NCBI GenBank assembly: GCA_001179505.1
Contig: CDMY01000989.1
Span: 124,001 to 188,000 of the forward strand
Direction of reading: 5' to 3'
Source of the DNA: Vitrella brassicaformis CCMP3155
Lineage: Eukaryota; Protista; Chromerida
Length of the DNA: 64,000 bases
How positions within the stretch are numbered: the first letter of the stretch is position 1; every line of letters starts with the position of its first letter. The notes beneath the pieces are model-generated. The model was not told where the DNA came from, searched no databases, and saw nothing but the letters and a program-made list of their open reading frames with translations. Position numbers and translations under genes: made by a program. This document shows positions 1 to 64,000 of this stretch, piece by piece.

Positions 1-99
1 GGACACTCTGACATCGATCAACCGATGCGAGAACCACAGTAACTGTTGTCTACGCCGCCTCTCATCCATCCCATCCACACATTCACAATACACCATAAA

Positions 100-1665
100 T
101 CACAACGTCTCCGTCTCAGGCTCGACGTCCTTATCGAGCAGCAACGGAATCGGCCACACAAAGTACCCATGCTTAGCGAGACACACCAGCTGCTGCACAC
201 TCTGGCTGGCCTTCCTGTCCACCGCCTCAGCTGTGTTGAACGAGTTGTGCGGCGTGAGGGTCACACGCGGGTCCGCCGCCAGCCTCATGACCGCCTCCAC
301 TTCTTGCGCCTGCGGTGTGTCGGGCGGTGGGGCGATCTTGTCCCTCAGCATCTCGGCAAGGCTCCTCTCGTGACTGAAAACGTCCAGTGCGACGCCGCCC
401 AGCCGGCCTTCGTCGAGGGCTTTGAGCAGCAGAGATGAAGCGCAGAACTCGCCTCTTGAGATGTTGACAAAGAGGGCGCCTTCCTTGAGCAGAGAGAGGC
501 GGTGGGGCGTCATGTAGCCGATGTTGCATGAGGTCAGGTTCATGCAGACCACCTGATTTGATTGCACACGGACGGGACGCACCAGAGAATAAGTGAGTGC
601 ACTCGATGCAGTTGCTCGCACTCGGATATCTCTCTCTCTCACCACGCAGTGGGCGCCTTTGAGGGCGACTTCAGGCTCCTGGTAGGGCACCAGATCGCTG
701 TACTTGATGGCGATGTCGACACCAACGACATTCATGCCAAGAGCAAGACCCAGACGACACACCTGCATCAAAGCATGACGGAACACACAGACATTCCATT
801 GGTGTGGTGGATTGGATGTATGTGTGCACTTCAGTCAGTCAGCGCCTCCATCTTTCTGCCTGCCTGACCTCTGAGCCGATGTTGCCCACACCAACCACCA
901 CCATTTTCTTGCCCTTCAACTAATACACACACACATAAACACACACACACACATGAACACACCAACGCTGAGTGAGTGAGAGTCCCTCCCTCCCGCTGTG
1001 CTCACTCACCTCCATGCCTGTAAGCCCATCTCTGTGGAACTGGTGCCACTGACTCCTCTGTTGGGCCAGCTTGCGCGACAGACTCAGCAGCAGCATTATG
1101 GCCTGCTCGGCCACGGCACGCACGCAGTAGAGCGGCAGGTGGCCGAAGTGGATGTGCTGCGTCCGCTCGACGGTCGCCTGATGCCGGTACGCCAGCAGGT
1201 GGTCATACCCTGTGGAGCGGCTCAGAATCGCCTTCAGATCCTGATGGGATGGAGGACACCCACACATTGTCTGTCCACCATTCAGCGGCCAGCTGGTCAT
1301 TGATTCTGTTGACTGTGTGTTTCCCGCTCTCTGTGTGTGGCTTGCTTACGTCTGCCCATTCCAGCGGCAGCGTGCTCTGTGTGCGGATGCTGATGACGTC
1401 GCAAGGCGGCGGGCCGATGGACGGGCCGGAGGTCTTCGATTCGCCCCGCTGCGCAAGGAACTCCTGTATGGTGGCTGGGACGAGTTCACCCTCCACCCAT
1501 GGGGTTGCATCGAGGTACCGCCGGATGTGTGCAGCCTCCTCCTCAAACGCTGAGTGCCAACAGCGTACACACACACAGATGGAATACAGACATTCAATGA
1601 ATGAGTGGATCTGCGTTGCCGCCCTCTCTGCCGTGCTGTACACCTTCGAAGAAGAATGTTCTCAT
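100..1665 (-). CDS. D-isomer-specific 2-hydroxyacid dehydrogenase (D-lactate dehydrogenase-like), multi-exon
   Basis: Spliced exons give MRTFFFE, ILSRSTGYDH, AVAEQAIMLLLSLSRK, the Rossmann motif VVGVGNIG (exon ~850-910), LFVNISRG, GGVALDVF and TLTPHNSFNT. These are canonical family motifs. Confidence 0.9.
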
Positions 1666-2093
1666 TTTTCGAACGAAGTGAGGATGCTGGGGAGCCCCTG
1701 ATCTTGAGGCGGCATGATATCGACGTGATGAGATCCGACAGCACGATCCGATGAGCTGAGTGCGGCACATCAGGCTGTGAAGCGTTGCGTGATCTTCCCT
1801 TGACAGGCACAGAATACTCTTCTTCCTCTCCCCTTCCCTCCCGTTCCCAAGCTCGCAAAATGGGGCAGACTTTTCCCTGGGGGCTTTGTGTTCTTCATTG
1901 GCGCCCTTCAGGATGTCAGCAGAGAACGTCGCGCTATGGATATCTCGCGAGAAGAAGCATCCCATTATCACTCGCTCAGACAAACCATCGGCTGTCGGCA
2001 GGTCAGGCACGGAGAACACACAAGCACACTCAAACACACATGTGGTGGATGGATGCACCTGTTTGTGGTTTGTTTGTGGGCTGCATGTTTGCT

Positions 2094-5000
2094 ATGTCAA
2101 GGGCCAGGGCCAGATTGGCAAAGGAGATCGGAGCCAGGCGCCCGTCGCCGCCCGTGGTTTCCCCAAGGAATGCCACAGCAGCCTTTTCCCCCACATCCAA
2201 GGCCGGCCTGACTCTCCCCCTGCTGCATCAGGAGGCCGCTGACGCTACCGCCAGTGCAGATAAGCCAGTGGCTCCCACAAGAGATAAAAAGAGGAAAATC
2301 CCCGGACCGATAGAGTCCACGTCCACGGGTGAGGTCATCAGCCGGCTGTTTCCCGAGGCGCGCGAAGACGAGACCGTCAAGACTACCGCCGATGCAGCCA
2401 CCTCGTTCATGCTCGACTCCCTCAGCGCTATGCGCAAGGGTGAGGGCGGAGCTGACGGCAAGCGTGGAGGCAGGGGGGGAGGCGGCGGCTCACGCAAACC
2501 GGCCGGTCTGCCCACTTCGCCGGTGGTGTCATGCGAGCTGCGTCTGCAGGAGCTGGACTTTCTCACCACCAATTTCGGTGAGCCCAACTCGGTGGCGGCA
2601 GCTTTGGCGTGTCAAATGCTGGGATTGGGCGGCCAGGGCCGCGGAGGCCCGAGCATGCTTCAGAACTTCTTTCCCCCTGCTTATGGTGATGTGCTGAAGC
2701 GGCTCAAGACTCACTTTGAGAACGCCGTCTTCAGCACGGAGGTCGAGCCGCTTGACGAGTCCCTCGTCGCCGACGAAAGATGGCCTTGTCATCGGAGTGA
2801 GGGCAGCGACAATGTGCCTGAGCTGGTGGATGGGCTGGAGAGACGGCTGCTGGAGCGGGTGCCATGGTTTGTAATTGCAAGACGGCAGAAAAAGAAACTC
2901 GATGCGCTGCTCTTGCAGGTGGGCGCTGGGCAGCCAATCGGCCCACGTTGTTTGTCTTTGTGGGGTGGATATGTCTCCATCAATCATGGCATCGATCCAT
3001 GCTCAGGTTGCTGATCTGTCGATGCGTGCGCGTGACGCATCTCGCCTGAAGCGCATGGCGTTGGTTGTGATGGAGAAGACACAGGACATATACCGCCGCG
3101 TCATCAAGCGATGGATAGTCGCACTCTGGAGACAGAGCATCAAAGACGGCAGACTGTTCAGGTGGGCAAGAAGGCGTACGATGCCGACAGACCTCTCTGT
3201 GTGTCTTTCACCTCCCAGAGACACGTTGGAGCGCCTCTACGGCAAGGAGCGTGACTCATTATTGACACCCTTCGTCCACTGGAGGTGCGACAGCATCACA
3301 GCCGTTAAGGCAAAGGCCTGCAGGTCTGCTGCTGTCTGCGGTCACCCCCCGTTGTCAGGCTGCACACCTACCTGAGGCGGATAGAAAAGCTCGACGACCA
3401 CATCAAGGAGAGCACCCGTGAGGCAACTCATCTCCGTGAAGAGCTGACGGCCTATCAGAATGAGCTGGAGCGGTTGGAGGACTCTCTGTCATTCAAGACC
3501 GAGCAGTACAACGAATGCAAGACGGAATTGCAGGGCACCAAGAAGGCCAACGAGGCACTCAAGGTACTGACTGAAAACACAAGACAGACAGAGGATGAAT
3601 AAAGTGCCTTGCCTGCCTGCGCCTGGTGTGGCCCAGAAAATGTGGGAGGAATTCCAGCCGATGAAGCTGCGCAAGTCGCTCCACGTATCGCTCGAGGAAC
3701 TCTTCACACTCATATCACAAAAGGCACAGCTCAGGTCAGCGAGCAATGGATCGAAGAGGCAAGGTGGCGTCCATCCAGGGACTGCCTCTTGTCGTGTCTC
3801 TCTCTCTCCTGTGTACAGAGACCACCAAAAGGAGTCCCTCTTGCGCTCACAGAACATCCGAGTAAGCATGGAGACATCAGGCGTGATCCTTATGTGTATG
3901 GCCTGTCATCTGCGGCCGTGTGCCTTTGCAGGAGATGTTGACTGAGGAGGACACCCGCAGCCTCACCCTCTCACAGCTGCAGCCTGACCAGCTGCTCATC
4001 AAGTGGATCAACTACCAATTGCACGTACGCCGTTTACTTCTCTGTGGCGAGTCAAGACGCGTGAATGTTGACGTGTGTGTGTCTCTGTCTGGGGCGCTTT
4101 GTGTGCAGCGTGCCACCAACCAGGCAAGCAACCTGCTGGACATGATGGGCGAGCCCCTCACAGACCAGTCCCCCTCATGGATGAACAGCGCCTCGCAGAG
4201 GGATACGTACACTCGCAGGTCAGCTGGTTCGCGTCTTCGCTGCTTCATCCTGTGCACAGACATTCTGAGAATGACGACGTATGTTCAGGTTGGATGCGGT
4301 GCTCAATGCGCAGCCTGTGAGCAATCTTGGGAAGGATTTGCGGGACAGTGTGGTGCTGGCGTGTGTGGCGGCCATCCTCAAGGCAGATCGGTCCAAGGAC
4401 GGCAGCTGGATATCGCCCTGGGACCTGGAGTGCCTCGACCTCAGAGACCTCGAGATGAGAGCCACTGCACTCAGAAACACAATGAGGCCGGTAGACACAG
4501 ACAGACAGGGAAGGAGAGAGACACGCATCGCATGGTAGTGCTGTCTCCTATTTGCAGCTGGTGGCCAACCAGCGAGCGTATGCGGTGCTGCGTCCAGAAG
4601 ACATATCCCAAGGCAACCACAAGATGGTGACGCTCTTCCTGGCAGCCCTGTTCCTCGCCCACCCCTCTCTCCCCCTGATACCAACCGAGCAGAGGGCCTC
4701 ACTCCGGAGTGAGGAAGGAGAGGCCGGCGGCAGCTCGTCAGACCTCACTGGGAGGCAGAAGAACGGTGGCGAGAGCGAGTCTGGTGCCACAGACGGGCCA
4801 CCAACAGCCCCCTTGTCCAGGAAGGCCACAGTGGGGATAGAAAAGGTGAGACGACATTCGACCATGATGTCAGTCAGTCATTCTGCTTGCCTTGCCTGCT
4901 TCAATCAGGCTTTGGCAGGCGAGGCAGCCGATGTGGGAGATGAGACCGATAGTGCCAGTGCTGCTGCCGCAGTGGCGCCCAAGACCCGCGGAACTGAGCG

Positions 5001-5616
5001 GCACCGCATGGCGGCCGACGCTGTGGTGGACATGTTCGAGTCACACGCGGGTGCGCTGGTGTATGACCGGCTGCAGGACCCCACCGGCCTGCTGAAGTCA
5101 GGGGAGACCTTCAATGATCTGATTCGCCTCAGCGGCGAAGATATTCTCCTGAGATGGCTCAACCTGCAGGTGCGGTGGATCTCGTGTGTGACAGGAGTGT
5201 TTGTGTTGCGGCAGGTCGGTCTTGAGTTGTTTTGCGTAGGTTGGTGATCTGTTTGAGAAACCGATAGACAACTTTGGCCCAGCGCTGCAGGTGGGTGGGA
5301 AGACATGCGTCGATCGATCGATCCATGGACAGGATCGGTAGACGGGTTGCTATGGGTGTGGTGTTGCGTGCAGGATGGCATGGCGCTGTATCTTCTGCTT
5401 CACGTGATAGCCTATGACGTCCTGCCGGAGGTCACCGCAGTGGCTGATCCAGCTCTTCGGTCAGTCAGTTGGTCAGTCGGGAATCCATTTGTGTGTTCCC
5501 ATCCCGGTTATCGCATAGGGCGGCGAAGATCACATCCATTGGACAGCGGATCACGGAGATTGACCAGCTGTCAGGTACGTGTGCATATCGGTACTCTGCA
5601 CCTCTGCTGAACCACC

Positions 5617-5647
<31 letters not shown>

Positions 5648-8177
5648 TGTGTGTGTTCAGAGCAGTGTCTATTGAACGGCCAGGCTGACCTCATCGCCGC
5701 GTTTGTCTGCGCCCTCTTCCTCTGTCGGTCCGACATCCGCACACACATGACGCGCCTCTCTCTCCTTGTGTTGTAGTATGTGCTGTGGCGTCCATCGCTT
5801 GTGCAGACCAAACATGGCTGTATCCAGCCGCTCGCCTATCTACAATCATCACAACACGCTCGAGAGGAGACAGCAGGACTGGTGGGGACAGAAAGACACA
5901 CCAACTCGGGTCAGGCGGTGGACACCCATTTGCTTGCAGGCACCGTGTATCCAAGGCGCAGGACTCCATCTTCATGGACTTCTGCCACGACCTAGAGAGC
6001 AGCTTCACAGAGGTCATGTGTGCACTGACAGCCTGCCAGCTAGTCTCGCTTCATTCGGTCTATTCATCCATCAGATAGCCGCTGCAATGGAGGAGATCGA
6101 GCAGGTACCTGGGACTCATCTCATTCCTACCTGCCTGCCTGCATCGAAAAAGTCTTTATGCGTTGTGTGTGCCCGTGTGTGTTTCGTCAGTAGACCCGTC
6201 ACGTGACGGACTTGATCCAAGGGAAAGGTGTGCATCCATACCCTACACAAGCGGGATTGCCAATGGATATGTCCCTGATGCGGTCAGTGCGGGAGCTGCA
6301 CACTGACATTTTGGCTCACCGTGCGAGGGGTCAAATGAGGGCGCTGATGGATGCCCGGGAAAGCCGAGACTTTGCCGACTTCACGACAATTCGAAGAAGC
6401 GTCCTGCAGCGCGTCATGCAAATGAAGGTGCGCTCCATGGCTCGCCCATGCAGAGAGTATGCGGTGTGGCGATCCCCATCGTGTGTGTGTGTGTGTGTGT
6501 GTGTGTGCCGGGCAGAATGGGAATGGCTCCTTGGACCGCCTTGACGAGTACATGGAGAAATGCGAAGACATCCTTCGGTGAGTGAGTGAGTGAGTGAGTG
6601 AGAGTGAGTGAGTGAGAGATGCTGACTATTCATCTGGTCACTCGCCCGACCCATACATATACAAATGTCGATCAGCCGTCACTACAAGCTGATTCGTCGT
6701 GTGTACCGCCACTATGCGGCGATGAGGCCCACCAGCCGCTACGGCCTCTCATTCGACGCCCTTATCGTCATATACCAGGTGATTTGAACACGCAGAGACA
6801 CACAGAGGCACACAGAGGCACACAGACACAGACACGCGACTTTCCAATTTTTCTTCGTTTGGTCAGGACTGCAAGCTGAGGTAAAAACCGCACGTAGATA
6901 GAGACACAGCAGGCCCACCTGTCTTCATGCATATGCTTGCAGGTCCAAAGGTCTGCCTCCCTCGTCTGTCGAGGTCATCTACAACGAGATATGCGAGGCG
7001 GCCGCCACAGAGAGGGGCGACATATCGCCCAGAGACTCAAGTGGCAGCGAGCAGATACCCCTCGCACCCGACATGTTCATCGAGGCGCTGCTGAGGATGA
7101 GCCAGATCCGACAGAGCACCAAGAAGGCACTTCCTGACAAACTGGAGGAAGTACTCACTGACCACATAAAGGTCCAAAGAGGGAGGGAGCAACGGACATG
7201 AAAAAGATAAGTCGTGACTTTGTTGTGGTGGGAGTGTGTAGGTGTACGCTCTTCAGGATATTGAGGAGGCCTTCAGGATCCAAGCATCCACGCCGAATGT
7301 CCGCGAAGTGCTCAGGTACAGCACACAAAGACCCCATGTGTGGAATGAGTGTCAGCATATGTGTGATGGCCAGGAAGCACGATGACATATTGCGGAGCAT
7401 CTTCTTCGTGTATGCGTCGCTGGACCAGTCAACAGAAAGCGCTCAGTCCAAAGTCACCACCATGAACATCAACGAGTTCTCACAGCTCCTCACCGACTGC
7501 GAGATTCTCGACAGCACCTTCGGACAGGCAGCCGTCAAGGTCAGCCAGACATGCACACCAAGCCACAACGACATCCACACACGAATAGTGTCGCAGGCGA
7601 CTTTTGAGAACATCCAGCGGACACAGCGGTCCGTGTCTCTCGCCGCAAGAGCGCGGGTGAGCATAACCGAAACAGACTCATGAGCGCGTCCCTTGGATGC
7701 TCTCCATTCAATCACGCGAAAACAGGATGATGACGGCAATTTGGTCCCCAGCGCAGTGACGGCCGCCGTGCCGCCCGAGACCCAGCCGTCGGGAGCTGCT
7801 GTGGGGGCGGGGCCTGACATGAAGGCGGAGGACGGCCTGGACGACGACAGTGAGCTGGCCTTCTCCGAATTTGTTGACGGCATGGTCAGCAGAAAGACAC
7901 ACACACAAGGAATGTCTGTCGCATGTGTTGGTGTGGGCTGGTGGTGTGTGTCTCACACAGGTGGCTGTGGCGTTGTTTAAGAACCCGAATCCCTTCATCA
8001 GTGTCGACAGCAGACTTGAACGGCTGCTCGTCGATAAGTAAGCTGAATTCCATGGATCGACCGATCTGCGTGTATGTCTCTGCCTGCCTGTCGCTCTGTC
8101 AGGGTGTTCACGTCCTTGCGGACCCACTGGAACAAGCCTGCGGGGACACAGCTGGCCAAGACAAACCCTTCTGTTAG
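2094..8177 (+). CDS. Large multi-exon protein: disordered N-terminus, coiled coil, two plastin/fimbrin-like calponin-homology (CH) domains, C-terminal EF-hand/p25alpha-like helical units. Start uncertain.
   Basis: CH-like segments: QPDQLLIKWINYQL, NLGKDLRDSVVL, LRPEDISQGNHKMVTLFLAALF. Second copy: SGEDILLRWLNLQ, LQDGMALYLLLH, LLNGQADLIAAFVCALF. C-terminal LRSIFFVYA..TMNINEFSQLLTDC..ELAFSEFVDGM. Stop TAG at 8175-8177. Confidence 0.7.
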
Positions 8178-8635
8178 CAAACAGGCGCCTGCATGCGAGA
8201 GATAATAGGCCTGTCTGGCTCGTGGGCTTTGATTGCAGGTGTTACGGATGCTGCGTCTTCTCTCTGATACGAAGAGACGAAAGGGCTGACACGTTGTGTG
8301 TGACATACGTGCATCATAACATAGAAGGACAGCGTGAGTGTCTCCTCTTGGATCTGACATGAACGCACGATGACATTCATAACTCATAGAAAAACGACAT
8401 TCATATACACTCCCAGGGATCACGAAACCTGCGCTTCTTGCACTCTTCTTACGTCTTCTTGCCGTCAAAGGGGTGTCGTACCGATCGCGAGCTTGAGCCC
8501 GCAAGGGGGGAAAGGAAAAAGGCGGCAATAGATTCACCAAGCCCCAGCAGCCAGACCCATTGAACCAGACACAGTCGCCGACGAACAAAGAACACAACGT
8601 CCCCCAGTCCTCTTCCAAGGCTTCCGCAGTCAGCC

Positions 8636-10029
8636 ATGTCGTCTATGGTGGCCAAAATGCGCTCCCGTTCGGGGTCCATCCAGGACCTCGACGCCTACTT
8701 CGCCGCCCTGGTAATGAATCAGGGCCGCGAGCAGACCCTCACATTCTTTGTGGGGGTCGACGGCTCGGAGGCCTCTCACCAGGCTGTCGACCTCGTCATG
8801 AAGTACTCGATGCCCAAAAGCAAGAATAGGTGGGCAGACCAACACACGAGGGAGGGAATGGAGCTGTTTCACCCCGTGGGGCCTCTCAGTCTCTGCCCGT
8901 GCATGTCTTCAGGATGGTTGTGGCTCATGTCTATGATGAGAGCAAGACATATCTTCCCCGCCCCATGCAACAGGCGGTCCTCTTGGCGGAGATGGAAAAC
9001 CGCCTCATCACTTCGTTTCCCGCGGCGCGATACGAGCTCAAGTGGACCGCAAAACGACCCGAGCACGGCATCAAAGAGGAGCTGGTGCACTCGGCAAACG
9101 AGACCATGGCGGGTGGGTGGGTCGATATGGATACGCCGCAGACACCAATAGAACATACATTTTCCATACATGAATGGCCTCTTTGGTGTGTGCCAGACTT
9201 CGTTGTGGTCGGCTTCTACGGTCGGAAGGGCCGCAAGGTTGACCACAGCATCGGTTCTTCGGCTGACTACTCGATGAGGAACGCCAGCGCGTCGTCTATT
9301 GTGGTCAAGGATACTTCTCCTCTCATGAGGGACATTGCCGAGGAGAGGTTCGATGGCAATCACCCAAGGCCGATCAAGTTCCTCGTCGGTATCGACAACA
9401 GCAACGCTGCACTCAAGGTAACCAAGGAAAGAGACACGGACGGAATGGTACGGTCCCCCCTTGTGTGTATCGATGTGTGTGTTGCAGGCTCTCCAGGATG
9501 TGATGAAACTGTCCAAGAGCCTTCAGGACCCCATTGTGATGGTTCATATCGCGCCACAGGAGCAGGAAGATCTGCCCATCGGCTGCACAAAGGATGTGAG
9601 TGAGGAAAGGGCACCTGCCAGCCTGTGTCTCTATGCGAATGTGTGCATGTGCGCCGCGGTCTTTTCTGCCTTGCAGGCGATACTGGATAAGTTCGAGAAC
9701 ATTCGGAAGCGCTTCCTTGCGCAGAGGCCAAATGTCACCATCAGAATCGTCATGAACACACCTGGTAAGAGAGAAACAGGAGACACACGCGGCATGTGAT
9801 GTGAGATCACACACTTTTGGCTGCGCCTGCTGTCTGTACGTCCACAGGTCAGACCCTCTCAGAGCACATATTGGAGGAGGTCGACAAAGAGGAGGCCGAC
9901 TTCGTCGCCCTTGGAGCAGACGCCATGAAGGCGAAGGCAAAGGGGAAGAACGCCTACTACTTGGGGTCAATCTCCGACCACTGCGTCAAGCAGGCCACCT
10001 GCAACGTCATTGTCAGCCACTCGGCCTAG
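8636..10029 (+). CDS. Universal stress protein with two tandem USP domains
   Basis: Domain 1: FFVGVDGSEASHQA...DFVVVGFYGRKG...IGSSADYSMRNASASSIVVK. Domain 2: FLVGIDNSNAALKA...ADFVALGA...LGSISDHCVKQATCNVIV*. Joined by GT-AG introns. Confidence 0.9.
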
Positions 10030-10330
10030 GCAACATACATAGCACATGTCGTAATGCACACATGACGAGGGAAGGAGGGAGAGGGAGACGGGATGGGGGG
10101 AAGATACACAAGGAGGGCTGGACTCCCGGGGCTGTCCTGTACATATCTTTTTCTCTGACTATGCTGCCGCTGTTGTTTGTCAAGTGAAGTGCCTTACTGT
10201 CCCTGCGTCTGTAACGAATGAAATGTGCTGAATCATGCCGGTTTGGCGGGCGAGAAATTCGATATCGATCTGAATATGGTTTCAGGAGAATAGATGGTGT
10301 CTTCGCTCGCTGCCCAGTCCTCGTGCGCAC

Positions 10331-11566
10331 ATGCAGCTCCCCCCAACATGGCCCACAGCATCATCGTCCGACATTCCCTCCCTACCAACCTCTCCCTCAG
10401 AGCAAGAGTCAGACGGCGTCGCTCAGTCAGGCCGAAGACGCATCGGCACTGTGCCGGCGTTGTCGGCTCCAAGACTGCACCACAGCAGCGAGTCGCCTCG
10501 GTACGGCAAAAGCAAGAGACTCCTGACCAACGCCTCTGCTCCTCTCTCCCCGACGGAGCCGTCTTCACAGACAGACGGGCCTTCTCCGCCAATATGTTCT
10601 CCGCCTCCTCCCGTCCCTCTATGCGACGTGTCAGACCACCGGGACGGCAGGTCATCGTGCAGCAGCGACCAAGACGCAGCCCCCACCGTCCGCAACACAC
10701 AGAGCGACCACCGTGAGGACGGCCGAGTGAAGGCAGAGGCCCCCTCCAAGCGGATCCAACAGAAGTCCGGATTGCTGACTGTCCCTCCGTGGCGCTCCTA
10801 CCTTCGCTCCAGCAACAAAATCGCGTTGGGCGGGCGGCTGTCTCGGTCGGCACCAACGACGGATAGGCCAGCCCGGCCGGGTGATGTGTCTGGGGAAGAT
10901 GGGGCTGCCAGTACGAGCGCTGCCAGTGCGGGTGGTGTTCGGTTCAACGACGAGGTGGAGCATCCCGAGCGATTTCTCTGCAATCCTTACATTCGCGTTC
11001 TAGTGGTGCTGTGTGCTTGTTGACTTTGTGGCGGCAGGTGGAGGTCGCGTTGTTCCGCGGCCTGAAGGACACGAAGCTTCAGCACGTGGAGGTCGTTGAC
11101 AACGATGGGACGGCAGCGGTATATTATGAAGAAGTCGTGAGGTCAGCGGCAGCAGACAATCAATCAACCCAGATGTCTGATGCGCTCTTTGGCGCCCCCG
11201 GTTCCGTTTTCGGTCTCTCTCTCTCTCCCTGTCTGTCTGTCTGTGTGTCTCTGTGTGTGTGACAGCTGGAAGGAGATCGTATCGGGCGACGACATGCAGC
11301 TGAACCTGTGTCTGCCCGACATCAAGATCAGCAACATGCGGACGCAACGAAAAGAGAAGAGACAGAAGCGCCGGCAGCAGAAGGACCGGCAGCTGCGGGA
11401 CTCTTCGTCGGCCGAGGATGCATCGTGTCATGACAGCTCCGCTGACAGCGAGGCCAGCTCCTCCTCCTCAGCTAACTCGTGTCTGCACGTGAGTGCGGAC
11501 TTTCTGGCGTCCCTGCTGCAGCTCCACCGTCGGGGAAGCGACGACAGCAACGGCAGTGACGACTGA
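10331..11566 (+). CDS. Hypothetical Ser/Pro-rich, largely disordered protein (about 3 exons)
   Basis: ORF 10331-11023 followed by plausible exons VEVALFRGLKDTKLQHVEVVD and SWKEIVSGDDMQLNLCLPDIKISN...SDD*. No recognisable domain. Confidence 0.5.
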
Positions 11567-12422
11567 GAAGGGGCAAAGCTGCCGTGCTCATTGTCTGGGT
11601 CTGCGATGATTTGAAGCAGGCTGCCTGTTTGTGTCCGTGTCAAGCTGGGCTGTGCGAATGACGTCTACGTATTTGTCGGCGTGTTTCTTTTTTTCAGCCA
11701 GCCATGGTGTGTGTGTGTGTGTGTACCGTCCATACCTCAATTCCTTGTAGCTCAGTAGAGAGACGCTGTTTGCCTGTGCGTCTTGGGCACGCCCTTTATT
11801 CTCCTGCCTCTGCTTGTCGGGGTGCCCATTCTCATTCCCCTCTGTCGTGTTGACGTCCATACGCGTCCCAGCAGGGCTCATTTGACCACAGACTCCGAGC
11901 CCCAGACACTGACACTAACTGACACGCACCCCCTCAATGTCCCTCCCAGTCAGTGTCTGGGAGGAAAATCGGACAAATCTTTGTAGCTGCCGATGGTGCA
12001 TCTGGAGTGATCTGAAGCGGGCGGGCAAATGGCTGTTTATTGCACACATCAAAGCTACTGCGAGTATTATTATGTACTATTGTTTCTGACCAGGACGCCA
12101 CCAACGGCAAAGCGTTCAGAAGTTAAGAACCCTTGTGAGAGAACGAAGCCACCCCGCTTTTTGTGTACAGCCCTCGCGTCGACGCCCCTACCGTCCCTGC
12201 GCCCGGCGCACGTCAAAACCAGCTCTGCTCCACCCTCACTCTCAGTAAGCCGCCCGCCCGTCGAAAGCGAGAGCTCAGACCAGGACGGCAGAGGGGCCCT
12301 TGCACAGGCCCAAAGGCCACTGCTGGTGCTTTGGCAGCCGAGCGGCGCTGCTCACTTCCTCCCACGTGCTGTCTTTCTGTGTGTGGTGTCCGTTGGTGTT
12401 CGTTGGGTGAGCAGGCGGCGTG

Positions 12423-13158
12423 ATGAAGGCCCTCTGCCTCGCCGTCTTCGTCGGCCTGTGTGTGGCCTCTGCTTTCGGTAAGCTGCTGAGGTGTCGCTGC
12501 AGACGAGACGAGCCGTTGCGTTATTCCGGGTTGTGTGTATGTGTCTCGCGTGTGTCGGGTGTGATGTCGTTCAGCTGAAGAGTTTGAGCTGCAGATCCTG
12601 GAGGGAGGCGAACTCTCGTCTGGCAGCATCCTACGCCGCCTACAGAACGGATCGGAAGGAATCTTCGAATTTGTGCCCGAAATCCCACCTGTAAAGGAGA
12701 CCATACCGCTCGAGGAAATCGAAGAGGGACTGTTCAACAACGAAGTGGACTTGGGCAACGTTGCTGGGTGCACGTGGACTGGGGGCAGGTTCGTCATGGA
12801 TGGCGAGACGGCGATGGCGATGGACGCCTCGATGCCGCTCACCCGCCGCGGCAACAATCTGAGGACGTCCACTGCACGGGCGCCTCTGCCCAACGGCGGG
12901 GTACGGCAGCTGGTCGGGTTCACCACCAACAACTGGTGGGGCCCTATCAACAATCAGCCGACCATGCAGGTCACGTGTACCACCACGTCGATTATTTACA
13001 ACTGCTTCCAAGACTACAGGAACTACATTTTCTATGGCACCTACTACGTCCACGAGGGGCGGCGGCTGTTTGGATGGAACAGCGGCGGCAACGGTGCGCT
13101 GAAGGAATACGAGTTCGCCGTGAAGCTGATGTGCTCCAAGGCCGAAAATGGTGTGTAG
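12423..13158 (+). CDS. Secreted hypothetical protein with signal peptide (2 exons)
   Basis: ATG at 12423 gives signal peptide MKALCLAVFVGLCVASAF. A phase-1 GT-AG intron (12478-12574) joins in frame to AEEFELQILEGGELSSGSILRRLQNG...KLMCSKAENGV*. Confidence 0.8.
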
Positions 13159-13199
13159 TGTAGCGCTGCCCTCGTCATCGCATCTGTGTATAGTCACTT

Positions 13200-15570
13200 T
13201 TGTGTGGTTGTTTTGGTCGTGGGAGGGGGTGGGGCGGGGAGGGTGAGAGAGGGGGGAGGGAAGGGGGAGGGGATGGGCTGTTGTCAAATGACCGCTTGCC
13301 CTTGGTACGATCGATGTAACTGCCATACACATAAAGGGGGGCACGGGACGCACACTCACATATCCACTCCACTTCCACCTCCACCCACACGTGGTAGGCT
13401 ACGGCTCTCACTCACTCGCTCATTCATTCACTCATTCATTCCTGTCACTCTCACCTTGCAATTCTCTGCGTCTACTAATCGGTGTTTGTGAAACGTCCTG
13501 ATGGACGGATGGTAGCTCACTTTTTCAGCGCTGACTTCCTGCCTGCCTGACTCTGTCACATGAATGTTCTGGCTGTCTGTCTGTCTGTCTGTCTTCCTGC
13601 GTGTCTTAACTCCTTTTTCGGGCCTTACCTACTGGCTGCTGGCGGCTGGCTGCTGACCCTCTTTCTCCTGTCGGTCGCCGTCTGTCTGTCTGTCTTTGTC
13701 CACTTTCTAAGCTTCCTCCCTCACCTCCCTCCCCCCTCCATCCCTCCCTCCCTGGCTCCCTGGCTCCGTCTCTTTGTGCGGTGTGTGACATGTTTGGTGG
13801 CTGGCAGACTGGCTGATTTGGTGGGACCCTCTCTCTCTGTGTGTGGTGTGTGTGTGTGTGATTGTGTGTGTGGTTGGTGGCTTATGCTTCGTACCGTATA
13901 GACACAGACACGGCCGTGTTTGCTGGGGTGGGCTGGAAGGGCCTTGGGAGGGGAGGGGAGGGGAGGGCTGCGTATCGCACTGTGCGTATTATGTCAGTAT
14001 CGAAATACTGCCGGTGGTTTGAGTAATTGGCATGTTTTGTAAGTTTATAGTCGCCGTGTGCATTGAGACAAAGACACACTGACAGACAGAGGTGTAGGCA
14101 GATAGATAGGTGCTGGGGGAGGGGGGAGGGGAGGGGGGCGGGAAAATGGTTGCTTGTTCTCCGTCCTTTCATCAGCCACCCACTTACTGGTGACACCCAC
14201 ACAGACAGACACCCAATCCACCAACAAACACATCCCGTCGTTAGACGCAACACGCCATGGACAGACAGACAGACAGCCACGATAGGGCTGCCCTGCCCGT
14301 CTCAATACTACTTTGTACAGCCGCTCATCCATCCATCCATCCATCCCCCCTTCATCCCTTCATCCCTTCATTCATTCCTTCACACCTTCATACGTACATT
14401 TATATGCCCGTGCCTTTGTTTGTACCTAAATGTGTGTGTCATCTGACTGACTAGGGGCGTGGGTGGGTGTGGGTGTGGGTGTGTGTAGGGGGCTGGCTGC
14501 CTGGCTGTCTGCCCAGGAAGGGAGGGAACTCTCGCGGCCAGAAATGGCCGTCTTGTCTGCCTTATTCATATCCTGCCTGCCTGCGTGCGTGTTCTGCAGA
14601 TCGATGGATGGATGGAGTTGTGTGTGTGCCAGGCCCAGCCGACGCGTACACTCATGTGTGTGTGTAGGTGGTGTTGGTGTGCGCGTGTGTGCGTGTGTGT
14701 GTGTGTGTGTGGTGATTTCGTGGAGGAGGTGGTGGTTTCACGTCCGTCCGTCGGATAGGTAGACGAGCGCTCGAGTACCGGTCAATTTAGCTCATCCCAT
14801 ATCATCTCATCTCAGCCCACCCACTCATCCACTCATCCATCCATCAACCATTCATAGCTAGCAAGCATCGCACTTGTCTCTGTCCACCCATCCGTCCGTC
14901 CGTCCGTCTGTCTGTCTGTCTTCTCCTCCGCTTACGCTCTCTCCCACTTGGCTTCACTCCTTGATACATACGCACATGTGCCCGCCATTCGACTCGCTAC
15001 ACGCGGCACCAGCCAGCCAGCTAGCCACACAGACAGGCAGACAAGCAGACAGACAGACAGGCAGGACACGTGGTGCATACTATACGATCTGATCCATCCC
15101 TTCGGTTCGTTCGTGCGATGGAATGGATGGATGAATGGATGGATGAGACTAATCAAAACATTCGATCTGTCTATAAAAACACTCTGACTGACGACCGACA
15201 AGCTGGCTTAATTGTGCTGTATATGCCATGCCACACCAACCCGCTCGTCCGTCCGTCCACTCATCCAGTATCCACACCAACACGCCACAGGCACCAAACC
15301 AGCTGGCCAGCAGGGCACTACACGGGCATATATGGCACCAATCAAGGCAATCAATCAAGGCAACATATATAGGGAGGCACTGCACCGCACACTCATTTGA
15401 TCTGTCTGTCTGTCTGTCACCATTCCAGGTCAGGCGGCCCCACACACTGAGTGCCTGCGTGGCCAACAGACAGACAGACAGACACACAACACATCGATGG
15501 ACACTTGGGTGGACAGATGGATGGATGGACACCATGCACACGACTGACTGACACACTGTGCCAGTTGGTC
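13200..15570. repeat. Microsatellite and low-complexity intergenic tract (GT, CAGA, CATC, poly-purine/pyrimidine runs)
   Basis: Dense short tandem repeats. The ORFs here translate only to repeat-derived peptides. Confidence 0.8.
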
Positions 15571-15576
15571 TCAGTG

Positions 15577-16548
15577 TCAGTCACCTTTAGGCCTCTGTTG
15601 GTCTGCGTGTTTCCTGGCAACCCGCTCGAGCACCGCATAGGCCATTATCGACTCGTGGCCGTCACTCCTGACACACACACATATACACACACACATATGA
15701 GGCAGACGGAACACATAACACGAAACAACAGAATATATATATTTATGTGTGTATATGTGTGTGTGTGTACCAGTGGATGGTGACAGCATAGTTGCCGGTG
15801 GGGTTGATGCGATCCGCCACCACATCGCGCGGGACGCGCCTGCACGGCACACACATGATAAAGGGATGGATGGATGGACTGACTTTGTCCTTTACCATGG
15901 CTGCAGTTTGGCCTTGCCGGTGAACTCGTCAATGCACTCGGCGCACCGACACGCTGCACACAGACAGCAGCCATCCATGTGTGTGTGTGTGTGTGTGTGT
16001 GATGTCAAGGTACCGACCGAGTCGCACCGTCCTTGCCGGCACCAGCAGCACGTCCTCACCCGCCACACCTGCAGGAATGAGCCAATGGATGAATGGATGG
16101 GCGAGCCAGTGACACACGCCACACACGCCACACAACACACATACACACACACACACACACACATACAGTCCCCCTCCAAACATTGATACCGCTCATCAGC
16201 TCTGATGCCTCCAGTGCACCAACGTGGCCGTTGGTCGCCCCCTGTCCCTCTCCTGATGTGCCATTGTCGGCCACAGCGGGGCCGTTGGACACTGCTGCCG
16301 GTGGTGGTGCTGGTGGTGGCGGTGACGCACAAGGGATGGTGACCTCCATCATCATGTCGTCCGTCATGCGCACACGGGGCCGACTGCAGTGATCCATCCA
16401 TCCATCCATCCAGCTATCCATCCAGCTATCATGTGGTGTGGTGTGGCGGCTGTGTGTCCGTCTGTGTGTGTGTACTTGTCAGCGAATCTGCTCGCTGAAA
16501 GGCCTCGTGCGACGGTCTCGGCGATCTGACGGAAACTCTCCCACACCT

Positions 16549-16584
<36 letters not shown>

Positions 16585-17909
16585 AAGAAACAAATGAAGG
16601 GCAAACCGACGGACACACACACACACACCGACCGGATCGTGGCTATCGACGGTCAGCACAAAAGGGAACGTTGCAGGGGGGCATTCCAGCGGCTCATACG
16701 CATCATCATCACCCTCACGACGCTGCTGCGTGTGGGTGGCCTCCTGGGGGACGGTCAGCCGCTGGTCGATGGGCAGTCGGCACCAGTGTGTGCGGTCGAT
16801 GCCGTACTCGTCCTGCAGCCTGGCGATGGTGTGCGGGGGCCGCTGGAAGATCTCGTGTCGCGTGTGGCAGGTGCCGCAGGTGAAGTAGCTCATATTCTCG
16901 ACCACCATCAGGGTGGGGATCTTCAGCTGATCGAACACACGCAAACCCTTCTCGACGTCAACCAAACTGCCCACACGTCAACACACCGAGAGGGAATATA
17001 TATATGTGTGTGTGTGTGAGGATTTCCCTCTTCTTCACTGACCTGAGTTGCTGTGGCGTGGTGACAATGACGGCCCCGTGCACCCGCACCGACTGCGCCA
17101 CCGTCATGTGTATGTCCCCAGTGCCAGGCGGCAAATCGATCACCAGGTAGTCCAGCTCCCCCCAGGCCGTCCCAGTAATCATCTGCCGCACCATCCCCGA
17201 CGCCAGCGGACCCCTCAGCGCGGCGTAGTCGCCCGGCTTGATGAACCCATAGCTCATGAGCTTCACCCCCCGGTGCTCCAGAGGCACCATCAGCCCGTCC
17301 GGTGTGCCGCGCACACCGTCGCATTGCAGTGGAATCAGGTAGCTGAGCGAGGGGCCGTAGACGTCGGCGTCAATGATACCGACCTTGGCCTTCATGTGCT
17401 GCAGCGTGTAGGCGAGATTGACGGCCACGGTGGACTTGCCGACGCCGCCCTTGCAGCTGGCCACGGCAATGATGAACGACACCTGACGCAGGCCGGGGGG
17501 AATGCCCTCTGACCCCGGCTGCTGCCGGGATGAAGAGGCCTTCTGGCTGGTGATGTCGATCTGCACACTGCCCGCCGTCACCCACTCCAGTGCCTCCAAG
17601 AGAGAGGTGCACACCTGACAACCATACGGAGGATGCATAGATCTGTCGGTGTGTGTCAGTATGGTGCTGCCGTCTGCTCACCTGCACGAACTGGTCCTTG
17701 ACGGGGCATGCCGGTGTGGTGAGCTCGAGGGTGAAGCTGACAGCGCCCTTTGTGAAGTCGATTTTGAGGTTTTTGATGAATCCCAGTGTGACGATGTCCT
17801 TCTTGAGGTCGGGATCTATCACCTTCTTGAGCTCGTGCACCACCTCCTCTCTCAGGCGGTCATCCCGGGGCTGACCTTCGCCACCGCCATCCACAAGTGC
17901 GTCATCCAT
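15577..17909 (-). CDS. HCF101: HCF101-type Fe-S cluster carrier (DUF59/MIP18 + Mrp/NBP35 P-loop ATPase + DUF971). Start uncertain (17909 or upstream).
   Basis: LKKVIDPDLKKDIVTLGFI..LELTTPACP (DUF59). AVASCKGGVGKSTVAVNLA, DADVYGPS, WGELDYLVIDLPPGTGD, VTTPQ, VENMSYF (Mrp). CRCAECIDEFTG and GNYAVTIHW/SDGHESI (DUF971). Confidence 0.92.
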
Positions 17910-18540
17910 CCTCTCAAACGCTTTGCGCCGATCCTGCGAGCTTAGCAGAGGGAGATCTTCCCTGGGGCGGCCCGTTGCAGCAGGACTGCTTAGTGGATAT
18001 GGCATTCTCCTGACTACTGTGATGCTCGCCTATTTCCCTCTGCTGTTGGTGTCGTGCTCCGCCACTGCCGCCCTGCGTGGGGCGCACAGCCTCCCGTCTG
18101 CTCCCTTCGGCAGCCATGCATTCATCAGCCCGATGCACGGCGGGTCACACAGCCTGCTGGTCAGTGACAGGGAAACCAGCAAGGTAGCCTGGCTCTCTAA
18201 GTACATGAGGCATTTAGCCTGATGTGAGAGAGAGATGGTTTGGTTTCATTCAGGCCAGGGTGCTCAAGGAGGGTGGGCCAGATCTGATGCTTGCTGAGGT
18301 GAGGGCGGCAGCAGCGTACGTCAGTCAAGCTACACACACAGAGAGACAGATGGATGATATCACCGAGAATGAGTGTCCGCCCATTATGGATGGATGCTGC
18401 GGGTGCGGGTGCGGTTCGCGCATGCATCAGGTCGTCCGCCGGATACGAACACACAAGTGCACACAGGTACTTAGGACAGACGAACCCGAGGGCTGGAGGG
18501 AGGGAGGGAGCTTGCCTTGGTGCGTGGTGACCAGCAGGTC

Positions 18541-18920
18541 ATGGAGGCTGCTGCGGATGGAGGCAATGGCGATGACACGCAAACAGACGACCACGACACA
18601 CAACCCGCTGGTACGCACACATACTTTCCTTCCACGCCCCTTCCACGCCCCTTTTGACAGGTGGTTGTCCGTCGGTGTCTGTGCTGCGCTGTGCTACCTT
18701 TGCAGACGTTGCGGAGCAGACGAAAATCATGAAATCGCTCGCAGACCTCGTGGAGACACTCAGGCCTTTGGGTGAGCTCACGGCGAAACTGGACGAACTC
18801 AAGTCGATCCAGGAGGAGATCAACTCGATCCAGGAGGACATCCTCGCCGTATATGAGACCGCCCAGCAGCTCAAGACGAAGCGTTCTCGAAAACTCCGCT
18901 CCGAGGAGGGATCAGGGTAG
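18541..18920 (+). CDS. Small coiled-coil hypothetical protein; may have further upstream exons from ~18224
   Basis: MEAAADGGNGDD..QPA splices in phase 1 to DVAEQTKIMKSLADLVETLRPLGELTAKLDELKSIQEEINSIQED..*, which has a heptad pattern. Confidence 0.55.
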
Positions 18921-20078
18921 GGGGCGTTCGGTCTTTGTAGTCAAGTCGGGAAACGGGGCCAAAGGGGTGGAAGGGGTGGGTAGACGGAGAGCGTCTGATG
19001 TGTGAGGGCTGTCTCTCTCATGTATGAATGAAGCCGATCTGCAGAAGCAACTATGCGATTATGGCTGACTGGCTGGCTGGCCTACATTCCGACTGACAAA
19101 GACCAGGGCGTCTGGTAGGCAGGGTGTGTTGTCGTCACTGATCTGGATGGCCGGCCGGCCGGCCGAGTGAATGGCCAACGTTTGCAGTGACCTCTGACTG
19201 ACTCGTGCAAATGAATGCACTGCACTCATTCTTGGACGTGTCGTCACCCATCCATAAAGAGCACCACACACAGATAAGATAACACTTACAGGCAGATGTC
19301 CCAAAACTGTCCCCTCCCCTGACCTGACCCACCTCTCTGTGCATTGCAATGTGCGGAGATGCAGCTCTCGCGTGCGCTCTCTCTCTCCCCTCATCGCTCT
19401 GCGATCTCATGAGAGAAAAAATCCTACACACTGAGCGCGGCACACACATGCAGGGTGACCGGCAGGCAGGCTGGCTCCTCTCCCATGTGAATAATAAAGG
19501 TGCACACGTAAGATGCGATGGCCGCCAGCCAGCCAGCCGATCGGAAGCGATAGCGGTAGCAAGCAAACATGCACACAGAACACGGGACATCTGGGTATGT
19601 ATGTGTGTGTCGGTCGTCGTACTTGGAGAGGCTCTGCCGGGGCGATGGTGGATGACAGCTCATGTGGCACAAAAGTCCGCCCGCGGCATCCATCCGTCAT
19701 TGCGCAAACTCCCTCCGTCCCCATCATTCATTGTCCTCACTGGCCGGCCTGGTCTGCACTCCCGCTCTCGCGATTCAAAGGCACTCACACACAGAAAACA
19801 CACACAGACAGACAGACAGTGAGGGGAGCACTCGCTGCCCCCTGTCTCTCTGCACGCAGTACTCACGTGGGTGAGCATCACTCACCCACATCCACCGCCC
19901 CCCGCCCACCTACCCACACCTAGTATACTCACCCCCCCCACCCCCCACCCCCCTCCCATCAACCCTCCGTATGCTGACGCGTACCGATAAACGACAGACA
20001 CCCATACCCTACACAACAGAGAGTCCCTCTCTCTCTCTCTCCCCGCCCTCCCCGCCCCTGTCGCCCTTCTCTTCATTG

Positions 20079-21904
20079 TCAGGCCATCTTGGTCTCCCGC
20101 ACTGCACGGTCAAGAAACTCACCTAAGTCTCCCCTCAAATGCCCGTGGGGCGCTATCGGCGCATCGACCTGGCGGCTGCTGGTGATGGTGCTGCTGACAA
20201 GGTCTTGTTGCTGCTGCTGCTGCTGCTGTTGTCCATCATCCGTCGTACTCTGCAGCATCAGCAGCTGCCGCTGCCCGTCGGTCAGCTCAGTCTCCACAGC
20301 GTCGAGCTCACTCGATAACAGCGACGGCAGATTCTGCAGCCGCTCGCTGACTTGTCTGATGGAGGGTGCCGGCGCCGGGCCACCCGCCTTGACGTCCACC
20401 TTCACGGGTGGCAGCCGCTCTATCACCACCGGCACGCCCTGCGGCCCCTTACGCTCGGGCGGCAACGCCGCTGCTGGAGGGGGCGAGTCGCCAGACAGAA
20501 AGGGCAGCCGCAGCTGACCCAGTAAGGGTATGGAGGGGCCGGGGGCGGGTGCTGCTGGGGCGGATTGCTGTGGTTGGGTGGTGGCTGGTGCCTTCATGGG
20601 CGATGGTTTGAACTCTGTGACGGCCGAGGGCGGGGTCTGTGGCGGTGGTGCGCCGGCGTTGACGCCGTCGGTGGCGAAGTAGAGAGAGGAGGCGATACCA
20701 ACTGTCAAACCAACCACAGACAAGCAGGATACACACAGGAGGGATGGCTTGTCTCTCACTCCCCCTCTGTCTGTCTGAGTGTGGCTACCTACCTGCCCAT
20801 AGCCCAGCAACGATGAACATGAGTTTCATGCCGATGCCATTGCCATTGTTGGCCCCAGCCACAGCCCCCGGTGGCTTGACGGCCACCACACCGCCGGTGC
20901 TGGCGCCACCAGTGGTGGTGGCCGCCACCAAACCACCCGGCCCCTCATCAGTCGTCGTCGTGGCAAGAGCTGTCACAGGTGCCGGTGCAGGCGCCGTATC
21001 GGCAGTGGCTCCGACTGGTGTAGGGGGTGGGAAGCCGGCCGGGGCTGCAGGTGGCGGCGGACCGCCCATGCCCTCCTGACACACACGCACACACAAACAG
21101 ACAGACAGACAGGTACATCCACCGAGTGGCTGATTGCCTGTGCGTGTGTTGTTTCGCCCGTAGTGTCCACCTCACCACAGGTGTCCTGGGTCCCCTCCTG
21201 GCTGCCTTAGTCTGGTCCAGCAGCTGCCTCCCGATGCTCAGCGCAGCCACCGGGGCCAGGCCTGCCGCCAGCCCCTTGCCGAACCCCTCAGGCACCTCCA
21301 GCTCCAGAGCCAGCGCCCTCGTCAGCCCCTCGTCGACAACCTCCTCCTCTGTCTTCTCTTGTCTCTTCTTCTCAGCCAGCTGCACCTCTGGCTGGGGAAA
21401 CATGGTCGGCTCAGGCCCAGGCGTCGGCAGCGGCCGCCGTGTGACGGCTTTGGGCTCCAGCCTGTCGGCGATCTGCGCCACGCGGCCGCGCCAGTCGACC
21501 TCTGGGTCGATCCGCGGAGTGGTCACCACCGGCCGCAGGGAGGGATCCAGCTGATACTCGATCTGCTTGACCGCGTCCTTGAAGTCCCAGTCATCCTCAC
21601 CACCGCCTTTGCCTTTCTTGGGCGGCGGCGTGGCCGAGGGCGGGGGCGCCGTGCGGCTGCTGGGGAGCTTGAACGTGTCGATGCCGATGCGGAAGTCTTC
21701 CTCCATCGGCTGGTTGTTGGCGTTCAGGTGTGTGTGTGTCGATGGGCTGCGCTGGAGCGATGTGACCACTGGGGGAGGTGGGAGAGGGAGGGGTGCGAAG
21801 GCCGGCGCCGCTGGGAGGTCTGACTGCAGCGTGGCTGCTGACACGATTGAGGGGATGCGGAAGAAGACAAGAGCCGGGAAGATCACCATCATTGCCGTCC
21901 TCAT
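20079..21904 (-). CDS. Pro/Ala-rich membrane protein with N-terminal signal peptide (paralog A; probably plastid-targeted)
   Basis: MRTAMMVIFPALVFFRIPSIVSA..PAFAP. Hydrophobic segments LAAGLAPVAALSIGRQLL and LMFIVAGLWA/VVGLTVGIASSLYFAT. Three exons. Confidence 0.7.
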
Positions 21905-22563
21905 AGCGCTGTGGTCACAGCAGCCACAGCAGCAGCAGGGGAGGGAGGCACCTGACAAGGGACACACACACACACGACCAATGCAGCACAGCACAGCATA
22001 GCACAGCGTAGCGCATATGGGGTCACAGGTGCTCTGGCCAATGCCGCGCTTTGCGTGATCTGACTGCGTCGTCTCCCACTCCTCACTCCTCACTTCTTGC
22101 CTTGCCTTGCCTTCACACGCATCAAACGTGACCAGCACATCCCGCCTCTTCTCACCTTCCTGTGCAGTCGTCAAACCACGGCAATTCGCCGAGAAAGCCT
22201 TGCCTCTCCAGAAGTTCGCTGGCTAAGCTCGCAGGCGGATCGTCGGAATTTTCCGCACAAAGAGGGCAGGAGGGAGCAGAGGGGCTTAGATCTGAGGGTG
22301 CTGGATACTGCTCTGTGAGGATTTCAAGCTGATCACCACTTGACGGCTATCTCACTCTGGGAAGCTTGTGGATGGCAGATTGGAGGGAGCTGAGGCGGCG
22401 AGGGTGAAGGCACGGCACCTCTGGAACGGTACGTGTGTGGTTTGCTGACTGATCTCCACCAAGCACACATCTGCCTATGTTTGCATCTATGCTGCATTCC
22501 AGATCCCCCCGGTCAGGCCATGCGTCGCATCTCGACGCCTCCCCCTGCAGCACAACGCTCCTA

Positions 22564-25500
22564 ATGCCCGTGTCAACGCTGCTGCTGTCCCTCCTCGCCT
22601 GTCTGCACTATGTGTCAGCCTTCACTTTGGTCTCCCGTCCCACCGTCCCCTCCCTCTCCCGCACCTTGCAACCTCTCAGGCGGCATGACCATCAGCATCG
22701 GCATCGGCAGCGTCTGTCGGCCTCGACTGACTTCAAGATCGAGATGGACATGGGCACACTGCCCTCGGCACCGACCGTCAGACCACCCCCTCCCCCACCC
22801 ACACCCCCGCCCACACCCCCGCCGCCAGTAGCTGCCGAGCAGGCTGCTCCTCCTGCACCTGCCTCTGAGGCGCCCGCTGCTTCGGCTGGTGCTTCTGCTC
22901 CTGCTGTTGGTGATGCCGCTAGCCCGACTGTGAGTGAGGGTCAGCAGCAGCCGCCGCCGCAACAGCAAAGTGAGGCGAGTGGTGGTGGCGGAGAGGTCAA
23001 GGCGGCGGAGGCCGCTGCTACTGCTCCTGCTCCTGCACGCCCTGCAGAGGGTGAGGCGGCGCCAGCAGCCGCGACAGCGACAACCGCGCAGCAGCAAGAG
23101 CCGCCATCTCCAGCCCCTCCATCAATGGAGCCAGCTCCTCCAGCGGCTGCCGATCAGCCCAAGGAGTCAGTGGAAGACAAGCTGACGCGTGCGATCCTTG
23201 AGAAAGAGGAGGAGGCGGCAAAAGAGCCCGAGCAGCCACCATCAGAGACTGCTGTGGCTGAGGGCGAGGGCGAGGTTCAGGCCCAGGAGGGCGCCAAGAC
23301 AGAGGCCACAGCAGCGACGGAGGGGGGAGGGGCTGAGGGTGAGGGTGACTTGGCTGCGGGCAAGGAGGAGGGCGAGGCTGCCCCGAGCGAGGAGAAGCCG
23401 GAGGTGGCGGAGGCGCCTCCGCCGCCCTCACCGGCACCCTCATTGGAGGAGGCGCAGAAGGTGCTGGAGCCCGTCAAGGGTCTCAAGATACCTGAACTCG
23501 CCGCGGGGGTAACCTAGCCCACACAGCACAGCACACATACACACGATAAAGAAATACGGGTATGTCACGGCTGTGTGTGCGTGTGATTCGATTCCTTCCC
23601 TCACTCAGGTAGGTGCCGGTGCGTTGCCGTGGGTGATAGTTCCGGTGGCGGCCCTCAGCCTCGGGAGGCAGCTGCTCGACACCACCAAGGAAGCCAGGGC
23701 ACAGGCACAGTTCAAGGTGGGCAATGGACACACAATGAACAGGACGAACGAACGAACGAACGAAGGACTGCCGATAGTGACGTGTCGATGGTGTCTGTGT
23801 GTGTGTGTGTGTGGACGTAGGATGAGTTGGCTGAGAGTGAGAGGAAGGCGGCAATCGCCAAGGACCAGGTACACACACACAGACACACACACACACACAC
23901 ACATGGCCCGCCGTATGCCACCAATCATCCCCTCTCCCTCCCTCCCTCCCCCTGTCAGGCGTATGCTGCGATGGCCAAGAGCCGGGAGCCCCCCAAAGGC
24001 ATCGGGATGCTCGCCGCTGCAATCGCCGGAGGTAACGACAACAAACCACAGCCACAGACACAGCAGCGAGGAGGGGCAACAGCAGCAGCCGCAGCCACAG
24101 CCAGCACCGGCACCAGCAAATCAGCTACACCCCCTGCACAGCAACAACCAGCAGCCCAGCAGCAGTCAGCAGCAGCAGCAGCCAGGAAGCCCTCCGTGTC
24201 CCCAGCACCCTTCCTGTCCGGGTGGCGATCTGGCTGGCGCTCCGGGATGCCCCAGCCACAGCAACCGAAGACAGCAGCTGCCCCCAAGAAGCAGCAACAG
24301 CCGCAGCAGAGGCAGCCAGTGCTGCAAGCCACCGCCTCAGCCCCGGCAGGCAAGAGGCAGCAGACACAGCCACAGGCACAGCCGCCCCAGCCCCGTCGCT
24401 ATTCGCCCCCCCCATCCCCGTCCCCGCCGGCCGCCCCCTCCTCCACTAAAGTGCTAGAGGGTGCTCGTTCATCTCTCACGGACCTCCGCGTTGTGCTTGC
24501 AGTCGGGATCGCCTCGTCGCTCGGACTCCTCTACGCCACCACCGTCCTCACCAATGGCAACAAGACGCCACCTGACTTCATCCAACAGCAGCAGACCAAG
24601 ACGCAGACACTGCCGACCAAGCCACAGGGTGCGGCGGTGCTGCCGAAGGAGCCCGAGGGGAGGCCTGCGCTGCGTGACCTGAAGCTGCCGTCGTTCTTTG
24701 GCGGCGGTGAGGAGATCCAAGGCACTGAAGGCAGCGAGGGCGAGAGGAGGGAGGAGACAACGGCGGCAGCTGGCAAGGAAGTGGTCAAGACAGCAGAGGA
24801 GAAGCCGCCGCCACCACCAGAGGAGCCGGAACCGTCACCACAGCCAGCTGCCCCAGTGTTCAAGCTGCCGTCGTTCCTGGGCGGCGAGGACAAAGACAAG
24901 GCACCTGAGGAGGCAAAGGAGACAGCACCCGCTGCACCTGCCCCACCAGCACCAGCCGTCACTGAAGCCGAGACGAAGGAGGCCGCCCCATCAGCCGCCC
25001 CACCAGCCGCTGTTGTCGAGCCGCCCAAGCCATCGGAGGGCTTCCAGCTGCCATCCATCTTCGGCGGCGGCGGCAAGGAAGAGGTCAAGAAAGAGGCGGC
25101 CCCGGCCCCCCCTGCAGCAGTGGTGGAGGAGACGGCCAAGAAAGAGGAGACCGCAGCTGTGGCTCAGCAGCAGCCAGAGGAGAAGAAGGAGCAGCCGGCG
25201 GCCAAGACGGAGGAGGTGGCAAAGGTCGAGCAGAAGAGGGCAGACGAGGAGAAAGCCGCCCCCTCCGCTGCCCCTGCTGGCGTCAGCGAGCCACCCGCCC
25301 CTCTCGCCAAACAAGAAGAAAAGGTGGAGCCACCGCCACCACCACCATCACCAGCACCACCTGCAGCAGAGAAGGCACCACCCGCAGCCACAGCCACAAC
25401 AACGGCCGAGAAAGAGGTGTCTGGGTCGCAAGAACCGCCTGCTCGTGTGTCTGAGCAGCTCAACAGCATGCCTGTGCGGGTCATGATCGAGCCACCGCCC

Positions 25501-25878
25501 AAGCCAAAGCCACCACAACAGCCGCAGCCGACCACCACGGCCGAGAGGTCTGCAGCCGGGGGTGGAGAGGAGAGGAAAGCCCTGGTGGACCTGACGGGCA
25601 TCTTCAAGAGGCAGGGGCCACCGGCGGGGGGCGAGGAGGGTGCTGCGACGGCCGAGGAGAGTGGGAGTGGAGGCGGTGAGAAGAAGGCGCCCGCACCGGC
25701 GGCGTCAAAAGGTGAGCAGCACAGATCACAACAAGTGCGTTGATCTTTGCCATGGTGCTCTGGTGTGTGTCTCTCTGTGTGTGTAGGTGTGCCTGACCGA
25801 TCTGATTTGGTTGACAAGCTGAAAAAGCTGCGGGGCGACCTGCAGGCACAGGCAGACAAGAAGACTGAGACCGAGTGA
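22564..25878 (+). CDS. Pro/Ala/Glu/Gln-rich membrane protein with a bipartite signal + transit-like leader (paralog B; probably plastid-targeted)
   Basis: MPVSTLLLSLLACLHYVSA|FTLVSRPTVPSLSRTLQPLRR..RQRLSA: signal, Phe at +1, then an Arg/Ser-rich stretch. Hydrophobic segments ALPWVIVPVAALSLGRQLL and VVLAVGIASSLGLLYAT. Last exon GVPDRSDLVDKLKKLRGDL..TETE*. Confidence 0.75.
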
Positions 25879-27104
25879 CTGACTGAGCTGCGCGGTTTAT
25901 CGACCAGACAGACAGACAGACAGACGTCCGTGAGTGGGTGAGTGAGGGTTGGGTGGTCTGCGAATGAAGCTAGCTAACACATTTTTCATATGGCCGCCGG
26001 CGGGGCGGTGGTGCGTGAGCTGCATCGAGGCGAATGAATCGAATCAATCAATCAATTGATGGTGGAGATCCTACACATATACACATACATATACATGAGG
26101 TCGCCTCTCACGGCATTGGGGTGAGAGCTTTATGACCTGCCTGCCTGCCTGCCTCCGTGCCTGCCTGTCTTATGTGTGAATGCATTGGCCCCAATGCATG
26201 TCTGTCTTCCGTGTCTTGGTTCTGTGACGGCTGGCCGGCCGCCTGGCCAGCCGGAAGGTTTACAGAGAGATGAGAGAGAGATGATGCATGGCTGGCGGCA
26301 AGAGAGTGAGGGATGGGACGTACTGTCAATCAAGTGAGGCCAGGAACTCACAGTTTTGCTTGAGAGATTGTGCCATCAGATCAGATGTGTGTGTTGACTG
26401 GGTGGGTGGGTATGTGCCTGCGAGCTGAGTGATGGATGCGATGTGTGGCCGAGTGAGTGAGTGAGTGAGTGGACATCGGCCGGCCACTCGGCCACCCAAG
26501 CATCACTCCGCTTGGGTACACCCAACTAAGCCAAGGCACAGGCGGGGAAGGCGACGCAGACGGGCCAAGATGTGGACACACAACACATTCATGCTCTCAG
26601 TCGTGACTTCCAATTTCGGTCAGCGAATGGCAGAGTTAGTGCGCGGATGAGTTGCACGGGCGATGGGGAGAAGCCTTCTCCCCTCCCCCTCCCCCTCTCA
26701 GTACTTTCTGGCATCGCCGCATTCCTGCTCGTATCCTGAACTGCTCCCCCGAGCGTTGACTGCCGAGCCTCTCTCTTCTCTCTCGTGACATCGGTGTGAC
26801 GTGACCGTGCGGCAGTGTCGTCGCCCTAGTTGGGTTGGACCTTGCGGCAGTGTGAGGCGGGTGGTCATATATCGAGCGATATATATGGCAGGCGACGACG
26901 AGCTGCAGGACGTCAAGATCCAGGACAACTCACCACCCAATGACAAGAACGAGGACGAGGACAACCAGGAGCACTCGGAGCCTGATACTACTGCGTCTGA
27001 TACCGGTATGTAAGCACAAACAGCACACTCACCACTGTCAATATGATTCACTCGATGTGATGCTGTCTAATTGACGCAGATGCTCTGATTGAAGACAGTG
27101 ACAG

Positions 27105-27749
27105 CTCTGTGGGGCGACTTTAAGTTACCCCTATGGCGTGTCGTGGTACACCATCATCGTCAGCCTGGCCTTGCTCGGCCCCTTCGCAGTAGTCCTCGTT
27201 CGGGCTTCCGTCGACAAGCACTTCGCCGACTCGTTCCCCAACTACCGCATCGACGGCATCTTCGTCCCCCACTGGATCCTCTTCCCTGTAGGTGCGGTCT
27301 TGTCCGTGATTTGCTTTGGCCACTTCGTGATGATGCTGTACGTCAAGCTGGTCGTCCGGCCATCCCTTCTGCTGCGGCCGACGTACGTGGCCGTGCCAGC
27401 TCCTTTTGAGTCATACCTGCCATGGCACTTCACCGTCACCGGCCGCGTGCGGACGGTGCACTTCTCGTCCGTCACCAGTGTGAGACTCATGGAGCGGCGA
27501 TCGCGAAGGAGGTGCACCGAGACAAAGTACCGGTACATTGAGCTCACCTTTCGGCGCATTGAGCTCGTCCCACCCCCTTGGTGGGACTCAGCAGCGCAGG
27601 GGCGTGTCGAGATCCATGCGATGCTGCTGCCGAGGGGGGACAAGGATCTTGACGAGGCGTGGAGGTTCGTGGAGGCTAAGACTAGGCCTTATCTGCAGCA
27701 GAGGGCGGCCACACAGGCAATCAGCCAGGCAATCGGCCGGCCTGCATAG
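27105..27749 (+). CDS. Hypothetical membrane protein (two predicted TM helices). An acidic exon at ~26885-27005 may belong to it.
   Basis: WYTIIVSLALLGPFAVVLV and WILFPVGAVLSVICFGHFVMML are hydrophobic. I could not resolve the splice phase to the upstream acidic exon. Confidence 0.55.
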   Translation, partial: LCGATLSYPYGVSWYTIIVSLALLGPFAVVLVRASVDKHFADSFPNYRIDGIFVPHWILFPVGAVLSVICFGHFVMMLYVKLVVRPSLLLRPTYVAVPAPFESYLPWHFTVTGRVRTVHFSSVTSVRLMERRSRRRCTETKYRYIELTFRRIELVPPPWWDSAAQGRVEIHAMLLPRGDKDLDEAWRFVEAKTRPYLQQRAATQAISQAIGRPA

Positions 27750-28427
27750 ATAGCCTGGGTGTCTTAATCGTGTTTCATTACTCTTCCTTACTGAATGTGT
27801 GAGTGCTTGGCTGGTGCGTTTCGCTGTGTGGATAGTACAATTCACACACACATACGCACTTACACGCCAGCCATCCACTCGTTTGTGGCGCTGATCTCCC
27901 TCCGTCTGTCAGTTTCTCTCTGTCTGCGTCTGTCTGTCTGTCCACCCCATGGGCAATCAATAGGTGATTGCCCTCGGCTTGCCTGCTGTGCGTAGGTCGT
28001 GCAGGCAGGCAGGCAGGGAGGCAGGCACCTTAGACAGGCGTGTATGTGTGCGTGTAGTCTTATCCGTGTGTGCGTCTGTGACCCATAGTGAGTTTGGTGG
28101 TTGTGCTGTGATCGATGGACCACGGTTCGATGTGCGCATATATATAAGGAATTCAATGTTCGATTCTGTGGTCCTGGGCCCAACACCCACCCACCCACAT
28201 CGCGTATGCGATGCATCTCACATCTGAAGTAAGTAAACACACACACACATCAAGTCCCAGCCAGAGATATATGCGACACACGCACATCACACACACAGAC
28301 CAGTACATAGAATAGACGACCTATACAAAAAAACTAATCAAACGCAGTCAGTCTGCCTGTCTGCCCAGTCAGTCACAGGTGGGCCCTCGCCACGACTGTC
28401 TGCTCCACACAATAAGTATATACTATG

Positions 28428-29954
28428 TCACTTGGCCGGGGCCCCCTTGGCCATTTTCTTCTTCTCCACTCGCTGCTGCGCCCGCCGGCTGGCCCGACTG
28501 CCGCCAGATGACGCAGACCCAGCACACACGGAGGCGGACGCCTTGGAAGCGACGGCACTGACTAGCCGCACCACCTGCAGACAGACAGACAGACAGACAG
28601 ATGGGTGAGTGAGTGAGTCGGTTTTGGTATCGCTCACGGGGTGGTCGTCGTCGTCTGTCGTGTACCACAGGTGACCGGCATCCATCAGCCGCTTCAGACG
28701 CTGGAAGCAGTCCAGCTGTGGCCACGCACCGCACGCCACACAGACAGACAGACAGGCAGACAGGAAGGAAGGAGGAGCGCCGTGTGCAGATGATCCCTGT
28801 AATAGCCCATGGCTGTACTTACCTGTGCGATGCGGTCGGCCATGAGGTTGCTGTGGGTCTTGCCAGCGGAAACCTGCTCGTCGCCATACCTGCACACACA
28901 GACACATGGAGAGAGAGTTGGCAGACAAACACGTCCCGCACACGCCCACAACCGCACCCACGCACTCATTCGTCGGTTGGTTCGTTCCCTCACACACACT
29001 TACTTGACGATTTCCACGAGGATTTCCGCCGCCATGTCGCGGTATTCTTCCTCGCGCATCGTCACCTCCCCAGTGACGAAGCCCACCAGCGTCTGGCACA
29101 CGGCGGCGGGGAGGGCCTCATACTCGGCCAACTGCACACACACACAGGCACACAGCCATCCCGTATCGTGGCCAGCAGGTGTGTTGGATTCAACCTTGCC
29201 TTGTGGGTGTGTTGGCGCGAAATGAGCCATATGGTTTCGATGCAGCGGCGGGCCACCATACCCTTGACGTAGTCGACAGGCATGCCGCGCAGCCCCCGCA
29301 CGTCCCACTCGTTGCGTCCCAGCTGCCCGTCTGAGTCGCACATGCGCCGCAGCAGCACCGGCACAACACCGTGGTCCAGAAGCGCCGACAGATGACCTCC
29401 ACCTGCATGTCAGTCCAACACACACACACACACACACACACAGGTGTGTTGTTTGAGCCTCCCTCCCCCTCTCCCTCCCTCTCTCCCTCCCTCTCTCCCT
29501 CCCTCTCTCAATGAATTCAATTGTGGAGGTGGCGCGCACGTGCGAGAGCGCGCGGGACGTTGACGGCCATGCTCATGTTGACGTAGCCCCAGCCGATGTT
29601 CTTGGCCCCCATGGCAGACACCAGACCCGCCATGGCCTCGGCCCTCGGCAGATGCTCAAACAACGGACCCAACACTGCACACGCACAGACAAACACACAC
29701 GCACGCACAGCTGTCCGTTCTCTGTCATGTACCTACCTACCGACCTTGTTTGCCCTTGTCCTCGTCGCCCTCGTAGACTACTTGCATGGTGAGCATGCGC
29801 CCCAGCACATACACCGCCGCCCACTGGGCAACCGGAGTGCTGCCAGGGGACGCCAGCACGGACACCAGCGGCTCCATGTGCGGCCTCACACGCGCCTTGA
29901 AGGCATCCACACGCAGCTTCTCCGATACCTCCTCTTTGCAAGCCACCACACACA

Positions 29955-29997
<43 letters not shown>

Positions 29998-30953
29998 GTC
30001 GCAGTGTGACAGGCAGCACACAGTGGGGTCCGGGGGCCGTCACCTTTGCTTACCCGACTCGTCTGCTCGTCGACTGACCTCTGCATTAGCAAGCAGACGG
30101 AATGCCATCCATTAAAGGGGCCGAGCCCGGACTCCCACCCACCCATACACACACCTGTGAGCCTGGCGAAGCTTTGAATGGACTCCAGGAGGCCGGCGAT
30201 CCTGTTGGCTCTCCTCTTCTCGTCCACTCCCCCCTCCATCTGCTTGTCGCTCAAGATCACGCTTGTCGCCTCCCCGAACAGCCGATACCGCTCAGCAAGG
30301 CACGGCCTATCGCGCCGGGCCTGCGTCAGGAGGTCGATGGCGGAGTCAGCCAGCTCGATGTGCTCGGGCGTCATGGCCGCGACGGCAGCACGCGCTAGGA
30401 GGTCGCCGTGGCTTTCTGTGATGGCCTCGCGGACGGCCGTGGCTTTCTCGTCCGGGGCCGAGCCCACCGAGTTGTGGTCTCGCATCGCCCCGCTCAGCAT
30501 GCTGAACAGACCCATCTCGATGAAGGGGCGGTCCGCACTCGGCGCTGCGGGGATGGCCTCCTTAAGGCGGCCCACCTCCCCCAACAGCAGCTGCTGGCCG
30601 GCCCCGCCCGCCAAGAGGTCGCAATGGATCTCCGACATGGCCGCCATGACCATCGCTGACCGGCGGGCGAGCAATCGCTTCTGGGGGTCGGCCGACGTGT
30701 TGCACATGGAATGCACCAGGCTGCTGCGGAGGCCCTGGCCGACAGCGTCTGCTTGCATGGCCTTGAGGCTGTCCCGCACCGCTTCGTTCTTGGACCCGCC
30801 CGCCTTGTTGAGGTGACTGAGCAGCCGATGCAGCTCACGGAGGTGCTGGCACCGCACGGCCGCGCCATGATGCGACGATTGGAAACCTCCCGCGGCGGCG
30901 AGAAGATCCAAGAGGGGAACACCGTGAGGCGTGCTGATGTGACGGTCGGACAC
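28428..30953 (-). CDS. Hypothetical alpha-helical (ARM/HEAT-like) protein, multi-exon
   Basis: A long first exon (MSDRHISTPHGVPLLDLL...) and later exons such as PHMEPLVSVLASPGSTPVAQWAAVYVLGRM, LLDHGVVPVLLRRM and YRDMAAEILVEIVK resemble helical solenoid repeats. The family call is inference. Confidence 0.55.
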
Positions 30954-31316
30954 GACGAAAATGGCTGCTTGGAGGAGGCTTAACGACGAGATCTGGATGG
31001 TTGGTTATGGGCTAGAGAATGGAGAGAGCGGTTTCACAGACCGAAGCTGCGAGCTTTCCGATTTCTTGAGCAATGTGTGAATCGTAGTGAATTGAAGGCT
31101 GATCTCAGGCTGAGGAGGTCAGCTATCAACAATTCCACCACCATGATTATTGTATCTCATCATCTATGTCGTTCCGTGCAGGTCGGCGGAGGGCGTGTGT
31201 GGTTGTACGCATGGATGGCCACACCCCTAGCAGGAGGGCCAGCCGCAGCCCCTCGCCTCCTCTGGTCGATCCATCGCAGCAGCCATGGAGTGATATAATG
31301 AAGGGCGTCGAAGGAG

Positions 31317-34300
31317 TTGCTGGAACTCATCTCGCCAGAGCAACTACAGGAGTTGTACGCAGATGAGATCGGCACCGACCCAGCAGCCGACGAATTCGAA
31401 GCGCCGCAACAGAGTCGCCAATCGGCCTGTATACGCCTCCAGGGGTCAATGGCATCAGCGTCACAGAGCGACGCGCACCCTGACCGTGGCTCGACAGCAT
31501 CTCACGAGGCTTCGCCACCACCTCTCCGACCGCCACCGCCACCGCCAGTCATCGAACGCTCCCCGTCCAGTGCAGCATCCCCGCTCGACTCACAGCCACT
31601 CCCCTGGCGAGTCAAGCAGGCGGCGCACAAGGCCAAGACCATCATAAAAACGGCCAAGAAGGCACTGGCGAGGGCGGGTCATCTTGGTCAAGAAGGCGTC
31701 TGCAGACGGCGGGCAGATCGACACCATCGGCTTTGGGTATGACCTTGCCGGCCTCCAGCACACCCAGTGGGCCGCTGACACGACTGAAGCGGCGCTGGAC
31801 GAGGCGATGGTGGCGGGGAAGGGCTTCATCGACGTCATCGCCGCCACACCTCAGTGGGCCAGGGCGACACAGAAGCATCCCTCTGACCCCAAGTCGGGCT
31901 GCAAACATATTCAGAAATTTGTGGGCGGCATCCACAGTGAGTTCAGCACAACCAACCGCCACAAAGCCTTCAATGCCTTCGTATCGCGTCATGTCGTTCG
32001 TGTGTGTCGTGGTATGCAGTGAAGGCCGACCAAGTCCGCAGCTGTCCCGCTTATCTCGCCCGCTTCTCGACCTCACCATCACCGTCCTCACCACCCACCA
32101 GCAGCCCTTCTGTACCCCTGCATGCCGCTGTCCAGTTGGTGCTGGAGGTGGTGTTTCGGCACAAGCAAAGCCTACGCGACCGCCAGCTGAGCAGCGGCGA
32201 GATCTATCCACAACTACCGACAGAGGCACGGTTCGCCATGCTTCAGCTGAAGGCGGCGTCGGAGGCCACAGGGGGCAGTGGGCGAGTTGGGATTACCCTC
32301 GAGCGGCACGCCGACTTTGGTTCGGCGGACTTGGTGTGCGTGTGGGCCGCGTCGCTGGCTCTGGAGGAGATACACGAGGCCGTCAGGTACATGGCGGCGA
32401 TAGTCCTGTGGGGGCTCGAGCCCACAGATGTGCGGGCGGTGCATAGGGAGGTGTTCGTGGAGGCTCTCCGTGCCTCCTCGGACGCCCTTGGCCTTGACGA
32501 TAGCCAGGTCAGGGAAGCGAGCACACCTCTCCTCACCTCTCCTCAAGATGTGCCTTCCTATCTGTCCGTCTGTCTGTGTGCTCGTCAGGTCGGTGAGTTG
32601 GTGGATGCCGATGGATCGGAGAACGACGAAAGCAACAGCGAGACAGACAGCCCCCATGCAGGTGGAGATTGGGCCGCCAGGGTGTGTTCGCCCTACAACT
32701 GCCTGCCTCCCGACGTCCATCACTCGTCAACGACAATGGCTGTCGACGAGCCGCCCGCCAAGCCGCCGTTGGCTTCGGAGGAGGTACTTCAGGCGCTCCG
32801 GGAGGAGGGGATGACGATTGGCGTGGTGAGGCGGCCAGGGGCTCACGGCTTTGTGTATGACCTTGCCGGCCTCCAACACACACAGTGGGCCGCTGACGCG
32901 ACTGATGCGGCGCTGGACGAGGCGATGGTGACCGCCGACAGTATTGATAGTGCGGCCACGGCAGCCGTTGGCACGGACTTCGTGCGAGGCATCATACTCT
33001 CACCCCAGTGGGCGAGGATGACAAAGCAGCACTCACCTCCCCCCAGACCGAGCGACAAGAAGATGCGGCAGTACATGGACAACGTACACGGTGAGTGAGA
33101 GCCTTCACACGACTGTATGTATCTTTGGATGGATGAACGTCATCATCAAAGTTTACGTGTATGTTTTGTATTGCCTGTCTTGTGTTGTGCAGCGAGCGCT
33201 GAGCGCGTCAAGTCGTGTCCCTGCTCTTCCTGCCACAGCAACCCCTCCGACAGCCCCACCTGTAGTCTTGACGAGGCCGTCATCTTCATGCTGGAGATGA
33301 TATCGCAGCTCAAGGAGACCCTCCGTGAGGCCGAGCACATGACGGGCGGCACCCATCATGGCCTGCCGATGGCGGCAGCCCTCAGCATCTTGCAGCTCAG
33401 GGCGGCATCGGAGGCCGTGTGTGGCCAGCCTAGCGGCAGTGGACGCGTCGGCGTGATCCTCACACCGCACCCAGCATTCGGCACGGCGAGTTTGGTCTCC
33501 GTGTGGGCGGGCTCCCTGCGCCGTGACGAGATAGCCGAGGCCATGGCCATGATGGTAGCCGGCATCTTGAGCGATGTAGAGAGGATGCGCCCGGTGATGC
33601 GGTGCATCATGAGGCAGTCCTGGCGGGCCTTCGGCGAAGCGTTCTTCCAGAGCTATGAACCGCTGGAGTTTGACATGTAAGGGATATCGTCTGAGCTCCA
33701 TGTTCTCGATGTGAATTCGGCGTCGAATGTGCTGTGTCAGACTCGACGTGAATTCAGCAGAGTGCTCAGAAGACGGTGTGCAAGGACATGTGTTGGATGC
33801 GGGTGGCCCGGGTGCGAGAGGTGACGACGTGTCTGCGGGCGGCGGCGGCTCCTCCCATCCCACTCTGCCCCCGCTGCCAGCCTCTCCGCCCCCACAGCTG
33901 CACCACACCGACCTACCGATTGGTGACCAGCTCAAGAGCGCCATCAAGGCCGCCAAGCAGCTCATACACCAGGTGCGTGGGGCTGGCGAAGTCCAGCTCG
34001 GCGTCTGCAAGAAGAGGTCACAGCCAGGCGGGCCGCTGGACTCAGTCGGCTTCACCTACGGCGACGACCCCCAGCTGGCCGTGTGGGCGCGGTCCCTCAA
34101 GTGTGCGGACGTATGCAGGGCGCTGCAGGAGGCGTGTCTGTCGCGAGACCTTCCCATCGAGATCGTCGTGTGCCGATCGGGCCTCGAACCGGCGGGAGCA
34201 CGGCGGGGTCCGGACATCGTCATCTACCGCAGACCGTCCCCAGACAATTTCATCCTCATCGTCGGCGTGGACCTATCGACAATGGCGGCATCGCGTCGGT

Positions 34301-37300
34301 CCTACTGGCTGGCTGACGAGGCATGGCAAGACGGTGACCCGGTGGAAGAAGCTGTGAGGGTGTTCCGGGCAGCTGTCGACGATTACCAGGTCGTCGTGGC
34401 CGAACCGGAGATGGCGTCGTTCCGGCAGGAGTACCCCGAGCTGGCCAACAAGCTGCGGCAGGTGTGCGTGGCGGTTGAGGGATATCCGAGTGAGTCGTCG
34501 TCACATGTCAAGGTCGGCTTTGCCGAGGCGGTACCTGTGCAGTCAACAATGTCTCTGCCGATCCCCACATTCACGCACTGCTGGGCGGAGTCCCTGCGGC
34601 CGGACGACGTCAGCGGGGCTTTTGCGGAGCTCATGGGATCCCTCTTTGGACAGCTGGCTGACCGGGGGAAGGGTGTGAGCCAAGAGACCTTCAAAAGCCT
34701 TTCGAATGGCCTCAGCCGGTTGTTGCGTCTCAAGGCCATGCCGCCCAACTCACCGTCCGCCGCTGCAGCCCCCAGCCCCCCGCATCAGCTGAGGGGGACC
34801 ACACTAGTGGGACGCGTGTCTGAGGGTGACATGCCAGCCGACGGCAGCGGTTCCTCGGTGGCAGTGGGGGGTCCGCGCGAGAGCGGGGGCGACGTGGTGG
34901 AGGGAAGCGGCAAGTCCATGCCGCCCCAAGACATCAGCATCATGCTGGGCCCGCACCCACACCCGCCCCCAGACCGCCCTCCTCTCGTCAAGCGAGAAGA
35001 CGAGGTCCTATCCATCGAGTCACGCCCACCAGCGTCGAAACATCGGCCCCAGGCAAAGGCCCCTCCCTCTGTGGAGGAGATAGACGAGCCCGACACCCCG
35101 CCCAAGCCCAACAGGCAGCCATGTGACAATTGGAAGTCACACCGTGGCTTCGTCAGACCTCCTGGGGCCAGGCTGGAGGGGCTGGGGCGCAAGGGCATGG
35201 GAGAGAGACGGCATCTGGGGTCCGACAGCGGCAGTAGGGATGGCCGTCAGCAGCAGCAGCAGCAGCAGCAAGGTGGCACCGTGGCCGCGGGCGGCATGGC
35301 AAAGCACCAGGCGGGGGACATCAGAATGGTGTGGAGGTCATGCTCGGCTTCCACCAGTGGGGCATCCACCAGCACGCCTCTCGCTAGGTCAATCGCATAG
35401 ACACCATACAACGGACATAGACGCGCCTCACTTGCTTTTTTGTCCCTTCTTTGCGTGTATACGGCGATGTTTCGCATAGTTGTGGCGTTGACGAGAGGGA
35501 TGGGCAGAAGGCCGAGGGGGTGCCACCATCCGCTGCGATGCCGTCATCGACGGCAGAGGCGGCTCGGCCGAGTGACGACCAGCCCAGCAGCATCTCTCTA
35601 CCCCATATGGCCGATCTCGAGGAGCTGCCGTCGTCCTATGAGGCTGGACCACGCTATCGAGAAGGTGAACAACAGCCGGCAGCAGCAGCAGAAGCAGAAG
35701 CAGCAGTAGCCGAGAGTAGCCCCTCATGGCAGCAAAGCGACTACAGGTCCGACACAAGATTCGCCACACACACCACATACCACGGACGGCATCATTATGG
35801 CGTGCATGCATCCTCGTGTTGCGTGTGCGTGTACGTCTTTGCAGGGATGACGAGGAGCGTGAGGCACAGGTGGCCATCTCTGCGTCGCTGCAGCAGGCGG
35901 CTGACGAGTTGGAGCAGCTCAAGGGACAGGTCGCCGCCGCAGAGGAGCAAAGGACAGGGTAACCCATAGAACAGAACAGACACGTGAATGTTATGCCATC
36001 TCCGTGAACTATGTCTCCCCGTCGTTGCCCGTCAGTTTGGAGGCTGCCTTGCGTCACGTCCAGGGGGTGGTCAGACAGATGGAGGCACAGGAGGCACAGC
36101 TCACAGATGACAACGCCAAACTGCGCGAAACCAATCCCATGTACGCAGGCGGGCAGGCAGGAAGGCATACACGTGTGGTTCTATCATTCATTTCCCGCCT
36201 GCCAGTCTGGATGAGGGCGAGCTGGCGTTGAAGGCCACAGCAGAGGATGTGCGGCGGTTCCAGGCGGCCATCGACAGTCGATGGCATGACCTGCAGGCCA
36301 TGACCACTGACGCATTCCAGCGGCTCGTCCAGCTCTCGTCACACAACACCGGCGGCGGACAGCCAGACGCTATCCCGAGCGACGAGCAGGACCTGCGCTG
36401 CACCCCACCTCCCGCCATACCACCGCCTCCGAGGAGCGACAGGTGGACGGGCCGCAGGCAGCAGACGAAGCATCTGTTATCGTAGGCGTATCTGTGTCAT
36501 CATGTGTGCAGCCCTCCACCACCTGCCGCTGCTGCCGCTGCTGCCGCTGCCGCTGCCGCTGCTGTTGCTGACCTCAACGTCACCCGTGCATCTGCGTTGG
36601 CTGCCATCCCGTCGAGCCCGAGTAAGAACAGCAATGCATCACCAGTCATTGCAACTGTCATTGTGTGTTTCCCTTCTAGTGGATCTGTTTGTAGAGGAGA
36701 AGTTGGAGGAGTGGAAGTCGATTCTGGCCGAGCAGGGCGTCAGATGGACGCACTTTGAGGCACAGACGCAGGAACTCGCCTTCGGTAGGTCAGAATATCG
36801 CATCAGCCATGCGAATATCTGCCATCGTTGCACTGTGCAGAGCTGGAGTGGTTTGAGGTGTCCATGGAGACTCGAATGAAATACAACAAAAAGGTGTGGT
36901 TGATGCGTTGCTCCTCACAAGCTACTGTTTCGTCTGTTTCCATCAGCATCTCGAGTCTCTGCAGGACGAACCAGAGGATCCTTCCACGAGTGATCTTGCT
37001 GCAGACATCGCCAAGGCACGCCAACATGTAGAGGACACCCATGCCGACATCCACAAGTACCCAAGACGGCACACACCGACCACACACGCGCATCGCATGG
37101 ATGGCATGTGTGTGTGTGCTGTGTGTGGGCGTGTGGCGTGTTCTCGTCAGGTTGATCGTAGCTGTTAGCGAGGCCGAGGCCAAGAGGGCTGCATACAGAG
37201 CCAGGCTGCAAGGCCTGATTGATGACAACGAAGAACTCATGCAACGCGATGCAGATCGGTGAGACCGATCGACCTGTCACTCGACATTTGCCTGTCTGTC

Positions 37301-37978
37301 TGCCTGGACGTCTGCCTGTCAGGTTGACCAAGGAGAAGCTTGACGGCCTCATGTCGGTTCCTGCCGCCATGCATTTCCAGCAGGCGGCCACCAGCGAGTC
37401 GACACGCCTCAAGCGGCTCCGCGACCAGTCCAACGAGCACCTCATGAACCTCGCCAATGCATCATTCCAGAAAGATGTGGAGGGCCGCATCGCCGCCATG
37501 CGCGAGGCACGAGACAAAGAGGCGGCCGAGCAGCTGCGTCAGCAGAAGGAGGCCGCAGCCAAGAGCATCGCTGACATGCAGGCACAACTTGAGGAGGAGC
37601 GGGCCAAGCGTGAGGAGGCGGACAGCAACAGCAGCAGACAGGAGGCCAAGGCCAACACGACGTGTGTGGTGTGTCTGGAGGGGCCCCCTGAGGTTATACT
37701 CATGCCATGCCGACACAAGTGCCTCTGCACCGGTACGCACGCGGGTGGGGTGGGCAGCCGGGAGAGAGAAGATAGTGAGTGGTCTGTGATTCTCTCTCTC
37801 TGAATCACAGACCACTCACTATCTTCTCTCTGTGTGTGTGTGTGTGTGTAAAGGGTGTTTTGAGCGCATGAAGAAGGAGCACGTCAGCAAGAAGCTGCCG
37901 TGTCCCATCTGTCGAAAGCCGTGCATCAAGCAGCACTCGGGCGTGGTGTACGAGCAGGGGTGGCACCCAGACGACTGA
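31317..37978 (+). CDS. Large multi-exon protein: repeated uncharacterised domain, disordered region, coiled coil, C-terminal C3HC4 RING finger. One apparent frameshift near 31670-31705.
   Basis: In-phase GT-AG joins were checked at GGIH/MKAD, DNVH/ASAE, LEFD/ILDV and 35388-35479. RING: CVVCLEGPPEVILMPCRHKCLCT/GCFERM..CPICRKP. Stop at 37976-37978. Could alternatively be two genes split near 35400. Confidence 0.65.
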
Positions 37979-38340
37979 GTGATGAGATCACACCACCTCC
38001 TGGCAGCCAGCCATTGCCCAGACAGACGGACAGGCAGACAGAGAGGCAGGCAGACAGGTAGCTGCACCATTGTGAAAGGAACCGCTAGGTGCTAGCTGAT
38101 GGAGGGAGGGGTGTATGTGCATATATGTCATATGCATGCGTATCGACCGAGTATCTGTACATATGTATACGTAGGACACGCTGGCTGTGAGTAGGCGACA
38201 TCTTCATGCATTAATGCATCGTTGGTGTCGCTCACACACTTTAGAATACAGGCAGGGACGCACGCGCGGCGCATGAATATGCAGATCCGCCCACCCACCC
38301 ACCCACACACCCAGCCAGACCAACAAGGCCAGTAAGTGAG

Positions 38341-40559
38341 TCAGCAGCCGCAGTCGTATGTCTCGTTGTCAAAGTAGTTGAAGGGAATCGACTCACCCAC
38401 ACGCCACGTGAACTCCCACAACCTACACACAGCCACCCACCCATTTATCCATCCATTCTTCTGTATGTGTATGTGTGGAAGTATCTATACCGGATGGGTG
38501 GCTCCCGTCTTTTGAACAGGTCAACGAAGTTGTCTCGCATTCCTCTGAGGCCGCTTCCCAAGCTAAAGGGGGCTAAATGGGGCGGCAGCTCACGAAGGTA
38601 GTCAATCCTATCACGACGCATGTGTTCTCTTGAAGTTGAAAACACACACACACACACACAGAGGGAAGACAGGTCATTTCTTTTCTCTCTGACGTGTGCT
38701 GTCACACACTTGGTGGTCTGGTTGGTGAGTATGAGAAAGGTCTGGTAGGCCAGAAGACCCAGCTGCACCACACGCACACGCAGAGTGAAGGACAACAGAC
38801 AATCCGTCAATCCATCCATCGAGGTATTGATCTGCTCGCCCTCCTCTATTGTTCTTGGCTCACCGTGATGCCCACGAGCACCATGAGAGAGCCCCATATG
38901 AGGAGGGTCAGCATGTTCCTCTTCAGCCAGTCGATAGCGTAGAACTTCTCGTGGAACGCTGAAAATGCCTGGACACACACACACACACACACACCACACC
39001 GAGGACGCAGAAGCACTATCCATTCCCTGCTGTCTGTCTCTCTTTGTGTCTGTCCGTCCGTCCGTCCGTCTGTCCGTCGGTCGGTCGGTCGGTCCGTCTG
39101 TCTGTCTGTCTGTCTATGTCTGAGCATACCAGTGACGCATCCCATACGAGACACAGAGCACTGAGCCACAGGAAGATGTAGAATTTCCAGTGGTTGAGCT
39201 CGCCCACGCAGCCGCCGACGTAGAAGCAGTGGTGGTCAAAGGTCGCCACACACAGCCCGCACTCTCGGCAGTGGTGCGCCCGGCGCGGCTGCACGATGTC
39301 ACATATGTCACACCAGTGAAGCGGGGGTTGGACCTCGCCAGATGCCGTCACGTGGTAAAAGATGCTATCCACCTCTTCACCAACTGCCCCTCTGCCGTCT
39401 CTGCCGTCCGCTGTGGCTCCCTCTGTGTGGGCGTGGGTGTGTGTGGGGTCACCGCATTCACTACCGTCTCTATCGCTGGCCAGGTCGTAGACGTCACACT
39501 GTGGGCCATTGGCCTGGTCGGCAGAGGATGGCTGGGCGGGAGTCTCGTTCTCGGCGGTGTCGCTGGTGGATTTGCCGACCACCTGTGGCTCAAGCGACTC
39601 GGCAGTGCTCGCTGTCGTGTTGCGGTGATAAGACGGAGGGACAATCTCACCCTCAGATTCCTTCACACGATAGCCACTATCGTCCATCACTGGAAGCGGT
39701 GGTGGTGGTGGTGGTGGTGTCTCCCTCTCCCTCTCCCTCTGCCGGTCTTTCTCCTTTGTTCGCCGCATTCTCTCAGCAAACGTCCTGTTGGGCTTCAGAT
39801 ACCCCGGCCCGCGGCCCTTGCAGCTGACGCTGCGGTACCAGTACCAGGCCAGGCCGTGCAGCGTGGCGTATGTGAGTATGTAGAGGGACGAGAGGGGGTG
39901 TGTGAGGGTGGAGAGGACGTGTGAGAGCTCTGAGTCCTCGACAAACAGCCAGGAGAGAAAGAGGAACGAGGCGATGCCGTGGAAGAGGCGGGAGGAAAGG
40001 CCCGTCCATCGAACCTGGCATATATGCATACATACATGCACCGTCCGTCCACCATAATGTGGGGCCTGCCCTGGCTCCTACACCCAGTCACACCTCTTCG
40101 GGGAGGTGTTTGGTGGGGTCATCCAGAGTCACAGTGGTTGCCTCTGACCACATGGCTGTCGGCCAACCGGGCCCACAGCCACTGTACTCAGCGAAATCTA
40201 TCCCATGGTCGTCCTGCAGCACACGCACAAGGGCCGTCATGGAGAGGGAGAGACGCCATCATGACGTAAGCATCATTGCATCAATGCTTGGGTGTGAAAG
40301 GCCCTTCATCTTCCCCCCTACTGACCTGTACCTCTTCACTCGCTTCCCTGTGGTCCTCCACCCCCGCCAAGTCATTCTCCTCGATGACGAATTCCACTCT
40401 TGCTCGCCCGTTGTTCCTTACATTCTTGAACGGCGACAGATCAACAATTTCAGCCCCTGGAGATGAGGACTCACGCACCCTGCGCTCAGGAGTGGTGGGC
40501 GTCATGTCGAACCGTGTGAGACGCCTCCGGGGACGCCGAGGCCCCCACCGCGATCTCAA
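38341..40559 (-). CDS. DHHC-type protein S-acyltransferase (palmitoyltransferase)
   Basis: WCDICDIVQPRRAHHCRECGLCVATFDHHCFYVGGCVGELNHWKFYIFL (DHHC-CRD), TM segments, NQTT (TTxE-like) region, and C-terminal FNYFDNETYDCGC*. Confidence 0.93.
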
Positions 40560-41010
40560 AGTCGATCCCTCGGCAGATGCCGCCCTCTCCTGACCTCACA
40601 CCTCATCGCTTAGCTCTACAGGATGATGATTATCGGCGTCCTCACCTTCTTCGGTCAACAGAAACGGAGATTCGGCGAAGATTTGCTCAGATATGTATCG
40701 TCCGTTCCTGGCTGTGCGTGATTGCAGGCTTCACCAAGAACAAATCCAACTCTTATCTGCCGTGCATTCACGGGGACCGCCAAATCACGCCGACAACCAC
40801 ATTCTCCCGCCCTCCCTGCAGGCCCCCCGGTGTGCTCTGAGAAGACACGGGTGACCATCTGAGGCATCTCGGCTCATTTCTCTGAGGCCCACCTCCCACC
40901 AGGAGCCCAGGAGAGCCCCTGTTGGCTGTCGCGTGATTTGTCCCGCCCCGCCATCCGTCCATACGACAACACGTCCCTCTGGTCAGCACAAGGGGCTGGC
41001 AACGTAATCA

Positions 41011-43999
41011 ATGGGTGCGGTCACTTTGTGGAGCGTCCTACCTGGGGCCCTCCAGCCTGTCCTTCTCATCGCTCTGCTCTGGTCTGTGGGATTCCTACTC
41101 GGTCAGCCACACACACCAAAACACACGGCACTGTCTCAGGTTTTTTCTTCCATCTCAGGTACGTTTCCCCGTGGCAAGCCTGTGTTGGATGATGGGTTCG
41201 TCAAGAAGCTGAGCCGCCTGACGACGGAGGTGCTGCTGCCGGCTCTTTCCTTTCTCTCCCTGTCGGCGTCATTCTCTGTGGAGAAAGTATCGACTCTGTG
41301 GCCGCTGGTCGTGTGGGGCGCCTTCCAGCTGTCACTGTCCTTCTGCCTCGGACAGCTGGCCGTGCTGACCCTCAAGATCGCTGCCAGGAGGTGGAACCTA
41401 CCATCGCTCCCACCGCCTGTGCTCGCACTGATTCCTATGGTAAATGTGTGCAGATGAGGGAATGCACTGGGTCTGTCCTTAGAGTCATTCGTGTGCTGCT
41501 GTCTGGTGGTTTGGTTGTCTGGTCGTTGTTTGTGTCTGTGTCTGTAGGTGTGTACGTGGCACAACGCTACAGGGTTTCCCGTGCCAGTGGCTCAGGCGCT
41601 GTGCGACTTCCTGGACGACCCTGAGGTCAGTAGATGTACCAAACGGACCGCATTGGCCTCGATGTGAGAATGTGCCATATGTGTGTGGGCTGTTGATTGG
41701 TTCAGGAGTGTGCCGAGGAGATGAATGGGTATTCGTTCATGTACACGCTCATGTGGCGCATCACCATCTGGTACGCAGAGAGAGACACAGACATCAAAAC
41801 ATTGGAAAGGCAGACATGTCCACGTGTGGCTCAGGTCCATCGGCGACTACCTCATCAGACGGATAGCCACACTACTCGAGAGAGAAAAGGAAAAGACCCA
41901 ACTGCCGCCCCTGCCCTCCCCCTCCCCATCCCCCACCCNNNNNNNNNNNNNNNNNNNNNNNNNNNNNNNNNNNNNNNNNNNNNNNNNNNNNNNNNNNNNN
42001 NNNNNNNNNNNNNNNNNNNNNNNNNNNNNNNNNNNNNNNNNNNNNNNNNNNNNNNNNNNNNNNNNNNNNNNNNNNNNNNNNNNNNNNNNNNNNNNNNNNN
42101 NNNNNNNNNNNNNNNNNNNNNNNNNNNNNNNNNNNNNNNNNNNNNNNNNNNNNNNNNNNNNNNNNNNNNNNNNNNNNNNNNNNNNNNNNNNNNNNNNNNN
42201 NNNNNNNNNNNNNNNNNNNNNNNNNNNNNNNNNNNNNNCCCCCTTTCCCCCCCACCACCGCCCCCTCTCCCCGCCCTCGCCGCCATGGCCAGCCTGGCGG
42301 AGATAGAGATGACCCGCTGCAGCAGCGGGCCCACTGCATCCACTGCTGTCTCACCCTCCTCGAGAGACCCCGCCGTGCCGCTCTCCAGTGAGAACTCGCA
42401 GGCCTCCACGCCATCGCAGCAGCCCAAGAAGACCACCAAGAAGGCCTCCCCGAAACAGAGACGCCGCAAGGCCATGCGGTTCAGGAGCCCCGACGGCCAC
42501 AACAAGGACCACAAGCTGGCAACGATGCGTAACAAGTCGTTTCACGTGAGACGCGGGTCGGACGGCACGAAAACACCGCTGCTGAGCGACGCCGAGAAGG
42601 GTTTGCCGCGGTCGGCGGTGAGCGAGCGGCTAGTCAAGAACATGCCGGCCTTCGAGGCCCTGTCGAGACACAACAGGGCCAGGTGTGGCTCTGCGCAGAG
42701 CGACTGTGGGGCGGAGGGGGAGGGCGCCTCACCTTCAGCTGAGGGTGGGGCGAATGGTGGGAGGGAGAGGGAGGGGAGTAGGGCGTCCACACGGGAGGGG
42801 AGCGAGAGCGATAGCAGGGTGACGGAGGCAGGCAGGGGCCTTAAGGCGTGGGCCGCGGTCAAGAAATGGTGGTCACAGGGTAAGCAGACAGAGAGAGAGA
42901 AGACACCAAGTAGACGGAGCAACGGGGCGCCTGATCTGTGTTTTGTGTTTTTTCTGTTGTGTGTGTCTCTGTGTGCCGTGCAGTGTGTCGTTGCGTGGCG
43001 TGGGTGTGGGGTATGATGGGCCCGCTGACCAACCCGATGATGATGTCGACGTGGCTCGGCATCCTGTTCGGCCTCTGGCCCGCATTCAAGACACAGCTCT
43101 ACGGAGACACCGGCAGATTCAAGTGAGGAATTGACCTACCGACCCACCACACACATGGGAGACACTGAGGCACATTCTGTGTGTCTTGTATATGATACAG
43201 GGTGTTGGGTAAGGCGTTAGAATTCTACGGTGAGCCGGCCACGTGTGTGAGTGTACTCGTCATGGGCGCATCCCTCGCACACGTAAGGACACGACAATCT
43301 GACTCCGCATCGCATTCCTCCACACAACACACACACGCCCCATTTCACCGTCCTTTTCTGTGGGCCTGCAGAGTTTTCGGGATCGCCATTCGCCCCGCTC
43401 GTCGGACACATCCAGTTCATTCAGCAACTTCCCATGGTCAGCCGCCAACACATGACCCACACACACCACACACACCATTGTGTGTGTGTTTCTCTTTTGC
43501 CAGGCATGCATTGATCGCTCTGTTGGCCGTCAAGATCATCCTCATCCCCTCAGCGGCCATCCTCTCCTTCTACACACTCGACCACCTGGCTGGCCTGACC
43601 TACCCGGCCGCACTCGAGACGCCCCACCTCGACATACGCCCCACCGCCGCCAGCGCACCACACGTACATACGCCGGCCCCGCTGCCGCCCCACACGAGAT
43701 CCATCTTCTCTGTATTGCCGCCGTCCACTTATGTGCGGCTTATCGTACTGGTACGCAGACACACACATAGACACACACACACAGAGAGGGGAAAGGAAAA
43801 GGAAACCCGCGTTTGTGTTGTCTCTGTTTGTTGAGTGTAGATTGAGTTTTGCTCTCCCCCGGCCAACACACACGTGGTGATGGCGCGGAAGGTGGGGTTC
43901 AACCCCTCTGGGGTGTATTTGTGGCTGGTGCCCTTCACGCTCCTGCCTTTGCTGACCGTGACGGCCTTCTTCCACTGGTGCTATGCCTCCGGACCATAG
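41011..43999 (+). CDS. Auxin efflux carrier (AEC/PILS-like) membrane transporter; spans the assembly gap
   Basis: LSRLTTEVLLPALSFLSL, NATGFPVPVAQALC, long central hydrophilic loop, LTNPMMMSTWLGILFGL, ALEFYGEPATCVSVLVMGASL, LLAVKIILIP, EFCSPPANTHVVMA. This matches the AEC family layout. Confidence 0.85.
41939..42238. other. Assembly gap (300 N)
   Basis: Run of N flanked by C-rich sequence. Confidence 1.
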
Positions 44000-45234
44000 A
44001 CAGCGAGGGAGGGAGGGAGGGAGGGAAGGAAGGTGTCACACGCTCACATATGCGTCTGTATGTATGTATGTATGGGCACATATAGCCACACGCACAAGGG
44101 GTGTGTACGCATGAGTGAATGAGTGAATGGACTTTTTCCACCAGAGCGTCTGTGTGTTGATTGGATTTTTCGCGTGAGGGGTGAGGAGGGGAGAAAGGAA
44201 GGAAGGAAAGGACGGAAGAGATGAGATGAGGTGAGGTGATACGAGGGAGGAGATGGTTTCAATTTGACCGGCGCTAGCTGTCTGTCTGTGTGGTAAATGT
44301 CTGTCTGTCTGTCTGTCTCCCCGCTGATTTTTATTAAGCCCATGGTGATGACCATTTGTTGCAACGCGCTGAGTGCTCTCCACTGCTGCCTATGATCCAA
44401 CTGACACAACAATATCAGAACACGCACCTGCCACGGGTGCGTCCGTATGTGCATGCATTTCACTATTGTGTGTTTGTGCTGGGGCGGTCTGCCTGTGCCG
44501 CCGTAGAGCGAACGGCCGGCAGGCAAGTTGGTGGGGTGGATGTGTGGGATTATTGTTTTTCAACAAGACCGGTTTTGTTGAAGATCGATTCATTCTTTTG
44601 ATTAAGTGCGTATGTGGATGCGTGTCCGTGTTCTTGCCCTGCCTGCCTGCCTGCCTGCGTGGCTACATGCCTTCTCATCTCATTAGGGAGAAAGGAAAGA
44701 ACACAGCACAAACGCACTGCATATACAGTACACACACATACATATACACATATATCAGTGTGCGAGTGCTGTGCTGTGCACGTGTGTGTATGTGTGTGTG
44801 TGTGTGTCGCCGCTAGCTAGGCTTTGCTGCGGGCGGGGCGTATGCATGCCATGCGTGCCCTTGGTTGAGGCGCACCGGGGGTCGGGGCGATGGGACACAC
44901 CCAAACACACGCACATCCACACATCCACCCACACAGACGTTGGTATCAATCACGTGATATCGATGGACTGGACGGATGCTCATAGACATCATTCACCATT
45001 CATTCAACGAATCTGACCACCATCCATGGCATGGACAGCAAGCAGTGCAGTCTGCACACACAATTCTCTCTTGCCAGCAATGCATTGACTGATCCATCCA
45101 TCCCCACAGGCAGGCATAAGACAACACACGAGCCAGCCAAGTGCCCGCCCTCCACCCACCACCCCGCCACACCACACCACACCCCGGCCAGCCACCCAGG
45201 TTGGTTGGTGAGTGAGCGGCTGAGTCCGTGTGTG

Positions 45235-48154
45235 TCACTTTTTCTTCTTTTTCTTTTCGGCCTTGAGTCGTGTCTCTTCCTCCAGCTGCTTCTTCTCAAC
45301 CAACTGGGTTTCAAGAATGCCCAACTGGGACCTGCACTAGAACACAAAGAAAGAGAGAGGGAGGTCAGCCATTATATTCACACAGCGAATCAATCAGCGG
45401 TTTCTCTGTCTGTCCACAATGAATGCAATGCGATGCGTCCGCTCACTGACTTTGCCTGCTCCAGCAGCTGAGGCGGGACGTCATAGTGCTCCGCCTCGGA
45501 CACATTCTTCTGCACACACACACACGCACACACACACACCCCAGACAAGCAAACACCCATTCATGCGGGTCTTGATTCGTGTCTCGCTTCGTGTGGTCTG
45601 AGTCAGGTGACTGACTCACCCTGTATTCCTCGAGGTATGCCTCAAAGGCCTCCGAGTTGGCGTGCCATGACGGCAGGGTCGCGGCCACATAGTCAGGGAT
45701 GCCCTCCTCGCCCAGCAGCGACTTCAACGCACACGCAGGGGCCACCTCGACCACACGACCATGCAGTGACCTAAGGACACAGACAGACACACAAATGTAC
45801 AGAGCAAACCCTCAGGGAGGAATGAGACATGAGCCATTGGCATGGGAGGAGAGTGAATGCTCACTTCTGGGATCTTAGAGTGCCGAGAAGTCGGTCTGCG
45901 CGTTGCAGCAGTGCGTCTGTGGCCTGCTCTTCCTTGGCCACTTTGAGCTGCTCCTCAAGCACCCTGCGGGAACACCAAGACGGTAGGTACATGACACGCA
46001 GGCAGACAGGCAGACACTCACTCAGCTTTTTGGCCTACCGCATGAATGAATCGGACGGCCTGAATGCTGCCGTGGATGCCGCAGCTGGGAGGGAGGTCTT
46101 CTTGCCAAGGGTCCTTGTGAGGTCGCACTCCGCCTTGAGACGCCGCACGAGAGCCGTCGCACGACTCAGCAAGTGGGAGTCGGCCTCCTGTGTGTGGCCA
46201 GCCACGAGCAGGAAGGGAGTCATATAAGAGCTTCATTGGCATATGGATGCCTACATGTTTGAGGGCTTCTGTTTGTGCCTCCTTGAGCGTCGCCATGGCG
46301 CCGAAGAATGTCTCCACATCCTCGATGGCCTGCAGACGGCAGCATACACACGCATATCGCACGAGATGCAGACATACACCTCACTGCCACCCTTACAGGG
46401 AGGTCCATGGCCTTGCTGAGGGCGATTTCGCTCTCCAGTTTGGCCTTCATCCTGATGCACTGGTCGTAGAGCTTGACGTCCACAGGTTTGTCCTTGGCGC
46501 CCTCGAGAGCCTGCTTGATGGACGACAGCTGGTGCGGCGCCTCCACGTTGAGCTGGTAGGCGTTGGACAGCTGGTGCTCGGCCTCCTGGATGGTGCTCTT
46601 GACAGGCTGAGACCTTGGCTCGCGAAAGGAGGAAAGACGATGTCAAGAAGGAGAGGTTGGTCAGAGGCCATTTGTGTATCCTACCAGGTGACGGGTTTCT
46701 CCTTGTCCTGCGAGTCGACCTCTGCATGTGCGTATGTCTTGATGACGGCCTCCTCGCTGAAGAATTCCTCCGTCCAGCTGCACATGAAGCGAAGCACCTG
46801 GATGGGCAAGCAGACAGACAGACAGACAGAGACAGAGAGCAAAGGAAACACATGAAAGAGAGAGAACCGTGCCCTGGATTCAGCCACCTTGTATGAGAAC
46901 TGCTTGTGAGTGATTTTGCACGACAATGTGGCCATGGCCCGCTCCAGCAAGGACTTGACTGCCGGCGCCTGCAGCCGGCAGTGAGGGAGACAGACATGTC
47001 AACAGCCGGCCACGCAATCAGTCATTTGTGTGCACCCACCTACCGTGGCCAGTTCGAGGGCCTTGTGTCCTCTGTCGTTCTTGCAGGATATGTCGATCCC
47101 CTGCGAGAGGACACACTTGACCGTCGTCAAATCTCCGCCCGCCGCAGCTGCATGTGCAGGAGGATGGAGAGATAATGTCATGTCAAAGCAGTGAGCGAGT
47201 CTCTCCTCGCTCACCTGAGTGAAGGACGGTGTTGCCAAGAGCGTCTCGTGTCGAGACGTCAAGATTGGCTCGCAGCAGCAGCCACAGGACGCGCAAATGA
47301 CCCTTGAATGCAGCCCAATGCCTGCCGCAGCAGCAGCAGGCAGCATCACAAAAGCGCCCATATCCTCCCAATATTCCAGACTGCGCCTCACGCACTTACA
47401 GCGGCGTATGTTTCCTTCTGGGTCTCTTGTGGTGTGTCCTGTCATCGCCTCCTTCAGCGACCCTGGTGGCCGACCTGCCTGCAGCCCCCATCTTGGTGTC
47501 TGATGCCCGTGCGCCCCCTGCGTGGCCCTCTCTGGGCCCTTGGGACGCTGCAATGCCCGGCGTGGTTGGCAGGGTGGCTTGAGCGATCAGGTCGTCTCTG
47601 TCTCCTCTCGATTTGTCGCGGTAGATGTCCGCCGCCCCACAAGAGAGGAGGTGACGGGTGAGAGAGACATTGCCGTTGCAGGCCGCCCATGTCAACGCGG
47701 ACCACTGCTTTGAGTCCTGCACACCCATGCACACATAAAGACAGACGGCAGACAAAGTAGGCATCCGTGTTTCTATGTATCCATCTCCCTCTCGCTCACC
47801 TCGTAGTCCACATGTGCGCCCTTCTCTATGAGCTGGATGGCCTCTTCCGTGTCGTTGCGGCGACACGCCTCTAACAGCAGGGGATTCAGCTCATCAGCTG
47901 GAAAACAGCAAAACACATTGCTGTGGTGGAATGGCGTCAGTTAGGAGCCCACTTACCAACGCCTTTCTGTTCTGCCGCCTGCAAAAGCAGCCAGTGACAC
48001 ACGATGATATTCGTCGTCGAAGATATGATCAGCGTGCATACCTCTTCGTCGTCATCGAAATCTGCCGCATTGGCACCGCCCAAGTCGCCCAGCCTGTAGC
48101 CATGCAAAGCACATGAGCCTCCATTCGTAGAGAGGAAGCTTCTTCTCACCTCAT
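45235..48154 (-). CDS. Ankyrin-repeat protein with a helical/coiled-coil C-terminus ending in a Lys tract. Start approximate.
   Basis: LNPLLLEACRRNDTEEAIQLIEKGAHVDY, WSALTWAACNGNVSLTRHLLSCGA, HWAAFKGHLRVLWLLLRANLDVSTRDALGNT, AAAGGDLTTVKCVLSQGIDISCKNDRGHKALELA. C-terminus RLKAEKKKKKK*. Confidence 0.85.
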
Positions 48155-48299
48155 TTTCCCGAGATGGTGGGGGCTGTGTGGGGGCCTGGAGCGAGCTCAA
48201 TTCCTTTTGAGTCGTTGCTGGCCCTGTACGTGCAAGCCCACTTTCGAGTCGGAGGAAGCGATGAGCCCCCCGTTCTTTCCGTCCTCTCGCCCTTCAGCC

Positions 48300-50709
48300 A
48301 TGCTCCCACTGCTGCTGCTCTCTTTGTTTCTCGTCGCGCAGCCGCCTGCAATTCGCGGCCAGCCAGCGGAGGTGACATCAAGTATGCGATTCTCACCTAC
48401 GCAATATGGGCTCCATGGCCCCAGCAGAACATCTTCCCAGCCTTCGACTACTATTCTGAGCGCCTCAACAGCGGCCACTGGAATGGCAAACGGCTCACGG
48501 CGGGGAATACGACGATTCGCCTCGAACGAGACATCATTGAATATGATCGCTCTGGCTGGACCGCGGAGCAGATGGATGCCCTGACCAACGACACCTATTG
48601 CGCTGATAAGCTATGGACTCCTTCCCGATGTTATACTCCCTCTTGCGCAGCACAAGAACCTCCTGCATGTCGTGGGTTGGTCGCTCGACGCCGTCTCAGC
48701 GGATTCATTCGTGTTTGACAAATATCCCTTACCTCCTGAAGTCGGTCAGGGCATCCTCTCGCCCTTCAAGACACGCGGCTACACCAAGTGTGCAGTGATA
48801 AGCTCCAGCAATCCGTACTGGCGTCCGTACGCTGATCTGATCATAGACGCCATCCGGAGAGAGAACATGACGCTCACGCTGCTTATGGACATACCCGGTG
48901 ACCCAGCCAACAATCTCCCCCTTATAGCACTGGGCTATGCGGCCGATGAGGCGATAAACGATACATACGGCAACTGGACATTCGAGCATCAAGATCCGCT
49001 CAACCCGGGAACAAACAAGACCTACGGGCCCAAATTGCTTGGGAACAATCATCTTGGAGAGGACTTTGCCCAGGGCCTCAAAGATACCGGCATCGAGGTT
49101 CTCTTCCATCATGGTTTTGCCGATTCATTGACCTTGGGGCCTGACAATTATGATAAGATGAATATGGACGTCGAGAATGAATTCAACCAGATTCTCATCG
49201 ACAAGGGCGTCGACCTGAAGGCCAGTCGATCAATTAATCAGTCAGTCAGTCTGTCAGTCAATCAGATAGCGAGTCAGGCCAGGAGAAGGGAGGGAGGGAT
49301 CCGTGTGACGTGTGATGTTTCAGTCAGTAGTGTCTCTCTATCTGCACACGACGACACAACCCCTTTCTCTTTCTCTGTGCGTGTGTGTGTGTGGTCAGGG
49401 CTGGTACGTACGACCACTGACTGGATCAAATGAAAGCGTTACTTAAAGAACTCTGTTGCTGGACACACAGCTGCATACGTCGGCTTCTGCTGGTGTTGGT
49501 TGGTGTGTTTGTTGCTTGGTGTAGGTTCCGTGACGCTCAAATCGCGACAGCCGACACCTACTACCAGTATGGCGCCCACAATCTGACGGATTTTCTCCTC
49601 ACAAATGCCGAGTGGACGTCCAAGGTCAACTGTTACGATGCCTTCCTCGACGTTTGGAGCAGCGACCTGATCGCCGATTACAACGCCTGGCCCAACCGCA
49701 CCACCGACTACGATAGGATGGTCAATCAGCACCTCCACGCAGGTAGGCAAGCCACCCACCCATCCATCCATCCCCAGCGGGCAGCGGGCGAAGGGATGAC
49801 ATGTTTATTTGTGCGTGTTTGCACCTTCATTCATCAGCGCATCTGCTGGCGATTGCCATTTCAATGTTGACCGAGTGGAGTCCCGACATGGACACGAACC
49901 GGGCGGCCATCAAGGCGGCGCTTTAGAACAACAGCTTCGACACCTTCTGGGACACCAACATGTGGTTCGACAAGGATAACCGACTGAACGGCGACTTCAT
50001 CACGCTCCAGCAGTTCCCAGGGACCACCAGCTTCGACGACTTGAAGGTCGTGGCACCTGAGACCGTCGCAGAGGTGCCCATCCAGATCCCCTTGCCGAGC
50101 TTCCAATCGAGGTTTGAGGGCTGCCCCCCTGGCACGTTTAACAACGGTACGTACAGCTGAGAAGTGTCGACTCTTCTGTTATAGCTGCAGATAGAAACAC
50201 ACTGTATCGACGGCTCGTGTCTCCCCTTGGTTTGTCATCTGTCGGTCTGCTTGCAGGGTTGGAGTGCCAAAACTGCTCGGCCAACACCTTCAACGACCGC
50301 ATGAATGTCTCAGCGTGTGACTCGTGTCCCGCGGGGTCGGTCCAGCCCGCAGCGGCGGAGACGGCATGCGAGTGCGCGATAGGCTTCTACAGAGTATACA
50401 GAGAGGGCTCGGCGAACTACACGGCCTGCCGAGCCCGCTCGACGACCAACACCACAGGAGCGACGTCCATCCACCACTGCGAGTGCGAAGCGGGATTCTA
50501 CCTTCTGGCCGGGAGTAAGTACTGCCAGCCAAAGTAAGTACTCCCACGTGGCGAGACATTGTATGTGTGGTTGAGCACTAAGGGCCATCTATCTGTGTGT
50601 GCCTAGTGACGAGTCGTCCGCTCGTTCCTCAGCCATGCTGCTCCCGTTGGTGCTGCTCCTGCCGTGTCTCGCCATGCTCCTCCCTGCAGCGCAAGGGGTG
50701 GTCCACTGA
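48300..50709 (+). pseudogene. Disrupted gene for a secreted, probably GPI-anchored protein: periplasmic-binding-protein type 1 (Venus flytrap) domain + GCC2/GCC3 Cys-rich repeats
   Basis: Signal peptide MLPLLLLSLFLVAQPPAIRG. PBP1-like AFDYYSERLNSG..IRLE..YD and AAIKAAL*NNSFDTFW..FDKDN. Cys repeats CPPGTF, CQNCSANTF..CDSCPAGS..CECAIGFY. Hydrophobic tail SSARSSAMLLPLVLLLPCLAMLL. Frameshift at ~48593 and in-frame TAG at 49924-49926. Confidence 0.7.
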
Positions 50710-51556
50710 TCAACTGAAGCGCACAAGCTTGACAGCAGGGGAAGGAGAGGGAGAGGGAGATTGGGTGTGTGTACAAAGGCATAGGTACACAGACAGATGA
50801 AAGTGTGGCTGACTGACCGCTCATGCATAGGCACACGAACCGTGGTCCCTCGCATGCCGGCCCATCTGCCTGTTCTGACTGCATTTATTTATGGATTGTG
50901 TGTGGATGTGGGTCTTTATCTCGACCCTCTTGTGTGTCTGTCTGTCTGCTGAGTAGATAACAGTGGTCTAATTAGTACGGTAGACATGGGTAGGGACCGG
51001 CACGCGGGTAGACAGACAGCGTGTTGCCACCGGTTGTAGCGAATGTGTGAGGCCACCAATAGCGTGGCCTGGATGTATTTTTCGTCCCTGTCTGTCGGTG
51101 TGCGTACTGGACATATCCATCCAGGTGCGTGTTGGCCAACCAATTCATCCCCCGGTGGATGCTTTTTGCGCACGTGTGTGTGGATGGACGGACCAGCTAC
51201 CGCTAGGCCGCTGTGTGTGTGTTGTGCAAGTGCCTGCGTTCATGGCTGCCGGCTGTCCTGGGAATCGGTTCTGTCTCGGATGTATGAGCGCCATGTGTGA
51301 CGGTGTGTGTGGCAATTAATTATCTGCTGTGAAACCCCGGTGCAGCTAAGCTACCATCTCGAGCGTGGTGTCCCCACCTCACCGCGCAGATAGACACTCG
51401 CGCATAACGTATATACGGAAACAAACAAAACGAGCACCCATCGCAGGATTGTTCACCTTCCAAGATGCCTCTCGACCTATGCGATGCGATCCATATGTAT
51501 ATGTACATGCACACACCGGCCGGCCGGCGGGTGAGTCTGTCTGTCTTTCGTATGAC

Positions 51557-52420
51557 TCATTCGTATCGCACCCTCTTGGCCGGATGAGCTGACCACAACG
51601 TGTCACAACAGAACACCACACACCCGCCATACAGACACACTCACTCAGAAGCTGTCTGTGTTGACTGACAGGTGTGGTGTGCTGTGCACCTGTGGAGAAC
51701 TCCGGTTTGAGACGATAGTACTGCTTCTTGTCCCCAGGCTGCCTGAGAGCCGATACATGTACACACCACATCCATCTGTCACTGCTCATCAATCACCCTC
51801 TGTCTGGCTGGCTTACTTGTCATTGTCGGCGATCAGCTCCACCACACTCTTCAGGTGCGTCTGCCACACACAAACACAAACACACAAACAAACAAACAAA
51901 CACACACACACGCACACACGCATGACGCGCCGCGCCGTACCTCACACCGCCCCACAGACAGACACAGCCACACAAGCGCAGCGTACGTGTGGCTGGTTGG
52001 TGCGGCCGACGAGGTCCTTGATATTCCACGCATCCTGCGACTCGAACAGGCGGAACAACACATCCTTCAACTTGTCGGGGTCCATCGGCGGGTCACGCTG
52101 CTTGGCTGCCGAACACGACACATGGATAGAAGAAACCTCATGTGGTGTGGTGTGCGAGTGCGGGTGTGTGGGTTGCTGCGTGGCGTACGCACATGGAGGT
52201 TTCCTGGAGGCCTGCTGTGCGACTGCAGCCCTGGCGGGGGCGGGGCGGCCCTCATCCGAACTGTCGTCGTCTGCACACACACACATAGAAGGGCAGGGCG
52301 GGTGGCCAAGTAGGTGAGAGCAATCGACAGATGGGTGCATTTCGCGGCCGTACCGTCGCCTCCAGGGCCTCCTGCCCTGATGGCCACATCCGGCTTGTAG
52401 TAGCTGAACAACTGACCGTT

Positions 52421-52451
<31 letters not shown>

Positions 52452-53423
52452 ACATACACACATACACAGGGGGCATCAAGTGTGTGTGTGTGTTCGAATC
52501 AGTCATTCCCCGACTGACCCTGGGTTGGTGGACACCCGACGTCCGCTCATTGGGGTTGGTCTCGATGGTCTGCACGCGACGCTCTGATGCACACATCACA
52601 TCCACACACAGACACACCGACACACAGACACACCGACACATCGAGACAGGCACACGTGTGTGTGAGTCGGTGTGTGCATGGGCCTACTGACCAGGTTGTG
52701 CCAGCTGTACCCTCTTTTTCAGTTTCTGGCAGACACAGATACACACACAGGGCTCACAAGTGATGCCATCCGTCCGACCTGACCTCCCCTGTGTGTCTGG
52801 ACCTACCTGTTGTGCGGCGAGGTCATCACTGAAGGGCACAAGGGTCGACGTGGTTTGCACCTCACCCTCCAGACTCATCACGGCCTCGCCACCCTACACA
52901 AATCAGTGCATTCCTCTACCTGTCTGTCTGTGCTCTTTGCTGTGCGGCTGGTGTTGCTGAGCGACCTGTGTGGCGATTCCCTTGACGTAGACGCCCTCGG
53001 TGGGTTTGCTCTGCACCTTGTACTGCCGTATCGACGACCCGTCCACCCCCATGCTGCTGCTGGCGGGCGTGTGCGGAAGCACCAGACGCTCCTGCCAGCA
53101 GCAACGCGCACACAACACACACATACACAACACACGATGATGTGTATTGCCGGTTGTGTGGATGTTTGTGTGTGTGTCAATCGCACCATTTTCCGTTCCC
53201 TGACAATGTGTCCGAGGATCTCTGAGGGCTGCGCCTGGTTCCACCGATCTGCCACAGCCTTGGGCACCTGCAGGCAACACAGATCTCATCAGATCAGCGT
53301 CAGCTCATGGTTGCGTGGCGTGGGTTTGTGTGTCAGGTGAGTGACCTTGAGCAGCCTGACAGGCAGTGGGTGGACCTGCACCTGCACGGGCGGATTCAGC
53401 CCGTTGCTGGCGCTCTCTGACAT
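51557..53423 (-). CDS. GTF2F2: Transcription initiation factor TFIIF beta subunit (RAP30/Tfg2-like)
   Basis: N-terminal VRLLK/VPKAVADRWNQAQPSEILGHI. Central SLEGEVQTTSTLVP. C-terminal winged helix PMDPDKLKDVLFRLFESQDAWNIKDLVGRTNQPH/THLKSVVELIA..YYRLKPEF. Confidence 0.8.
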
Positions 53424-53694
53424 CCCTGGCGACGAAGAGGAAGGGCCGTTCCCAGGGGAAGAGATTCGTCCAAGCTCGCAGATCGGCGAGGGGGGAGATT
53501 TTTTGAATGCTGAGCGCATCCACCTCATCCGTATGTCCAGTACCAACCAGGATGAATGAATATCGCCATGGTGAATTGTCTTTCACGCAATGGACGGGTG
53601 GATGGATGAACGGACGAATCAGATCTGATTCAATGCACAATGCGTCACGTGCAGACAACTCTCATCTCTCCTGCAGTGATAAGGTCACATCTCA

Positions 53695-53721
<27 letters not shown>

Positions 53722-53725
<4 letters not shown>

Positions 53726-53861
53726 GTGTTGTGTTGTCTCTTGTAGTCGATGAATGCCTCAAGGTTGTCGGCCACCTCCTCCACACGACACACACTCGAC
53801 TCGTCAAATGCCACTGACCTGCCCCGCACCTGCACGCATCAATGGCCATGCAGATCTGCTG

Positions 53862-53895
<34 letters not shown>

Positions 53896-56800
53896 ACCGC
53901 TCTCTTGAGTGGCCCCTTGAGTTTGCCGAGGGTCTTGAGTGCATCCGCGTCACGGAGCAGATCGTTGCTGTCATCCTCTGACCACACGCACACACACGCA
54001 CCGATGCATGGCGATTCGTGTGTGTGGATGCCCCAGCACACTGACCAGCAAAGACGTCGAAGAGCGCATCGAGGAGTTCAACGAGGACGAGTGTGGGCGT
54101 CTTGCTGTCGGCCGCACACTCCAACACAATCCACAGAAACCGCTGAATAAACGAACCAGTGGCCGACACACAGAGATGAATCTCCTTGGCGTGTGTATCC
54201 GTCTGCTATCCATGCCTGTCTGAGTGCCCTGTTGGGGTGGGTGACGTTGGCCGCGTTGAGCAGAACGTTGACCACACCAAAACACGCAGACCCCTACACA
54301 ACACAACACAGACGCACACAGAGAGAGATACCCACACAGACAGCTAAATATTGCGTGAGACGAGACTGCCACACCAACCAAACCAGCTGACCTGCACTTG
54401 AGCGTTCTTCCACATGGAGCTGACGTCTTCGCTGCTGCCGTCATGGGACCGCTCTCTCGCCCTCGACACGAACGGCTCGCGCGGCGATATGAACCACTCG
54501 AACAAACGGTCCAGCAACTGACGCAACTCATCGGCTTCGTGGGCGTCCATCTGGGGCTGCTGTGGCTGTGGCTGGGCTTGTGTCGTCGGCAGGAGGGAGG
54601 TGGCCTTCTTGGCTGCGCGCATCGTCAGCTGATAGTGTGGATGACATTGACACACACATGGCACTCACATGGTGGCTGCAGGTTTGTGTTGTTCCATGGG
54701 TACGTGTGTGGCGGCTTCCATGAGAGCGATGATGGCCATCTGCCCACACGGCGGCACTCGCACCCCCTCTGCCGTCTCGTCGGCCGCACTACTGCTGCAC
54801 ACACACACACACACGCACGCACACATACGATATCGACACACACATGGACGGTGTGTGTGCGGATTCACCTGGCCGGCTGTGCCTCTGTGTCCGTCATGTC
54901 TGTCTGGTTGTCTGCGGCATCAGCAGGGGGAGCGCTGAAGTGGTGCGGTGCGGTGAGGTGGATGAAGCGCATGGCACCCGACAGACACCGGAGGGGCACA
55001 TCCACAAACCACGACAGTGAAGGGCCGGTGGTCCCTGCACCAATCAGTGCCCCACACACACACACATCCATGTGAATGGCGGACAACGCGGCGGGCTGTT
55101 ACCCACCTCTGTCTGATGCCGTGAGGGCAGCGGTGAGTTGCAGTGCGGTAGCGAGGGTCTCCAAACACACAGACAGCTCCTCCCACCAATCCCTGCACAT
55201 GAGGCATCCATCCATCCATCCATCAGCCATTGAGTGCATTCCGGTAGATCTATACGTGTGCTGCGTGCAGATGGCCCGCAGCCAGGGGGCATCCAGAGAG
55301 TCGCACCACCGCACACACGAACCACACAGCTGACGACATGACACACACAGACACATGAAGCGTGTAACAGTATCTGTGTGCTGTTGGCCGACCTCCGTGA
55401 CGACGTGTTGGTCCGACTCGATGAACTGCGCCATCTGCTGCGACAGGTCTGTGCTGTCGTTGCCTCCCTCCATCGACACGTCGCCGTCATGCTCACCCTC
55501 AGTCGGCTGGGCGTCTCCTGACATTCGCACAGAGAGAGAGAGAGAGATACGCCACCAGTTGTGTCTGCTGTCTGTTTCTGTGTGCGGATGTTGCCCCCCT
55601 CCCTCACGGCTCACCAGAGATGTTGACGAGTATCTCGAGCGCCGTCTTGACTGCCTGCGCCTGCACTGCCCACTTGCCGCACTCCTACACACCATATCAT
55701 CGCAGACAGCCAGTGGTTTCCCCCTCTCTCTCCGTGTGTCTCTCTGTGTGAGTATACCGTTTCCACTTCCTTGGTCCTTCCCTCCCTGGTGCCGTCCTGC
55801 ATCTTCTCCCCTTTGCGCAACACCAACCCCTCACCCTCACCACCACCACCACCACCAACCGCACCACCACCCACAGCTGCCTTATCTCCTTTGCTGCCCT
55901 TGTCAGCAGGGGCTGCCGTGGCAGCACTCAGCAGGGGCTGCAGCAACACAAAGGGGTCGACAGACAGGGAACCAAACAGCAGCTGCATCGTGGTGTTGCT
56001 GAGGGCATGGGCGCCTGAGAGATTGTATAGGGCACCTGCAGACAGACAGGGAGATGTGTGTGTGGAATGTCTGAATGAACCAAGGACATCTCTACCTGTC
56101 AGCTGCACAGCGTGCAACATGCTTGTGTCGGGCGTGGTCTGCTGCTGCTGCTGCAGCCGCACGATGCACTCCTCGATCGACCGAATGCCCTCACTGCCGA
56201 TGGCCGATGCCTAATCGACACATACACACACACACACACACACACAAGGGCATCCCTCAACCCTCCCTCCCCCCTGGCTGCACCAGACATGTCGACTCAC
56301 CGCCTGTGGGTTGTCGTCAGTGACCACCAGCAGCAGGCCGGCCGCGGAGCCCATCACGAGGGCCTCCACACAATAGGAACCATCACCTGCAATCGACTCA
56401 GGGGGGAAGGAAGGGAGGGGCGTGCTTATGTGTGAGTGGGTGCCTTGCTCAGCTCAGCACAGCTTACCAGTGGCCAGCTGTGTGACGTTCTTCAGCAGTT
56501 GCTGCCCGCCCTCAGCCGACGATATGCGGCTCGTCACCTCGGCGAACTGACGACTACAGCCAGCAATCAGCAACCGACATGGAGAGAGCCACATCTTGCG
56601 TGTCGTCAGGTGTGTGTGGTTACCACAGGTGTCTGAGTGTGTTGAGTATGTGGTCGATGGCCAGTGAGTGCGCCGCCATGGTGTCTGCCGCAACGACCAC
56701 CACGCCATCGTGCTTCACCTGACCCAAGCTCTGATGATCAACGGACGGAGAGAGAGTGAAAATGAATGGCATTTGTCTGCCTGATGTAGGGAACTCTCTC

Positions 56801-57396
56801 TGTGAATGGCAGTGCACCTCATTCATGGCGTCGATGAGGCTGTCAACGATGTTGAAGTGCTCCACCAGCTGGCGTGTCACCTTTTCTGGCGCCCATGACG
56901 TCACACCACGGATCACCTGCACACACACACACACACACTCACACACACAGGTATAACCACGGTTGCACTCCTGTCCGGTCCGCACCAAAATAACGCAACG
57001 CACCTGCAGGGCGCCGAGGCGCACTTGTGTGTTGTCCTTGAGGAGCGGGAAGAGCATGCCCAGTGCCGATGTGTGATTGAGGAAGTAGTGGGCGGCCGGC
57101 GATGGGTCCGAGAGGATGTTGCTGAGAGCGATGCACGACAGCTCTCGCGTCCGCCAGTCGGTGCTGTTCAGCTGATGGAACCACACAGACAGCCATTAAC
57201 AGCCATCCATCCACCTCTTGTGCTTGCTGTATGGCCTTGCCTTTGTGACGATGGTCTCGTCAAAACAGTCGTGCCCTTTGGTCATGATCTCCTGCATGGC
57301 ATGCTGCTCGGCCGCCTCCCGCAGGTCCTGACCCGTGACCATCGGCTGATGGGCTCCCTTGCCGGCACGACGACGCTGCCGCTGCTGCTTACCCAT
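53722..57396 (-). CDS. HEATR3: HEAT-repeat protein 3 / Syo1 (symportin; ribosomal protein L5/L11 import adaptor)
   Basis: Basic N-terminus MGKQQRQRRR, QLNSTDWRTRELSCIALSNI, AGALYNL, AQAVKTALEILVNIS followed by an acidic loop, ELLDALFDVFA, and C-terminal EEVADNLEAFIDYKR. Confidence 0.8.
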
Positions 57397-57415
57397 CAGA
57401 GATCTCGCTCTACTG

Positions 57416-60350
57416 ATGGATGAATCGGGCAGACGACTGGCAGACGCGGTGGACGAGAAGAAGAACTCCGTGAAACCGCTCGACGAGAAAAAGCTCGCAC
57501 AAAAAATGAATTCTCGGCGAGACGGGACGGAGACGATGCTTGTGGAGAACACGTGGAACGAAATAGGATCCGCCGCTCTCCAAATCCTCCATTCTCCGCG
57601 GCGAGGCTCTCCTCCTTCTCCCTCTGGCTGCCGATTATTTTCCTGGTTATCTCCATCTTCATATACGGCACTAGCGGACAGCACTTCCACGGCGGCTTCT
57701 GAGGCCGGCCACTCCCCCTGCAGCATCCAGCCCAAGAACACTCCCATCCCCGGCCCCATCCAAAATGTCCTGCCCTTCGACGGCAACACCGAAATCGAGG
57801 AGGAGGCCAGCGATCATGTGAAGCGAGGAAACCGAGGACGTTCACACTGCAAGGAGCCATCAGGTAACGATTCACACCGTCAAGAAATCAAGAGCCTCGG
57901 GATTGTTCACCGCTGCAGAGAGCGAGCCCACACAATTAAGCTGCTCATTCAGAGCTGCTCACTCGTCTTTATCGCGGTCTGAGAACAACTTGTCAGTCTG
58001 TGACGCTTTCGTTATTGGTTTATAGGCAGAGGAGCCGCAGAAGACAGAGGCGGCGCTGGCCGAAAATTGACAGCCCACACAACAAGAGCTGCTCATTCAG
58101 AGCTGCTCAATCGCTGCTCAATCGCCTGCGCAGAGACGTCGACAGGAGCCGACAGGGCCCTGCAGGAGAGGAGGAGACAGTCAATGGCGACGGCAACGCC
58201 ATTGGACATAGTTGGGTTGCTCACGGGGCAAGGGAGGGAGTCCAAGAAGCTGCGGGTGGCAAAGATCATCAACAAGACCCCCGCTGAGCTCAAGTAAGCA
58301 ATCCACGAGAGTTATCTGCATGTGTGCATTGCCAATAGCTGACAGATGATGTATGACGGCATGCATTATGCATGCAACTGTAGCTGTAAAGTACACGACG
58401 GGAGTCGCACCGCCTCATAGCCACCGACCTGCCGGCGGCCAAGGACATCGATAAGGGGGACTGCATAGTCATCAAAAACGTCCATGTCCGAGGCGACGGG
58501 TAGGATTCCATTGCATGCATGCACACATGTATGATGTGTATGTGTGTGCTCAGGCCTGGCAGGCACCTGCACGCCACCGCCGCTGAGCGGCAGCCCATGC
58601 TGCTCGCCGACCTGCGGGTCGGGCGGTCGGCGATGCAGGTCATTGAGGCCACGGTGACGTCAATGTGAGTGCCTGCAAGCACAGGATGGGATGCAGCGAG
58701 GGCTTGCGGCCGCCATTTCATTCCTTCTCTATCACCTGATGTGTCTCACTGTCCAGATCGCAGCTGGGCACCTGCAGCAACGGCAGCAGCATGTTTTTCT
58801 CTACACTAAGACAAGGGCAGGTGAGCACAGAAAGCGCTGATGACCATTCGATGTGTGTGTCGCATTCATGACTTGTGTGCTGATGTCAGGAGGAAATAAA
58901 AGGTGTGCGCCTTCGGGCAGGCCGCCACCGCACACTACAACAAGATGGCCAAGGACAAAGTAAGATGGCGACATTCACGGACACACAGGAGGCCTTGTAT
59001 TTCTTTATTGGTCTGTGTGCTGTTGACAGAAATACTGCCTAGCCGACTTCACCGTCAAACACAAAAACAAGTCAACACGATTATGGACAGAGACGTGGAC
59101 GCGCCATGCAACACACTGTCTGTTTCTCCTTCCTCAGGCAATACAACACGACAGGCCATCGCTACGAGATATACCTCGAGACCGACACCATCATACGAGA
59201 GTGTACGCATCCATCACATGATATGAAGCCCCCGTTGCACGCATACACACGGATGGAACTTCATGTTCGATGTCTCACTCTGCAGGTGCCCTCCCCCAGG
59301 CTGCCCCCGCCCCACCTGCTGCTCAAGCTGCCCCAGCCCCCGCTGCCGCTGGTGGTGCTGCTGCTGGCGCCCGACGACAGCGACAGATCCATGTAGGTTC
59401 AATCCTCAAATGCCTCTTTGCCGAAATGAGCGTCTTCTCCTTGCTCATTTCATCAGATGGTCGCCGTTGTGGCTGTCAATGGCGTTGCTGCCGCTCCCCC
59501 CGCCCTGCAGGGGCCAGGGTACGTCCTGGAGGACGTGACGGCCGCGATGGTGGCGCACATCAGCGACCTCCTGCGCCGCACTCCCATACGCACCGCCGCC
59601 ATGGCCACTGCCGCCACCTTAGGGCTCCCTCCTCAACACACCGGCGTGGTGCAGACAGGGCGATCGTTGCCTGCATTTTATATCGCGGTCGGTGTACGCA
59701 ACGAGCTCCGATGTTCTGAAACCGAATGCTGTAGGGGTAAGAAAGGACACGGACATAGATCCGTCGACTAATGAGTACTACATGTCCCACGGCACGATGA
59801 ACAATGCACTGTGATGCGTCGACTTGTGTGTGTCCGTACGTGTGTGCAGGGGATTTGGGGCGGCCTCGACCCACCCATGAGTAGCGGAATGCTGAGACAC
59901 GCATCATACTTTGCCACCCAGGCCTGCAAAAGGTGAGAGAAACACGTGACAACCATCAGCGCAGTCATTCATTGATGTATGTCGTGCCCACCAGTGAACT
60001 CACTCACCTTGGTGTGTGTCGATGCAGCGCACGCGTTTACGCAGCCGGGCAGAGGCGGTCTGAGGGTCATGCTGCTCTGCCGCGTGACGCTCGGCCGCCT
60101 ATTCGACGCACACGGGAATACCCGCAACGATGCGCCGGCGGCACCGCACGGCTTCGACAGCGTGCTGGCGAGGGAGGGGAGTACGGCCATCCGACTGCAC
60201 CACCACGAGGTGAGCTGAGCAGCACAGACACGGACACACGCAAGCAGGGATGTGATTGACGCGATGTCCCTCTCTCTGTGTGTGCAGATGGCCGTCTACG
60301 ACGTAGCCCAGTCGTATGTAGAATACCTGCTGTATTATCGTGATGTATAG
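57416..60350 (+). CDS. RPA1-like OB-fold(s) plus PARP-like ADP-ribosyltransferase catalytic domain. Contains apparent 1-nt frameshifts (possible pseudogene or assembly errors); 5' end uncertain.
   Basis: OB: IEATVTSI/SQLGTCSNGSSMFFSTL..EEIK-VCAFGQAATAHYNKM..KYCLADFTVKHKNK..QYNTTGHRYEIYLETDTIIRE. ART: DPSTNEYYMSHGT, GGLDP..SYFATQACK, LRVMLLCRVTLG, GFDSV, HHE/MAVYDVAQSYVEYLLYY*. Confidence 0.7.
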
Positions 60351-60593
60351 ACGGGAGAATTCCTGTGAGACGGACGTGCCGTCGATGAGTAGAGGCGACT
60401 CATCTGCAGAGGACGTGAAGTGATACGACTGTCAACGTGGCTTAGTCGCATGTACGCGTGGATGAATTGGCCGGGGACACGTTCCGCTTCATTTGATTTT
60501 TCGATTCTCAACCATTTCCTGCAACGACATTTTCAACGACATGATTCGACTGATGCTGCCGCTCAAGACTGACATCAGTCCAGGTTCGGCAGA

Positions 60594-62448
60594 ATGCAGA
60601 CAGAGACGATAGGACAAATCATGTCTGTCTGCCTGTCTCCCACGCGCAGACGACACAGGGCGCACTCTTCTGGCCTCCTCGGCCTTCGAGATAGCTCGCG
60701 TCTCTGTATGCTGTATACCGTCTCTGCTACGATGGGCGGCGGCCTGGTCATCAAGGGGATCTTTCTGGGGAACAAGAAGGAGTTTTCTCAGGGGTGGCGC
60801 CAGCCATCCCTTTTTACGAAGAATTACCGTCTTTTCCGTCGGGTGTGGCAGACTTATACGAGGGGCATAGATGTGGATTTCTCCCAAGTCGGCCAGGACG
60901 GAAGCCCTCCATCATCGGATGGAGACGGTGGGGGTGGAGATGGTGGGGGTGGGGGTGGTGGGGGTGGAGGCGGGGGTCCTCCGGCCACAACCACAGCTGC
61001 CGCAGCTGCCGCAGCTCCCTCAGTTGGGACGTCCTTGCAGCCGGCACCTTCGGTCTTTTGGCAAATCTACTCAACAAAACATCGATAGACCGAGCCTATA
61101 GCGTAGGCAGTGCTCCTGACAAGAGGTGAGTGAGCGAATGAGGACAGATCAGCATAGCACTGAGCACAGCACTAGTAATGTGTCGTTCACTCTGTTGTCA
61201 GGAATGGAAACGAGCAGAAGTGTGAGGGTGATTCATACCGCACAACCCCTCATTGTGCATTCCTTCCAGCTGCTGTGCTGTTGAATTCTTCGCCAGCTGC
61301 TGCTGCCATCGTGCCGCCGTGCCTCCCAAAGGCAAGTTGCTGCACGAAGCTGATAAAATAGGTACAGAAGGACCACGAGGAGAAGCCAGATGAGAAGCCG
61401 ACCCGCAGCGATGATGCACCGCATGGCTTTGTGGGATTCCTACGGTTTAGCGAGATATTCGGCTATGTTCTGCACTTCAGCGCCTGCAACCACCGCACCA
61501 ACGAGCACGTCACGCTCCAGCTCGAGAGCGTCATCCCCCGTGTGTTGGACTACCCCGAGGTGACTGACGGCCAGACGCACACCAAGGGCCCCCTTTATTT
61601 TTTGTGGGTATTCATCGACATCCTCACCATCATCTGGCGCGTCTGCCCGAAGTAAGACCTGCACAGATGCATGTTGTTTTTTTCCCAGGCCACCACAATG
61701 ACGGTGTGACACTGTATGTCCCTCAGGGAAAGGCCCCATTGCAAGCGCAGCTATTGATGCGGCACAGAGCAGTGGCATCATCCTCGTAGACGAGATCGAC
61801 AAGATCTGCAATAATCAGGTGCGTGTCGGTCAGCGTTTTCCAGGCGTGTCTCTCCACTTCATGGCCACTCATCTGTTGCGCAGGCCGGCCAGGCACTCCA
61901 GCATGCGCTGCTACCCCTGTTGGATGGCACAGACATCAAGACGAGCCTCGGTGAGGCGGAGGACGCATTGATTTGACATCTCATTTGTGTGTCCATTCAG
62001 GTACCGAGGTGGCGTCAGTGCTCAAAACACGGCAGAGGTTGCGGAGCGCCACTACCTCTACACGACCGGGAATGGTACAGAACCGCTCAATTTGATGCGA
62101 GGAACCCAATGATTATTCACAACAGGTTATTAATGGGTTTGTTTGACTGTGTGTGCACATTCACTGGAAAGTCCGTCCACTGGAGAGGCGGAGACTGATC
62201 GGAGAATTCTGTCAAATCAGTTGGTTGGCCTTTCTTGCGTGCAGTTCAGAAAGGCATCTGCGGATGGGAATTTGGTGGAGGCCTTCAAACAGTACAACAA
62301 GATGAAAGATGACTTCGTGAGTGAGGGAGGGCATAGGTGGCGGGCAATGGTGCGACAGGAGATGGCTCTCTTGCCTGTCTGTCTGTCTGTCTGTCTGCAG
62401 GCGGCCCTCGTCGCTCTAAGAGAGACTGAAGAGGCGGAGCATTGCTAG
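60594..62448 (+). CDS. Hypothetical chimeric multi-exon gene carrying an HslU/ClpY-like Walker-B fragment; 5' structure unresolved
   Basis: Exons 61727-61818 and 61884-61950 splice in frame to AAIDAAQSSGIILVDEIDKICNNQ/AGQALQHALLPLLDGTDIKTSLG, then to unrelated exons ending EEAEHC*. Whether the Gly-rich ORF 60594-61088 belongs to the same gene is uncertain. Confidence 0.5.
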
Positions 62449-63226
62449 TGACCTACTCTGTGTTGGTTCGTTCGTGCAGGGCACCAGCACACTGGCTGGC
62501 AGTGCTCCTGCAGAAGCACCGACATCATCACCAACAGCGCCAGCAGCCGACCAGCAGCAGGGTGAGCGCGTTATGTCAGCAAGTGTCTGTGCTCGAGAAA
62601 AGAGCAGGCAGAAGGAGACGAAAGATGAGTGTGTATGTGTCTCTCCGTGCGCCAGGAAGGGCTATCGCTGCCTGCTTTTTATATCGCGGTCGGTCTTATA
62701 TTGGTCTTCCATCGCTGCCTATGACCTGCTGAGCAGCTCAACTGAACGGAGAGGAAGGTCGATTACGTGAGACATCGCATGGATTCGCCGTCGATGCTAT
62801 ATGCCGGATCTATCTGTGAGTGCCGCGGTCGTTGTCTGATGGCGATCAGGGGCCTCATTACGCAAGTGTAAGTGACGTCTCTTTTGCTTCTTCATTGTTG
62901 GTGCACTGGATGGTTCTTTCTTTGCTGTAAGACGTGTGTAGGAGCGTGGCCGAGGCATGGGGTGTGTGGCAGTGCTTGAGTACTTGGACGCTCGCTATGT
63001 CTTGGTGCGCTAGCTGTGACCGAGGCTTCTTTCTTTCCCTGGTGTGGACTCTTTAATTGTGTGGAAAGGTGACAGACAGTGCGGATTGATTCGATTCGCA
63101 TCCATCGATCGATCTTTACATAAGAGGTCGGAGTCAACACAAGCCACAAGCGTGTCCGTCCACCCATCTTGGTTTCACAAGCCACACACATATCCACCCA
63201 CCCCACAACACTCGATGTGACGTCGA

Positions 63227-64000
63227 TCAAAGGCCAAAGTCCTTCCACCGGAAGTGGCGCAGCTCGAGCTTCTCAAACTCGTCAGCCTGCACGCGCCGTA
63301 TGGCGGCCGCCAGGCACTCCCGCGGAGAAAACCCACACACCCTCAGCAGCTCGCCCACCACCTCCCACAACACACTCTCATCCACTTGTGGGCCGGTTTC
63401 ATCATCCCGGTGGTCGCCGCCCGCACCTTCTGTCGCATCCGTCTGCACCAGAGGCAGCCTCGCGAGGATCTTCCTTCTGGTGCAGCAGATGACCTCGGCT
63501 TCGGCACTCCTGGTTGGGTGCAGCAGAGCAGCCACACAGACACCCAGAGAAGATACTTACAAGTGTGTGGATGAGTGTGTGGGTGGGTGGGTGGCTGACT
63601 TGATGAGTGCGTTCTTTCGTTTGCCGTCTTCTGGTGCGAAGAGCTGCTCCTCTCTGTCAACGAGCCACTCGTCAGCCGACACGTACTTGGGGACGAGGGC
63701 GGCCGTGATGTTGGGGTGCAGCAGCGTACGGCGACCCAACAGATTCGTGTACACCTCCTGAACACACACACACACAGGGAGAGAGAGAGTGTGTGATCAG
63801 TGTCTGCCTGTTGTCTGCTTGCCTGTCCACCGTACCTCCTTAATTTTCGGTTGAAGCAGCCCACATTCCCTCCGGAGCCACTCGATGACTCTGTTGTAGA
63901 CCAACCCATGGTCGACCTGCCGCTTGGGCTGCTCCGACGGCAGTGGGAGGCCGGCCAGTCTTGCCTCCTCGTCCATGGCGGCCTTCTTGGCCTCCTCCCA
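63227..64000 (-). CDS. 3' part of a hypothetical protein (runs off the window edge)
   Basis: Three in-phase exons: ..HGLVYNRVIEWLRRECGLLQPKIK/EVYTNLLGRRTLLHPNITAALVPKYV..ALIK/SAEAEVICCTRRKILARLPL..HFRWKDFGL*. No family recognised. Confidence 0.6.

What the first reader, a model, noticed from the sequence alone, without database searches (positions are those of the whole stretch)
20079..25878. Head-to-head pair of paralogous, probably plastid-targeted, disordered membrane proteins sharing only short motif islands
Two divergent genes 660 bp apart share a collinear series of motifs. A/B pairs: DFRIGIDTFKLPS/DFKIEMDMGTLPS; LTRALALE/LTRAILEKE; PVAALSIGRQLLDQTKAAR/PVAALSLGRQLLDTTKEAR (16 of 19 identical); LTVGIASSLYFAT/LAVGIASSLGLLYAT; LGQLRLPFLSG/LRDLKLPSFFGG; VSERLQNLP/VSEQLNSMP; LRGDL in both. 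The linkers are diverged P/A/E/Q low-complexity sequence. B has a signal + Phe + Arg/Ser leader of the kind known for secondary red plastids, and A has AFAP near its N-terminus. Inference: an unrecognised co-regulated family of two-anchor plastid membrane scaffolds (thylakoid shaping or pyrenoid tethering), possibly a heterodimer.
Basis: partly seen in the sequence, partly recalled or inferred. Interest (0 to 1): 0.72.

Follow-up and report, generated by a model that had tools for sequence, protein, structure and literature searches.

The report
Unnamed plastid membrane-anchored disordered protein family
Two back-to-back genes of the alga Vitrella, plus a third copy elsewhere, belong to an unnamed family of mostly disordered, membrane-anchored chloroplast proteins. 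Diatom-like algae have it too, and its function is still unknown.

Summary
Every quoted motif is at its coordinates. Transcript contigs confirm two expressed, spliced, divergently transcribed genes: A on the minus strand (544 aa) and B on the plus strand (about 981 aa). Their coding starts are 660 bp apart, and their transcript 5' ends lie at most about 75 bp apart.

Only three parts are statistically similar:
- the hydrophobic/amphipathic block (PVAALSxGRQLLD);
- the transmembrane helix (VGIASSL);
- between B and C only, the stretch between them.

The other motif islands are not above compositional chance in A versus B. Several of them do recur in distant homologues.

New here:
- a third paralogue, C (512 aa), on another contig, also confirmed by transcripts;
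- an exhaustive profile search that found 13 further proteins, all unnamed apart from one automatic TonB label. Most whose N-terminus is present carry diatom-type ASA|FAP plastid leaders and the same collinear architecture.

No member tested matches Pfam, and the four full-length proteins and two B exons tested match no NCBIfam model. The PDB gives no meaningful match.

So an unrecognised plastid-targeted family is supported, and it is wider than a pair. A's own leader is ambiguous. Co-regulation is plausible but unmeasured. Heterodimerisation, thylakoid shaping and pyrenoid tethering remain untested. My working model is a hairpin-anchored disordered tether that displays short linear motifs.

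The parts
20079..20701 (-). Gene A, last coding exon. It holds the second half of the TM helix (VGIASSLYFAT), LRLPFLSG, VSERLQNLP, a long predicted helix and the C-terminal helix ...EFLDRAVRETKMA. The stop codon is at 20079-20081.
   Evidence: Joint 20701/20793 in the two transcript-like runs. L008-L010 are collinear to about 20060. There is no splicing at the GTGAGT at 20122. AF2 helices at 448-507 and 526-539.
20793..21075 (-). Gene A, middle coding exon: a P/A/T-rich linker and the first half of the TM helix (GIGMKLMFIVAGLWA).
   Evidence: Transcript contigs L008-L010. P0001 equals the model. Hydropathy peak 1.95.
21176..21904 (-). Gene A, first coding exon: signal peptide (MRTAMMVIFPALVFFRIPSIVSA|A), DFRIGIDTFKLPS, and the conserved block with its core at 21197-21253.
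   Evidence: P0001 is 100% identical.
22153..22209 (-). Gene A 5'UTR exon. It follows a UTR intron at about 21949-22152.
   Evidence: Joint 21948/22153. L008/L009 5' ends map to 22206/22209.
22210..22284 (.). Shared divergent promoter region between the outermost observed transcript ends of A and B.
   Evidence: A transcripts reach 22209. The B contig starts at 22285 (record 8). Contig ends are minimum extents, so the gap is at most about 75 bp.
22285..22428 (+). Gene B 5' leader exon with an 11-codon uORF (ATG 22372). The leader intron is 22429-22502.
   Evidence: Joint 22427/22502 GT..AG. ORF scan of the spliced leader.
22564..23508 (+). Gene B first coding exon: signal peptide MPVSTLLLSLLACLHYVSA|F, an Arg/Ser-rich transit-like stretch, DFKIEMDMGTLPS, an acidic A/P/E linker, and LTRAILEKE.
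   Evidence: First ATG giving a long ORF in the spliced leader. Joint 23507/23608. Composition and charge.
23609..23716 (+). Gene B block exon (GALPWVIVPVAALSLGRQLLDTTKEAR...).
   Evidence: Joint on its 5' side. It matches C at E = 1e-7 and A at E = 1.6e-3 genome-wide. It forms an 82% identical, 57-nt inverted repeat with 21197-21253.
23821..23868 (+). Gene B 48-nt microexon (DELAESERKAAIAKDQ), flanked by complementary (GT)n and (AC)n tracts.
   Evidence: GT..AG boundaries and the reading frame. Contig-length arithmetic (record 4). Same-size microexon in C, confirmed by P0002. Flanking repeats.
23959..25711 (+). Gene B large exon. It holds GIGMLAAAIAGG, a 157-codon insertion (24032-24502), the TM helix VVLAVGIASSLGLLYATTVL, three ~60-aa repeats each carrying [FL][KQ]LPS[FI][FL]GG (DNA 24682-24706, 24862-24886, 25045-25069), and VSEQLNSMP.
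   Evidence: family D11. Transcript-like contigs cover it in pieces.
25787..25878 (+). Gene B last exon: the C-terminal amphipathic helix motif (SDLVDKLKKLRGDL...) and the stop codon.
   Evidence: Joint 25709/25785 in both transcript-like runs. Aligns with the C-terminal motif of C and of the distant homologues.

Best explanation
A and B are expressed paralogues, and a third copy, C, lies on another contig. All three belong to an unnamed protein family shared by this chromerid alga and by algae with diatom-type plastid leaders.

Each protein has seven parts, in this order:
1. An ER signal peptide plus a transit-like stretch, that is, a bipartite plastid leader.
2. A short acidic N-terminal motif.
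3. A long disordered tail.
4. A conserved Pro-containing hydrophobic segment that runs straight into a basic, charged amphipathic helix.
5. A small-residue-rich transmembrane helix.
6. A second long disordered or extended-helical tail carrying LPSF-type short motifs. B has three tandem copies.
7. A conserved C-terminal amphipathic helix.

Shown: gene structures, expression, paralogy, the wider family, predicted disorder, and the absence of any known domain.

Inferred: the proteins are imported into the plastid. The two hydrophobic segments anchor them in a plastid membrane. The tails act as flexible spacers or tethers, and their short motifs and terminal helices recruit still unknown partners. 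In short, a membrane-anchored scaffold rather than an enzyme or transporter.
For: - Gene models and expression: spliced joints and full-length transcript contigs. P0001 and P0002 are identical to my A and C models.
- Paralogy: block E-values and shuffle z-scores. A and C share a phase-1 intron immediately before (G/A)(I/V)ASS. B and C share a 48-nt microexon.
- Wider family: the profile search of 1.84 billion representatives gave 15 hits at E <= 1e-3.
  - The hits repeat features that were not in the query. These are an N-terminal signal with Phe at +1, an LxDLExKL motif, K/P/A-rich linkers, a second TM helix, LPS motifs, and a C-terminal ...FLKxLKK helix.
- Disorder and helices: AF2 models and hydropathy.
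- Leaders: Phe at +1 in chromerid plastid leaders (PMC6668581).
- Selection on the motif: the three LPSFFGG repeats are 80-92% identical over 25 nt, while their linkers give no repeat match.
Against: - No localisation, topology or interaction data exist for any member.
- A has Ala rather than Phe at +1 and an almost uncharged post-signal stretch.
- The first hydrophobic segment carries two conserved prolines. AF2 models it as continuous with the following helix, so it may be monotopic or re-entrant rather than membrane-spanning.
- The composition of the tails is not conserved: acidic in B, basic in C and in the ASAFAP-type homologues. The tails may therefore be mere spacers without specific partners.
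- The taxa of the environmental homologues were not verified.
Confidence: 0.55

Rival explanations
1. Thylakoid-shaping factor. The hydrophobic hairpin plus the adjoining amphipathic helix would bend or stack thylakoid membranes, as a functional analogue of CURT1 in algae that lack it.
For: - The arrangement 'hydrophobic helix followed directly by a basic amphipathic helix' resembles my recollection of CURT1. That is a lead from memory only.
- No CAAD/CURT1 (PF14159) exon-level match was found in this genome at E <= 1.
- The family is shared by algae with red-derived four-membrane plastids.
Against: - No member hits the CAAD model at E <= 1.
- The tails of 180-420 residues are far longer than anything in CURT1.
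- The missing CAAD hit may be due to introns.
- There are no ultrastructural data.
Confidence: 0.12
2. Pyrenoid tether. The membrane anchor would sit in pyrenoid-associated thylakoids, and the repeated motifs would bind Rubisco or another matrix protein, like the Chlamydomonas Rubisco-binding membrane proteins.
For: - V. brassicaformis has a large pyrenoid (PMC6379472).
- B carries three evenly spaced copies of a conserved short motif.
- A has one DWRGRV, which fits the Chlamydomonas Rubisco-binding motif pattern. The chance of this is 0.6%.
Against: - The DWR motif is single and absent from B, C and all homologues.
- Chromerids use form II Rubisco without small subunits (for Chromera, PMC3468483 abstract). 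Ochrophytes use form ID (my knowledge). A Rubisco-binding motif conserved across both is therefore unlikely.
- A and C each carry only one LPSF-like motif.
Confidence: 0.1
3. Not plastid proteins. They would be secretory-pathway or cell-surface Pro/Ala-rich membrane proteins, for example linked to the multilayered cell wall.
For: - A has a plain signal peptide with Ala at +1 and no basic transit-like stretch.
- P/A-rich extended sequences are typical of wall proteins.
- Vitrella has a multilaminated wall (PMC6379472).
Against: - B and C have Phe at +1 followed by basic, hydroxylated, almost acid-free stretches.
- All seven ASAFAP-type (diatom-like) homologues whose N-terminus is present show the A|F(A/M/V)P junction.
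- The family profile's N-terminus weakly matches presequences of light-harvesting FCP proteins (E 0.2-0.4, not significant).
Confidence: 0.1
4. The similarity is a low-complexity artefact, and the two genes are unrelated.
For: The N- and C-terminal tails are no more similar than locally shuffled sequence.
Against: - Block z = 10-13, with leave-one-out profile E-values of 4e-5 to 3e-10 at a database size of 1.84e9.
- The block is the longest inverted repeat in the region: 57 nt at 82%.
- The genes share exon structure with C.
- Independent homologues show the same order of elements.
Confidence: 0.02

Closest known systems
Chlamydomonas Rubisco-binding membrane proteins RBMP1/RBMP2 and other motif-bearing pyrenoid proteins (Meyer et al. 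2020, PMC7673724)
   Same: These are plastid membrane proteins in which transmembrane helices are joined to disordered regions that display short linear motifs. This is the concept of membrane-anchored multivalent tethering.
   Different: - There is no sequence relationship.
- The defining motif [D/N]W[R/K]xx[L/I/V/A] occurs once in A and never in B, C or the homologues.
- The Rubisco form differs.
CURT1 / CAAD domain proteins (Pfam PF14159)
   Same: Both are small-residue-rich membrane helices next to a charged amphipathic helix in a photosynthetic membrane protein. This resemblance is recalled from memory.
   Different: - No member matches the CAAD model at E <= 1.
- CURT1 proteins are short and lack the tails of several hundred residues.
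- No CAAD hit was found in this genome.
TonB-type periplasm-spanning proteins
   Same: Both combine a membrane anchor with Pro-rich (KP/EP-like) extended spacers. One homologue is automatically labelled 'TonB' by its source.
   Different: There is no TonB C-terminal domain and no Pfam or NCBIfam match. The label rests on low-complexity sequence only. These are eukaryotic proteins with plastid leaders.
Tic62 / TROL (plant membrane tethers for ferredoxin-NADP reductase)
   Same: Both are plastid membrane-attached proteins whose Pro/Ser-rich flexible regions carry repeated short motifs that dock a soluble enzyme. This rests on my own knowledge and was not tested.
   Different: There is no dehydrogenase or rhodanese domain and no detectable sequence similarity. 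The motif consensus differs.

Membership tests
The unnamed family defined here (Vitrella A, B, C plus P0003-P0019) | Conserved block G-[VL]-A-x-G-A-x-P-x(3)-[AV]-P-x(2)-A-x(3)-G-R-x(2)-L-x(2)-T-x(3)-R, scoring against the three-sequence profile | tested here: met
   - A scores 62.5 bits and C 90.1 bits in the library search.
- B scores 82 bits locally.
- A lacks the five residues ALPWV.
The unnamed family defined here (Vitrella A, B, C plus P0003-P0019) | A second, small-residue-rich transmembrane helix 40-200 residues after the block | tested here: met
   Hydropathy peaks of 1.95 (A), 1.94 (B) and 1.72 (C). AF2 helices. Present in P0003, P0011, P0019 and in the second exons of L018 and L020.
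The unnamed family defined here (Vitrella A, B, C plus P0003-P0019) | Bipartite plastid leader: a signal peptide with an aromatic residue at +1, followed by a basic, hydroxylated stretch | tested here: inconclusive
   By eye only, as no SignalP or ASAFind was available. B (VSA|F), C (SNA|F) and the homologues (A|FAP, A|FMP, A|FVP) fit. A (VSA|A, with AFAP 13 residues later) does not clearly fit.
The unnamed family defined here (Vitrella A, B, C plus P0003-P0019) | C-terminal amphipathic helix (acidic residue, then [FL]L[KQ]xLK-like) | tested here: met
   Alignment of eight C-termini. The helix at 526-539 of A scores among the highest pLDDT values in the model (last 10-residue block, mean 86). 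The match is degenerate in A.
CURT1 / CAAD (PF14159) | Match to the CAAD profile above the gathering score | tested here: not met
   No hit at E <= 1 for any exon of A or B, nor for P0002, P0003, P0011, P0017 or P0019.
Chlamydomonas-type Rubisco-binding-motif proteins | One or more [D/N]W[R/K]xx[L/I/V/A] motifs, usually several or C-terminal, that bind the Rubisco small subunit | tested here: not met
   One internal match in A only and none in B, C or 18 homologue sequences. Binding is not testable here.
TonB | TonB C-terminal domain | tested here: not met
   No Pfam or NCBIfam hit. The name comes from one automatic annotation.

The most novel reading that the evidence does not exclude
The family is a membrane tether specific to red-lineage plastids. 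It would set the architecture of thylakoids or of the pyrenoid-thylakoid interface in chromerids and ochrophytes.

The Pro-kinked hairpin would anchor the protein. The long tails would act as spacers of defined reach. Contacts between neighbouring molecules or membranes would come from three sources:
- the acidic N-terminal helix;
- the basic C-terminal helix;
- the oppositely charged tails of different paralogues (acidic B, basic C).
Probability: 0.15. Interest if true: 0.8.

Novelty: new variant of a known kind. Interest (0 to 1): 0.5.

Why it matters
How algae with red-derived four-membrane plastids organise their thylakoids, pyrenoids and envelopes is largely unknown at the molecular level. 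Most known organisers come from green algae and plants.

This is a conserved, expressed, plastid-leader-bearing membrane family with no domain annotation. It is present both in a chromerid and in diatom-like algae, which makes it a concrete candidate for such a role. It can be tested directly in transformable diatoms.

It also shows that 'orphan' low-complexity genes in chromerid genomes can hide ancient families that are recognisable only through a core of 30-40 residues.

Tried and rejected
- Word-index protein search with the large B exon found nothing, not even itself. Low-complexity words probably swamped the candidate list, and B is fragmented in the transcriptomes.
- Word-index search with A exon 1 found only A's own transcript protein. 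The same search with the family alignment added only one EukProt protein.
- ESM Atlas look-alike searches for A and P0019 gave no usable hit.
- The Pfam, NCBIfam and PDB sequence searches found nothing meaningful. The PDB hits were a K/P/A-rich viral protein and FCP presequences.
- MAFFT alignments of exon fragments against full-length A were misaligned. I did not use them for the profile search.
Prokaryotic and metagenome contig scans were therefore not done.
- The supplements of the chromerid targeting paper do not contain these sequences.
- Three literature searches for a characterised diatom or chromerid member found none. This does not prove that none exists.
- Fold searches were not run. 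The models are two or three isolated helices at pLDDT 55-66.
- Complex prediction was not run. I make no binding claim, and B has no single reference sequence.
- Joined step left out: the spliced B model was never sent to a search or folding tool.
  - B was searched exon by exon.
  - Joined A, B and C models were used only inside local scripts, for composition, hydropathy and pairwise statistics.
- I considered and rejected a shared intron with the ASAFAP-type homologues. Their TM-helix intron is phase 0 and lies about four residues upstream of the Vitrella phase-1 intron.
Full report
**The sequence and the gene models**

The window is GC-rich eukaryotic DNA with short GT..AG introns full of (CA)n and (GT)n tracts. 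I used that as a lead and did not verify it.

*Gene A.* From splice-site inspection, gene A has coding exons 21904-21176, 21075-20793 and 20701-20079, giving 544 aa.
- Contigs of two transcript-like runs show the joints 20701/20793 and 21074/21175. They also show a 5'UTR intron at about 21949-22152.
- Three full-length transcript contigs from two JGI samples and one Logan run reproduce the model exactly.
- The database protein P0001 (540 aa) equals my model from residue 5.
- The GTGAGT right after LRGDL in A is not used as a donor. Transcripts run collinear through the stop codon.

*Gene B.* A transcript contig removes 22429-22502, which contains the upstream ATG at 22477.
- The spliced leader holds two short uORFs. 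The first long ORF starts at ATG 22564 (MPVSTLLL...).
- The coding exons are 22564-23508, 23609-23716, 23821-23868, 23959-25711 and 25787-25878, giving about 981 aa.
- The introns after B1 and after B4 are confirmed by joints in both runs.
One 571-nt contig does have exactly the length expected for B4 start + microexon + block exon + B1 end (358+48+108+57). Paralogue C has a same-size microexon at the same place.

*Arrangement.* The outermost observed transcript ends are 22209 for A and 22285 for B. The two genes therefore share a divergent promoter region of at most about 75 bp. Both are present in both transcript-like libraries. Contig data cannot give expression levels, so co-expression is not shown.

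**Is the similarity more than chance?**

- BLASTP of the spliced models finds one significant segment. A 202-236 matches B 336-374 (residues numbered from the ATG at 22477) at 55% identity and E = 1.8e-6.
- I also ran a segment-wise Smith-Waterman test against locally shuffled sequences:
  - block: z = 10-13 for all three pairs;
  - transmembrane block: z = 2.4-4.9;
  - stretch between block and TM helix: z = 5.9 for B-C;
  - long N- and C-terminal tails: z at most 2.4.
- The 57-nt core of the block is 82% identical at the DNA level. It is the longest inverted repeat in the region.

The paralogy is therefore real, but it rests on about 60-80 residues. The other 'islands' are not individually significant between A and B.

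**A third paralogue**

Six-frame searches of the whole assembly with the block found exactly one further locus, on contig C267. My seven-exon model of this gene C is identical over all 512 residues to a transcript-derived protein, P0002.

C shares the following with its paralogues:
- with B: the GALPWV extension of the block, the 48-nt microexon, a phase-1 intron before the last exon, Phe at +1, and an 'R-x-SAS-x-D' junction;
- with A: a phase-1 intron immediately before (G/A)(I/V)ASS in the TM helix, and the C-terminal ...KMA.

At that same phase-1 position B has a 471-nt, stop-free segment with exon-like GC content. It begins GT and ends AG, and transcript contigs run through both of its ends.

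**A wider family**

A phmmer-type search with A alone would have been powerless: the blocks of B and C score E = 46 and 860 at library size. Leave-one-out block profiles reach 4e-5 to 3e-10. I therefore used the one exhaustive search on the three-sequence block profile.

It returned 15 proteins at E <= 1e-3. Two are A and C. The other 13 come from metagenome, metatranscriptome and Logan contigs. A later word search added one complete EukProt ORF, P0019.

These hits repeat features that were not in the query:
- N-terminal signal peptides ending ...A|FAP, A|FMP, A|FVP or A|FYVP, the ASAFAP-type junction of ochrophyte plastid leaders;
- a short transit-like stretch;
- an acidic LxDLExKL motif, which aligns with C's SLDIDFGDVLSNIEDRLEG;
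- K/P/A-rich linkers;
- the block, followed by a basic and then mixed-charge helix;
- a small-residue-rich TM helix;
- LPS-type motifs;
- long A/E/K- or V/E/K-rich helical-looking tails;
- a conserved C-terminal helix (...VDPAFLQSLKK, ...DDVKxFLKTLKK). This aligns with B's SDLVDKLKKLRGDL, C's KEMLERLQKLRQ and A's EFLDRAVRETK.

In the ASAFAP-type genomic contigs the gene is split by an intron inside the TM helix. That intron is phase 0 and lies about four residues upstream of the Vitrella intron, so I do not call it shared.

No member tested matches Pfam, and the proteins tested match no NCBIfam model. The PDB profile search gives only a low-complexity viral protein and, non-significantly, FCP presequences. 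The sources call the proteins 'hypothetical', or in one case 'TonB', evidently because of the KP-rich spacer. I could not identify the taxa of the environmental sequences.

**Targeting**

- B reads ...HYVSA|FTLVSRPTVPSLSRTLQPLRRH...
- C reads ...STSNA|FLPPTLPSHTH...RRPPSLTRRSAS...
- Both fit, and both are followed by basic, Ser/Thr-rich, almost acid-free stretches.
- A reads ...IVSA|ATLQSDLPAAPAFAP... It has Ala at +1, an early Asp and almost no net charge.

No SignalP or ASAFind was available, so these are readings by eye. At family level, plastid import is the best-supported destination. For A specifically it is open.

**Structure and likely mechanism**

- Hydropathy shows three hydrophobic segments in each paralogue: the signal peptide, the block, and the TM helix.
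- AF2 with the family alignment models A as mostly disordered, with 270 of 540 residues below pLDDT 50. Helices fall at the block, at the TM helix, at 448-507 and at the C-terminus.
- The core of C is modelled as one long helix (hydrophobic segment plus amphipathic helix) followed by the TM helix, at mean pLDDT 66.
- Within the block the invariant positions are G, P, R, L and R. A second Pro, an L, the G before the R, and a T are nearly invariant. That is more than a generic anchor would need.
- Tail composition is not conserved: net charge is -24/-17 in B, +8/+9 in C and about neutral in A. The N-terminal tails of the ASAFAP-type homologues are Lys/Pro/Ala-rich by eye.
- B has three ~60-residue repeats. 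The 25-nt motif cores are 80-92% identical, while the linkers between them give no repeat match.

My reading is a membrane-anchored, intrinsically disordered scaffold or tether. The two hydrophobic segments hold it in a plastid membrane. The tails act as spacers, and the short motifs and terminal helices dock partners. The anatomy is shown. The membrane, the topology and the partners are inferred.

Three more specific versions remain possible: thylakoid shaping, pyrenoid tethering, and an envelope-spanning spacer. Evidence bearing on them:
- No CAAD/CURT1 hit was found in this genome, which leaves room for another shaping factor.
- Vitrella has a large pyrenoid.
- A has one Chlamydomonas-type DWRGRV, with a chance probability of 0.6%. 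It is absent from every other member.
- The family's shared motifs are conserved between a form II Rubisco alga and algae with ASAFAP-type leaders, which as ochrophytes would carry form ID Rubisco. That makes a conserved Rubisco-binding role unlikely.

**Comparison with known systems and verdict**

Functionally the closest concepts are membrane-anchored, motif-bearing tethers: Chlamydomonas RBMPs, plant Tic62/TROL, and bacterial TonB-like spacers. The CURT1 hairpin-plus-amphipathic-helix design is also close. Every membership test I could run for these families failed.

The finding is a real, previously unannotated protein family with an ordinary kind of architecture. I score it as a new variant of a known kind, of moderate interest. 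Its interest would rise sharply if a role in red-lineage plastid architecture were shown.

- Read laying was given 5,991 letters.
- The joined B model was not sent to any search tool.

Noticed in passing
window 24032-24502 (+): Gene B has a 471-nt (157-codon) stop-free, Q/A/P-rich segment with exon-like GC content. It starts GT and ends AG in phase 1, exactly where paralogues A and C have a phase-1 intron before (G/A)(I/V)ASS. Transcript-like contigs run through both ends unspliced. It could be an exonised intron or an alternatively spliced 'exitron'. Removing it would restore an A/C-like TM helix (GIGMLAAAIAG-V-GIASSL...).
   Followed up: partly
window 22285-22566 (+): The B leader has an intron (22429-22502) and two uORFs: ATG 22372 (11 codons) and ATG 22520 (14 codons). 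The stop of the second overlaps the main start as TAATG, an arrangement that suggests termination-reinitiation control.
   Followed up: partly
window 23791-23903 (+): The 48-nt microexon of B (23821-23868) is flanked by complementary (GT)n (23791-23813) and (AC)n (23871-23903) tracts. These could pair across the exon in the pre-mRNA.
   Followed up: no
window 21479-21496 (-): A contains DWRGRV. This matches the pattern of the Chlamydomonas Rubisco-binding motif and sits inside a short predicted helix. It occurs in 0.6% of shuffles, is single, and is absent from all relatives.
   Followed up: yes
whole assembly G000: There is no exon-level match to the CURT1/CAAD domain (PF14159) at E <= 1 in this genome. 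The same search found the domain above its cut-off in one of the 14 control genomes and, more weakly, in two more (Synechococcus elongatus among the three).
   Followed up: partly
G000:C267:53900-56977 (locus L003, minus strand, about 301-2371): Third paralogue (gene C): seven coding exons and 512 aa, confirmed by transcript contigs. Its tails are basic where those of B are acidic.
   Followed up: yes
window 20042-20067 (-): One A transcript contig (L008) skips 26 nt in the G-rich repeat of the 3'UTR. This is probably a repeat collapse or polymorphism rather than an intron.
   Followed up: no
L018:504-2509 and L020:523-2421: In ASAFAP-type (diatom-like) genomic contigs the homologous gene was called as two separate proteins. 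The cause is a phase-0 intron inside the TM helix. Prokaryote-style gene calls in the public collections therefore truncate this family.
   Followed up: yes
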